Made by a program: the position numbers and the translations under genes | Notes under the pieces: model-generated | Told to the model about the DNA's origin: nothing | What the model saw: only the letters and a program-made list of their open reading frames with translations | Databases searched by the model: none | Shown here: piece by piece, positions 1 through 64,000 of the stretch | How the letters are laid out: the number at the start of each line of letters is the position of its first letter | How positions within the stretch are numbered: the first letter of the stretch is position 1 | Assembly (NCBI RefSeq): GCF_036971445.1 | Contig: NW_027211801.1 | Coordinates: 744,001-808,000, forward strand | From: Narcine bancroftii | Taxonomy: Eukaryota | DNA: 64,000 nt | Direction of reading: 5' to 3'

Positions 1-1
1 C

Positions 2-2626
2 TTTCTGGGTATGTGGGGGGGGTAAGTCCATTAAGGGACGCATGCGGTCAGGATCTGGCATGACTATCCCGTTTTCCACCACACAACCTAGAATAGCGAG
101 TCGTGTGGTCCGGAAAACACACTTGTCCAAATTGTAAGTCAGGTTTAGCTGACGGGCAGTTTGAAGAAATTTGTCTAGGTTGGCGTCATGGTCCTGCATG
201 TCGTGGCCGCAGATGGTGATATTGTCCAGATACGGGAAGGTAGCGGTTAGCCCGTTCTGGTCCACCATCCTGTCCATTTCCCGCTGGAAGACCGCGACAC
301 CATTTGTGACCCCGAATGGTACCCTGAGAAATTGATATAGCCGCCCATTCGCTTCAAAGGCCGTGAATGGTCGGTCCTCGCAGCGGATCGGGAGCTGGTG
401 GTAGGCCGAACGTAGGTCAATAGTGGAGAAAATGCGGTACTGGGCAATCTGGTTCACCACATCCGTGATGCGTGGCAGGGGGTACGCATCCAGGAGTGTG
501 AAGCGGTTAATGGTCTGGCTATAGTCGACCACCATCCGTAGTTTTTCCCCATTCTTGACAACCACCACCTGGGCTCTCCAGGGGCTTGAACTGGGTTCGA
601 TGATGCCCTCATCCAGCAATCTATGCACCTCACTCCTAATGAATTGCCTGTTTTCGTAACTATATTGCCGACTTTTGGTGGCCACAGGCTTCCAGCCAGG
701 GGTGAGGTTTGCGAAGAGTGCTGGCGGGGCAATCCGGAGTGTGGAAAGGCCGCAGGATTGGCCCCGGGGCACGGGGGCGGGTTGCTCGGGTGCTTTGGGA
801 GTGGGGCGATGGCAGACCGAGAGGGGGGCGTGGGGTCCCCCAAAGTGTAGGGACACCGTTTGGAACTGACACTGGAAGTCTAATCCCAGCAACACTGGGG
901 CGCACAATTGGGGAAGGACGAATAATTTAAAGTGGGTGACCGTCACGCCCTGTACTTCCAGCGTGGCGATGCAATACCCCTTTATCCCAGTCGATTGCGA
1001 CCTCGTCGCTAATGAGATCCTCTGGGTAGTGGGGATAATGTCAAGTCCCCAATGGAGGGCCAGATCTGGCTGGATAAAACTGTCAGTTGACCCAGAGTCA
1101 AATAAGCAATTGGTGTAGTGTCCATGCACTTTAATCAGTTCCATTGCTCTGGTGAGCGGATGAGAGCATTGCTGGTTTAATGTTATTGAAGCAGTTGACA
1201 GGCGAGTTTTGCGCAATGACGTCTCGCAACGGGATGACGTCACGCAACGGGATGACGTAGTCAACGCTCGAGGAGCAGGTTGGAGAACCTCCCGGAAGTG
1301 CTGTTGTGGCGGGTGAATGGTAAGTAGTGGGGTTTGTAGTTGCTCGCGATCGGCGGACGGGCCCTGGCGGTCGTCAGCGATGGACGCTAGGGTGAGCACC
1401 TGGTTGGCCGCGGGGGTGGCTGCGGCGGCGGTAGCGTCGGCCCCGGGGGTGTCTGTGGCGGCGGCAGCAGCGGCGGTAGCAGCGGCGGTAGCGTCGGCCC
1501 CGGTGCTGTCCGTGGCGGCGGCAGCAGCGGCTGTAGCGTCGGCCCCGGAGGTGTCCGTGGCGGCGGCAGCAGCGGCGGTAGCGTCGGCCCCGGGGGTGTC
1601 CGTGGCGGCGGCGGCAGCAGCGGCGGTAGCGTCGGCCCCGGGGGTGGCTGTGGCGGCGGCAGCAGTGGCGGTAGTGTCAAGTGTTCTGCACGGGGGCGAG
1701 AGGCAGGCCATCACCATGGTTGCGACGGTGGGTTGCACCTTCCGGGTTCGGCGTCTCCGTGACGTCAGGCGTTGCCGTGCAGGGGAGCCCTCGCTCTCAT
1801 TGGACGAGAGCTCTGGGGAAGAAGAGTTTGAATGGGATAGTGGCGGTTGAGCTTCACACGAGGCACTGTGTTTGCTGGCGGCCATTTTAGACCTACAGAC
1901 TGCAGCAAAGTGGCCGTTTTTAAGGCACTTCTGGCACCTGGCTTTTCTTGCTGGGCACTGGGATCTGCTGTGCTTGTCCCTCCCGCAGAAATAACATTTC
2001 GGGTTCGCACGGGGCAGGGTAGCAGCAGCCGACAGGCCGTCAGGGGTAGGGTAGAAGGGCACTCTACTCACATCAGAACGAGGGGTCCAGTCCCTAGAGA
2101 GCTCGGTGGACTTTAAGGCTGCATCCTCCATTGTGATTGCAATCCGGGCCACGTCCTCTAGTTTTTCTACCCCTTGTTCGAGCAAACGCAGCCTCACTTC
2201 GTTCGATCGGAGCCCGGCCACATAGGCATCCCGGACGAGGTCGCTAGTGATCTCGGCAGCAGTTTTGTCCACACAGTTACAGTCCTTGCCCAATGCCTTT
2301 AATACTTGTAAATATGCCCTGCTGGACTCGCCGGGCTGTTGCTTCCTCGACGCAAGCATGAGCCGGGCATGAACTCTGTTCACCGGTTGATCATACAGTT
2401 CCTTCAGTACCTTTATGGCTGCGGTGTAAGTGGTCTCATCCTGGATGTTCTCGTAGACTCTCAAGGACACCATAGACAGCAATGCTGTTAGACGCTGGTT
2501 ATCCTCCTCTACCTGAATGAATCTCAGGAAGTTTTCAAAGTTCAGCAGCCAGAACTTAAAGGCTTTGAAGGCTGTAGCTGACTGTGGGTCGATATCAAGT
2601 TTTTCTGGCCGAGTTAAACGCTCCAT
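2..2626 (-). CDS. Gypsy Gag-Pol polyprotein (partial; runs off the left edge)
   Basis: ATG at 2626 gives MERLTRPEKLDIDP...; two knuckles CYFCGRDKHSRSQC and CQKCLKNGHFAAVC; protease CLFDSGSTDS at ~1085-1110; RT FPYLDNITI at ~212-238 is in the same frame as the ATG. No ORF-track entry ends in this frame, consistent with an uninterrupted ORF. Confidence 0.88.
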   Translation of the reverse strand, partial: MERLTRPEKLDIDPQSATAFKAFKFWLLNFENFLRFIQVEEDNQRLTALLSMVSLRVYENIQDETTYTAAIKVLKELYDQPVNRVHARLMLASRKQQPGESSRAYLQVLKALGKDCNCVDKTAAEITSDLVRDAYVAGLRSNEVRLRLLEQGVEKLEDVARIAITMEDAALKSTELSRDWTPRSDVSRVPFYPTPDGLSAAATLPRANPKCYFCGRDKHSRSQCPARKARCQKCLKNGHFAAVCRSKMAASKHSASCEAQPPLSHSNSSSPELSSNESEGSPARQRLTSRRRRTRKVQPTVATMVMACLSPPCRTLDTTATAAAATATPGADATAAAAAAATDTPGADATAAAAAATDTSGADATAAAAAATDSTGADATAAATAAAAAATDTPGADATAAAATPAANQVLTLASIADDRQGPSADREQLQTPLLTIHPPQQHFREVLQPAPRALTTSSRCVTSSRCETSLRKTRLSTASITLNQQCSHPLTRAMELIKVHGHYTNCLFDSGSTDSFIQPDLALHWGLDIIPTTQRISLATRSQSTGIKGYCIATLEVQGVTVTHFKLFVLPQLCAPVLLGLDFQCQFQTVSLHFGGPHAPLSVCHRPTPKAPEQPAPVPRGQSCGLSTLRIAPPALFANLTPGWKPVATKSRQYSYENRQFIRSEVHRLLDEGIIEPSSSPWRAQVVVVKNGEKLRMVVDYSQTINRFTLLDAYPLPRITDVVNQIAQYRIFSTIDLRSAYHQLPIRCEDRPFTAFEANGRLYQFLRVPFGVTNGVAVFQREMDRMVDQNGLTATFPYLDNITICGHDMQDHDANLDKFLQTARQLNLTYNLDKCVFRTTRLAILGCVVENGIVMPDPDRMRPLMDLPPPHTQK
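1405..1675 (-). repeat. In-frame ~39-42 bp GC-rich tandem repeat inside gag-pol encoding (TAAAAATDTPGADA)n
   Basis: Repeated gcggtagcgtcggccccgggggtgtccgtggcggcggcagca units. Confidence 0.9.
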
Positions 2627-2660
2627 CCCTTTCAAAAAAAATTCTTTTTGCTAATAAAAT

Positions 2661-2900
2661 TGTAGAGCTCGTCGAAAGAACCAAAGACTTGTTGATCCAA
2701 ACCAAGGCTTTTATTAGCAAAAGACCGGAGCTCTTCACAGGTGGCCGACCAGTCCGGAATGATCCGACCTGGCTAGGGACACAACCCTTTAAGGCCCAAA
2801 CAATAGGTGTGGCTTAGCTCTCAGCCAATCGCTGTAAGCACAGTCTAGATACAGTAACTATATACACTATGTACATTGGTGATAGATCTGTACTATCACA
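2661..2900 (-). repeat. 5' LTR (240 bp) of the Gypsy element
   Basis: Begins TGT and ends ACA; element-sense AATAAA at ~2710-2715; TATA-like CTTAAA at ~2788-2793. Confidence 0.9.
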
Positions 2901-5387
2901 ACGACACAGTGATCATTCGGCGATGGGACGGGGAGAGGGCGAGAACATTTATATCCGGAGAGTAACCATGTGGAAGATTCTTTCCTGAGCCAAACACGTG
3001 AATGTCATTGTCACCAAAGCACATCAGCCACGTTTGAAATGATCTCGGGAAATGTTCGACTCTAAAGGGCGACGTGTGTTTCTGGGCTGCATGAAGCCCT
3101 TCCCCTGGGGCTCTGTTCCCTCTGAGCGCCACCCCTGCCCAATGTTCTCCTACCACAGCGGAGGCTAAACTCTGCACACATTGATGGAATCGACTTCATC
3201 CGGGGGCCGTCGAGGAACAGCGGCGATAACCGAGGATCCGCCCCACCCAGTCGGGCTCTGCTGCCATGAAGCGAGACGTGTCGGTGCCCAAGATTCGTTT
3301 CCCCCCTCCCCCCACTATGTTCAGCAACAGTTGCCGCCTCTCCGGCTCCAGACTCCTCACCCGCCAAACTCAATCTGAGATCAACTCTTCCTTGTCTTCG
3401 TCTTCTTGGATTTTGAATATATATAATCTCTGTTGGACAGTTTGTTGTCCATTCATTCTTTCTTTTTTCTCTTTTGTTATTGTATCCTTTGTGCAACACA
3501 GGTTTGATAGGATCGTGATCAGTAGAAACTCTGCCTGGTCCGCGGGAAAGGGAATGGAAAGGTTGTGCGCGATGCCATGGATGCAGTCTGACCATCAACC
3601 TCATCTTTCACCTTGTACGTGGATCTATTCCTTTCCTAATATCATCAATCTGGATTATCCCTGTGCTTGGGATTTGTCGTTATCGTCAAAATAATCCAGT
3701 TTGGTCAATCTCTCATCGATCTATTTATCTATCTATTCATTGATTTATATTTGTAATTATTCAGATTACAAATTTGACACAAATAACCCAATCAACCTGC
3801 AAGGGCTCGTTGAATTGAAGAGAGGGTTGAACCCGGATCCCCGTAGACGAACGGCCAGGCGGAGAGGGACAGACAGGGTGGGATGGGATCCGGCTGGGAT
3901 GAGCGGGGATCGTGTTGCGTTCACTATTCCACTCACTGGGCCACTGAACTACATTCAGAGTTCGAATGATTAACTCTGTTCGGGGCCTTAAGAGCCACAA
4001 CTGCGAACGTTTCACAAGAAAACTCTTGCCAGTCAACGGAAGTCACTGAAGTGAAGTAAAATCCAACACGGTTTGGGATTTTCCCCCTCTCTGGAGCGGA
4101 TATTGGGGAAGGTCAGCGGAACGATTGCCTGTCTTGGGGACGGTCACTGGTTCTAAGTGGAACGTGTTGGAAAGTAGAAGGAGCAGTGGACAGTCCGACT
4201 GACAAGTCTGCAGGGAACACCCGCAGGGCTCCTGCTTGCCATTGGCTCCCCTGTCCTCCCATCAGTTGAACTTCCAGGTACATTATTGAAGTAGTTAACC
4301 GGAACATTTTCTGGTATCCTTTTGGCCCTGCTACTGCAGTGTTCAGTGCCCATCCTCGTCGATGACCTGCAATCCTGGTAGTTGGAGGAGTTCCAAATGG
4401 ACCAAATGGGAAATTACATTCAGAAATTGAACATTTTAAATCCTGGAAGAATCGTAGCCTTCCGACAGCCGACCGCGGTGGGGAGACATCAGTGGGTTGG
4501 TTCTCACACAGCAGAGTCTGGGAATCCGGGATGGCTTGGCAGGGGTAGTGATGGATGCTCGAGCAACACCCGTCTTAGACAGGGACACGGATGAGAGGGG
4601 AAAATAGAGGGTTCTGAGTTTGGGAGATGGACGCCGTTCTCCACAGGTTGGAGCAGCGTCAGGGGCCGGAGTTGATCGACTGTGTTCGCTGTTCCATGCT
4701 CCGTCCGGACATCTGCCACCTTCACTTCTGCCCTCTGGGCTCCCAACCCACGTTTGTCCGCCTTCACCACAATATCACACCTCAAATGCTTGGCTCGATG
4801 AAGGGATAAAACGGTGCATCTAATTCCCCAGTTCGGCATGTTAAATGGGTGAGGGTATTTCCACTTGTTGGAAGACCTTCTTCACCAAGAGGTGACTCAT
4901 TAACGACGGGCGCTTCCGAAATGCAGAGTCCAATGCTCCTCTTTCATGTTGCGATGATCCTACTTTTGTTCTGTGTCGAGAGCAAGTCGGGTTATCAAAT
5001 CCCAGCCCTTAATTCCAGAGTGATCCGCTCAATGATTGGAGGCAGGCTCCGTTCCTGATCCCGGGCTGGACTTCTTGGTGCCTTCCGGGATGGATGATTC
5101 CATCCCTTTCCATTGAACTCAGTGGGGAAGGGTCCTCTCCGCATTTCAGCCGGATTAGTCCCGTTTCTGCCGTGGGGAGAGAGTGGAGCATGCAGGTCAA
5201 GTCATGAAACAGCCGGACACTTGACACATAGCCTGGATGTTTAACCTATCGGGGGGTTATTGGGCTGTAAATTCTGCGGCGCAGCCTCGGGGATCCAAAT
5301 CTCCTGTCTGCATTTTGAGAAACGTTCCCATTCTACACTCCCCTCCGTTTTCGGTCCAGGATTGACGATTTGTCCATTCTTTCTCAG

Positions 5388-6364
5388 CTTATTGGGCAGG
5401 ACTTGCCATCCTGCTTCGAGGAAGGGGCGGCTTTTCCAAGGGCATCCCCTCCTCTCTGGGAGGCGGTGGCTGGGACAAATCTGTGGGACATCATCACGGC
5501 TGCCCCATGGAACCGAACTGGCCATCTAGATTCCCTATGGAGCATTTTTTCCAAGGGCATCCCTTCCATTCTGTGGGGCGGTGGCTGGGACAGATCTGTG
5601 GGACATCATCACGGCTGCCCCATGGAACCGAACTAGCCATCTAGATTCCCCATGGAGCATTCTTTCCAGAACCCCAGTTTGCAAGGTGAGAGTCGGACTG
5701 ATTTATGCCGCCTGGGGAACTGTGATCTTCACCTTTCACGAATATATCGCAATGAGTTGCCAAAAGCTGAGCACGACATATTGCACAGCGACAGGGGTGG
5801 CGCCTGGAACCGGGATCGTTGGCGCTGGGAGCTGTGCGACGGCACTTTTCTGACCAGCCTTCCTGTATAGTCCATGCTGAGCCTTGCCTCTGCGAAGACA
5901 CATTCATTCTCATCCCCTCTCCTGCAATGGGCTGCAGACGAGTGGATTCACCGCCCCCTCACCCCGGGACTCCCCTTCAACCTGATCCGACTGTCGAAGG
6001 CGCTCACGGTCAGAGAGCCATCCTGTCGGCGAATAGAACTGGAAGAAGATGATGGTGCAGGGGAATCGGAGCCAGTCAACCTGCTGCCCAGATGGGAAGC
6101 CGCAGAAAATCCATCATTGGGCTGGTGCTCATATCCTGCTGTTTCACGTTGCCGTAGATATTGATTTTTTTTTATCAAGATCATTTATCTTTCAACGAAG
6201 AAAACGCCATATTTCTCGGGAACTGCTTTCAATTCGGCAGAATTTATTCTGGAGGCCGCGCTGCAGCTTCTGAGTTCCTGCATAAACCCACTCATTTGTG
6301 GTGTTGGACCCCAGAGGGGCAATGGAAAATTGCGAGGAAATATCAATTGAAGCGATTTGTTTGA
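5388..6364 (+). pseudogene. GPR139-like rhodopsin-family GPCR pseudogene, main coding exon
   Basis: Acceptor ttctttctcag at 5377-5387, then AILLRGRGGFSKGI (TM1/ICL1), AGTDLWDIITA (TM2), TPVC...TVIFTFHEYIAMSCQKLSTTYCT (TM3), EWIHRPLTPGLPFNLIRLSKALTVR (TM5), RRKSIIGLVLISCCF (TM6), LQLLSSCINPLICGV (TM7). Colinear with the recalled elasmobranch GPR139-like family; frameshifts, stops and an internal duplication. Confidence 0.8.
5432..5669. repeat. ~115 bp tandem duplication (about 2 copies) inside the GPCR pseudogene
   Basis: ttttccaagggcatccc...ggctgccccatggaaccgaact...atggagcatt starts at 5432 and again at 5547. Confidence 0.9.
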
Positions 6365-7246
6365 TGGCCTGTATCGGGCTGAATTTAGAGACGTCCCAGG
6401 AGGGATAATAGAGTTTTGGACGGATGCTGTCCCGTTCCCAGACCTTGTAAGTCCAGATCGCTCTGATCGCTGAGCTCCGATTTCATTGCTCTGCGGTTGA
6501 GGAGGTCAAGTGAAAAACGGAGCCGAGTGTCCTCGGCAGAGGGGAGCTGATATAAGGATCACTGATCGTGCAACCAGTCCGTCAACTTCTGAGTATGAAT
6601 TAACTTTCAGTCCAGAGAATGCAACATGTCGCATTCGCCCAACTGAGGGGATGTGGTGGAAATGCATTTAAGTAATTACTTCTGCCGATGAGGTCTCCAT
6701 GTAAACACCCGAAAACAATAAGAAAGGAACAGTTAAAAGATGTCAGTATTCATATTTCCAAGAATGTGAGTCCTGATTTGGGTAAGGGGGTGGTGGGGGG
6801 GGGGGGGTGGGGAGAGGGGACAAATGGTACTGTCGGGTAGGGAGGGGCATTTCATACAGAGGAAACTCCGCGCTGAGCAGCGCTCGGGGGCAGGGATATG
6901 TGTTGCCGATAGACGGTGGCTGGATTCGTGTTCCAACCTCTGCCGCCCTTTTCAAACCTCCACAGTCTCTTGCATTTTGGAAAAGGCTGTCCTGCTGGAT
7001 TCTGAGATGGAATGGCAGACACCGCCTCAATTTGGGAATATGTTCACGTTCCTTAACCAAGTAGTGATTTAATGAATGGGAGTCATTCACTCCCTCTCCC
7101 ACCATCTCTCTCTCCCTCCCTCCATGTATGTGTATATATGAAAATACAGTATATGTACCTAGATATACATATATATGTATATCCGCTTTTTCATTCCCCC
7201 TCTCTCGCTCTTTCTGCTGCCTATCTCTATCACCATGTCTATCATC

Positions 7247-7388
7247 NNNNNNNNNNNNNNNNNNNNNNNNNNNNNNNNNNNNNNNNNNNNNNNNNNNNNN
7301 NNNNNNNNNNNNNNNNNNNNNNNNNNNNNNNNNNNNNNNNNNNNNNNNNNNNNNNNNNNNNNNNNNNNNNNNNNNNNNNNNNNNNNNN
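7247..7388. other. Assembly gap (N run)
   Basis: 142 consecutive N. Confidence 1.
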
Positions 7389-8020
7389 GGAGGGATGGCA
7401 GTTAAGGTATGTGGAATCTAACACATTACAGTCAAATCGATACATCGATCCTCTAATTAGATACTCCAAGTAGATGCCCATATTTTTGTCTAGTTATCCA
7501 AATCAACTTCCATGTATTCAAAATATAATCTTTTATATATTGTCTTTTTAATGTATGTCTGAATGACACAAACATGAATATAATATCTGTTTCAAAAAAA
7601 ATCCCTCTGGAACATCATTCTGTACTTCTATAATGTTTGTAATACCTGTTGTTCAAACCTATTGAAAACCCTTTATCTTACCTTGGAGCGATATAATTTG
7701 ATGTTAGTGTCTCTCCAAATAGAAAAATTACATATGAAACACCTATCACCATCGCTCTAAGCATCAGAGAAATGACCAGCCCATCCCGTCCACTTGGTAA
7801 AAACGACGTAGTCCAATCTGGGCCATTACGAATTTCTGCCACAGGCTTCCAACTGTCAGCCACCATTTCCAACAATACAAGTTGTGGCAAAATAGCAACG
7901 AGTTCATGGGTTAATTGTAATATCGCCTCATTTTCTTTTATAGAACCTAATCCATATGCCTTCATGTATTTTGGCGACAGTAAGTCACTATCTAATAATT
8001 CAAATGATTCAGTGCAATAC
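7389..8020 (-). pseudogene. Unidentified AT-rich intronless coding relic (candidate endogenous viral or retrocopied fragment)
   Basis: About 115 stop-free codons (YCTESFELLDSDLLSPKYMKAYGLGSIKENEAILQLTHELVAILPQLVLLEMVADSWKPV...), continuing in broken frames to the gap; Ser-rich antisense shadow ORF on +. Confidence 0.35.
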
Positions 8021-10045
8021 ATCTCCACCTCCCCCTCTACCTCCCCCACCTCCAACTCTCCCCCTGCCTTCCCAGAACTCATCACAACCTTTGACCTCCA
8101 CAACTCTCGTCCTACCTCATTCAACCCGCCCCCAACCCTCCGGCTCCCCCGGACCGCGCAACTTTCCATCTCCACCTTCTGACCTCCCTCGCCATCCATC
8201 AGCCCATAACACCCTCCACCCCACTGATTCCCACTCTGACCCCTGCTTGGTCTTTACGATCCCCTCTGTTCTTTGAGAATGAGAGCTCGTTCTTCAGAAG
8301 AGTCCTTATTGTCCTACCCCCTTATGATGCATAATTCTTCTCCCATCGCCTCCTTCTATGGCCCTACCTCCATGACCGTGAACTTCCACCCCTCACCCAA
8401 GACACTTTCTGCTAGCATGTCCTCCTGGACATCTGTCTGAGCCAACGTCCCACTCTGGATTTTTTTCTTTAATTTCCAACTATCACCAAGACGTCAATTG
8501 TCTCAAGTTCCCCACTCCCCTCTCGTATTCTGTATTCTGATCTTATTTCCTCCGAACGACCTTGCCTCCATTTTCTTTGAAACAACTCCAACCTCACCAA
8601 CAAACCCGCAGGCAAAGGTGGAGCAGTTGAGGTCTGGCGCTCTGATCTTTCCAACCCCATCTCCAACTTCATCATCTCTGGTCAAATTCTTCCCAGGGCT
8701 ACAAACCTCATTGTCTCCCATCCCTTCACCGCTGGTTTCTATCTTCTATCCAAGATACACAAACTGAACCATCCGTGTAAACCCATTGTTTCCGTTTGCT
8801 CTTACCCCACCGAACTAGGTTCATGTTATTGTGACTCCATCTTTTCTCCCCAAGTCCTATTTCTCCCCATCTACATCCGCGATATCTCATATTCCCTCCA
8901 TCTCTTCAGTGACTTCAGATTCCACAAACTGGACCTCCTCCAAATATAGGATGTCCAAACCTTTTATACCCCTCTCTCCCATACAGAAGGTCTTAAATAA
9001 CCGCATCTTTCTAAAGCAGACACCGGACCAGACACCCCCTACCACCGCCCACCTCCCCCTGGCAGAACTTGTCCTCACTTTAAATAACTTCTCCTTCAAC
9101 TCGGCTCACTTTCTCTAAACCAAAGGAGGAGCCATGGGTATCCGGATGGGTACCGAATACACCTACATTTGGTGGGCTTTGTGTAGCCACCCATGTTGAA
9201 ACCCTACTCAGTAAAGAGCCCTCAACTCTTCCTCCATTATAGGATTGACTAAATGGAGGGGGACTCATGCACCACGATGAGTTTGTCCACTTCATCCATT
9301 TCCCTGTCAACTTCCACCCTGATCTCAAATTCACTTGGTCCATCTACAACCCTCTCCTCTTTCTGGATCTGTCTTTCTCCATCTCGGGAAACACATTTTA
9401 CACCATCAGATTTTACAAACCCAATAACTCTCACAAATACCTTGACGACACTTCCTCGCACCCTGTCCCCTGCAAGGATTCTATTCCTTTCTCTCAATTT
9501 CTCCCGCATCTGTTCCCAAGATTAAATCTTCCAGTCCAGATCTTCCGAAATGTCTGTCACAAACGTGGCTTCCCCTCCATCGCCATCAACTCAGTCTTCA
9601 CCCGCGTCTCCTCCATTTCCCGCTCATCACGCCTGACCCTCTCTGGCCCAAGACGCAACAAACACAGAATCACTCTTGCCCACCAACCACACCATCCGAG
9701 CACATTATCCTCCAGAATTTCCGGAACTTGCAGCAGGATCCTACCCCCAGATCCCCTCTCCTTCCCTCTGTTCCTTGCGTAGGGATTATTCCCTTCGTAC
9801 CTCCCCCAAGCCCTCATCCTTCCCCACGAATCGATCCCTGAACACTTCCCCTCTGGCTGCAGGAGCTGACACCCTTATGCCTACCCCTCTTCGCTCACCA
9901 CAGTCTGGGGCCCAGAACAGGCCTGTCAATGTAACAATACTTCGCTTGTGTATCCACAGGATTCTCCTGCTGCTTCTACATCAGGAAGACTGGGCTCAGA
10001 TTGGGAGATCATTTCGCTGAGCACCTTCGCTCCTTCCGCAAACCA
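8020..10045 (+). mobile_element. Degenerate Penelope-like retroelement (RT and GIY-YIG remnants)
   Basis: LAELVLTLNNFSFNSAHFL, GGAMG, FHPDLKFTWSI, YKPNNSHKYLDDTSSHPVPCKDSIPFSQF; YIRKTGLRLGDHFAEH near 9980-10025. Confidence 0.85.
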
Positions 10046-10417
10046 TGAGCTTTTGTACTTTTTTTACTAACCGAATGAATGAGATCGAGAAGGTTTCAGA
10101 TGTGAATGAATGGAGATGTGTTTTCAACAGTGGATAATCCAGCCGCCGTGGCTTCACCGGGATCAAAACTTTAATCGGTTCTGAAAAGAGCTAACACCCA
10201 ATTTCATTCCTGGTTCCCCAGCAGGGAAATGAATAAAAAAAATGTAGATTACACTTCCCAGCCTCTAAATATTTCTGTCTCATAATATGTCATCTTCCAA
10301 GAAAGGTAAGCCTCGATATTCCGTCTGGTGGGGGGGGGGGGGGGGCGGGGGCTTGGCGTGATGGAGTCGGAGGGAGACGTGGGTGGTCTTCTCTCTCGAC
10401 AGATATTTATAAAAAAA

Positions 10418-10525
10418 CCCATTTACCTTCACTCCCGGTGCATTTTAACCAGTGGAAGGAAACAGCCCCTCAGCCCCCGGAGAAAACCCCACGCAGACAT
10501 GAGAAGGACGTACAAACTACATACG
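10418..10525 (-). mobile_element. V-SINE (HE1-like) fragment
   Basis: Reverse complement reads gtttgtacgtccttctcatgtctgcgtggggttttctccggggg, a V-domain that matches the SINE at 26101. Confidence 0.6.
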
Positions 10526-11479
10526 TTGAAAATGTATTGCAGGAATCGCTGCACCGACCGAACCGCCCACTCTGCCGAACGATGGCCTTTTTTGCAGGTT
10601 GCTGTGACTCTCCAGTGCATTCACGCCCAAATTCCCTGCATGTGGTCTCATTGGCGATTTGTTCCAGTGCGCATTTCCCGAGTGATGTCTGCATCCTGCA
10701 GCCGGCGACTCGATGCTCATGAATCTATTCACGTCTCCCCCAGGTCCAGTGGTTCCACGGCATTTGGGTGGTGGAAGGTGCCAACTCTTCATCTCGTAGA
10801 TCCTGGCCAGTGTTAATACCATCTGCACGATCTGACACTCTTTGAGGCATATTTCACGTAATGTAATTCCAGATAAGGGATTCACCCTCCATTCTATCAC
10901 AATTTGGGGCTGCGTCTGAAAACCGATGAACAAAATGTCGTTCATATTCAATCTCAGAGAACGAGGGAATCGGCTGGAATCTTGCGCACACTGGGAATCC
11001 GCGGCATCCATGAGCAGAAAGTGTTCATCAACCCTTCTGGCCACGGCTGCTCCCTTCCATGTCGAAGGCGCTCAAGGTGTCAGCGATGGTTGGACGGGTG
11101 ACCCGAGTCCCTGAAACACCGCCGGGTTCTGCACAGGGATCATTCCGAGTTTCTGAATACAGTGGGACATAATTGCATCAAGCACGGAACATGGAAAGAA
11201 TTTACATTGACACAGACAACACGGTAACAGGTCATTTCGAATCGCTGGTCGGTGCCACCCAATTTACCCTCAATTAACTCGAACTGGGTGAGGAAAGCAG
11301 AGGCCGGGGGGAAAATCCACGCAGACGAGGGGAGGACGGACAAATTCCTTCCTGACTCCACGTGATTCCAATCCTGTTCCTGATAGCTGGGCTGTGAATA
11401 CGTTGCGCCAAATGCTACGCCAAACGGGCAATACTGTCCTGGCTTGTCTGCTCATGAAGGAACCTGTTCCACAATCAAT

Positions 11480-12780
11480 CGGACACTTCCAGCTTTCATC
11501 AAACCTATTGCTCCAATTTCCCTGCACTCATGTGCCCATTGAAGAGACCTTTAAATGTCCCTGTTGCACGAAGCTCGACCACCACTCTCGTTGGTCTTCC
11601 AGGCACTTAACTCTCTCAGTGCAACAAAACACATCTCAGATATCTCCCTGAATCTTCCACCACCCAAAATTGACCTTTACCGCCCATGTTAGAGGTTGCC
11701 TGTCCTCCCTAGTTCATCCAATCTACCTCTCGTTTTTAATCGCCCCAGGGAGAATGCTTACTTCATCAGACAAGTTCCCCAATCCCCACACGACCTCGTA
11801 AGTCTTCTCTGATCCCGATTTAATCTGTCCACCACCTTCCGATTGATTGTCACAATGGTCTGAGCGTTTCCTACCCACAGTGTTACCCAGCTGTAACATG
11901 GCCACGTGGCATTTGAAATCAAGCCCCCTATAATGAAGACCAGATCCCTCTTAAAGCATCCAGTCAATTTCCGCAGCTCGCATGAGAGATCCACGGACGT
12001 GCATTCCAAGATCACTTTTTTATTCGTGAGTTTGACGAAGAATCTGTCCATTAATCAGGCTCGCCGCTCTCTGTCCATCACACCCCTACATTCTCCTCAA
12101 ATTGCACCCCCCCCCCTCTTTAGTGCAAGATATCGATTTAAAAAAAACACCAAGAGCAGAGGTTCCACGAATGGATGCCCCCGAACCCTACTGGTACCCG
12201 AGCTCCAGGCAGAAGACTTCTCCTGCCCTCCACCTTCTTCAGTGAAGCACATACCACACTCCCGTCGCTGTCTATGGCAAGAAATCCACCCCCCCCCCCG
12301 CCCCCCGTGTTAGGGAATTAAGTCCTAACCTGTTTAAGTTCTCCCTGTAACTCGGTTCCTGATCCCGGCAACATCAGATCAAATCTTCTCTGGACTCTTT
12401 TCTATCTTATTGATATCTTTTCTCGAGTTTTCTGACCAACCCTGCACACATTTCTCCAATTTGGCCTCACCAATGTTTTGCCCAATTTTACTATAAGGTC
12501 CAACCCCTTAATACTTTGATCCCTGAAGGCCAATATGGCAAAAGCTTTCTTTCCAACCCCATCCAAAGTTGACGTTATGCATCTGTATTCCCAGATCCCT
12601 CTTTTCTCCGCCCTCCTCAATGTTCTCCCATTTATCCGTTCTGTCATTTCTCGATTTGCTCTTCCAAAATGTACACGTGTCTGCATTAAAGTCCATCAAC
12701 CCTTGTCCGTCCCTGTTTCCAGATGATCCATAGCCCTCTCCAAGCTTTGAACCCCGTCTCTGCTGTGTACAACGCCTCCA
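11480..12780 (-). mobile_element. Highly degenerate CR1 LINE fragments
   Basis: EKRDLGIQMH, KKAFAILAF and KTLVRPNW-type CR1 RT C-terminal motifs on the minus strand. Confidence 0.65.
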
Positions 12781-13379
12781 ATGGTGTTTTTAAAGGATAA
12801 GGTGGCCAGGGATGGAGGAGGCCATTTTCAGGTTGTCTTCGGGCACGAAGGGCAGCTGCCCAACAATCTTCTGACACAATGGCCTTTCTGAGCACATCAG
12901 GCGCCGTCATCCTGTGGCGGATCCCGGGTTCGTCCCAACCTATTTCAAACTAAACGCTCAGTTCCTCCTCCCCTTCTCGACATGTTTTGCATATTTGTTC
13001 CCTCGATAGAACTGACTCGTGTTTATCTTCTTTTTGTCACTGACGGGGAAATAAAAAAAAAACATTCTCTTTCTCCGTATTAACCCATGGAGATTGAGCT
13101 TATATCCCAGTCAGAAATGACAAGTTGGAGCATCATTGGGCAGCCTGAAATTGAGCAGCGCCGGGAGAGCCGAGGACTTCACACCTGCCAAGTGAACATC
13201 CCGTTTACGTTTCCACTTTTACCGAATATCTGCCATCTATCCGCTGGGCTTGTGCAGAGTTCGTGTCGCTTCCCGAATATCCCCATCCTTGTGGGCTAGT
13301 TCTGTGTCCGTCAGGGAGGGAGCCATCGATTCATGTCCCTGTGCTAGTCATTTCCTCGCCTGTCCTCGTCCTACCCTGA

Positions 13380-14260
13380 GGAACAGAGAACAATTCCTGC
13401 AACCTTGGCCATGATGCTCCGAAGGAGAACTTCAACAGCCTGGTTACCAGGTGAGGGCTAGAAAAACATACAGTTTGTATAAGCCAATGCTGGAGGAGAA
13501 TAGGGGCATTTCAGAGACATGGGGCTTTGGTTGGAAGTCCAAGGCTGAAGACTGGCCCATTGCCTGTTGCAGCGGCGGTGTAGCAGGCCGTTTCTTCGGC
13601 GGGTGCGGGCGGCCCATGAAGTGGGCGAGGACCCAACGGTTTGTCCTTTGGCTCCAGGGGGCGACACCCTCATCATTTTGGCCATAGAGACATCGGGGTC
13701 CTGATCAGAATTGGACAATTCACAGGTGATATATATTGTGATCTGCTTTTCACAATGGGGTCTGGTCACTGGTCCTTTTTATGGAGGAGGGACTGGGCTG
13801 TTTAGCAGCAGATAGAGTCCCAACAGGTTCCTCGATAAGGTCCCTAACAGCAGAAATGGAAGGTTGGTGCACAACCATCTGGAAAGCAGCAGCAATTCTT
13901 TTCATGAATTTGTTTAACTCTTCAGATTTTCAATTGATTTTTGCAAATAATATTTTGGGCCAAGGATGGGGTAGGTGCATTAGGGAACTCAGACAACTCG
14001 GAGACTGCTGGCCCTTCACATTCTTTGGAAGGTTCTTTTCCTTTATCTCCATCCATCCATATCTGGAAACAATGAGAATCCCATGGAAGGTCAGTCTCCC
14101 CATCTCAAAGTTCATCCCAAAAGTTGGAATTTCTTTTTGGCTGCAAGATTCGGTGATGGTGCTGGAGACCACTCCTGCAGGTCGCTGGTCCAGAATCTTC
14201 CCTCTAACCATGACCGGTTTCTCTAAGGCCACTCTTCATAAGGAAAATCTAATCTCCCAC
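13380..14260 (-). mobile_element. Possible class I (gamma/epsilon-like) ERV gag relic
   Basis: Frameshifted YEEWP*RNRSWLEGRFWTSDLQ and CFQIW resemble matrix EWP..GWP.EG.F; a Pro-rich middle; ASWPRLQELFSV resembles capsid PTWDDCQQLL. Confidence 0.35.
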
Positions 14261-14261
14261 T

Positions 14262-17200
14262 TTTACGAGCCCAAAGGACACCAAACCCCAGCATCAACAG
14301 ACATTCACCAAGACAAGTAGTTACTTAAGTATCTTTAAACGTGAAAACAGAATCAAACTTTAACTTATCTATATTAACTGAACTAACCTTAACTCCCTTC
14401 TAATTCTAAGCACACGTGTATGTAATGTGTGTGTTGTGGCGGTGTGACCAGTGAAAGAAACACAGCCACCACGTTGAGGGTTGTTAACGACAATTTTTAT
14501 CGAAATTCAGTGTGCCCCTTTAAGGGCAGCATGAGCTCAGTCACCTGGTGAATTGTGACATCATAATCGCTGCCCAGGGCGTGCACTGGAAGGGATGCTG
14601 GAGTCAGAAAGAAACCTCTGATGATGCCATTTCCCCATGGCTGCCCTGTCACATGGTGATACAAGTGGGGCTGGTTCACCATGAGGAAGTGGACCACCAC
14701 ACAACCCCCCCTCCCACAGAACCAGCTACACATCCTGTTGCTTTGGCGGCCGGCACTGGTGGTGATGTCCAGATGGGCCGACTTCAGGCAGTCCACCATA
14801 AAAAGTTTCTCTCCCTCCAATGTCCAGGGTGAAGATTCCACCGGACCGGTGCAAGACTTTGTATGGCCCCTTGTACGGTCACTGTAGCGGTGCACCTTGT
14901 GGTCCCCTATGCATGAAAATGAATTGGGCCAAGTAAACTCTTTGGGGAGATGAAATGGCCTGGTGCCATGGCGTGCCGGGGGTGGGAGAGCTAGGAGTAG
15001 GTCCGCCAGCAAGTTTTTGTCTGTAGCCATGGTGTGAGGGTCTGGGCTAAAAAACTCACCTGGCAGGGAAAGCGGTGTGCCATAGACCATCTCTGTTGCT
15101 GAAGCATGCAGGTTCTCCTTGGGTGCCATCCTAATCATGAGGAGGACCCAGGGTAGTTTGTCTGCCCAGTCTGGTCCAGAGAGCCTGGCCATAAGCAATA
15201 CCTTCAAGTGCCTGTGGAACCTCTCCACCAACCCGTTGGACTGTGGGTGGTATGCTGTGGTGTGGTGGAGCTTGACCCCCGCCCCCCCCCAGCAGCTTTG
15301 CCATCTGAGTCCATAGGGCAGACATGAACTGTGTCTCTCTGTCATTAGTGATGTGTTCTGGAACTACAAAATGGGTGATCCATTGGCTGACCAGAGTCAT
15401 GGTACAGGTCTCTGCAGAGGCCTCCTTAATCAGTATGGCCTCTGGCCACCTTGTGCCTGATCCACCTCCGTGAGGAGGTAATGAGCCTCTTTGAACACCG
15501 GCAGTGGCCTGATGACATCAAAGTGGATCTGTTAGAATCTGCGAACTACTGGGTCGAAGTTCTGGATGGGGGCTCACGTGTGTTGCTGGACCTTGGAGGT
15601 CTGGCACCTGGTATAGTTGCTGGTCAGTTCTATAACCTCCTTCTTCAGCCCGTGCTACACAAATCACTCCGCGACCATCTACACAGTTATCTTTACCGCT
15701 GGGTGAGCGAGGTAATGGATCAGACTGAAGAGCTTCGCCCTCTAATATGGTGGGACCACCAGGCACGCTGTGCCTGTTGAGATGTCGCAAAGCAATGTGT
15801 CGAGGCTGCTGGGCACCCTGACATGCTTGAGTTTGAGGCCTCAGATGGTGGTCTGCAAGACCTGCATCTTCACATCATTCCTCTGTGCCTGAGCCAGTTG
15901 CTCATAATCCAGGCCAGGTGCGACAGTGTTGATGGCTCAATGGGAGAGCGCATCCGCCACTACATTGTCCTTTCCGGCCCTGTGTCGGATGTTGGTCGTG
16001 AACTCAGACACGTGCGAGAGGTGGTGCTGATGTCTGGTGGACCAAGGATTCTTGTTCATCACCAGTGGTTGAGTAAGGGGCTTGTGATCCATGAAGCCGT
16101 GTGCACCTCCAGCCGTGGGTACACAAGCAGTGTGGTGCTGGATAGAGCCTACTTTGTTGCAATGAAAGCCCTGTCCACCTCCTCTGACCATGATAAAGTC
16201 TTTTCTTTGGTGGCCATGAGCACAAAGAATGGGTGCATGGTGCGCGTAGCTCTGGGGATGAAACAATGGTAAAGTTCACCATTCCCATGAACTCTTGGAG
16301 GCCTTTCAGGGTGGAGGGTTTGGGGAATCATTGAATAGCTGCTACCTTTTCCAGCGCCAGTGCAGCCCTAGCTGCCGAAATGGTGTGCCCCAGGAACTGG
16401 AGGGACTCCTTGCCACACTGGCATTTGGCTGCGTTGTCCGTGAGGCCAAAGTCCGCCAGCCAGGCAAAGAGTGTGTATAGGTGGGCTTTGTCTTCGTCAT
16501 GGTTGCGACTGGCAATCAGAATATGAACACAAAGTCCAAGTCTTTTCCAACCACGTCCAATAGGCGCTGGAACATTTGGGCCACCTCCTTTAGACCAAAG
16601 GGCATATGCAGGAACTCAAAGAGGCCAAAAAGGGTGATAATGGCCATTTTACCCATGTTGTCTGGATGCACCGGGATCTGATGCTATCCCCACACGAGGT
16701 CCACATTGGAGAAGACCCGTGAGCTGTGGAGGTTGACGGAGAAGTCCTGTATGTGGGGCAATGGGTACCTGTCGGTGTTGGTTGCATCATTCAGCCGATG
16801 ATAGTCCCTGCATGGTCTTCAGCCCCCGGATGATTTCAGGACCATATGGAGTGGTGATGGCTCTGTCCGAGCACCAGACGATTCCCAGATCCTGGAGCCT
16901 GGAGAACTCCTCCTATGCCTGCTGGAGCTTCTCGGGTGGCAGCCATCTGGGTCTAGCGTGCAGTGGGGGCCCTGTGTGGCGATGTGGTCGAAAACCCCAA
17001 GCTGGGGCAGGGCAGCATTGAACCATGGCTCTAAGATGGTGAGGAATTCGTGGAAGATCTCACTGAACTCATTCCTGGCGGTGGCTATGGTGGCAATTTC
17101 AGGCCTCTGCTGTGTCTAGTCAGGTGGAGTCGAATGTTCGAACATTGACCAACATTTTACCCTTCATGTCAACCAGTAGGCCATGAACTCTGAGTCCCTA

Positions 17201-18931
17201 ACAGCACGGTATCCACAGAGGCAAGGACAAAGCTCCAGTGGAACATCTCCTTCCCGATCCGGATCTGTGCCCTGCAGGTGCTATTGGTCCTGATGGTGTA
17301 GCCGTTGGACCCGCAGGATTGGACCTCAAGATCGGGTGCGAGTCTCTAATGCTGTAGGGGGAAAGATGCTGAGCTCAGTCCCTGTGTCCACCAGGAATTG
17401 GGGCCGGTAGATCTGTCCATCACATGAAGGAGGCTGTTTGTGTGGCCAGACATTGCAGCCATCAACAGTGGCTGGCCTGGTCATTACCCTAAAACCCGCA
17501 GTGCTGGCGGCACTTATGGGTTTGTGCTCCCCGGCGCTGGCGGTAGAAACACCATGTCGATTGGTTCTACTCTGGCTTGGTCTTGGGAGTGGCTTGCAGT
17601 TGGCTGGCTCCTGCTCATGCCACCTGGTTGAGAGCTTCCTTGTTCTCCCTCTTCGTGCGCCAGAGAGCATCTGCACAGGCTGCTGCTTTCCTTGGGTTCG
17701 AGAATTCGTCATCTGTGAGGAGCAGCTGGATGTCCTCCAGCATCTGTTCCAGGAATATCTGACAGAAGAGAAAATGAGGCTTGTGGTCTTCTGCCAGGGC
17801 CAGCATTTTGTCCATAAGTGCTGACGGACTACAGTCCCCAAGCCCATCTAGGTGAAAGAACCTGGAAGCACGTTGCTGGGGAGTTACCCAAAAGATCCAA
17901 GCAGCAGGTCTTTGAGGGCAATGCAATTGCCACATACTTGGATGATGTCATCCACCCTCGCTGCCGTATCTTGGTCCAGAGCACTCACGACATGATGAAA
18001 CATCATGGTGTCTGAGGAAATGTTGCGGAGTTGAAATTGTCTTTCTACCTGCCTGAACTACATTCTCAGCTGGTGGGTGGAAAAGGGGGGGAAGCTTGAT
18101 GGAGACAGTGTTAACCACTGCTGAATCCATGGTGTTTTGTGTCCAGCAAAACGTCTAGGCTCGTCGGGGTCACAACTTTGGCATGTGAGCAGTGGAAGAA
18201 ACTCAGCCGCCACATTGAGGATCATTAACGACAGTTTTTATTCACATTCAGTGCGCCCCTATAGGAGCAGCATGAGCTCAGTCACCTGGTGCATTGTGAC
18301 ATCATCATCACAGCCCAGGGCACATGCTGGAAGGGATGCAGGAGTCAGAGAGAAACCTGTGATGATGCCATTTCTCCATTGCTTCCCCACCACATCGCGA
18401 TACAGGCAGGGCTGATTCGTCATGAGGGTGTGCACCTCCACAGTGTAAATTTAAGGAAAGTTCTTTAGTTCACAGTTCATTCTCACTTCTCATTCTTCCA
18501 CGTTCACTCATTGCAGGCTATTCTTAGATTGTGCACAGAATTTAACATGTATAAAGTTCACCAGGCTTTGGTGCTTGAAAGGTAAAGGTTTACCACTCAG
18601 GAAGGCTCTTGTAGGGTTTGGAGAGAGAGATTTGTTGTTTCAGGATTTCCACAACTGAGGTACCACCATTAGTCACCTCAATGTCTTGCTGATGAATCTT
18701 GTCCAATCAGGGTTCTCCAGATGATAACCTGCTTCTTTCAGGATACCACAGAGTTCCTTTCTGTTCCACTTATTCCAAGAGAAACATCAGATAGCACTTC
18801 CAGCCATCTGCCACAATGGAGCTTTATTTCCAACAAGCACCTCCTGGCTTGCATTGTTCAGCTGCTTTCAGTGTTACATACACTCACTAAGAGAGCTTGT
18901 TTTCCCTCTCCCCCCCCCACTCTCTCTCTCT

Positions 18932-18964
<33 letters not shown>

Positions 18965-20775
18965 CAAATGAGACTGCTAGAAAGCCCATATGACTCACTC
19001 ACTTGCAAAAACCTCCACCTTCCTCATCAAACAACAGGAGTTATCCTTCTTGGTCAAGCTGTTGTCTTAGGTAAACAAAATCCAGGAGTGACCTTTCTGT
19101 GAGCACTTTGTAGAAAGGTCAGAAGCCTTGTAGTTATTCATAGTTATTCATCCAGCCAGGCTGTATCCAATCCAAATTCATTTAATGGCATAATTCAATT
19201 AGCACCTATTTGTGAAATGTGCACAACATTCTCCATAGTTTCTGCAATGTTACTGAAGATGAATTCTTCATTATTTCAATAAGATCTGTATTTAATGTGT
19301 GTATGTATGTAACCTACTCTAATCTTCAATATTTATCTACTCCATTACACTCCCCCTCCTTTAAAGTTATTTTAACTGTTAAAATTCAGTAATAACTAAA
19401 CTCTCTTTAAAATCACTAAAAATATAACAATTAACAATATATACATGTTATAATAAGGTAACAATGTTGAAAGCATTTTTATACATGATCAATTTTAACA
19501 TCTTGACAAACAATCTTCTGATATGAATAATTTGCAGATTATATTATTGTAATATCAAACTCCAGTTTAACAATCTTCTCTTCTTGTTCTTCATTTTATT
19601 CAAAAACACCAGAGAATTGTGGTCAGTAAATACTACAAATGGTTCCTGAGAGATACTGAGATACACATCAAAATTCTGCAGAGCAAACACAATGGACAAC
19701 AGTTCTTTTTCAATAGTGGAATAGTTCATTTGATGAACATTGAATTTCTTTGAAAAGTAGGCAACTGGATGTTCAATTTCATTATGTTTTTGCAATAAAA
19801 CTGAACCTGCTGTTCCCTCACTCATGACCACTGCTATAGAAAGAGGTTCATCAATATCAGGAGATGTAACACAGGATAATGGCATAACATATCCTATTAA
19901 TTTTCTAAATCTGTCTGACACACTTTAGTCCACACAAATTTCTCCCCTTTCATCAAAAGGTTGGCTCGTCAAAAGGAAGAGCAACCTCAGCAAAATTTCT
20001 GCAAAACTTCCTATAATATCCTGCCATTCCTAAAATCCTTCTCACTGCTTTCTTGACATTGGGAAAAGGAACCTCAGAAATTGCATTCACCTTAGCTTGA
20101 ATAGGTGCAGCTTTGCCACAGCCAACTCCATCATCCAAGTATGTTACCATGGCATTTGCAAATTAATTCTTTGCTAAATTAACAGTTAAGTTTGCTTTGG
20201 ATAATCTTGGAAACAATTTGTCCAATTCCTTCAAATGTTCTTCCCATGTGTCACTTTTTGTGACCAAATCATCAATATAAACATCTATATGTGTTAACCT
20301 TTGGATTACTGAATTAATCATCCTCTAGAATGTTGCAGAGGCATTTTTCACGCCAAAAGGTAACACATTATACTTATATAAACCAGATGGAGTAATGAAA
20401 GCTGAAAAATTCTTTCCTCTCTCAGTTAAACGCACACACCAGAAACCAACTCATGAGCTTTCAGTCCTGCTGGTCGAACAGTATCATAATTTGACACTTG
20501 CTTTGTAGTCAATCTACAGGAAGCAATTTGTGCTTTACCCTCCAATACACTTTGGATCATTAAGGACCATTTTTTTCTTTCGACCATCTTGAGCTGTCGG
20601 CGACCTTTAAAAAAGCTGAAAATAAGTATCTATATCTCCCTCATCAAAAGGAGGCACTAGATTGACCTCTCTTCTCGCCAAAAACCTCTCCCCAGGAGTT
20701 ACAGCTTCAGCTTTCTCACATTTAATCCTCTCGACTTTAACCTGTCTTTCAGCTAATTCTAACTCACATATCCTC
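14262..20775 (-). mobile_element. Gmr1-like Gypsy element copy A: 3' LTR (14262-19349, split by a nested element), PPT, RNase H/RT, internally deleted to gag
   Basis: The LTR matches the LTR at 32191; PPT aaaggagggggag at ~19350-19362; HPVAYFSKKF, YSTIEKELL and FTDHNSL lie directly before the 3' LTR with no integrase between; gag piece 20450-20775 matches 31350-31600. Confidence 0.85.
14435..18442 (-). mobile_element. Full-length degenerate Gypsy element nested in the LTR of Gmr1-like copy A
   Basis: Paired ~270 bp LTRs (14435-14703, 18177-18442), GTGT target-site duplication, tRNA-Trp-like PBS (tgtgaccccgacg), PPT, gag, protease FLVDTG, RT, RNase H (DNVVADALS), integrase TTAYHPQSNGLVERFHR. 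Confidence 0.93.
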
Positions 20776-21508
20776 TGTGACCGGGTCGCCCAACTTCCGC
20801 CCCCAGCTCCCCCAAACCTTCCACCACACAGGAGACGGAATCCCTATTCCCAGCTTCCGGTGTGTGTCCCGCTTAAATGTGACCGGGTCGCCCAACTTCC
20901 ACCCCCAGCTCCCCCAAACCTTCCACCCCGCAGGAGACAGAATCCCTATTCCTAGCTTCCGGTGTGTGTCCCGCTTAAATGTGACCGGGTCGCCCAACTT
21001 CCGCCCCCAGCACCCCCAAACCTTCCACCCCACAGGAGACAGAATCCCTATTCCCAGTTTCCGGTGTGTGTCCCGCTTAAATGTGACCAGTCGCCCAACT
21101 TCCACCCCCAGCTCCCCCAAACCTTCCACCCCACAGGAGACGGAATCCGTTTTCCCAGCTTCCGGTGTGTGTCCCGCTTAAATGTGACCGGGTCGCCCAA
21201 CTTCCACCCCCAGCTCCCCCAAAACTTCCACCCCACAGGAGACAGAATCCCTATTCCCAGTTTCCGGTGTGTGTCCCACTTAAATGTAACCAGGTCGCCC
21301 AACTTCCACCCCCAGCTCCCCCAAACCTTCCACCCCACAGGAGACAGAATCACTATTCCCAGCTTCCGGTATGTGTCCCACTTAAATGTGATCGGGTCGC
21401 CCAACTTCCATCCCCAGCTCCCCCAAACCTTCTGCCCCACAGGAGACAGAATCACTATTCCCAGCTTCCGGTGTGTGTCCCACTTAAATGTGACCGGGTC
21501 ACCCAACA
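20776..21508. repeat. 102-bp minisatellite, 7 full units plus a partial unit
   Basis: Units start at 20776, 20878, 20980, 21082, 21183, 21285, 21387 and 21489 with tgtgaccgggtcgcccaacttcc. Confidence 0.97.
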
Positions 21509-21719
21509 TCCCCCCCCCCCCCTCAGCTCGTCCTGCAGGAAACGTGATCCACCTTCCCACTCCTGGCTCGTCCTGTGGTGATTCCGGTGCAGAATTCACT
21601 GCAAAGACCGGCTGCGGATTCTGTCCGCTGGCTTTGCCTTCTCTTAAATAATTCTGGCCACAATCTTCCTCTTGCCCTTCTCTAGCTGCCTCCCCCACCC
21701 ACTTCCCTTCCCCCAGTTG

Positions 21720-24700
21720 GAGAAGATCTTACTGAACCCTTTGCCCCATCTCACCACCTTCAGGGTGAACAAATTAGTCACTATCTCAGAGGATCTTTCC
21801 TGTCCCAGCACACAAATGGCATCATGAAGGAAGCACATCAGCTCCCCTACTTCCTCAGGAGTTTGCGGAGCTTTGGTACGACACCAGAAACCCTGGCATA
21901 TTTCTACAGAGGTACGGAAGAAAGTGTTTACCAGCAGCAACATGGTCTGGTACGGGGACACCGATATCCCTGAGTCCTTGAAAAGATAACGGACACCGCC
22001 CAGGACATCCCAGGTGAAACCCTTCTCACAATGAGAAGATCTACCAGAGAGCAGTAGTAATCATCAAGGATCCAAACCACCCAGCACATGGAAATCTGCC
22101 TTGCCCACAGGAAAAAGAATCTCAGAATTTTCTGAGACTTTGTATATGTACTCTGACAATAAATCTGCATCTCCCAACAGCCACCTATTTCAATTACCTG
22201 CCCCATTCCATTGCTGTCATATCTGTCCATGGTCTCATGTACTGCCAGACTGAGACCACTCAAATATTGGAGGAACAACACCTCATCTTCTGCCCGGCTC
22301 TGGGCACCTTTCATTACCATCGACCTCTCTGGTTTCTGTTCAAATCTGACCCCACATCCTCATCTTCTTCTCCCTAACTCCTCTCTCTCTTTCTCTCTGT
22401 CTCTCTCGCTTTCTCTGTGTACCAATTTCTCTGGTTTCCGTTACCCGTCCCCTCCTCCTTCTCCATCACCTTTCTTCCACCTCTGTTTGTGTCTCTCTCT
22501 TCCCTCTGCCTCCTTTAACATTGCAAATATCAGTTCTCAACTTTCCTCATATCCAAGTAACTCCTCCCCCTCCCATTTCCGCCTCCTCCTTTCCTTGGTC
22601 TGTCTAAGTGTCTGTAGAATGCCCCCTATTGTACCAGCCTCAACCACCACCCCAGGTACCTATTTCTGATTTTTAAAAAACTTTCCTCCCCTCACCTTGT
22701 ACAGATGTACTCTGGTACTTGCTATTGTCACCCCAGCTGTTGGCTGTCCACCCCTATCTCTGCCTCCCATAATCTTGTAGAGCTTGCTGAAGCCACCTCT
22801 CATCGTTTGTGGCTCCTAAGAGAAAGGTTTTCAGCTCTGTCAACCTTGCTACATGAGATCAGACTACATCCTGGTCAATCTCTGCACCCTCTCCAAAAGC
22901 ATCTACATCCTTCCTGTCACAAGATGAGCAGAACCATATGCAATATTCCAAGTGGTGTCTCACCAGAGTTTTGTAGAGCTGCAACATTTGCCCCACACGT
23001 GTTGAACTTAGTACTTGAAGATTTGTGTTCTGTTTTGGTTGCCTCATTAAGGGAAGGATGTGGAAGCTTTGGAGAAGATGCAGAGTAGATTTACCTGGAT
23101 GTTTTGTGAGGCAAGGTTAGTAGAGATAGGGCTTTTCTCTTTTGAGTGAAGTTACATGGGAGAATCCAGGGAATAGTGGTGAATGATGGCTTCACATACT
23201 GTGACTAGTGGTATGTCCCAAGGATCAATAATATGGATGATAATGTGGTAAATTGGATCAGCAAATCTGCAGATAACACTAAGATTGGAGATGTTGTGAA
23301 GAAGGTTTTCAAAGTTGGCAGAGGAATCTGGACCAGCTGGAAAAATGGGTGATGGAATTTAATGGAGAGAAGTGTGAGGTGCTGCATTGAGACGGATAAT
23401 CCAAGAAAGGGCAAACATGGTAAATGGTAGAACAGGGGGATTTGGGAGTACAGATACATAATTCCCTGAAAATGGCATTACTGGTGGATAGGGTTGTAGG
23501 GTGGAGCACATTGGCCTTCATAAATCAAAATATTGAGTATAGGTATTAGGATGTTATGGTAAGATTGTATAAGACCTTGATGAAGGCACATTTAGAGGAA
23601 TATGGGCAGTTTTGTCCACCTAACTACAGGAAAAATATAAATAAGATTGAAAGAGACGATTTTTAAGGATGTTACCCAGTCCACGAATAGAGATATAAGG
23701 AAATGCTAAACAGGTTAGGACTTATTCGCTGGAGCATGGAAGATTGTGGAGATTTGATGGAGGTTTTTAAAATTATGAAGGGGATAGACTGAGGGTACGT
23801 GAGATACAAACTAGAAAACATGGATTAAGGTTGAAAAGGAAAAGGCTTAGAGAGAAAATTAGGGGGTGGTGATGGGGGAAACTTCCTCACACAGAGAGTG
23901 GTGGAGGTCTGGAACAAGCTACCAGCTGAAGTGGTGAATGTGGAGTCAATTTTAACATTGACAGGTACATGGATGGGAGAGGTATGGAGAGTTATGTACT
24001 GGGTGCAGGTCAGTGGAACAAGGGAGAATAATAGTTGGGCCCGGACTAGAGAGGCTGAAGGCCTTTTTCTATGCTGTAATGTTCTATGGCTCTAGGCCTA
24101 CAAGATTATGGGAGGCACAGATAGGGTGGACAGCCAGCACTTTTTCCCCAAACACCAGAGGACATCTGTACAAGGTAAGGGGAGGAACATTTAGCGGAGA
24201 TGTCAAGGGTAAGTGCATTTTTTTTGCTAGATTTAGTTTTATTGTCAGAGTATATACATGACATCATATACAAACCTAAGATTTCTTTTCCTGTGGGTAT
24301 GGCAGAACAACCATTAATGGATAGTGCAAAAAAATACAGTTCACAATGTATACAGATAAAGAATGGTAAACAATAAAGAATGTAAACAAACTGAAAAAGA
24401 AAATTAATAAAGTGTGCAAGTAAGAGTCCTTAAATGAGTCTCTGAGTTTGTTGTTGAGGAGTCTGATGATGGAGGGGGAGCAGCTGTTCCTGAACTTGGT
24501 AGGTGCGAGTCTTGTACCTCTTTCCTGATGGCAGCAGTGAGAACAGAGTAATGTGGGTCCTTGATGCTACTGCTCTCCGACAGCAATGTTCCCTGTAGAT
24601 GTACTCAATAGTGGGGAGGGCTTTGCCTGAGATGCCCTGGGCTGTGCCCACTACATTTTGGAGGGCTTTATGCTCAGATGTATTGGTGTTCCCATTCCAG

Positions 24701-26700
24701 ACCATGATTCAATGGTCAGCACTCTTCCACTCTGTTGAAATTAGCCAGGGTTTTCGATGTCATACCAAACCTCCGCAAACTCCTAAGGAAGTAAAGGCAC
24801 TGATGTGCTATTTTCCAGATGCCATTGGAGTTTTTGGTCCAAGAAAGATCCTCCACGTTAGTTACTCACAAGACCCTAAATGTGCTCAGCCTCTCTACCT
24901 CTGATCCCCCAATGATCACTGGATCGTACACCTCTGGTTTTCCTTTCCTGAAGTCAATAATCAGCTCCTTAGTTTTGGTGACATTGAGTGCAAGGTTGTT
25001 GTTGGTGCACCATTCATCCAAGTCCTCAATCTCCATCTAGTACGTTGACTCATCCTCTTTCTGTATACAACCCACTACCATGGTATCGTTGGCAAATTTG
25101 TTGATGGTGTTGTACCAAGCTACGCAGTCGTAGATGTAAAATGATCATGCAGAACCAGGAGCAACCACCATCCACTACACATCATCAACTCTGTAGAGGA
25201 GAGAGTGGAGAGCACCAAGTTCCTTCAAGTTTAGTTAACGAGTGACCTATCATGGACACAACATCTCCTCACTTGTCAGGAAGGCCCATCAGCAAATGCA
25301 CTTCCTGAGATGACTGAAGCGGGTAAAGCTTCCGGCCACCGTCGTCAACCTTCTTCAAGATCTATATCCAGAGCATCGTGGCTGGCTCCATCACACTTTC
25401 GTACAGTTGCTACAGAGAAATGGATCGGAAGTCAATCCACAGGATCCTGAGTGGCAGGGAGAATCACTGGAGGCTCTCTCTCCACCCCTCACCACCCATC
25501 AACGTGATCTACCATGATCGTTGTCTCAAGAAATCATGAGGACCCCTTCCTTCCTTTCATCTTTCAGCTCCTCCCATCAGGGAAGAGATACAGGAGGATT
25601 AGAGCCAGCACCACCAGGCCATTGAACAGATTCATCACCCGGGCAGAGAGAATGCTGAATGACCAAAAGATCTGCTCACACTAATCCTCTGAGACTCTCA
25701 TATTTACGAAACAATATTTGCTTACTAATTTTTTACAGGTAAAATACTTGTCTCAAACATGTATTGTTTGTCTGTGTGTTATGTCTGATTATGTGGCTGT
25801 GTGTTTTGCCTGTTTTGCAGAGGCAAACCGTTCGTCACTTTGTACTTGTATAATCAGATGACAATAAACGTTAACATCCTGGTGAATCTCCGCTGCACGC
25901 TCTCCATATCTTCCTCATCCTTCCTGTAATGAGGTGACCAGAACACAATATTGTAAATGTGGTCTCACACGAGATTTGTGGAGTACTTGCCCAAATTGTT
26001 TCTTCTATGTTAAAATGGAGTCTGCATTCACCACTTCACCCGGTAGCTCGTTTCACACTTCCACCACTCTCTGTGTGAAGAACTTCCCCCTCACATTCCC
26101 CCGGCATGGTTGGCGTAGTGGTTAGCAGAACGCCTTGAGTGCACCAGCGATCGGGACCGGACCTTGGTTCAAATCCCTTTGTGTTTGCAAGGAGTTTGTA
26201 TGTTCTCCCCGTGTCTGTGTGGGTTTTCTCCAGTTTTCATTCACCCTTCAAAATGAACTGGAAGTGTAGGTTAATGTGGTGTAAATTGGGCAACACAGAC
26301 ACGTAGAGTCGAATTGGCCTGTTACAGTGCAGTCTGTCTAAAGTTAAAATTTCAATATATTTTTCCCCTTTCATCCATAACCCATGTCCTCTGATTTGCA
26401 TCTGACTTTCCCACAGTGCAAAAAGCCTATCTCCATTTACAATGTCAAGACCCATCACAATTGTAAATGCCTTGATCAAACCTCCCTTTACTCCAGGCAA
26501 CAAATTCCAAACCTGCTTAACCCTTCTCTGCAACTCAGACCTGGCAACATCCTTGTAAATCTCCCATACACTCTATCAACCTTACTGATTTCCTTCCAGT
26601 AGTAAGTTGGGGAGCCGGTAACCAGAGAACAGGTTTCGGGCTGACAGACTGAGAGGGAATGGTTGAGTAGGCTGAGGCATATGGGGAGAAGGCCGGGTAG
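21720..26700. mobile_element. Patchwork of LINE fragments: Rex1/Babar-like (21720-21960 -, 24230-25140 -, 25145-25870 +), Penelope-like end (22165-22450 +), CR1 (22740-24220 mixed, 25870-26700 -)
   Basis: LFSLLPSGKRY (Rex1/Babar), LYKTLVRHHLEYC and VVEVWNKLPAEVV (CR1), GETETTL-type Penelope end. Confidence 0.75.
26101..26350 (+). mobile_element. tRNA-derived V-SINE (HE1-like)
   Basis: Pol III A box tggcgtagtgg, B box ggttcaaatcc, V-domain ggagtttgtatgttctccccgtgtctgtgtgggttttctcc, LINE-like tail. Confidence 0.85.
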
Positions 26701-26959
26701 TGAGGCTGAGTGGGAAAATGGATATGCTTGTGATGAAATGATGGGGCAATGCAATGAGCTGAATAGTCTATGCCTTATGGTCTAATTGGAGTACTTGGGT
26801 AGCATGGGCTGGTGGGCTGGAAGTGCCCTTCTGTAGGTCCAAATTTAAGTTTTTACACTGGAGACAAAGGGCAGAACTGACCACGTTTGGTCACGTCGAA
26901 ACATTGAGCGGTTGCAGGTGAACAATCAGGCATGCATGAATTGACACTGATTTTAACTC

Positions 26960-27470
26960 TGCCTCTACTTTCCCATCCAACTCCCCCATCTACCCGTCCC
27001 TCTCTCCCCCCCTCTCTACCCCTCTCTCCTCAACTCTTTCCATCCCTCTCTCCTCCCTTTCTCTTGCCCTTTCCCCCTCTCTCCCCTCTCCCCTCTCTCC
27101 TCCCTCTATACCCCTCTCCCCTCCCCTTTTTCCTTCCCCTCCTTCTCTCCCCCTCCCTTTCCCCTCTACCTCTCTCCCTCTCCCTCCCCCTTTCCCTTCC
27201 CTTTCCCCTCTTTCCCCCTCCCCTTTACCATTCCCCCTCCCCTTCTCTCCCCCTTCTCTCCCTCCCTCTTTCTCCTCCTTCCCCTTCCCCTTACCATCTC
27301 TCCCCCTCTTCCCCACCCCATTTTTCCTTCCCCTCCCCTCTCTATCTTTCCCTTCCCCATCTCTCCCCTTTCCCCCCTCTCCACCCCCTCTCACTCTCCC
27401 TTTCCCATTCCTCTCTCTCTCCACCCCTTTCTCCCCTTCTCTTGTCTCCCACCCATCCCCCATCACTCTC
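26960..27470. repeat. Polypyrimidine/polypurine low-complexity tract
   Basis: About 500 bp almost exclusively C/T on the + strand. Confidence 0.95.
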
Positions 27471-27714
27471 ACCTGTATGTTGAGAGTCACAAGCTTACGG
27501 ACAATGACTGTTTTTGTTTGGAAACAAACAAGGTTGGGACAAGGTGAGCCGATGTCAGTGTGGGACTCACTCTGGCCCCCTTGGATCCCAAACCGTGCTG
27601 CATCCTCCTCAACCTGGGCTTGGTTCTTCACTGTCTTTGAGGGAACGGAGGTACATTCATTGTGAAAATTGTCTCAACATAACCATAGCCACCTAAAAAT
27701 CACACCCACCCACA

Positions 27715-28040
27715 CTGGTCCCATCTGCCCCACGTTCTTCTTAACCCAACCCATTTATGGATCCATCCCATTCACACTGTCCCACTTACCCACATCCTTC
27801 TAAACCTGTCCCATCTGTGATTTCGTCCCACCTTCCCATGTCCCTCTAAATCTGTCCCATCTCTGGATCCATCCCATCCTCATTGGTTCCACCTGGCCCA
27901 CGTCCCTCTAAACCCATCCCATCTCTGGATCCATTCCACCTTCATTGATTCCACCTGCTCCATGACCCTCTAAACCCGTCCCATCTATGGATCTGTCCCA
28001 CACTCACTGGTCCCACCTGCTCAAGTCCCTCTAAACCTGT
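27715..28040. repeat. Degenerate ~60-bp minisatellite
   Basis: Recurrent cccatct.tggatccatccca...cactggtcccacctg...ccctctaaacc units. Confidence 0.8.
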
Positions 28041-28143
28041 CTGTGAACCCAGCAGTAAAACACGAAATCTGTCGCCACTGATACTGAAATGAAAACACAA
28101 TGCTGGAGAAACTCAGCTGGTCACACAGTTCACTTTATATAGC

Positions 28144-29577
28144 TGTGTGCTTCTCGCAAGAAAGACACACTCACGAGCGTCATCAGGTTAAGCTCTGATT
28201 TTATTGGGGCTCAAGCCCGACTTTTATACCTTTCATATTCCTGCCATTTGCCCTTTTTGCTGATATAACAAAGTGCATAACAAAAGCGGGGTTCCCACGC
28301 CCAGATACCATCTTCCATGACAGTCCCTTCTTCCCCAGCGCTGTCTAAGTCTGTTGGCTGTGCAGCAGGGGCCAGCACCATTTTGGGTTCACTGGCGCTT
28401 AAGATGCCATCTCCATTCAACCGCCTCTTCGCTTGCTAGGGCCAGTGCCGCTGCACAGACTGCTGGCTTATAGGCGTGCTCACCACCTGGAGCATGGTTT
28501 GATTGCTGCGGTGATGGGCCACCACATGAGGCCCCTCCAGAGCAAATGGCATTGTCCTTGGTGCCTGGAGGCAGAGTCTCTGCAGGCTTCGTTGGCCTGC
28601 ATCTTTTGCGTGTTGTTGGCATCTTGACCGGAAGTGCCGGGTCCAGGTGTGCCAGCTTTAGACTGTCCGGGGTGAAGACCTCTGTTCTGCCTCGATTCTC
28701 CAGCTCGAACATGGCTCCATTGTTACGGATGATCTGGAACGGACCCATATACAGCTTCTGCAGTGGTGGGCAGTGTGGACCCCTGCGTATGAAATACTCG
28801 CAGTCCTCTAGGTCTTTGTGTAATGACCAGGCCCAACAGTGCCTATGGTAGCTCATCCACCCAGTTAGGTCCTTGAAGTCTGGTCATGAACGCAGCATTG
28901 ATGTGCTGTGGAAGCGCTCCACCATTTGACTGTGGTGCAGTTGGGTCCCCCACAGGCTGGTGAGGTCAGGCCACAAGCTGGAGATGATCTGCGCACCTCT
29001 GTCCGATGTAATGTTGGACAGTAGCCTGAACTGTGCCACCCAGGAGGAGATGAGAGCCCTGGCAGCTTCCTGCTGCCTGGTAAAATGGTCGACCATCATG
29101 AACAGGTAGTGGAACCCCTGGGATTCTGGTAAGGATCCTTCTATGTCCATGTAGATATGGTCGAACCTTTGATCCACAGGCTTGAAGTGCTGCGGTGGGG
29201 CCTTGGCTGTTTGCACTGCGTGCACACCTTCGCCCACCTGCTGACCTGTTTCCATAATCCGTGCCACATGTATTTGCTGGCCATCAGCCAGACTGTGGTC
29301 CTGATGAATGGGTGAGCCAGTCCATGGATGGAATCAAAAACTTGCCATCTCCAATCCGCCAGGATGAAAAATCTTATCTTGCCTGTGGCCACGTCACACA
29401 GGAGGTGGTGTTATCTGTGCCGACTGGGATATCCTGGAGCTTCACTCCCGATATGGAAATCCTGTACTGTGGCATCTCCTGGTCGTCTTGCTGAGCTTCC
29501 ACCAGCGCCACAAAATCCACTCGAGAGAACGTGGATACTCTGTCTAGACAGTGCTTCGTCTACCATATTGTCCTTGC
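28144..29577 (-). mobile_element. Gypsy 3' fragment: LTR (28144-28526) plus integrase and RNase H end
   Basis: TG...CA LTR; RFDHIYMDIEG, YLFMMVDHFTR, ITSDRGAQ, QMVERFH, YMGPFQ. Confidence 0.88.
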
Positions 29578-32500
29578 CAAAATATTCTTTCCTCTCTTAG
29601 TTAGGGGCACACACCTCTAATCCTTCAACAAATCCAACTTGGTAGGAAATTTATCTTTCCCAATTTTATCAATACAGTCATTGATTCTTGAAATAGGAAA
29701 ACTTCTGTTTTAGTTACTGAATTAACCTTCCTGTAATCTGTACAGAACCTAACAGTCCCATTTGGTTTAGGTACCAGAACACAAAGAGAACTCTAATCTG
29801 AGTTTGAAAGTCTAATAATATTATTTTTCAACATGATTTTGCTCTTCTGAATGGTTATTCTATATAGGTGTTGTTTTATGAGACTTGCCTCTCCCACATC
29901 CACATCATGAGAAAACACAGATGTAATTTTTGGCACTTCAGGAAACAAACTTGTATGTTTCAAAATTAATTCTTACAATTGCATTTTTTCTTGTGGCTTA
30001 AGATGGTCCAACTTTTCCTCCAGATTTTCCAACATTGCTGAGTTAGGCAGGTGCACAGGAATTATGGTTTTATTAAGGTTTCCCTCACAAGATTCTGTTT
30101 CTATAATTTTATGATTCATAAGTTCCACAACCCTGTCAACAACTCACATCTCTGATACAGTACCTTTCCACTACCTTTTTCCTCTAAATAAGCTTTGAAG
30201 CCATTTCTTTAATCTCCTATTCACTTACTGCTTTGTCCCTTAAGTCAATAAGATCTGAATCTGTTTTCTGGTGCTGAATTCACTCTTTCCTTTACAAAGA
30301 GAAATATTTACTATCACAATTGACTTGCTCTTTCAAGACTATTTCAGAAGCACTGGGAAAATCTCTTATTATCTGGATCTTCCTCTGCTCTCATCATTTT
30401 CTTAGACAAAGACCGTGTTACGGCACATGCAGGATATATCTCACCATCCTCTTTAACCTCATCCTTACTAGGCCAATTTGTTAATCTCAAAACTGACCAA
30501 ACTTTATCTGCTGCTAAATCATTCCCTAATAAAAATGGGACTCCTTGCATGGATAACTTTGAAATTACTCTTATTGCAACAGGTCCTTTAACTAATACTG
30601 AATTCAGCACTATGTTATGAAGAGATATTGCCTCTACCTCACCTCCAACACCTTTAATCAAAGTCCTTTCCCCGTGTCAGCCTTTTGATCAAGAGTTAAA
30701 ATATTTTCCAACAACAATCACTGAGCAGCCCCAGTATCTCATAATTTTAACTGGAACCTGTGATTCTCCCTCCTTTACTGAAACCAGGCCCTCTGTCACA
30801 AAGGGTTTGAAAATATCCATAACACCCTTACCAGGTTTGGAACATCTGCTCTCCTTAAATTCAACTGTCTGAATACAAGCTTCTGGTAAAACCTTCTTTT
30901 CTCATCTCTTTCCAACACTAAACAACTTGCAATAACGTGACCAGGTTTCTTACAAAAATGACATAGAAATCTAGAAATTCTGTCCTTTCCCACCTTTCAT
31001 TCATCTTTTCTCTTAACTTTCTTCCCAGACTTAATTTCAGGTTTAATAATCTGTTCCACATTAACTCACTGAAAATGCCAACTATTTTGAAATTTATTTT
31101 TCTTAATCAGGGCAAATTCATCTACTAATCTTGCCGTTTGCTGCCATGTCTCCACATCTCTCTCATTCAGGTATAATTTAATCTCATTTGGAGCACACCT
31201 TTTAATTTCCTCAATTAATATCAGTTCTATTCATCTGTCAAAATCACTATTTATTCCACCAACAGACAAAATATACAGATTTTCCAGAGCAAAATCCATA
31301 TAAAGTTGGCTCCATGTTTTCACCAAACTCCTCAATTTTGTCTATATGCTTCTGGAACGAACTCATAAGCTTTAACTACTGCTTGTTTAACAGTATCATA
31401 ATTTGCCACTTGCTCTGTAGTCAAGGTAGAGGAGGCAATTTGTGCTTTTCCCTTCAATACACTTTGGAGCATTAGAGGCCATTTTTCTTTTAGCCATCTT
31501 GAGCTCTCAGCAACCTTTTCAAAAAGCTGAAAATGTGCCCTCATCAAAAGGAGGAACTAGATTTACCTCTCTACCAGTCAAAAACATCTCCTCAGGAGTT
31601 GCAGACTCGATTCTCTTACCTCCCTCCGTCTCCATTTTTAACCTCTAATTGAAACTGTCTATCCATTTCAATTTCCTCCTTCCGTTTTTGAACCTCCTCT
31701 CATTGTTTTTAAGCTTCTCTTTATTTTACAGCTTGGTCTGCCTCATATTATTGTCCGTGCAACTCAAAGTTCCGTTTCTCTTTCTTCCATCCCCCTCTGT
31801 TTCTCTCTTTCCTCTTCCACCCTCAATTTCTCCAACTCCAATTGCAATTCAAAAGATCTATCCTTTGAAAAATTATCTGTCTTTCTCACAAATGATCCCT
31901 CACCTATATAGTATTTCACTATAATTCTCTGTATTTGTATTTTCCTCATCCAATGGTTGACTTCAGTCAGCTTTAATGCCTTAGAAATGGCCATCGATTC
32001 CTCTTTTCTCTTGCTCTGCAGCTCTGATGGTTTTGACAAAAACATGTCAACATCCATTGCTGCTGTTTTCCCACACACACAAGCTTTAAATTAGCTTAAA
32101 AAAAAACAATTAACTAATAAATTACAAAAACTTCAAACGTTTAAGATCCCAAACCTCCGATGTTCAATCCAAGATAATGAGCCCCCCAAATGTGACGAGC
32201 CCAGAGGACACCAAAACCCAGCAGCAATATTCACCAAGACAAATGGTTACTTAAACAAAAGTTGCTTTTAATTATCTTTAAACGTGAAAATAGAATCGTT
32301 CTTTTAAGTTAAGTTAAGCTAATTCTAAGCGCAGGTATAAGTAATATATATGTAATTTCAGAAAAGTTCTTTGATTCACAGTCCATTCTCACTTCTCACT
32401 CCTCCAAGTTCACTGGTTGCAGGCAATTCTTATTTTGTGCACAGAATTAAACATTTATGAATTTCACCAGGCTTTGGTTCTTGAAAGGTAAATGGTTACT

Positions 32501-32650
32501 GCTCAGGAAGGCTCTTGTTGGGTTTCAGATAGGGATTTGTTGTTCGCTGAACACCCACAAAACTGATTCCTGTTAATCAGCCACGTTTCTTGCTGAAGAA
32601 ACTTTCCTCATCAGGGTTCTCCAGATGACCGCTTCCACAATGGCTTGAGC
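29578..32650 (-). mobile_element. Gmr1-like Gypsy copy B: partial 5' LTR (32191-~32650), PBS, gag, protease, RT start; integrase deleted
   Basis: tRNA-Pro-like PBS tggggggctc next to the LTR; gag WPLMLQSVLKGKAQ...AYEFVPEAYRQ, CHFCKKPGHVIASC, LLGNDLA; RT N-terminus at 29580-29950. Confidence 0.88.
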
Positions 32651-32949
32651 CTCTGTAAAATATAAAGTGTTCACAATCACTACTCTGGAGACAAAGTCTT
32701 GGAGAACAGGTTCAGCTTTATTTCAAGTCTGCAGAGTCGGGTGCCTCTGGTCTGGAGACATACCGGAGGATCAGAATCATCACTCTTTTGTACAGTCTCG
32801 GGCTCAATAACTCCCCACCTTCATCTACCTTCTTCCAATCAGAATCTTAGTACATTACAATCTTCTTCTTCTTCCTTCCATCAATCCAAGTATCACTCAG
32901 TTCCTCCTTCTTCAGATATTGCATGTTATGTTAATTAGTTCATTCCATC

Positions 32950-34070
32950 CTTATCGTACGCCTTCTGCCCACGCTTGTTGCATCAGTCTTCACTCGGAAC
33001 GCAATCGTCTCATCTCTGGACCGCAGGATTGCTTTTGCAATCTGGTCCCTAATATCTGTGAAGGCTTTGATAGCTGCTGGGCAGAGGGGGAAAGCTGAGG
33101 CTTTTATGAGTGGGCGAACTTTGTCAGCAGAGTTGGAGACCCATTGTGCATAATATGCGAAAAGTCCTAAACATCTCTTTCAGGTTTTCTGTGTGAGTGG
33201 GACTGGGAGGTCTAGGAATGGGTACGGGCAGGCAGGGTCCGGTCCGGGCTGATATTCCCCATTCTGTTCCACATATCCAGTTACCTCGTGCTAAAGACAC
33301 ATTTGTCCCTATTATACATTAGGTTGGGTTCCTCTGCTGTCTGAAAAAAACGTTGAAGGTTAATGTCATGCTTGCGAGTGACCACATGCCAAATCATCCC
33401 TTCCCCTTGCGGACACTTGGACCTGGGGAAGCGTGTGTGCCCTCTGGGAAATTGGGGTTAGCCGGGGGTGTCTCAAGGATAGCAACACATCCAGGCAATC
33501 CTGGCAGTAGATTGTGATCGGGAAGGCAACTTATCCTACGCCTTCTGCCCGCGCTTGTCACGATCCTTGATTATAAGTCAGAAACACGGGCGGTTGCATG
33601 GCCAGTCCAAGCCCTAGTGAATTAACTAACAGGCGGGGCTCTTGGCTGCTCTTTAACTGGTTCAACATACTTCTGTCCCCCTTGTAGTTGACGGTCACTG
33701 GGCGAGTCTTTCTCTCCACCGCAATTTTGGTCCCGCAGCTCTGCATCTGGGCTCTACTGGATTGCACATGCGTGGGAGCCATCTCCGTTTCCAGGCCTTT
33801 TGATCAGGTTTTGGTGGAGTCGAGAGCGTGGGTGAGGGCAGAAGTAACTTCCATCCTGGTTATATGTTATTCTATTAAGTTGTGACTAACATCAACCCCA
33901 CGAGACAGAGTGCGTTAAACTCTAGTTTTAATAGACTAATATATACAGCTAACTCTTGCTTCTGTGCAAGCCTAGGTCAGAACGGAGGAGCCTATGACTG
34001 GTCGGCTTTATAGACGAGGTTGTCAGGTGGTGGTCCTGGTGACCTAGTCATGTAATAGCATATCAACACA
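32950..34070 (-). mobile_element. Heavily deleted Gypsy element of the same lineage as 1-2900, with 5' LTR at 33881-34070
   Basis: LKRCLGLFAYYAQWV...FRVKTDA (RT/RNase H); NLMYNRDKCVFS parallels NLTYNLDKCVFR at 115-150; 190 bp TG...CA LTR. Confidence 0.82.
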
Positions 34071-34949
34071 ATGTATTCTCGACATATAAATGCAGAAGAT
34101 TTTTTCACAAAGGGATCAGTTCGGGGGCCTATTCTTTGGAGGTTAAAAGAATGGTGTCCTTAGAGCATAGAACATTCAACACTACAGCATAGTAGAGGCC
34201 CTTATGCCCTCAATGTTGTGCAGACCCATATATTCCATCCAAAATCAAGTACTAAACCATTCCTGTTTTGTGTCCCTCTCTTTTTCTCTCATCTAGGTGC
34301 CTGTCTAAGGGTCTCTTAAATCCCCACAGAAGGGAGGCAGTACCCACTTTCGGAATCACTAGGCAATGCTAACTGTGCCACCCTGTGGACAAAGGTGCTG
34401 AATCTGTAGAATTTGTTATTGCAGAGGAATGCAGAGGAAGATCCCGGCAAGGATCTCAGATGGAGGGAGTTGTGTTGTTTTCAAATTGAGGTATTGAGGG
34501 TGACAGGGAACTGGCCCAGAAGAGGAGCTGATCAGTTGATCAAAGATCAGTTGTGAGGAGAACTGAATGGCGGGAAGGTTTGAGGGACCTAGTGGTCTAT
34601 TCCTGCTCCAATTTCTTGTGCTCTTGTGTTTTCTAATGTAGGATCAATCCTTATTCTTCATTTGGTGGATGGAGTTCAGAGTAGTATAATTGACCATTGG
34701 AACTTGTGGTTGGACTTGTTCTGGTTAGGAATACTATGGAAAAGAAACCCTTAAAAAGTGGTTTCCTTTTGAAAGTTTCTGGGACAAAACATAGCATAGA
34801 CCTCTTTCATGAAGAGACTTTCTAATCTTAGCTCCCTCTTCTTAACTGTTGGTGTAAAGTAGATTGACCCTTTCTTCTGCAAGGTGAAGGATGTGAATGT
34901 GTCATAGGTTGGAGGATGCTCTGTAACAGAATTTACTATCTTCCACCTA

Positions 34950-35520
34950 TCTTCAGTTCCAACCCAATACTGTACTCCCCAAATGTGATCTACCCAGCAA
35001 GAAGTCAATGCAATCCTTTGGTGTTCCATAAATGGACCCTGAATGGTGATGTCCTGGTCAGTCTGCCCATAAGGCACTGCCCACAGGACATCCGTGTAGG
35101 GATCCACCATTGTCCTGGGAGTTGGAGCTTAAGGGGATAGAGAAGAACACATTGTCGAGGTTGACCACAGCATAGAAGGGTTTGTCGCCCCTTCCCATTA
35201 TATCCTCCACCAATTTGACCATGTTGGAAACAACTGCAGTAAGGGTGGAGCAGGGGTGAATTTGTCCAATTTGTGATATTATTCACCACATGCTGTTTTT
35301 CCTACAGAAAGGCCAGATTGGGCTGTTGTTGGGGGACACAGTGGAACATCACTCCCCCTCATAGAGGAGGGCATTGATCACTTCCCCGATCTCCTCATAG
35401 CCCCCGGCACCCGATCCAGGTGGGTGCAGACTACCTGGGAGGGAGGGGCAATGACAAGAGGAGTCCACCTGACTGCCCCGACAACAGTGGTTGGCGGGAG
35501 ACCCTTAAATATAAACTGCC
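34950..35520 (-). mobile_element. Class III (ERV-L/ERV-S-like) endogenous retrovirus pol relic with internal deletions
   Basis: VRWTPLVIAPPSQVV...RVPG-YEEIGEVINALLYEG...SPNNSPIWP...LTAVVSNMVKLVEDI resembles the ERV-L RT N-terminus (SPFNSPIWPV...AAAVPDVVSLLEQI); VVDPYTDVLWAVP resembles the integrase core. Confidence 0.65.
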
Positions 35521-35846
35521 CCTTGAGTACATTCATTCCGAGAATGTAGGGGTTGGGGTCTCATTGTGACATCAGAGTGACCGAGTAAATATTGTGAGGT
35601 TGCCATGGTTTCACTTGTCTTTCTGTATTATTGTGTAACATTGAACCCATTGATGACATCACGCAGCCAGTAAACCCAGTTGGTGAGGCTGCAGTCGTGT
35701 TCATTGTGAGGGTTGAACATGGTGCGAGTGCGTGGCACAGTCTTTGCTGAATACCTGGGCTTTTTGGCCAAGTGAGGCTCGTGGTGGTGATGTAGTTGAA
35801 TTACTACATCACATGTCACTGAAAACACCTCACGTGTGACATGCAG

Positions 35847-36048
35847 GATTATGGGCAATGCCTTGGGCTGTCTACGAGTGCCATGAGTGGCTGGGGGAGA
35901 GGAACAGAGTAGAGGATCCCTCACTCCTCGGAGAAGAATGACATGGAACTGCTGCAAGAAGATCAGAGGCAGATGGTTACATTCCCGAGTTGCTGCGGAG
36001 GAATCGTCAGACTTCAATGTCGACCGCGGGGAAGAAAACACGCAGCAG
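35847..36048 (+). pseudogene. Tentative upstream spectraplakin exon A
   Basis: Ends ...STAG/EENTQQ|gt, weakly like the recalled DST TTAIKEETEK exon end preceding exon B; needs frameshifts. Confidence 0.3.
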
Positions 36049-37376
36049 GTACTCGGTCACGTGTGAAATCAAACCAACCTTTTATAAAGCAATGTAGAAA
36101 TGAGCATAGAAATGAACATAAGTTGTACTATGTGGAACAGCACAAGGTTCATTTCTCACATCAACATCAGGCACTCATAAAGACTATTTTGTGTTTCTCA
36201 GCCAATCATCTCCAATTCAGTGTTGGCAAATCATTTATGCTTTGCCTTATCTTTTTTCATTTATTCTGAAACTTAAACAAGGACATCAACAAGTGAATCC
36301 CATTTGTAAATTTCACATTCCTACTTTATAAATGGCTCCAGATAGTCTTATTTTTGTAAATTAAAATGAAAAGCATTCTATTTCCTTTCACAGCCCAAAG
36401 GAACCCCAAGTTTCAAAGTATAAATGATAAAACTGGAATTACTGGATATTTCAATAAAAACAGGAAAGGCTGTAAACTCCCAGCAAGTCAGTATGTGTCC
36501 AACCTGCTGACTATTTCCAACATTTTCTGTTGTTACATTTGAAGTATAATTATTTTAATATTTGTTCTGGGAACAATTGGCTGTCAAAAGCAGGAAATAA
36601 ATTCTCTTTACTGTTTTGGGGTAGGGAGAGTTTTTTGGAAGGAATATATGGGTTGGCACAACATTGAGGGCTGAAGGGCCTGTACTGTGCTGCAGTTTTC
36701 TATATTCTATGTTTCTGCTGTGGTGATTTGAGAGTAAATATTAACCAAGGACCCCCAGAAGAACGTGCCCTTTACTTTGGTTTATGCCCTGGGATCTTTC
36801 TCATCTACATGAGATGAAAGATGGGAGTCCTGGTTTTGTGGCTGAATCCAAATCAATAGTGTTCTTCGTAAAGATGCACCAAGACTCAGTGGTTTACCTT
36901 TCATCAAATTCAAGTCAGAAGCCTCAGCCTTGAGTGTATTGTCTATAGGTGTGAGATCTGAATGTCTCTGGGGATTGACCCTGTGCCTTGTCTTCAGTTG
37001 CAATGCCTTCAGCAACCCTTGAACCAATGAATTAAATAATATACCATTATTTCATAAAATTGGGCCAATCCTGTAAGGTGTTTTGCCTTGGTTTTTCCAG
37101 ATACTTTTGTTCTGTTAACTGCCGTGGTTCACATGATGAAGATAATGCTTTGCAGTGGATTTGAAAATAGTCATTAAGTATTAACTGTGATTTTTACCTG
37201 CAAGACCACATGCTCATTCTTTATAAAATACTTTTATTGAGTTAAACATATAAGCATGCATACAGAAATCTGAAAACCACGTAGCAATTCATTCATTTAC
37301 GAGTCAGGACACATGAAAAGAAAACAAAGTAAATGAAACTACATTGAAGATGACTTGTTAATCTCCAGAACAATTA

Positions 37377-37769
37377 CACTCCAACTCCAATCATCCAAAA
37401 TCAGAATCTCTGAAATCCTCATTTATCCAAATTTTTTAAAAAAATGAAATAAATGAGGATATCCAAAACAAATCAGGAATCCTCATTTATCTGAAATATT
37501 TTTCGGAGTCAAACTGACCTCACAGGTTGAAAAAAAATTCATTCCACGTGAAATTAGAACATCGATTGTTCTCGTTTCAGGTAACTCCCTCCCCTCTCTT
37601 TTTCCATTTCCATTTCTTCTTTACCTTCCCCTATTGACTCTCCCATCAAACTGCGCACCACTGACTCCCTGCAAGTGGTTGGAAGAATCCCTTGTCCTGC
37701 CGTTATCCAGGAGAGCGGCCTCTCGGCAGCAGCCGGTCACAGCCCTTTCAGATAATCAGAGTTGTATTG
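37377..37769. mobile_element. Tc1/mariner (Tigger-like) MITE
   Basis: Imperfect ~24 bp TIRs (cactccaactccaatcatccaaaa / tttcagataatcagagttgtattg) flanked by TA. Confidence 0.65.
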
Positions 37770-37920
37770 TAATAAGAAATAATCTATATAGTAAACCCAG
37801 TTATTGAAATAAATTGGACAAAACATTAAAAAAAAGAAAAAAAGCACAAAATTCTAAAAATTAAATTTAAAAAAGACATCTAATCTAACCCCTCTCTCTA
37901 ATCAAGGTTACCTTGTAGAC

Positions 37921-40277
37921 AGAGTGGAATTGGGATTTTTGTTTAAGGTTTTGGAAAAATTTAAATTTGGGCCACTCTATTGGTTGGATGAAAGCCTTAT
38001 ATAAAAATCCATTGGCTAGAGTGGGGACGAATGGACAAATATCTTCTTCTTTTATATTATCTAGATCAGCTAGACAGGGGTGTCCTTTGTCACCGACTTT
38101 ATTTGCTTTGGTTATTGAACCATTAGCGCAAATGATTAGACAAGATGGTGATATTAAAGATATTAAGGCAAATGAAGAAGAGTATAAAATTTCTTTATTT
38201 GCCAACGATATGTTGATATATTTAACAAATCCTACGCCGTCGTTCAGAAGGTTACATACAAGATTGGAAGAGTATGGTGCGTTATCAGGATATAAGGTTA
38301 ATTGGGATAAGAGTGAAATGGTGCCTTTGACAAGAATGGATTATGCAAATTGTAGAGATATTGTCAAATTTAAATGGTTGGATGAAATTAAGTATTTAGG
38401 GATAAATGTAGATGATAATTATAATCATTTAAATGAGTTAAATTATATACCATTATTTCATAAAAAATAAATTAGATTGAAATAGGTGGAAAGATTTCCT
38501 GATAACTTTAATAGGGCGTTGTGGCAGTGCACTCTCTCATGGTGAACCGGCCCCGCGTGTAATGCCACGTGGCAGGGCAGCCATAGGAAGATGGCGCTGT
38601 CATGGTTTTCTTCCTGCCTCATGTCTCCTGCCCAGCGCGTGCCTGGGGCAGTGATTAAGATGTCACAATGCACGAGGTGACTGAGCTCACGCCGCCCTTA
38701 AAAGGGCGTGTGCTGAATTTGAATAAAAACAGTCATTAATGACTTTCAATGTGGTGGCCGAGTCATTCTTGGTTGTGTCCAGCACAACAGTGTTTTAAAA
38801 TGAATGTTTCCCCCTGTATTCAGTATTTTATTCAATTGATTCCATTTAGGATTCCTAGAAAGTTATTTAAGGATTTACATGCACTGGTAAGATCTTTTTT
38901 ATGGAAAGATAAATTGGCAAGAGTGTCTCCACAAAAATTGACTTGGAGTTTTATAATTCCCACATTTTCAGAATTATAATGAGGCGGCACAATTAAAGTT
39001 TATTAATAGAATGGTTGAATCCCAACAATCTTGAAGTTGGGCTAAAATTCAAAGGGCTCAGATTCATGAAGAAAGAATGAAGCAGTTTATTTATCAATGG
39101 AATCCTCAACTTTTCCAGAATTACAATTTACTGGTATTAAAACATTTGATGGAATTATGGTAAAGGACAAATGTTTCTATTGGTACTGAAGGTAGAATTG
39201 TGGCTAAATTATAATAAGCACTTTCTTTTTCAATAAATAATGTATTCCTGAAAATTTGGGAAAAGAAAGGTCGGAAGTTGTTATGATGAGTTGTTATGTT
39301 TTGTTTCATTTCAAAGATTGAAGGAAAAATATGCAATTCCTTCAAATAAATTGTTTACTTACTATCAGGTCCATGCTTTGTTTCTGGATAATTTTGGACA
39401 CCGTTTGAGATTACCTAGAAGGACTAGATTTGAATGTTTAATTATTGAAGGAGGGGAAAAGGGATTGATTACAGAAATGTATGCTTTATTAAAAAGTAAG
39501 ATCTCTCAGTCGGATATTTATAAAGTGAGAAGTAAGAGGGAGGAGGATTTGTCTGTTTCAATTTCTCAAGATGGTTGGATGACAATATGTAAGGACTATG
39601 TGGCTAAGTGAGTAAACGTAAAATATAGATTAATTGATTATAAGTGTATTCATCAACTTTATTTAACTCCTAAGAAGTCAAAGAGATGTGGATTTATCTC
39701 TTTGGATATGCCTTTTCAATGTGGGGATGAGAGAGGGTGTGTTTTACATTCAGTATGGTTATGTGAGAAGGTGAAACCCTTTTGGAATGGAACTAGGGAA
39801 TTTTTGCAGCAGTTGTTTAAATTTAAATTTTCATTCGACCTGTTAGTATTTTTATTGGGACATATTAAAAAAATGGAAATGAAATTGGATAAATTTTAAA
39901 TTGCATTTATTTGGTTGGCATCAGCAGTAATGAGAAAATGTAAAGCTATAACTTGGAAGGATGAAATTGAATTAAGTATTCAGAGATGGCACATGGAATT
40001 GCAATCATATATTCCATTGGAAACAATAAATTACAATTTATGTCATCGGTATACCTTTTTTGATAATGTGCGGGGACCCAATATGAAATGTATGGGTCTA
40101 AATATGTAATGGTTGATTGGTGAGATCGAACATGGATATGGTGGGTTTTTTTTTTGTTGTTTGGGGCTGTAGGGGATGGAAGGGAGCTAAGGGAGGGGGT
40201 ATGTATGGGGGAAAATTTTGTATGTTAATATAATGTATTTTATTGTGGATTTGGATTTTAAATAAAGTATAAAAACA
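37921..40277 (+). mobile_element. 5'-truncated L1-clade LINE ORF2 with 17-bp TSD
   Basis: RQGCPLSPTLFALVIEPLA, SLFANDMLIY, SGYKVNWDKSE; A-rich tail; TSD aaggttac(c/t)ttgtagac at 37904-37920 and 40278-40294. Confidence 0.92.
38520..38789 (+). mobile_element. Solo LTR (family of the 14435-18442 element) inserted in the L1
   Basis: TG...CA, 270 bp, reverse-complement similarity to 14435-14703; flanks GCGT/GTGT. Confidence 0.9.
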
Positions 40278-40560
40278 AAGGTTACTTTGTAGACCACGTG
40301 CTAATAGGTCTTGTCATTTTCGTTCAATAACAACTGATTCTTTCCTGCTTCTAAGATGTATTTCTGTGAAATCTCCACGCAATGGCTTCTCTGTGTATTT
40401 GTGGCACAACCTGATCCAATGCACTAATTCATAATGTGGTGTCTGTAATGTATCTTAAAGATGAGTTGACCACAGATTGCTTGTGATTGTTGTTTACTTT
40501 CAAGTAGATTTTTGAAAGTTGGCTGGACTAAGGGTTGTTCTCAGATATCTGAATGTACAG

Positions 40561-41020
40561 TGTGACAGAGTTTTCGAGGCGGCTTGGGAGGAATTACTAC
40601 AGCAGCTTGCACACACACATTTTAGAACCCAGAATTTTAGCAGGACTTTTGCATTGTGCTTTTTGCAGAGGAGCGACAAAGTATTGACATACAGCTTGCC
40701 CAGGAGAACATGTGACTTTTGCAGGCAGAATCAGAACAGCTTTGCTCTCAAAGAGGGAGGGATTGAGAGCGAAGGAGTCATAGAATCAGTTCCTGAGGGA
40801 TAAACTGCCAAACATTGGAAGGCTGCCTGGTTAAAGGAGAAGAATGGCAGTCTGAAAGGTGACCTGAAAGAAAGAGGATCATCTGGAGAACCCTGAAGAG
40901 GGTAAGTTTCATCAGCAAGACTGATGGAGAAGGAATCAATTGCAGATGTCCTGGAAAAGGAATCTCTCTCTGAAAACCAGCAAGAACCCTCCTGAGTGGT
41001 AACCATTTGCCTGTTAAACA
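40561..41020 (+). mobile_element. Gmr1-like LTR fragment
   Basis: atcatctggagaaccctga...ttcatcagcaagac...cctgagtggtaa matches the reverse complement of 18590-18730. Confidence 0.7.
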
Positions 41021-41489
41021 AATTCTGGAACTTGGATCTAGATGTGAGAACAGTTTAGATCAGAGTGGAGCTATGGAACAGACTCGATGGGCTGAATAGC
41101 CTACTTCTGTTCCCTGTTCATGTGATCTTTTACAACTGGATGTGCATGATGGATTTTATTGGATTCACTCAAGTCTGATCAACTTGTTTCAAAAATTTGC
41201 ATAGATCTAATGTGTTAACCCAGCCAGAGATATTCTATGGACATCAGTAATACAGGGAATAAGAACATAAGTTTAGTCATTGTCCTTGTTCGAACATCAC
41301 TTTCCTGTACAGCTGAGCTTCTGAAGGATAAACATGCAGAGGGATCTTGTGTGGAGCAAAGTGAGCATTAGTGGTAGGTTGTGAAGAACCGAATGTTTCA
41401 TTGAATTTGGCCTTCGAATTGGCTGTAGGAGGGAAAGAGGTGGAACTATCTCCTGGGTAATGGGATCTCAAGTGATGGAGTCACCACCA

Positions 41490-43875
41490 AAATGCAGAGG
41501 GTGGGAGCAGTGTTAGATTCGTTGTTAGGGAAGGAAATAGGGCAGATGATGGAGGTGAGCGTAGGGGAGAACTTCAGATCCAGTGACCATGGGTCCATTC
41601 ACTTCAGCTTAATGATGGAAAGGGATAGGTTGGGTCTGAAGTCGAAGGCTTTTGAGTGGGGGAAGGTCAGATTTGAAGAAATGAGAAGGGGTTTGCAGAG
41701 AGTTGTGTGGGCTGATCTTTTTGCCAGAAAGGATGAGGAAAATTGGAGGACATTTAAGGGTGTGATTTGGGAATACAGGATCTTCATGATCCAGTCTGGC
41801 CAAAAGGCAAGACCAAAGGTTCAATGGAGCCGTGTTTTTTTTTTAGAAAAATTAGGAATTTGGTTGGGGATAAGAGGGAGGCCTATTCTAAATATAAAAA
41901 CAAAAAAATTGATGAGATGTACGATCGTTACTTTGATTGCAGAAAGAACCTTAAGAGGGAAATTAGAAAGGCAAAAAGAAGGTAATGAGGTGTCCATAGC
42001 TAATAAGGTGAAAGTGAATCGTAAGGGTTTTTCCAGGTACGTGAATAGTAAACGAAGGGTTAAGGATAGAGTAGGTCCACTGAAAAATGGGAACGGTGGA
42101 CTATGTGAGGAACTGTATGAGATGGGAGAGATATTGAGTGATTTCTTTCTTGTCTGTATTCACAAGGGAAAGGGACATTTGGACTATGTGAGATAGATGA
42201 GGCAAGTGGCTTAGTTTTGGAAAGGATAGAGATTAGTAAAGAGAGGGTTTTGGAGCTCCTGGTCCTGATGGGATTTTTCCAGGATGTTAAGGGAGGTCAG
42301 GGAGCAAATAGTGTGGGCTCTGAGAGTGATTTTAAATGATCACTGGAGGAGAGTGCGGTGCCGCGGGATTGGAGGTTTGCAAATGTCATTCCATTGTTTA
42401 AAAAACTCACAAGGTGCTGGCCAGTAAGTTTGAGTTGAGTGAGAGGGAATGTTATGGAGGGTATTCTTAGAGATAGTATGTACAAATATCTGGATAGGCA
42501 GGGATTGATCAGGGGCACCCAGCATGGGTTTGTGAAGGGAAAGTCATGTTTGACAAATCTTGTTGAGTTTTTGGAAGTGGTGACAAGAAAAGTGGATGAT
42601 GGTAGGGCGGTTGACGGGATCTATTTGGATTTTAGTAAGGCTTTTGCTAAGGTTAGTAAGGAAGGTTTGGTCACTAGGGATTAATAAAGAGATAGGTTCA
42701 GAGGTGGCTGGAAGATAGACAGCAGAGAGTCATGGTGGACAACTGTCTGTCAGGATTGAAGCTTGTGATGAGTGGTGTGCCTCAAGGATCAGTGCTAGGT
42801 CCCGTTTTTTATCATTTATATTAATGATTTGGATGAGGGGGTGGTTAACTGGGTAAGCAATATGCAGACAATATGAAAATAGGTGGAGTGATGGATAGTG
42901 AGGAAGGTTTTCCTGGATTACAGAAGGATTTGGTTTGTTTGGAAAAGTGGGCTGAAAGATGGCAGATGGAATTTAATGCAGTAAGTGCGAAGTGCTGCAT
43001 TTTGGAAAAAATAACCAAAATAGGACATATCTATTCCCTTCATAATTTTAAATACCTCTATCAAATACCCTTTCAACCGAATACATTCCAATGAATAAAT
43101 TCCCAGTCTCCTTAATCATTCTCTGTACTCTAGATGTTAAGGAGAGGGCATTGAGGAATGCAGAGGAACAGAGGGATCTTAGAGTTATGGTACAGAGTTC
43201 CTTGAAGGTGGATTCGCATGTAGACAGGGTAGTTAAGAAGGCATATGGTATGCTAGCCTTCATAATTCATAGCATAGAGTACAGGAGCTGGGAAGTGATG
43301 CTGTGACTGTTTAAGGCACTGATGAGGCCAGGTTTGGAGTATTGTGTTCAATTTTGTCTCCAAATTATAGGAAGGAAATAGATAAAGTGGAGAGGGTGCA
43401 GAGAAGATTTACAAAAATGTGGCCGAGCTTACAACATCCAGATATAGAGAAAGGTTAAGGAGACAGGGATTTTTATCATTGGAACGTAGACGTTGAGAGG
43501 GGATTTGATAGAGGTATTTAAAATTATGAAGGGAATAGATAGACTAGACGTGAGTAGACTCTTTCCCCTGAGGGCAGGGGAGGTTGGAACAAGAGGGCAT
43601 TAGTTGAGGGTAAGGGGACAAAACTTTAGGAGAAATGTTAAAGGATGCTTCTTCACTCAGAGAGTGGTGGCAGAATGGAATGATCTTCCAGAGGAGATAG
43701 TTGCAGCAGGGTCCTTTCTGTCATTTAAGAGAAGGTTGGATGTGTACATGGATATGAGGTGGTTGGAGGGTTATGGGCGGAGAGTGGGAGGGAGGAACTA
43801 GTGAATTTTTCAAATGAACTGGCGCGGATTCAAGGGCCCACATGGCCTGTTTTAGTGCCGTCAAATGTTATGTGG
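41490..43875 (+). mobile_element. CR1 LINE ORF2 (degenerate) with 3' tail
   Basis: SSDH, QHGFVKGKSCLTNL, IYLDFSKAF, GVPQGSVLGP, FFTQRVVAEWNDLP. Confidence 0.92.
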
Positions 43876-44501
43876 TTAGATGTGACTGAAGATTTTCCCA
43901 ACATTTTCTGGGAGACAGTCACATTATGGGTTAGGCTACAGACTTTGGGAACAAGACGGCTTGAGGAGTGGAGTTATTGTAAGAGTGATTTGCACATTAA
44001 GGGATAAACCTGGAGGGTGGTGAGAGTGGCCTCGCACTAGAAGAATTCTGAGTAAGTGGGAGAAGAGCTTATTATGATCGTAAGAAAAGAGCTAAGTGGA
44101 GAGAGAATGAAGTCAAAAGGGAGGGAATAGATGAAGGGGTCTGAGAAAAAAGGCAGTGTTAGGGAGACATGAGCATGGAAATGACGAAGTGGAATTCCGT
44201 CGATGCCTGTGTGTGTTTGGTTAAAGAGAGTAGGTTGGCCTGTCAGTGTCGACGAAGCTAGTCTTTAGTATTTTCCATCCCTTTCCTATTGATCCAAGAC
44301 TGGGCAAGGCCATGTTTTGCCCATGTGGATATTCCTATGAAATGGTGTGGAATGGCCACTGTTTATATACAGGCATGTTCCACTCAAGTAGCTTTGCATC
44401 CTCCTCAATCCCAAGGGTTTGCAAATAGATGAGGGAATATGGAATTGCTGCCAGGAAAAGTTCATCATGTCTTCAAACGAACAGGATTTTGCAATTTGTA
44501 G

Positions 44502-44711
44502 GCAACAACAGAAGAGAAGCTACAAAAACATCAGAAGAAAGTAGGTGATCTTCTGAAATGGTTGGCAGTCGAGGGTCACGATAGAGTTCACCTCAATGAA
44601 GAAGAATTTTATGCTTTAGGTGAGGGTTTCCAGCTGCAAGATGAGGATGATGTGATGTGGTCATTTACTGAGATGGTGGAATGACTGAATGACCACCAGC
44701 AAGGCCTGTAG
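44502..44711 (+). pseudogene. Spectraplakin exon B
   Basis: tttgtag|...|gtatga, 210 nt: ATTEEKLQKHQKKVGDLLKWLAV...MVE*LNDHQQGL*. Confidence 0.7.
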
Positions 44712-46105
44712 GTATGAACACTTCCGGGTGTTTTGGACAAGTGCACGTTCGAACAATTGGAAAAATATTTTGGATTGGATTTTTCATCAGAACCTCTGAT
44801 CAGTACAGATTTGATGAAAGGCGACTGATTAATTTAACTTAACTAACACAAGTTCCAAATAAGGTTGAATTGAATTTTGATTGTCTTCTCCCAATCATAT
44901 ACAAAGATCTACCAGATCCTCTTTCTAAATCAGTCCTTTCTGTTCTTTGCTCTGGTCAAGTCATGCACGTCAGGAGAGATGATGGCAATATGATTAACTC
45001 GTTAGTGAAGGGGGAGTTATTGATGATGATCACAGAAACCCTGCACTAGCAATCTCACCATGGCAGCTTCGTGACAAAAACTGTTCACCTAAGTAATGCT
45101 GTTTTGTCATCTAATCTGGACATTGATGTTGTTTAGGGAAGAACCTCCTCTCCTATGTTGAGGAGTCCAGGCTCCCAGTCATGTGATTAACTCTTTATAT
45201 CCCTTTGAATTGGCCACGTAAGCTATTCTGAACCAAAAAGGGATGAAAAAGTATACACCACCGGAATAAATTCTGGTGGAGCAACGTCACCGTTTATCCA
45301 CTCAACCCGGCCAGATCCTTCTGCGGTTCTGGGAATGGGTTTGGAACAGAGAGTGAGTAAGGCTACACCCCCTCGCTGCCACAACTTACTTATTGTCGAG
45401 GCATCTGTTGGTGACAGCAGGAGCAGAAACTACTGCCACAGTACTGCCATTTTACTCCAAGGGCTCCCTCAATTCTGGGGTGTGGTATCCCCATTGTGCC
45501 AAATGGTATAGATTCAGAATAACTTGACTTCTGGAATCACAGTGGCCAAAAGGTACTATGGAGCTCTAGCATATGCTGTCCATCCATCATCTGAGGCATT
45601 CATTCTCTCCACTGAGGTGGTCCAGTATCCTATCACCAGAGTGAACGACATGTACTCGACTCCAACAATATGTCCAAACAGGTGTCATCTGACATTGAGA
45701 GGGACGTGCGGTAGATGCGTAGGAACACTACTACCTGCTGATTCCCCTCCGCATTCCTTTCTAACTGGGAAACATATTGCCATTTATTCTCCATCTCAGG
45801 GGCTAAATTCAATACTCCCACCCTTACAACTTTGTAGGAGGACCTTGACAAGAAGCACGACAGCTATTCAAGAAGGTGGTCCATGATGACATGGCCGGCA
45901 GTGAGGCAGAACTAATCAGTTTGGGGCCTGGCAGTGACACCTGCATCTTGAAACACTAATGTGCAAATGACAATGACCCAGAATGTTTTCACTAAAATAG
46001 GGATAGATTTTCATGTTTGTCATTCCATAATATGCAGTGCTCAAGTCAGATTTGAATAGTTAAAAAAGAGCAAAGATCTTTAAACATTTGCCAATTGGTG
46101 TTAGT

Positions 46106-48156
46106 TTTTTTTTTTCTTTGGCTTGGCTTCGCGGACGAAGATTTATGGAGGGGGTAAAAAGTCCACGTCAGCTGCAGGCTCGTTTGTGGCTGACCAGTCC
46201 GATGCGGGACAGGCAGACACGATTGCAGCGGTTGCAAGGGAAAATTGGTTGGTTGGGGTTGGGTGTTGGGTTTTTCCTCCTTTGCCTTTTGTCAGTGAGG
46301 TGGGCTCTGCGGTCTTCTTCAAAGGAGGCTGCTGCCCGCCAAACTGTGAGGCGCCAAGATGCACGGTTTGAGGCGTTATCAGCCCACTGGCGGTGGTCAA
46401 TGTGGCAGGCACCAAGAGATTTCTTTAGGCAGTCCTTGTACCTTTTCTTTGGTGCACCTCTGTCACGGTGGCCAGTGGAGAGCTCGCCATATAATACGAT
46501 CTTGGGAAGGCGATGGTCCTCCATTCTGGAGACGTGACCCATCCAGCGCAGCTGGATCTTCAGCAGCGTGGACTCGATGCTGTCGACCTCTGCCATCTCG
46601 AGTACCTCGACGTTAGGGGTGTGAGCGCTCCAATGGATGTTGAGGATGGAGCGGAGACAACGCTGGTGGAAGCGTTCTAGGAGCCGTAGGTGGTGCCGGT
46701 AGAGGACCCATGATTCGGAGCCGAACAGGAGTGTGGGTATGACAACGGCTCTGTATACGCTTATCTTTGTGAGGTTTTTCAGTTGGTTGTTTTTCCAGAC
46801 TCTTTTGTGTAGTCTTCCAAAGGCGCTATTTGCCTTGGCGAGTCTGTTGTCTATCTCATTGTCGATCCTTGCATCTGATGAAATGGTGCAGCCGAGATAG
46901 GTAAACTGGTTGACCGTTTTGAGTTTTGTGTGCCCGATGGAGATGTGGGGGGGCTGGTAGTCATGGTGGGGAGCTGGCTGATGGAGGACCTCAGTTTTCT
47001 TCAGGCTGACTTCCAGGCCAAACATTTTGGCAGTTTCCGCAAAGCAGGACGTCAAGCGCTGAAGAGCTGGCTCTGAATGGGCAACTAAAGCGGCATCATC
47101 TGCAAAGAGTAGTTCACGGACAAGTTTCTCTTGTGTCTTGGTGTGAGCTTGCAGGCGCCTCAGATTGAAGAGACTGCCATCCGTGCGGTACCGGATGTAA
47201 ACAGCGTCTTCATTGTTGGGGTCTTTCATGGCTTGGTTCAGCATCATGCTGAAGAAGATTGAAAAGAGGGTTGGTGCGAGAACACAGCCTTGCTTCACGC
47301 CATTGTTAATGGAGAAGGGTTCAGAGAGCTCATTGCTGTATCTGACCCGACCTTGTTGGTTTTCGTGCAGTTGGATAATCATGTTGAGGAACTTTGGGGG
47401 ACATCCGATGCGCTCTAGTATTTGCCAAAGCCCTTTCCTGCTCACGGTGTCGAAGGCTTTGGTGAGGTCAACAAAGGTGATGTAGAGTCCTTTGTTTTGT
47501 TCTCTGCACTTTTCTTGGAGCTGTCTGAGGGCAAAGACCATGTCAGTGGTTCCTCTGTTTGCGCGAAAGCCGCACTGTGATTCTGGGAGAATATTCTCAG
47601 CGACACTAGGTATTATTCTATTTAGTAGAATCCTAGCGAAGATTTTGCCTGCAATGGAGAGCAACGTGATTCCCCTGTAGTTTGAGCAGTCTGATTTCTC
47701 GCCTTTGTTTTTGTACAGGGTGATGATGGTGGCATCACGAAGATCCTGCGGCAGTTTTCCTTGGTCCCAACAAAGCTTGAAAAACTCATGCAGTTTGGCA
47801 TGCAGAGTTTTGCCGCCAGCCTTCCAGACTTCTGGGGGGATTCCATCCATACCTGCTGCTTTGCCACTTTTCAGTTGTTCGATTGCCTTATATGTCTCAT
47901 CCAGGGTGGGAACCTCATCCAGCTCTAGCCTTAGGGGCTGTTGAGGGAGCTGGAGCAGGGCGGAATCTTGGACTGAGCGGTTGGTACTGAAAAGAGATTG
48001 GAAGTGTTCTGACCATCGGTTGAGGATGGAGATCTTGTCGCTGAGGAGGACTTTGCCGTCTGAGCTGCGCAGCGGGCTTTGGACTTGGGGTGAGGGGCCG
48101 TACACAGCCTTTAGAGCCTCGTAGAAACCCCTGAAGTCGCCAATGTCCGCGCTGAG
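46106..48156 (-). mobile_element. Young 5'-truncated RTE-clade LINE; uninterrupted 645-aa RT frame at 46168-48105
   Basis: NYRGITLLS, QCGFR, FVDLTKAFD, GVKQGCVLAPTLF, LFADD, C-terminal C2H-type finger; 3' hairpin plus (CCAAG)n/poly(A) tail; TTAGT TSD. Confidence 0.96.
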
Positions 48157-48304
48157 TTAGTAAAGCTTTGCTTAATAGGTACGCAAATTATTGCCGTATC
48201 TGCTTGACAGCCTGGTTTGTTTTGGAATAAGGCTACTTGAATAAAGTCTTGTAAAGACCAAAGGATGTTGAACAAAATGGTAAAGATAAATACTATAAAG
48301 TTAC

Positions 48305-49673
48305 TGTCAGGTCTCTGTGTGGGAGGCTTCTTAAATAACTGAGAGATGCAAGATTCAAATAGAAGAAGAGATTTTACTTACTGATGCCTTCCACCATGTC
48401 AGGAAATCTTCAGACTCACATAGACATGCACCCCAGAGTGGTGCACGACAGTGACTACAGTGAGAAGGGTGTGTTATATAGGCAGGATCATGTGAACTCT
48501 TTTGTAATTTCCTAAGAATACACTCTTCTCACTGTAATCACTGTCGTGCACTACTGTGGAGCGTATGTATATGAGTGTGAGTGTGAACAGTTTCCTGGGA
48601 TGGTGGAAGGCATCAGTAAGTAAACTCCCTTCTGTTATTGGAATCTTGCATCTCTAAGTTATTTAAGAAGCCTCCCAGGTAACACGGAGACAGAACATGG
48701 TGGCAGCGGTATAAGAGAACAAGAATAAAGCTATAAAATTGATTGTAAGTCATTGAAATACGAAGGGGAAGAAGAGAAAAATATTCCTGAAAATAAATGG
48801 CTGGAGCAAAAGCAGTTCACCCAGTGATGGACGGGAGGCTGAAGACATCGTTGAATCATTTAAAATGTTTCAGCAGAAGTTCAATTTAGCATTCAAAAGC
48901 TCTTTTCAAAATGCAACAGCAGAGGAGAAGGTTAGTTCTATACTTGTCTGGACAGGGGAGTGAGGCCGTGACTTATTTAATAGCTGAGAGCTCACGGGGT
49001 GGAGAAAATAATGCAGAGCAGATATTTGCCAAGTTTGTTTCTCACCTTGAACCCAGGTCTAATCATAGAATTGAATGCAGTGAATGTCAAGACTGTTGCA
49101 AACTTCCTTACTAGACTAAAAATTATCGCTGCAAAATGCAGATGGAAGGATATAGAGGAGATATATATACAGACTCAATAATATGGGGGAGTGCCCATCC
49201 TGAAATGCAAAAGTCTCTTATAGGGAAGGATAGTTTGAATCCGGCCAAAAATACAACCAGAGTCTGAAGCCACGAGGACACAAATGAAATCCCTATCAAT
49301 GCAGACCCACCCACAGAAAAGAGAAGGAAGGGTTGATGCTATAAAAATACAATCAGACAAGTGCCACCCCCAGGACCTGTAGGAAGGGCAGAAGACTACA
49401 CCCCTCCGTGGCCAAAATGAATGCCCCGCTTAAAGTTCTGAATGTAGAGCCTATGGTATAGCAAACCACTGGGCGAAGATGTGCAAGTCTGGCGTGAAGG
49501 AAACAGTGATACCAGTGAGAAAAATGACCAGAAGATCCACCATCTCTTGAAACTGTTCACGCCCTTATATACATATACATTCACCCCACAGTGGTGCACT
49601 ACTGTTACTACAGTGAGAAGGGTGTATTCTTACACAGTCACAAAATAGTTCACATTATCCTGACTATATGACA
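48305..49673. mobile_element. Rearranged Gypsy element: inverted LTR part + forward LTR (48472-48697) + PBS + gag + inverted LTR part
   Basis: TG...CA ends, GTTAC/GTCAC TSD, PBS tggtggcagcgg (tRNA-Leu-like) at 48698, gag from ATG 48797 (FKMFQQKFNLAF...EPRSNH). Confidence 0.85.
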
Positions 49674-50154
49674 GTCACCTACAGTTAGATTTCTCTTTAC
49701 ATCATGAAAGAATATTAAATCCCTGAATGGAAAGATAAGAATGGGATCATTCAAATGACAGAAGTTTAATTTCCTTAAGTTTAAATAAAAGTAAGTCTGT
49801 TTGATGGGGAAGGGATTGTGTACAAATACTGAAGGAGAGAATTAATTTTCTCATCAGTTAAATTAAATATGCAATATATTCTATTCCGTCTCAGCAGGAT
49901 TCATCCTTTGACACAAGCAAAGAACTTTTGATCAAGGTGGTTGATTAAACCTCCGAAAGGATAAAACCATTTCGGCTTCTTGGCTTGAAATATGTTTCCT
50001 ATGTGTATTTAAAAGTTGTTTTGCTGCACTGATTTTTAATTCATTGAGAAACCTGAATATTTTATTTCAATTGCAAATGCAATAAATAGAAATCTTACCT
50101 CCCCCAAGACAACCTGGAGCAATAAAAATGAACCTAGGATTGTTTCTTTTCTAG

Positions 50155-50383
50155 GAACATCGCAAAATGTTGTCGTGGAAAGAGCAAGAGTTGGTTTTGG
50201 CCACAGAGGCAGCTCAGACCTTCCTGGATCAAAATGGCCAGGATCCTTTGTGAGAAGGGGAAGTTGTACTGCAGGAGATCTTGAATGTCTTGATGGAGGA
50301 ATACGAATCAGCTGTATGAAGTGCAGATTCTCAATTAAACGGGATTGAGGACCTGCATATAGAATAGCAGAAGTTCTGAAAAG
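50155..50383 (+). pseudogene. Spectraplakin exon C
   Basis: 229 nt: EHRKMLSWKEQELVLATEAAQTFLDQNGQDPL*EGEVVLQEILNVLMEEYESAV*SADSQLNGIEDLHIE*QKF*K; 4 stops. Confidence 0.9.
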
Positions 50384-50607
50384 GTGAGAGAAAGTATTCA
50401 TTTATTTTCCAAATTTCAATAAAATACTGAGAGTTGAACAGAATTCTAAGTAAGACAACAGAAAGCCGCATTTGGTTTGGAATAATCCCATCTTGTAATT
50501 ATTACAGGATCCTGTCAATATGTCAAAGTCGATCTAATTTGGTATTTTTGATCAATTTGAATGCTTTAAAGCATTTAAATATTTGATCATCATATTCCTT
50601 TAAACAG

Positions 50608-50924
50608 ATTGCGATGAATTCGAAACATTCATCATTCATTTAGAGAAGGAAATAGCAAAAATAAAAGTAGGGGAAATTGACTCCAAGCCATTGACATTCA
50701 AAGTGAAGAAGCAGCAATTCCTCTTCAAAGATCTTTAATTTCACAAAGGGGATCTAAGACACTTCAGGCGATCTTGGAAAAGTGTCTTCGATACTGGCTT
50801 TCACTTGAAAATAAGGAATGCCATTGAGACCTACAAGTTCCAAATTGATCCCGATGCCATAATCCGACGTGTGGATGAGACGGTTGAAAGCGTCAATGTT
50901 CGCTTCAACACAGTTCAATCAGAA
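50608..50924 (+). pseudogene. Spectraplakin exon D
   Basis: 317 nt: DCDEFETFIIHLEKEI...KKQQFLFKDL*FHKGDLRHF...VNVRFNTVQSE|gt. Confidence 0.9.
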
Positions 50925-51794
50925 GTATGACATATCTCAATTTTTTTGAGAATAATAGCATTTAATCTCCAATTTTACTTAAGATCAGTAATTTGAGAGC
51001 ATTTTGATAGACTGACCAACTTGTGTAAGTTTTAGTTTTATAAGAGTGGCTGTGATAACCTCTGGAAAAGGTTGACGGCTGTGATTAATAATACCCATGA
51101 GGAACAGGAACAATGATCAAATCTTTCCAGTATTTTATTGTTCTCTTGGTGGCCAAACTCACTCGAGTAGGACAGAGACCATGTCAGAAAATAAGACGTG
51201 ATCTCAATTCCTTTTGATAAAATCAAATGTTGAATGGATAATAATGGGTCAAGATTTTCCTGCCTGGCCTCCCACGTGCATTTGTCACTGAACAAGGTGT
51301 AATGTGTCCAATCTGAAAAGGTCACCTAGCTGGCTCAGTATGTTCTAAACCCAAGGCTGAGGCTTGAATGGCATATCAGAAATGCAGAGTGGTCAGCTGG
51401 AACAAGCCCAGCCCCCCAAAATTTCTGTTAAATTTTCACTGATATACTAAAGTTGTGAGGGTTTTCAATGCTTCTGATATATTCCTGACTTTCAGATTAT
51501 TTTAAAGCAAACTCAAAATAACAATTAAAAGATTTATTGACATAACAAGAATAAAGAACAGTATAGCAGGGTAACAGGCATTTCATCTTTGGTGAGGAGT
51601 GAACATTGCATTTTTGTCTGTGACCTTCAAAAAAATTGATGCAGGGAACAAAAAGATGATAGCATAAGTAATGGACCAATAGTGTATCGCTTGACCCATT
51701 TTGGATCGATTGGACACTCGATATTTGATAGCATCACAAAATTGTACATTTTTAAATTCATTTAAAAATTACATTCATTTGTTGCACTCTATAG

Positions 51795-52059
51795 TACTTT
51801 GAACTTGGATCCCATCTTGGCACGAAGTTACATCAACAATGGCAAGAGAAGGCCGATGAGCTGTGTTTTAAACATAGAAGATAGGAGCAGGAGTAGGTCA
51901 TTCAGCCCTTCGAGCTTGCTCCGCCATTCAATGAGATCATGGCTGATCTTAAAGTTCAGTACCCTGTGGCTAGAGAACGTAGAAAAAGAGAGAAGAATGG
52001 TTCAGCTGGAAGCCATCTCTAATCCAGAAATCTTGCAGCAAGAACTTGAAAATATCAGG
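51795..52059 (+). pseudogene. Spectraplakin exon E, interrupted by a ~98 bp antisense CR1 3' tail (51866-51963)
   Basis: YFELGSHLGTKLHQQWQEKADEL[insert]WLENVEKERRMVQLEAISNPEILQQELENIR|gt; ctgtg flanks the insert. Confidence 0.85.
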
Positions 52060-52639
52060 GTAAATGAAAGTTATTATTTCCTAAATCACTGTGTAATGTT
52101 GCTTAAACTAATTTACGAGTAGAAACATGAAGGCTTTGAAATAACACTAGTGTGCACATCCAATAAGAGTGGTTAAGACCACATGGGAGGTTTGGAAGTT
52201 TAGCACGTGAAATCAGAAGTTGAGCTCCCTCAATTCCACCTTGATCACCTTTTAATGGGAGCCTGATGAAGAACCAACAGCCAATTTGCTTCCAGATGGT
52301 GGGGGCGATATTGGAAACTGCAGCCAAGAAGCCAAACAGTTCTGCTCTCATTAGGTGTATATTTTCAGTCTGAGTTCCCTCATGTTGCCTGTATCCATGT
52401 TTAATGGGGGCCTGGTGATGAAAGATATTGTGGCAGAATTTTGGATTACCTCCAGGATTATCAAAGCAAAGCAAGGAAATGATTAATGGAATCACCAGGT
52501 GCAGAGATGATAACACCATAGATGGAGGGTTCAGGAAGAGGTGAAGGAGATTGGAGGAAAGGGTGATTTGGAGCTCATTTGGAGGTAAGGTTTGTTTGCA
52601 AGGTTGCAGAGATTGATTTATTCCAAAGAAGTATTCGAA

Positions 52640-53890
52640 CCCTAGAACCTTTCAATTTGCAGAACAGAAACAGGCCTGTTTGGCCCTTCTAGTCTGTTCT
52701 GAACCTTTTTGCTGCCTAGCCCCTATGGACTTGCACCCAGTATATAGTCCTCCATACGTCTCCCATCCATGTACTGGTCCAAATTCTTTTCAAATTTAAA
52801 ATTGAACACACAGTCACCACTTCAGCTGACAGCATGTTCCACACTCCCTCCACTGTCTGTGTGAAGCAGTTCTCCCTCATGTGCCCCCTAAATGCATCAC
52901 CTTAACCCTTACCCCATATCCTCTGGTTTATATTTAATCTGCTCTCAGTGGAACAAGCCTACCTATATTTACTCTGTCTATCCCCCACATCATTTTAAAT
53001 ATCTCTCTCAAATCTTCCCTCATTCTACACTCCAGAGAATAAAATCATAAACTGTTTAACCTTTCCCTGCAACTCTGCTCCTGACGTCCAGGCAACATCC
53101 AAGTAATTCTCTGCACAATTTCCATCCTTCCTGCAGTTAGGTGACCAAATCTGCCCTCAATAATCCAAATTTGGTCTCACCAATGTCACTTATACTTTGA
53201 TTTATCAAGTTCAATGTGCCAAAAGTACTCTTTTCAACCCTATCCACATGTGACCCAGAGAATTAGGTATCTGTATTCCCAGAACCCTCTGTTCTATCAT
53301 ACTTCTCAGTCCCCTACTGTTTACCATGTATGTCCTTTCTTGGCTTGTCCTTCCAAAATGCAACACCTCACCCTTATCTGCATTAAATTCTATCTTCCAT
53401 TTTTTTAGCCCATTTTTTGAGCAGGTCCAGATCCCTCTGCAAGCTTTGAAAACCTTCTTTGCTGTCCCCAACACCTCCTATCTTAGTGTCATCTGCAAAC
53501 TTGCTGACCCAGTTTACCACATTATCATCCAAATAGCCTTCCTGGTTTCTTGCTTGAGGATTTTTCTTGCATTTTCCATCTTCTAAAAAGCACCTCATTT
53601 GCTCTCTGATGTCTGTACCTGTTGCACACCTCTCTTCTGCCAAACCAGATTCCTCAGCCTGCTAATCTTTGCTTTCATCTAAAAAGGAAAATGCAAAGTC
53701 TCTACTCTCCAATTTCACCTTGTAATTCTTCCACTGACCTCGCACATACTTTTCCCAGTTCACACCTTCTCGATCCTTCCTCATTTCCTCAAAATTGGCC
53801 TTTCTCCAATTTAGAATCTCAACCCGAGGCCCAGACCTATCCTTCTCCATCATTAACAAAACGAATGGCATCAAGATCACTGGAGTTGAT
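52640..53890 (-). mobile_element. CR1 LINE fragments
   Basis: WVSKFADDTKIGGV, EFNADKGEVLHFG, LNWRKANFEEMR. Confidence 0.88.
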
Positions 53891-54741
53891 GTTTTAGAAA
53901 TTGGAATTTACATCAGAAAGACAAATCAGTAGTTCCTGTTTTGCTTTATTTATTTGGAGAGCATTTCTCCTCATGCAGTCAGAGAAAAGGCAGACAATTT
54001 ATTGTAGTAAATGGCTTGGGATTGATGGTCATGGACAAAAGGTGTGGGCCATTAAGTGCTCAAGTGAGAATAGGAGTTGCCAATGGGTAGGATTGCTGAG
54101 GGAGAACATATATTTACCGATGAAGGATGACGGATTGGGGAGAGGGGACACCTGGAGTAAAAGTAGATGGGTAGAAAAACGATAATGCAGAATAACCTTC
54201 TGCATCCAAATCTACGTCCATTAGTGGTGAAAAGCCAAATGAGTTCCTCAGCATAATTTTACCAATGCTGATGTGAATCTAAGCTTCAAGTACTGCATGT
54301 ATGCCAGCTATCATAACATTTTTAAACATATTCTTGTGATCTTGATGGTTTGCAAGGGGACTTCAGGGCCGGCCAAGAGATGTAGACAAGATAAAGATGA
54401 TGAGCTCAACAGCATCAGAAAATGTACAAAGATCAGGCATATTAAATACATAGAAGCATTAATGAGAGTAATGATCAATATAAAGTTTGATCTGGTTGTT
54501 TGAGAAAATCCCAATATCCTGTGGTTATTGGGTGCTTGAAAATGTTCGCCTCCTCTCCCCAAAGCAGGCCAGAGAGTTGTCGGTATATATGATAAATTTA
54601 GAGAATCGTCTTCACAATCTGTTTATCTCCTTGACACCAAGACAATATCAAAATTAATCAAGGCATCGGCAAAACCAAGATCTAGAGAAATAAATCTTAA
54701 TTTTATTGTGGATGAGTCATTGTGTCATTTTAAAATCACAG

Positions 54742-54851
54742 GTCCTTCAGGAAGAAATTTCTGAACATGAAGTTACAGGAAGCAGCAAAATGCCTGCTGT
54801 CCTTGAGCAATGACGTTGTTCCAAATGTACTTCAGCTTCGGAAGACCACAG
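54742..54851 (+). pseudogene. Spectraplakin exon F (frameshifted)
   Basis: VLQEEISEH / KLQEAAKCLLSLSNDVVPNVLQLRKTT|gt; phase 0 to 1. Confidence 0.8.
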
Positions 54852-55706
54852 GTACCTTTCCAACATTTGCTGCTTAGATCGAAGGGTGGTTCTTTAATTA
54901 CAACAAATAAAAGTGATGTTTCCTGCTGGTAAATTAGACATTTTCAATATATGCAAATTACCAGTGGGGATCCACCAACCCCTTTGAACCATTCTAAAAT
55001 ATTTCTTGCAGTTGATTGGATTTCAAATGTTGAATCATCTTTACCTAGCACGTCATAAATAGGCTATCATTTCATAAACTGCTCTGAAAACTCTAAAATA
55101 AATGGAATGATCATTGACTAAAGAACTGTGTACACTCAAATAAATGTTTGAAAAAAATACAGCATTTAAGAAAGTTCAATAGAACTTTCTCCACAGAATT
55201 GTGGTGAGTGATTCAGACTCGTATGCCAGAATCGCAATAGTATTGCAAAATGTGTGTTTATTGAATGAAATGTCTGCGAGAGTGGTGCATCTTAGAAGTG
55301 TTGGGCCTTAGAAAATTGTTGCATGAGAGGGACTGAATTAAGAACCATATTTGGAGCGATGGAAATGAAAATGGCGGCAAATGGGAATTCTTGGAGTGAA
55401 TTCTTTGAAAGTGATGTATTGCCATTAATTTAATTAAGCAGCCGGGCTCCAGTTGTACCAGACTTGTCTGTTGCTCATCAAATGAAGAGGAGATCGATTG
55501 GAAACCAGACAACTTCCAATCATAGAAACAAGATTGGAAATGGGAACCAAATGTTAAAATATGCCAGCAGTACAGTGAAGTCATGAGCTGCATCGAAATG
55601 TTAATGATGCAGATGCTCTACCAGCTCATTTAGTTTCTACATTTCTGTTTTCTTTCCTAAATTTCAGAATTTCTATTTTTTCTGAAGGGTGCTTTTGTCT
55701 TGTTCA

Positions 55707-58700
55707 GGCAGGCAGAGGCCCCGATCCGGGCAGAGAGTTGGAGGCGGCGGCCCCAGTCCGGGCACAGGGAGAGCTGCGGCGGCCTCGGCCCCGGACCGGG
55801 CAGCATGGACCGACCTAGGAGGGGAGGCAGACCCCTCCAGCCCGGGTAAGAAACCTGCATAGGAGAAGGCCACTCCGATATAAAACCTACGACCCAAGGA
55901 CCTCGCTGCCACGTCCCAGCTTGCTTGGCCACGGCACACGAACCATGGGTGTAAAGGGTGGGGCCAGTACTGCGCGCACTGCACTCCACCTAAAAGCTCC
56001 TTTGCGCAGGCCCGAGGACAGGTCCACGTCCTCCCCCTCCACGTTCTCCCCCTTCACGTCCTCCCCCTCCACGTCCTCCCCTTCAAAAGATGCTCACAAA
56101 CTCAAGCTAGCATGCTGGAACATCAGAACCATGCTAGACAAGGCTGACAGCCACCGACCTGAACGTCGGTCTGCCCTCATTGCACATGAACTCCTCAGAC
56201 TTGACATCGACATAGCCGCACTGAGTGAAGTCCTCCTGGCAGATGTAGGCAGCCTCCAGGAACGCGGCGCGGGCTACACACTCTACTGGTCTGGCAAGCC
56301 TTCGGATGAACGACGCCTATCTGGTGTAGGCTTCATGGTCAAGAACTTCATTGCCTCCAAACTCGAAAACCTTCCGACAGGCCACTCGGACCGAATCATG
56401 TCCATGCGACTCCCCCTTCAAAACAAGCGTTGCATCACCCTCATCAGTGTCTATGCTCCAACCCTCCAGGCGGAACCAGCAGAAAAGGACAAGTCCTACA
56501 CTGACCTGCGCAACTTCATCCAATGCACCCCTTCAGCCGACAAGGTTGTCATCCTTGGCGACTTCAACGCTCGCGTCGGCAAAGACTCAGAAACCTGGCC
56601 AGGAATCCTGGGCAAGCATGGCGTCGGCAAGTGCAACGACAATGGGCGCCTCCTGTTGGAGCTCTGCGCAGAACAGCGGCTTGTCATTTCAAACACCCTT
56701 TTTCAGCAGAGGGACAGCCTTAAGACCACCTGGATGAATCCCCGATCCAAACACTGGCACCTCCTGGACTACATCCTGGTGCGAGAAAGAGACAAACGAG
56801 ATGTGCTCCACACCAGGGTCATGCCCAGCGCGGAATGCCACACTGACCACCGGCTGGTTCGCTGCAAGCTCAACCTTCACTTCAAGCCAAAGCCCAGGAA
56901 CAGTAAAGCCCCCAGAAAGAGGTTCAATGATGGAAACCTGCAGTCAGACGAAGCGAGAGGAAACTTCCAGGCAAACCTCAAAGCAAAGCTCGACGATGCA
57001 ACCCGCCTCACGGACCCGTCCCCTGAAACCCTCTGGGATCAGTTGAAGACTACCATACTGCAATCCACTGAAGAGGTTCTGGGCTTCTCCTCCAGGAAAA
57101 ACAAGGACTGGTTCGACGAAAACAGCCAGGAAATCCAGGAGCTGCTGGCAAAGAAGCGAGCTGCCCACCAGGCTCACCTTACAAAGCCGTCCTGTCCAGA
57201 GAAGAAACAAGCCTTCTGTTGCGCATGCAGCCATCTTCAGCGAAAACTCCGGGAGATCCAAAATGAGTGGTGGACTAGCCTCGCCAAACGAACCCAGCTC
57301 AGCGCGGACATTGGCGACTTCAGGGGTTTCTACGAGGCTCTAAAGGCTGTGTACGGCCCCTCACCCCAAGTCCAAAGCCCGCTGCGCAGCTCAGACGGCA
57401 AAGTCCTCCTCAGAGACAAGATCTCCATCCTCAACCGATGGTCAGAACACTTCCAATCTCTTTTCAGTGCCAACCGCTCAGTCCAAGATTCCGCCCTGCT
57501 CCAGCTCCCTCAACAGCCCCTAAGGCTAGAGCTGGATGAGGTCCTCACCCAGGATGAGACATATAAGGCAATCGAACAACTGAAAAGTGGCAAAGCAGCA
57601 GGTCTGGATGGAATCCCCCCCAGAGGCCTGGAAGGCTGGCGGCAAAACTCTGCATGTCAAACTGCATGAGTTTTTCAAGCTTTGTTGGGACCAAGGAAAA
57701 CTGCCTCAGGACCTTCGTGATGCCACCATCATCACCCTGTACAAAAACAAAGGCGAGAAATCAGACTGCTCAAACTACAGGGGAATCACGCTGCTCTCCA
57801 TTGCAGGCAAAATCTTCGCTAGGATTCTACTAAATAGAATAATACCTATTGTCGCCGAGAATATTCTCCCAGAATCACAGTGCGGCTTTCGCGCAAACAG
57901 AGGAACTACTGACATGGTCTTTGCCCTCAGACAGCTCCAAGAAAAGTGCAGAGAACAAAACAAAGGACTCTACATCACCTTTGTTGAACTGCCTTCGACA
58001 CCGTGAGCAGGAAAGGGCTTTGGCAAATACTAGAGTGCATCGGATGTCCCCCAAAGTTCCTCAACATGATTATCCAACTGCACGAAAACCAACAAGGTCG
58101 GGTCAGATACAGCAATGAGCTCTCTGAACCCTTCTCCATTAACAATGGCGTGAAGCAAGGCTGTGTTCTCGCACCAACCCTCTTTTCAATCTTCTTCAGC
58201 ATGATGCTGAACCAAGCCATGAAAGACCTCAACAGTGAAGACGCTGTTTACATCCGGTACCGCACGGATGGCAGTCTCTTCAATCTGAGGCGCCTGCAAG
58301 CTCACACCAAGACACAAGAGAAACTTGTCCGTGAACTACTCTTTGCAGACGATGCCGCTTTAGATCCAGCTCTTCAGCGCTTGACGTCCTGCTTTGCGGA
58401 AACTGCCAAAATGTTTGGCCTGGAAGTCAGCCTGAAGAAAACTGAGGTCCTCCATCAGCCAGCTCCCCACCATGACTACCAGCCCCCCCACATCTCCATC
58501 GGGCACACAAAACTCAAAACGGTCAACCAGTTTACCTATCTCGGCATCACCATTTCATCAGATGCAAGGATCGACAATGAGATAGACAACAGACTCGCCA
58601 AGGCAAATAGCGCCTTTGGAAGACTACACAAAAGAGTCTGGAAAAACAATCAACTGAAAAACCTCACAAAGATAAGCGTATACAGAGCCGTTGTCATACC

Positions 58701-59320
58701 CACACTCCTGTTCGGCTCCGAATCATGGGTCCTCTACCGGCATCACCTACGGCTCCTAGAACGCTTCCACCAGCGTTGTTTCCGCTCCATCCTCAACATC
58801 CATTGGAGCGCTTTCATCCCTAACGTCGAAGTACTCGAGACGGCAGAGGTCGACAGCATCGAGTCCACGCTGCTGAAGATCCAGCTGCGCTGGGTGGGTC
58901 ACGTCTCCAAAATGGAGGACCATCGCCTTCCCAAGATCGTGTTATATGGCAAGCTCTCCACTGGCCACCGTGACAGAGGTGCACCAAAGAAAAGGTACAA
59001 GGACTGCCTAAAGAAATCTCTTGGTGCCTGCCACATTGACCACCGCCAGTGGGCTGATATCGCCTCAAACCGTGCATGTTGGCGCCTCACAGTTTGGCGG
59101 GCAGCAACCTCCTTTGAAGAAGACCGCAGAGCCCACCTCACTGACAAAAGGCAAAGGAGGAAAAACCCAACACCCAACCCCAACCAACCAATTTTCCCCT
59201 GCAGCCGCTGCAACCGTGTATGCCTGTCCCGCATCGGACTTGTCAGCCACAAACGAGCCTGCAGCTGACGTGGACTTTTACCCCCTCCATAAATCTTCGT
59301 CCGCGAAACCAAGCCAAAGA
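55707..59320 (+). mobile_element. Near-full-length RTE-clade LINE (APE + RT), two frameshifts
   Basis: WNIRT, SVYAPT, GDFNA, TDHRLV (endonuclease) and LFADD (RT). Relative to the 46-48 kb copy: +1 C at ~57620, a 7-bp deletion at ~57990 and a 12-bp deletion at ~58362. Confidence 0.96.
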
Positions 59321-59961
59321 AGGAATATAAATAGAGGGTATGTAGAAATGGTAGAGGGATAAGCATTGTGCATTTACCAAGTGTGAACCTCTGGCAAACA
59401 TGAACCCAAGGAAGTGTTTGGAGCTGTGATGGCTCAAAGACCTACAATGAGAGGGGATTTCTCATGCTGTGCTGTGAGGCACTGAAAATCCATGCATCTG
59501 AGCACCCGAAGGGTGGGAGACAGTTCTGGTGAGAACGGTAGCAGCTGCTCTCAGAGTCTTCACTGTTCATCTCTCTTCTCTATTCTTTGTTGTTCTTGCT
59601 CATCCCCAGCTCCAACTCCCCCCACTTCACCTGCTCCTCTCGATGAGGAAAAGGCCATTTGCACAAGAAAATGGAGAGAGAATTGTGCAAATCTCGTTTC
59701 CTTTCCACTGTTCCTCATTTCACTCGTCTGCTATTTTACACTGATTCCCTCCAAACTTTTTTCATTCCTTGTTCACCCTTTTTCTCCTACTTTTCCCTCG
59801 TCATCTTCTATTCTGCATTGCTTTAAATAATACTAAACCCTCAGTTCACCTTTCTCCAAAACAAAAAATATGTTTGTTTTGATGAATACACCGGAACCTT
59901 GTGGTAAATCTTTGAAGACACTTTTAAATGTATGTGTAATAAAACCTTGTGTTCCTTTTAG

Positions 59962-60057
59962 CTACCATTGAAAAGAGATTCCAGCGTTTGCGTCAGGGAG
60001 CATCAGAGCAGAAGAGGAAGTTGGAACAGACAAATGTCCAAGAGGAAGACCTCGAAG
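59962..60057 (+). pseudogene. Spectraplakin exon G
   Basis: ccttttag|ct acc att gives (A)TIEKRFQRLRQGASEQKRKLEQTNVQEEDLE; phase 1 matches exon F; 3' boundary uncertain. Confidence 0.7.
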
Positions 60058-60229
60058 GTTTACTTTTATCTGGCACTTCTCACAACTGCGATTTTGGAAA
60101 TGTTTTATTTCTGGATTGATTGACGTCATTGAGAAACATGGCTATTTTGCACATATCACAGGTCCCTAATAACAATGCAAGAATGACCAGATGATGTTGA
60201 TTGCAAGATAAATATTGGCCGAGACAATC

Positions 60230-61220
60230 ACAGTCCAGATACAGGACATCTCGGTCCCTCTAGTCCACACCGATTTAAGTGAGCTCCTCTAGTCCCACTT
60301 TCCCGCTCCCTGTTCATAACCCTCCAATCCTTTCACATCCATGCACCTATCCAACTTGTTCTTAAATGACTCGAGAAGTTACATCTCGGACTCTGGCACC
60401 AGGGAGGCAAACCACCATCCTGTTTCCTTAATCAGATCCACAGAATCCCCGATCTGTCCTCCTGGCCATCGAATCCCCTATAACTATCGTCCTCCTCGTC
60501 CTTTCCCTACCCTTTTGGGCAACAGAGGCTGACCTTGTGCCAGAGATACAGCCACTGATTCCTTCCCCAGCCTGAATGCCACCCCCCCAACAGTACTCAA
60601 GGAGGGCTTCAGTCAGAGGGGCCCCCTCCTGTATCTGTCTCTTCCCTTTTCCCTCTCCTAACTGTAACCCACTGATCCTCCTCCTGTGGCCCTGCTGAGA
60701 CCACCAGGCTATTGCTCCTATCTATAATGGCCTCATGCTCTCTGACCAGAGTGAGGTCATCGAGCTGCAGCTCCAGTTCCCTAACATGGTCCCTGAGACC
60801 CTGCAGCTCAGTATACTTAGTGCAGACGTGGATGTCCGGGAGGCTAGAAGACTCCAGGACCTCCCACATCTGACAATGAGAAGAGCAAACTGCTTTCACA
60901 CACATCCCTTCTCTCTCCCCCTCACCTTAGAAAGAGAAAATAACAAAAAGATAATATGTGGCAAATATACAGTCTGAGCTTAATTCAGAGATGCTCGACC
61001 TCGGCCTCTGCTCGCCGAAGCCTCTCGAGCCAAAGCCTTGAAGCCCCACTCATTCACCAGGACACTCGTGCGCTCCTCGCTGGCTGCTCCTTTTCCTTAC
61101 CCTCCTTTTATTGGCCCTTGTCCAATCACTCTCACCTCGCTCCTCCTCTGAACACTGCCCGAACTCTGGTCACCGCCTCCTCCGACTTGCTGCTTGAACC
61201 GACTCGGCCCGAGGCCCGGT
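60230..61220 (-). mobile_element. CR1 5' region/ORF1 fragments and 3' tail
   Basis: CSSHCQMWEV...VRELELQLDDL...WVTVRRGK, typical of the CR1 ORF1 N-terminus. Confidence 0.75.
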
Positions 61221-62279
61221 AAAGAACAGAATCTATTGTACGATAGAATCTTGTATGTTCTTTAACAAACCACTCATGCAATTTGATTTTACTACTTCCC
61301 CAAGGTGCCATTTAGAAAAGCACAGAATCTTGTGGATGGTGATTCTCTTCACCATCTGAAACAAGCAAATGGGTTATTATTATTCAAGCTCCTCCCTCTC
61401 ATGTTAGAAGTTTGAAAAAGATAAAAGCTGCTCCATAGTTTTATGCATCCACAAGTGTATAAAAAATGGGTTGTGTCAAATCAATGGCAATTATCCATGC
61501 TTGCTGCATCCAGGCATAATTGAAGATTGGAGCATGACAGCAATGCTATGTCAACTGTGGCAGATTAACGACCACCCCAGGCTGAGTTTTAGTAAAGTCC
61601 CCTAATCTTGCCTCCCTGCCCCACTCTTTGCTGAATCGAATAATGTGACATTAAGTTATGTTAAATAAAATATTAGGGGTCTCCAAATTGGTCGATATTG
61701 ACCCCTGGTGGAGGTGGGGGGTGGTCAATGGGATGATCCAAGGGGGTGAAAAATCCTAGGGGGTCAAAAAGGCATCAATAAACTTTGAGGTGTGTATTCA
61801 GTTTTGGGTTTGAAAGAATTTTGAGGTCCCTGCCTCTGCTTCTGCTGGGAGCCTGAAGTTTCCACTCCTGCCTGGGTGCTCGATGACCCGGCTCCTGCCA
61901 GCCCCCCCTTCTTCTGGGCCCCTGGGATTAAGCCTTCTCAGCCTAATGGCTCATTGGCCACTGCATATCAAGTTTGACTCTTTAACAAAATGCTTCATCT
62001 GTAAAATCATGCACCTGTGTCGGTTTTGTAATGTCCCCACGGGACCCTGTGTCTGTGCTGAATGTTTGTACTTTCTATTGGTTGGCCCATGCCCTGTTCT
62101 GTCTCCCTGTTGGTTATTTTGATCCTGTGATGATGAATGGCGGACAGATGTCTGGTGGTGAGGGGAAAGGGGAAACAGAGAAATCTGTTTGTGACATAGT
62201 GGCCCATCAAATCTATGCCTGCAGTCAAAATACTCCCTTCAGCCCCATTCCCCAACTAGCCCCCTTAACCCTTCTCTCT

Positions 62280-62799
62280 CAGTGCACCCTGTGGCTGTAT
62301 CCCTCAACAAGTATTCTGTTTTAGATACTTTAGGGGGGGGGGAGTGTGGTAACGAATTGCCAGGGACAAATCGAGGTGGATATTACTCCGGCACAGTGGT
62401 TGCACCCGCCCCCCATCCACTCAGAAGGGAGGAGTGGGGAGGGGAAGGGAGTGATGGTGATTGGGGACTTGTTGGTTAGACAAGTGGATAGGAGGTTCTG
62501 TAAATAAGATGGAGGCACCCAGAAGGAATGATATCTCCCAGGTGCCAGGGTCAGGGACGATTCGGATCAAGTTCATAGCATTCTGGAGGAGGAGGGCAAG
62601 CAGCTGGATGTTGTGGTCCACATGAGGACCAATGACATCGATAGGAATAGGGATGAGATCCACAGGAAGGAATACAGGTACAGAATCCTTTCTCCAGACA
62701 TCTAAAATCCAGAATGCTCCAAAATCCAGCACTTTTTTCCTGGTGCTGGTACAGTGGAGAGAGAAAGAGAGATAGATGGCAGCGTGAATTGTGTGGGAA

Positions 62800-62831
<32 letters not shown>

Positions 62832-63560
62832 GCACGACTTGGGTGGGTGAGCGGGGAGAGAGTCGACTGCGCGGCGGGTGGGTGAGGAGAGAGAGACGGC
62901 AGCGTGACTTGGATGGGCGGGGGGAGATGGCAGCGTGACTCGGGTAGATTGGAGAATGGTAAATATCTCCTTGTTTAAAAAAGGTAATGGGGAATCCTGG
63001 GAATTTTAGACTGGTGAGTCTTACATTATTGGTGTGTATACTAATGGAAGGGATTCTTAAGGATGAGATCTATAAACACCTGGAGAAATACAGTCAAGTC
63101 AAGGAGAGTCAGCATGTCTTGTGAAGGCAAGCTTGGGCTTCACAAATCTAACTGAGTCTTTTGAGGAGGTTACAAAAGAAATTAATGAGGGTAGGGTGCT
63201 AGATATGGTGGACGTGGATTTTAGCCAGGCGTTTGAGAAAGTCGGCCATGAGAGATGTCTGCAGAAAGTCATGAGTCATGGGATGAGTGGAAAATTATCT
63301 CCTGAAATAAAAGCTGTCATGTAGGAAGAAAGCAGAGAGTAATAGTGGAAGGAAATGATTCTGCCTGGAGGTTGGGGACCAGTGGAGGGGCTGCAGGGAT
63401 CTGTTCTGGGACCTCTGCTCTTTGCGATTTTCATAAATGACCTGCATGAAGAGGCGGATGGATAGGTCAGTAAGTTTGCAGATGACACGAAGGTTGGATT
63501 GGAGGAGTTATGAATGGAGATGAAGGATGTTGAAGGTAACAAAATGATAAAGATGAGATA
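62280..63560 (+). mobile_element. CR1 ORF1 esterase and ORF2 RT fragments, interrupted by a Tigger-like MITE end near 62675
   Basis: SLNKYSVLDT, VIGD, PGARVRD, VVVHMRTND; VDFSQAFEKV, QGSVLGPLLF, SKFADDTK. Confidence 0.8.
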
Positions 63561-64000
63561 GGACCCCATCTCCCCTAGTAACCGTAGTTTTGAATGACAA
63601 GACTGTTGTTCCCATTCATCACAGGAAGAACATTTGACTCAAGGACTGAAGTGTTTTGACCATGATTCCAAGTCACTGTTCTGGAAATTGAAATGAGATG
63701 GAATAGTGGAGCTTTCACCATCCCCATTATACTGCAGAATATCTCCCCTAACTAAATCACAGAATAGACACAGCAGAGAAGAAGGCCATTTGGCCCATTG
63801 TGCCATGCCAGCTCTGTACATGAATGTCCATAAATTCTACACTCTGACCATGTCAATATTTCCCTCATCATATATTTATCAAATTTGGTCCTGAAGGTCG
63901 GTTCACAGGCAGAGAATTCAAACTTTGAACCTCAGAGTAAAATCATCTCTCCCTGTGATGATTTTTAAACTCTTTTGGAAATAAAGAGACATTAAAGCAG

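Follow-up and report, generated by a model that had tools for sequence, protein, structure and literature searches.

A Ty3/Gypsy retrotransposon in a 64,000-nucleotide stretch of Narcine bancroftii DNA (the window) carries, one base past its 5′ LTR, a perfect 14-base complement of a segment inside that same LTR, and the element most probably primes reverse transcription with its own RNA through this complement, in the manner of Tf1. Self-priming is the best explanation of several observations taken together, i.e., the complementarity itself, its position at the mapped LTR end, the lack of a tRNA-type primer site, and the covariation of the two pairing arms both within the family and between families. 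The features of the element and of the duplex are as follows.

2–2626, minus strand: gag–protease–reverse transcriptase open frame of 875 codons, starting at ATG 2626 and exiting at the window start (translation; Pfam protease and RVT_1)
2661–2900, minus strand: 5′ LTR of 240 bp, TGTGATAG...GCTCTACA, with TGTG...TACA ends (depth step, loose contig ends, LTR–LTR joint)
2660, minus strand: single-A spacer between the terminal CA of the LTR and the primer-binding site (sequence and mapped LTR end)
2709–2722, minus strand: arm 1, the putative self-primer in the LTR, TTTTGCTAATAAAA, exact complement of 2659–2646, with a putative cut after A2709
2646–2659, minus strand: arm 2, the putative primer-binding site, TTTTATTAGCAAAA, complementary to the element's own LTR
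2643–2644, minus strand: two extra predicted pairs with 2723–2724, beyond a one-base bulge at A2645 (fold)

The element is an LTR retrotransposon that spans the minus strand from about 2900 to the start of the window, so that its 3′ end lies outside. Its single gag-pol frame encodes two CCHC-like knuckles, an aspartic protease and an RVT_1 domain. The full-length family protein, P0001 (1457 aa, 97–98% identical to the window ORF over their common parts), adds RNase H and an integrase core. Pfam places the protease at 525–610, RVT_1 at 719–877, RNase H at 939–1064 and rve at 1155–1251, giving the order PR–RT–RH–IN, and the top matches among solved structures are Ty3 Gag-Pol (7q5b, E 6e-63) and Ty3 RT (4ol8, E 5e-53). 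The domain order, the Ty3-type RT/RNase H and the TG...CA ends of the LTR identify the element as a member of Ty3/Gypsy (Metaviridae), and it is a recently active one. An annotated protein fragment of Narcine bancroftii is 95% identical to it.

At the RT active site (221–232, minus strand), the window copy and P0001 share the motif YLDN, where P0003 (51% identical) has YLDD; despite YLDN, the family is abundant and young, with 2346 of 8305 contigs at least 99% alike. Between gag and protease lies an Ala/Thr/Asp-rich tandem repeat (1365–1735, minus strand) built of 45-nt units with sub-repeats, the copy number of which varies among the window copy, P0001 and P0002, and which P0003 lacks. Just upstream of the LTR, 2901–3027 is 70% similar to 24800–24927, suggesting that the element sits in or beside another repeat. 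No second LTR copy of the family was found within the 64-kb window.

The borders of the LTR were mapped by aligning public contigs from four runs to 2400–3100, all runs being used as assembled contigs. From 2660 to 2664, summed contig depth increases about ten-fold, and past 2900 it is back at background. In run X1, about 600 contigs (88, 120 and 393) enter unrelated sequence just before 2659–2661, and 62 contigs do so just after 2900. Three contigs, at roughly single-copy depth, contain an LTR–LTR junction in which 2900 is joined to 2661. Together, the depth step, the diverging contigs and the joint define the LTR as 2900–2661 with TG...CA ends; all three meet at 2661, and the LTR end proposed in a preliminary description of this DNA is thus correct. 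Depth over the LTR exceeds that of the internal region about 10–15-fold in X1, a DNA run, and as much as about 100-fold in X5, an excess which points to many solo LTRs or LTR-only derivatives. Runs X5 and X8, guessed to be RNA, resemble low-coverage DNA with many unrelated LTR flanks, and their contigs yielded no transcript ends.

Read in the sense of the element, arm 1 (2722–2709) and arm 2 (2659–2646) are reverse complements at 14 of 14 positions, and only A2660 separates the complement from the mapped LTR end. Where an LTR ends is determined by the site at which the minus-strand primer binds; a complement that starts a single base past the terminal CA is, by definition, at that site. Ahead of the gag ATG at 2626, the leader measures 34 bases, and inspection of its sequence revealed no TGG-type tRNA primer site. 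Both the missing tRNA-type site and the 14-nt complementarity to an LTR segment that includes AATAAA had been noted in the preliminary description, and both are real. When the leader was kept real and the LTR was shuffled 20,000 times with its dinucleotides preserved, none of the shuffles produced more than 11 complementary bases at the primer-binding position. When both sequences were shuffled 5,000 times, no complement longer than 12 arose anywhere in the leader. What counts against self-priming is the only moderate stability of the AU-rich duplex (−14.8 kcal/mol), which 27 of 1000 shuffled leaders equalled by energy.

A second, pseudoknot-like helix, which the preliminary description had placed between 2739–2728 and the terminal bases of the LTR (2670–2661), is unsupported. 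All that it comprises is the palindrome GAGCTC, extended by one pair and, past a mismatch, by two others; shuffled sequences often yield a helix of this length. It is absent from the minimum-energy predicted folds and has no counterpart in the full-length relative L001 (see below), and a change at 2669, carried by 14% of the family LTR depth, is uncompensated.

Variation within the family bears directly on the 14-bp duplex. Among more than 100 family contigs, arm 1 shows no variant at 5% or above, except in a co-varying subfamily that diverges after 2716. In the leader, the variants 2649 T>A and 2651 C>T (plus strand) occur in 44–48 X1 contigs, about 5% of the internal depth, and together turn the leader into TTTTATTAACTAAAAGA. 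In the LTR, 43 X1 contigs track the family to 2716 and then continue as ACTAAAAGAC..., the plus strand of that LTR being TTTTATTAACTAAAAGAC. The leader and the LTR of the subfamily hold the same 17 letters on opposite strands and thus form a perfect, continuous 17-bp duplex, which includes bases 2643–2644 without interruption. Compared with the window copy, the subfamily duplex shows a C–G to U–A exchange and a length change of one base. One X5 contig with the 2651 change stops matching exactly at 2716, which phases the two variants.

Relatives with the same layout were found in a metagenome scan by protein alignment, which gave five loci that include the gag start and upstream DNA; the LTR ends of these relatives are placed by analogy with the window element. 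L001 encodes a full-length polyprotein that is 57% identical to the window element. The two LTR copies begin at 803 (5′) and, preceded by a polypurine tract, at 4717 (3′). In L001, bases 908–920 (TGAGTCGTTTAAA), inside the LTR, are the exact complement of 963–975 (TTTAAACGACTCA), giving 13 bp, and arm 2 comes after ...GTCAACA and one A. The L001 family also includes L004 and L005, diverged copies with one C·A mismatch. L006 and L007, the gag of which is 33–36% identical, carry the arms GAATAAGTTTAATAAA and TTTATTAAACTTATTC; pairing is 16 of 16 in L007, and L006 differs from it by an A–U to G–C exchange and has one C·A mismatch. The succession of CA, one A and the complement is common to the window element, L001, L005, L006 and L007, and a TGG site is absent from the leaders of the last four.

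Across the three families, the leaders are 20–36 nt long, with 21–49 bases between the arms and 8–21 bases to the gag ATG. The letters of the arms are unrelated between the three families, save for a common ...UAAA at the 3′ end of arm 1, and the perfect duplexes, about 60 bp in all, contain no G–U pair. Related copies thus keep the complementarity through changes in both arms (17 bp in the subfamily, 13 bp in L001, 16 bp in L007). The self-priming reading of the preliminary description is well supported by this within-family compensation, by the position of the complement, and by the different yet perfect arms of two related families.

A further inverted repeat lies in the window itself.

33945–33928 with 33878–33861, minus strand: inverted repeat of a decayed relative, 16 of 18 pairs, 49-nt spacing as between arms 1 and 2

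ATTAAA stands at the 3′ end of its first arm, and the repeat is located about 480 nt upstream of a pol fragment (33376–32976, minus strand) that is 52% identical to P0001. This decayed copy at 33861–33945 is a possible fourth case of the pairing. A plus-strand reading of 33855–34070 as a second relative was rejected, as it gave no significant duplex and an LTR similarity at noise level.

On the Tf1 model, arm 1 (2722–2709) would fold back on arm 2 (2659–2646), the 14 bases that follow the 5′ LTR. A cut after A2709, made by the element's RNase H if the reaction proceeds as in Tf1, would leave a paired 3′-OH one base from the LTR end. Extension from this 3′-OH would copy A2660 and then 2661–2708 to give a 49-nt minus-strand strong-stop DNA, which would be transferred to the RNA's short 3′ R, between arm 1 and the poly(A) site predicted near 2690–2694. 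Plus-strand DNA would copy the RNA primer, so the primer-binding site would be rewritten from arm 1 in each cycle. Such rewriting would keep drifting arms perfect and free of G–U pairs, though wholly different between families, and the absence of G–U pairs is more readily explained by copying from a primer than by selection acting only on a hairpin. The model would leave an R of about 15 nt for strand transfer and a U5 of about 30 nt; an R of only about 15 nt would count against self-priming.

Arm 1 overlaps a polyadenylation signal, and the following features bear on other readings of the duplex.

2710–2715, minus strand: AATAAA poly(A) hexamer within arm 1
2673–2694, minus strand: predicted cleavage site and GU/U-rich downstream element, the putative R/U5 border

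CA dinucleotides at 2694–2693 and 2691–2690 lie 16–20 nt downstream of the hexamer, and a GU/U-rich run occupies 2688–2673; with the AAUAAA, they predict a poly(A) site near 2692. HIV-1 can sequester the AAUAAA of its 5′ R in a poly(A) hairpin and uses the 3′ copy. The duplex might by the same token serve only to mask the poly(A) signal, or act as another kind of regulatory hairpin, with priming done by something else. The duplexes of the window element, L007 and the decayed copy do contain the hexamer, as AAUAAA or AUUAAA at the 3′ end of arm 1, and the partner arm occurs only downstream of the 5′ LTR, so that the 3′ copy stays free. However, in the L001/L004/L005 family the hexamer, ATTAAA, is located 5 nt outside the duplex (in the L001 family, in the loop of a small predicted hairpin), the leaders of 20–36 nt hold no other primer site, and a mask gives no reason for the complement to begin one base past the mapped LTR end. 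Moreover, Watson–Crick arms without G–U pairs suggest copying over selection for stability. A duplex that acts only as a mask or regulatory hairpin is, in our estimate, improbable.

Masking and self-priming may nonetheless coexist. The duplex plausibly buries the AAUAAA of the 5′ LTR and leaves the signal of the 3′ LTR, which has no partner there, free. In contrast to the HIV-1 poly(A) hairpin, the partner strand here is the putative primer-binding site and lies outside the LTR. Also in contrast to HIV-1, pairing of the hexamer is not conserved in the L001 family, and any effect on polyadenylation is putative. In a sequence alignment the hexamer regions are homologous, with the arm of L001 further upstream. 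Masking might be a side benefit of the tightly packed R; it is not what the families have conserved.

A leader structure for packaging, dimerisation or translational control, unrelated to priming, is improbable as well. Long-range pairings between U5 and the leader are common in retroviral leaders, and in the predicted folds the long-range helix closes a loop in each RNA, with the RNAs folding better than their shuffled versions (z −2.0 to −5.8). What such a structure fails to account for is the exact register with the LTR end, the absence of an alternative primer-binding site, and arms that are wholly changed between families yet perfect. Small hairpins are predicted within the loop in each family and are not alignable between families, a U5-IR-like stem-loop next to the primer-binding duplex having been looked for; here, MAFFT aligned the loop region by sequence and not by helix register, and the pairs were tabulated by script.

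Binding of arm 2 to a host tRNA or tRNA fragment, with the match to the LTR being secondary, is very improbable. Most LTR elements are tRNA-primed, some of them via internal tRNA halves (PMC6317226), whereas here the site has no TGG start, and tRNA priming would call for three tRNA pieces unrelated to one another, each matching its element's own LTR. The AT-rich 14-mer also appears unlike a cytoplasmic tRNA arm. A search for tRNA genes within the 64-kb window found none. Finally, although both arms start with T4 and end with A4, making 8 of 14 positions low-complexity, a chance inverted repeat in AT-rich sequence is excluded by the LTR shuffles, by the recurrence of the geometry in independent families and by the covariation within the family.

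Self-priming as in Tf1 raises the question of where the transcript starts, on which one more feature bears.

2858–2879, minus strand: candidate promoter in U3, with CCAAT at 2879–2875 and TATATAG at 2864–2858 (predicted from sequence)

If this TATA/CCAAT pair is used, the start would fall near 2832, and arm 1 would lie about 110 nt inside the transcript as an internal primer, which is what the preliminary description had claimed on the strength of a weak TATA-like motif some 65 nt upstream. The window LTR has no TATA 30 nt ahead of arm 1, and its only clear TATA/CCAAT lies about 140 nt upstream. In L001 and L005, a conserved TTTATTTA is found 26–33 nt upstream of arm 1; its position about 30 bases before the arm of the L001 family favours a 5′-terminal primer as in Tf1. 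On balance, we lean somewhat towards a Tf1-like transcript whose first base lies near 2724, coinciding with the start of arm 1 or immediately preceding it. With a 5′-terminal primer, run-off at the 5′ end of the RNA would provide a natural stop for plus-strand strong-stop DNA, and the sharp 5′ border of the complementarity also speaks for this arrangement; an internal primer would offer no obvious stop for plus-strand strong-stop synthesis. A TATA-less start from a TCT-type initiator at 2724–2718 and a DPE-like motif is speculation.

The other arrangement, in which an internal stretch of R is the primer and a single duplex both masks the poly(A) signal of the 5′ LTR and primes after an internal cut, in a pan-metazoan, non-chromoviral (possibly Mag-type) Gypsy lineage assumed to be tRNA-primed, is conceivable but rather doubtful. 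If true, internal priming would add to the known form of self-priming another one, organised independently, in which poly(A) bypass is coupled to priming.

In Tf1, the first 11 nt of the transcript pair with the primer-binding site, and RNase H cuts between nucleotides 11 and 12 (PMC7175516). Self-priming has been predicted from similar complementarity in Tj1, Tf1/sushi, Tcn1 and TAR elements (PMC4600332, PMC6317226), and it has been reported for the Tf1/sushi, Tcn1 and copia TAR lineages (PMC6317226, PMC6934838). Complementarity between the LTR and the leader underlies such predictions for vertebrate, fungal and plant elements (PMC6317226; Butler et al. 2001, as cited in PMC4600332). Like Tf1 and Tf2 of Schizosaccharomyces pombe and Tj1 of S. 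japonicus, the present element has no tRNA primer-binding site, and the bases after its LTR complement its own LTR (PMC7175516, PMC4600332). As in Tf1 and Tj1, U5 falls within the loop closed by the fold-back duplex, and cleavage at the duplex end would yield the primer.

We also note differences between the present elements and these known systems. First, the duplex is 13–17 bp long here, whereas it is 11 bp in Tf1. Second, unlike in Tf1 and Tj1, the poly(A) hexamer lies in or right beside the primer stretch, which would leave a very short R. Third, arm 1 is here only a candidate for the 5′ end of the transcript, unlike in Tf1. Fourth, the present element differs from Tf1 and Tj1 in its gag, in having gag and pol in one frame, and in the absence of a chromodomain. 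The same holds in part for sushi-ichi and its relatives and for Tcn1, all Gypsy chromoviruses, from which the element is set apart by the lack of a chromodomain, Retrotrans_gag and a Tf2-type SH3.

These assignments come from profile searches. At E ≤ 0.01, no chromodomain was matched in P0001 or P0003, and none of Retrotrans_gag, Integrase_H2C2 and SH3_Tf2-1 in P0001; P0003 gave a sub-threshold H2C2 match and was without Retrotrans_gag and the Tf2-type SH3. At E ≤ 10, gag matched only zinc knuckles, a sub-threshold PNMA and a weaker, also sub-threshold, DUF87. Pol is 27% identical to the chromovirus-type protein P0005, a protein atlas returned generic RT clusters only, and NCBIfam returned transposase-like integrase matches only. 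With no chromodomain, Retrotrans_gag or Tf2-type SH3, the element is indeed not obviously a chromovirus, as had been stated in the preliminary description.

A likeness to Mag C/SURL-type elements is seen in LTRs of about 160–240 bp, a single gag-pol frame, a clear AATAAA and the lack of a conserved TATA. The published LTR-end motifs of Mag C are TGTNATRT...AYANAACA (PMC3601003, table 3), to which the ends of the window LTR, TGTGATAG...TCTACA, and of L001, ...GTCAACA, may be compared. A Mag C-type assignment, based on LTR length and end motifs, is offered as a lead. In the searchable literature, we found no statement on the priming of Mag, SURL or Jule elements, and nothing on self-priming in the present lineage.

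The pol relatives of the element are widespread. Those in Hypanus, Scyliorhinus and Mobula are 73–77% identical, and those in Trichuris, in the anemone Actinostola and in hundreds of environmental contigs of about 4 kb are about 58–65% identical; the viral contigs scanned contained no relative. Textbooks describe self-priming for Tf1, and there are predictions of it for Tf1/sushi chromoviruses as well as for two plant lineages. If the present reading is true, self-priming would also be the rule in a separate and very widespread animal Gypsy lineage, with members in sharks, rays, whipworms, a sea anemone and many environmental contigs, and would provide a metazoan case for an old and recurrent hairpin priming among LTR elements. 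Annotation pipelines that seek tRNA sites would then fail on these elements or mislabel them, and host defences based on tRNA fragments would be blind to them. The tight packing of the primer, the poly(A) hexamer and a very short R would also make for a compact design.

Several observations concern the surroundings of the element and the public data. Two close relatives, P0032 and P0077, are deposited as "DDE-type integrase/transposase" of bacterial metagenome bins (Rhizobiales bacterium; bacterium), and are probably mis-binned eukaryotic DNA. Runs X9–X11, labelled as three other organisms (B, C and D), contain 29–63% of the 31-mers from 2403–2786. From organism B, a 697-nt contig matches 2403–2697 with one mismatch and is unrelated from 2697/2698, near the predicted R/U5 border; it could be a recombinant LTR, or could reflect close relatedness or transfer between hosts. 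Elsewhere in the window, 16519–16845 and 19523–20435 (minus strand) are two Gypsy-like pol fragments of other lineages, 28–34% identical to P0001. A tandem array of at least nine copies of units of about 102 bp, 70–93% alike, occupies 20674–21584, and 46151–48156 and 57298–59285 form an inverted duplication of about 2 kb, the arms of which are 97–99% complementary and lie about 9–11 kb apart.

Follow-up and report, generated by a model that had tools for sequence, protein, structure and literature searches.

A leader/LTR helix at the primer-binding position of a chromodomain-less animal Gypsy lineage, a probable self-primer for reverse transcription

In an animal Gypsy lineage without a chromodomain, the leader that follows the 5′ LTR forms a helix with a block inside that LTR, and analysis of this helix indicates that it probably serves as a self-primer for reverse transcription, replacing the tRNA. 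The leader arm of the helix starts at position +2 after the LTR, its two arms change together from family to family, and the TGG of a tRNA-type primer-binding site (PBS) is absent. Self-priming from an LTR/PBS duplex is established for Tf1 (PMC7175516, PMC10085805); in the literature consulted, Tf1 is the only element for which it has been shown, and among Gypsy elements it is treated as a mark of the Tf1/sushi chromovirus branch. It has been described for Tf1/sushi chromoviruses (PMC10085805, PMC4600332) and predicted for plant Tcn1 and for TAR copia elements (PMC6317226). In the literature searched, self-priming was not found described for any animal Gypsy lineage outside the chromoviruses, and entries in Repbase, Dfam and GyDB may already note the pairing. 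One member of the lineage lies in the 64,000-nucleotide stretch of the Narcine bancroftii genome analyzed here (the window). A preliminary description of the window had recognized the complementarity and named no mechanism; the evidence presented here points to self-priming, and the earlier interpretation as a whole is partly supported. The features concerned are the following.

33881..34070, minus strand: 5′ LTR, 190 bp with TG...CA ends, belonging to an old Gypsy family; sister copies have the same LTR twice, a polypurine tract (PPT) and a 5-bp target-site duplication (TSD).
34007..34014, minus strand: TATA box, one base decayed in the window copy (TATAAA at 34012-34007).
33979..33985, minus strand: initiator-like site, from sequence and the alignment of copies.
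33949..33975, minus strand: small 5′ hairpin in R, upstream of the block, predicted by RNA folds of the window copy and four sister copies.
33927..33945, minus strand: LTR block complementary to the leader, ending in ATTAAA (33932-33927); predicted 3′ part of the self-primer.
33881..33926, minus strand: loop of the duplex (end of R plus U5), with an inner stem containing G-U pairs, from folds; putative template for the minus strong-stop DNA of about 47 nt.
33861..33879, minus strand: leader arm occupying the PBS position, from +2 to +20 past the CA of the LTR, no TGG.
33390..33854, minus strand: ATG at +27 and a decayed reading-frame-like stretch preceding the gag-homologous region (about 550-590 nt in full-length copies).
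32976..33370, minus strand: broken C-terminus of reverse transcriptase (RT), connection and start of RNase H (tblastn, 52% and 44-46% identity to Pol of the 2661 family).
2646..2900, minus strand: comparison element (2661 family), with a 240-bp 5′ LTR (2661-2900), block (2709-2722) and leader arm (2646-2659) forming 14 perfect pairs.

The window locus belongs to an old Gypsy family with 5-bp TSDs and is itself decayed and internally deleted. Its LTR ends (TG at 34070, CA at 33881) were fixed by comparison with sister copies in which two LTRs, a PPT and 5-bp target duplications are present; a leader of 26 nt comes next on the minus strand, and then the ATG. The TATAAA motif at 34012-34007 lies 62 nt upstream of the block, and by the TATA-Inr spacing rule transcription is predicted to start at 33983, 31 nt past the TATA box, at a base that is A in sister copies and G in the window. 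A TATA-like word precedes the hexamer by 77-87 nt in 6 of 8 folded copies from shark and ray genomes and was not found in 7 folded metagenome copies; the predicted start is based on TATA/Inr motifs seen in shark and ray families only. The interval from before gag into RT, about 1.9 kb, is deleted at about 33395-33380, the remnant at 33284-32976 is 52% identical to Pol of the 2661 family (E 1e-27), and the element is cut off below 32976. A search of Rfam gave no match at 33700-34200, and no tRNA gene was found within the window.

Between the leader ATG and the gag-homologous region, this family has an insert of 550-590 nt, represented in the window copy (33854-33390) and in loci L064, L067, L068, L069 and L073. 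The frame from the leader ATG is similar among copies of the family over 100-180 codons and had no matches among 120 homologous polyproteins; it is possibly an N-terminal extension of Gag or a separate upstream frame. Elsewhere, the window contains two inverted copies of one element (46102-48156 and 57298-59333; 97-99% identity, long frames) and a tandem array with a 102-bp period (20674-21584).

Pairing of the leader with the LTR at the window locus was confirmed as a real feature. Of 18 leader positions (33878-33861), 16 are paired with the block at 33945-33928, and 47 nt separate the end of the block from the end of the LTR; these values, like the positions of ATTAAA (33932-33927) and of TATAAA 62 nt upstream, agree with the preliminary description. 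The match also survived the shuffled controls proposed there, as 16/18 was reached by none of 1000 dinucleotide shuffles of the LTR and by 1 of 1000 shuffles of the leader. When real 190-nt tiles of the window were used, only 2 of 669 exceeded 14 matches (16 and 18), and we infer that these are the LTR itself and the opposite strand of the leader. In this decayed copy the longest uninterrupted run is 8 bp and folding is unreliable, the duplex being absent from one of two folds (z 0.58) and formed in the other.

In a DNA search of the 3.3-Gb N. bancroftii genome, 40 of 813 candidates were scored and 30 loci obtained. Of 19 extended copies, 8 have a pair of LTRs, spaced by 1.3-6.4 kb, and a purine run that precedes the 3′ LTR; the 5-bp target duplications of these 8 match at 4-5 of 5 bases in seven and at 3 of 5 in L072. 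Since the 5′ and 3′ LTRs are only 90-93% identical in the 6 copies measured, the family is old. Full-length copies have the order PR-RT-RNase H-integrase (tblastn), and L062 (1981-3334) is a 1.35-kb two-LTR miniature with target duplication and leader intact. The window insertion itself lies within a block (window 32200-35600) that has been duplicated at least 12 times, with copies on four contigs and identities of 80-99%; the other duplicated-block loci are L002, L003, L004, L006, L007, L010, L012 and L022-L025. Because the window insertion and these 11 loci go back to a single insertion that segmental duplication has multiplied (8 were checked directly, and 3 are identical to one of the 8), a count of 18 independent insertions replaced an earlier per-copy count of 27 rows.

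Over the 19-bp duplex (33945-33927 with 33861-33879), these 18 insertions have 323 Watson-Crick pairs among 342, together with 12 mismatches, 2 G-U pairs and 5 gaps, and 8 copies are perfect. Taken together, the copies of the family show neither a TGG-type PBS nor weaker complementarity, either of which had been named as evidence against the pairing. The three positions mismatched in the window copy are paired in 15, 16 and 18 of the 18 insertions; the mismatches are decay, and the expectation that they would revert to pairs in a wider sample was borne out. Departures from the commonest letter, counted over the 27 rows, amount to 3.5% in the block and 4.5% in the leader; in U3 and in the sequence that follows the leader the figure is 11%. 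The 18 insertions include two double changes, both of which restore a pair. Individual copies differ in how far the changes are mirrored: in L020 the changed base is present in both LTRs and in the leader, in L017 a change is common to the 5′ LTR and the leader and absent from the 3′ LTR, and in L028 a change occurs in both LTRs with the leader unchanged.

The second family in the window provides a comparison with a younger element. This 2661-family element has one frame of 1429 codons with two CCHC knuckles and PR-RT-RH-IN domains (Pfam). Copies of this frame vary in length from about 1395 to 1540 codons, and in this element an Ala/Thr-rich repeat lies in frame at 1317-1735, between the Gag knuckles and the protease. 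As had been stated before, its LTR (2661-2900) has no evident primary similarity to the 190-bp LTR (no significant plus-strand match; best 15/18, E 0.77), although the RT remnant belongs to the same lineage by identity and by tree grouping. Among 90 junctions from 150 fetched loci of subfamilies related to the 2661 family, three block types are found, each with its own leader type, in 32, 10 and 22 copies; a double substitution and a matched indel set them apart. Both sides were typed in 70 junctions, of which 5 are unmatched, 3 of them owing to one shared U-G pair; these type counts refer to the 150 fetched loci. In the whole genome, the gag of one young family gave 16,607 first-look candidates.

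We then compared elements from a wider range of sources. An alignment of 35 polyproteins led to 94 loci fetched from viral, metagenome and MAG contigs, and two other gag queries added further families from the N. bancroftii genome. In the viral contigs the gag query had no relative and the polyprotein alignment gave one distant locus. Loci L162-L170, L172 and L173 are animal-type Gypsy elements in contigs filed as bacterial MAGs, which are probably host DNA. A 3′ LTR defines the LTR end in 19 elements; L087, L095, L102 and L130, whose ends could not be set by this rule, were excluded. In 14 of the 19 the longest perfect run begins at +2, and in the remaining 5 it begins at +3 or +4. These runs measure 4-19 bp, the short ones belonging to decayed copies, and none of the 19 elements starts with TGG. 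All six tRNA-PBS controls have TGG within 5 nt and a perfect run of just 3-7 bp. Three of these come from the window (18160, 32180 and 48698) and had been put forward as internal controls, a use that held; they are nonetheless weaker than stated, as the LTRs of 18160 and 32180 are related (87% over 172 nt).

The pairing follows the family rather than a common sequence. With one representative for each of 11 families, the perfect run between cognate block and leader averages 14.3 bp (8-19), compared with 5.7 bp (maximum 11) for 110 swapped pairs, and the cognate sum was reached by none of 100000 permutations; the representatives were hand-picked as well preserved, which biases this matrix toward perfect runs, and two family pairs share short LTR similarity. 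In representatives likewise picked as well preserved, with the same bias, the duplex contains 0 G-U pairs among 151, compared with 16 among 115 in the U5 stems of the same folds (Fisher p 8e-7). In a scan that used no anchor and covered those 33 of the 94 loci in which a gag start is preceded by 150 nt of sequence, a run of at least 10 bp was found in 27 relatives and a shorter one in 6, raw counts in which several loci are copies of one family; in 21 of the 27 paired relatives the run directly follows CAA or CAAT. The start of the leader arm at +2 after the CA and the end of the block in TAAA are the fixed features. By these sequence comparisons, the pairing is lineage-wide and conserved with different letters in each family, and it is selected and covarying. 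The earlier argument for selection on structure is thereby upheld, in that swapped partners do not pair (14.3 versus 5.7 bp) and the mismatches are pairs in most sister copies.

The spacing between block and LTR end behaves differently. A fixed distance of 47-48 nt, proposed as a conserved feature, was rejected: it holds for the two window LTRs only, and the distance is 47-52 nt within the window's family and ranges over 21-70 nt in the lineage as a whole. In 21 of the 27 paired relatives the block is followed by the four bases GCCT, ACCT or GCCA, which are possibly a determinant of cutting or simply the context of the poly(A) site.

That the leader changes in step with the LTR also bears on whether an unrecognized tRNA fragment or another host small RNA acts as the primer, with the LTR match being secondary. 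Half-tRNA priming is known in copia lineages (PMC6317226, PMC10886601), but the variable part of the leader changes with the LTR between families, even between close subfamilies, and a host RNA could not follow such changes; we therefore regard a host primer as very improbable. It is similarly hard to believe that the inverted repeat is kept by a neutral process at the DNA level, such as template switching or recombination between the arms, without any function of the RNA. Some observations do fit such a process, namely a genomic copy (L202) in which the U5 loop is inverted between the arms, a contig ending at window 2646 with a junction of the same type, and the change that L017 shares between 5′ LTR and leader and lacks in its 3′ LTR. 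It leaves unexplained, however, why the arm sits at the exact PBS position in every family, why a tRNA PBS is missing, and why the pairing is conserved from shark and ray families to metagenome relatives with unalignable LTRs. The L202-type junction equals the one predicted between primer and minus strand, and plain recombination between the arms gives the same product. At the 96 LTR ends in the fetched loci no run reached 20 bp, that is, no over-copied primer was found there.

The relation between the helix and the poly(A) signal requires more attention. Among the 27 paired relatives, the hexamer at the end of the block is AATAAA or ATTAAA in 18 and non-canonical (GTTAAA, TTTAAA or GTGAAA) in 9, and in L083 and L084 the non-canonical hexamer is paired while a canonical one is free in the loop. 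The overlap with a poly(A) signal reported for the window LTR is thus frequent in the lineage and not required. The hexamer could be hidden by the helix in the 5′ LTR, the only LTR followed by the leader, with priming carried out by another RNA. Its predicted probability of being unpaired is 0.00-0.07 in 14 of 15 folds that include the leader (0.26 in the window copy) and 0.26-0.98 in the LTR alone, and retroviruses with the signal in R need suppression of this kind (PMC12789967). Against hiding as the whole function stand the 9 relatives that pair through a non-canonical hexamer, including the two with the canonical one free, and such a function leaves the missing tRNA PBS, the fixed +2 start and the absence of G-U pairs unexplained. 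We favor Tf1-like self-priming over poly(A) masking alone because of the lack of G-U pairs, the covariation in substitutions and indels and the pairing without a canonical hexamer; masking with a separate primer is an unlikely explanation, and masking as a side benefit of the helix is likely, as judged from the modeled folds.

For self-priming, the leader arm is at the PBS position and in primer polarity, the 3′ end at the block edge facing the last bases of U5. In four intact copies of the window's family the predicted fold energy is −44 to −53 kcal/mol, compared with −26 to −32 kcal/mol with a shuffled leader. In the proposed mechanism the transcript would start about 38 nt upstream of the block, at the start suggested by the TATA/Inr motifs, which would place the small hairpin, followed by the block, within the first 57 nt. 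The block would fold onto the leader, the element's RNase H would cut within the TAAA run that forms the block's 3′ edge, and RT would extend the cut end across U5, yielding a minus strong-stop DNA of about 47 nt. The stretch of 15-25 nt from the cut to the poly(A) site, an estimate that uses the hexamer-to-poly(A)-site distance of PMC12789967, would constitute a short R for strand transfer. Plus-strand synthesis would then copy the block back into the PBS, and such re-copying would keep the two arms strict Watson-Crick complements, which fits the lack of G-U pairs and the matched block and leader types. In Tf1, about half of the cDNA carries a PBS copied from the primer (PMC11042837). As a by-product, the same helix would mask the poly(A) hexamer, and would do so only in the 5′ LTR. 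Against the model stand the wobbles and mismatches of individual copies, the change in L028 that its leader does not mirror, the 6 relatives with short runs and the predicted position of the block inside R; contigs from four sequencing runs showed no transcript start, end or poly(A) junction.

A variant of self-priming would use the copy of the block in the 3′ R, from the same or a co-packaged RNA, trimmed back from the poly(A) tail. If the predicted start is right, R contains the block and both ends of the RNA carry it, the copy at the 3′ end has no neighboring partner, and the end of the primer would coincide with the poly(A) signal. Yet the 5′ copy can pair locally across a loop of 21-70 nt in a strong predicted fold, and the inner stem by the junction resembles one of the Tf1 duplexes (PMC10085805), so that we give this route little chance, and priming from the 5′ copy is the reading pursued below.

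The layout resembles, in several respects, that of Tf1 and Tf2 of Schizosaccharomyces pombe and of the Tf1/sushi group, which have no tRNA PBS and a post-LTR sequence complementary to the LTR in primer polarity (PMC7175516, PMC10085805, PMC4600332). In Tf1 the mRNA's initial 11 bases are paired with the PBS and the RNase H cut comes after them (PMC7175516), and a second stem joins U5 to sequence after the primer, as it does here. In contrast, the duplex comprises 13-19 bp in the lineage compared with 11 in Tf1, the block is predicted to lie about 38 nt inside R and not at the mRNA 5′ end, and it ends in TAAA, usually a poly(A) hexamer, unlike in Tf1. Our predicted folds have a central duplex and an inner U5 stem, whereas the outer stem involves sequence that lies upstream of the block; as modeled, the fold is therefore a nested hairpin rather than the three-duplex pretzel of Tf1. 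Self-priming has likewise been deduced from LTR-PBS complementarity for plant Tcn1 (gypsy) and for TAR, Houba and Osr-1 (copia), cases which indicate that the mechanism arose more than once (PMC6317226); those lineages differ from the present one in having plant hosts and in belonging, one to Tf1/sushi and one to copia. HIV-1 and other retroviruses also have a hexamer in R that is predicted to be hidden in a 5′-end helix, but their hairpin is formed within the LTR and they are primed by tRNA, whereas here the partner is the PBS position, which follows the 5′ LTR only (PMC12789967).

With respect to classification, the elements have the PR-RT-RNase H-integrase order, the TG...CA LTR pair, the PPT and the target-site duplication of Ty3/Gypsy elements. 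They share with Tf1/sushi a PBS position complementary to the own LTR without a tRNA PBS, and they lack the chromodomain at the integrase C-terminus of that group: none was found in 35 polyproteins or in the Pfam annotation of 120 listed homologues, and a Chromo search of the N. bancroftii genome gave 16 loci, none with pol. In view of the missing chromodomain, the lineage was kept out of Tf1/sushi. In a quick RT tree, 22 rows labeled as pairing and one unexamined row fall on one side of a branch with support 100, a grouping that is partly by construction since the loci were fetched with lineage motifs, and in which some labels were set by eye and L141 has lost its block; the window remnant groups with its family, inside a group of support 97 that includes the 2661 family. 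RT is 32-33% identical to that of the sampled tRNA-PBS Gypsy elements, and the best matches in the PDB were Ty3 RT (E 2e-40), without a near relative.

Mag-type and other tRNA-primed animal Gypsy elements have a single gag-pol frame, two CCHC knuckles in Gag, short LTRs and a 5-bp TSD, and the lineage resembles the Mag type in these features. Unlike Mag-type and other tRNA-primed Gypsy elements, it has no TGG-type PBS after the 5′ LTR. Clades are listed in PMC6238403; in the literature searched, the motifs of the lineage had only unrelated matches, and names in the Atlas were generic. Among the matches listed, the nearest named homologues are shark and ray proteins (79-81%), and others come from sea anemone, corals and Trichuris. 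Judged by protein names, the hosts thus include corals, a sea anemone, a nematode and cartilaginous fish, in contrast to those of Tf1/sushi.

Taking these observations together, it is conceivable, though we put it forward only tentatively, that this lineage, whose hosts range from corals to sharks and rays, arrived at self-priming independently of Tf1/sushi. The primer would be a capped fragment of 50-57 nt, consisting of the small hairpin and an annealing arm of 13-19 nt, tRNA-like in size and cut at the element's own poly(A) hexamer; one helix would prime, hide the 5′ poly(A) signal and fix where a very short functional R starts, and the PBS would be rewritten from the LTR in each cycle. The layout predicts a cut at the TAAA edge, a strong-stop DNA of about 47 nt and a functional R of 15-25 nt. 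The window copy is dead, and its value is that of an independent point of covariation. If the proposal is true, a second, chromodomain-less and very abundant animal lineage would point to repeated loss of dependence on tRNA, and such elements would be expected to escape silencing targeted at the tRNA PBS and to be missed by annotation tools that require a PBS.
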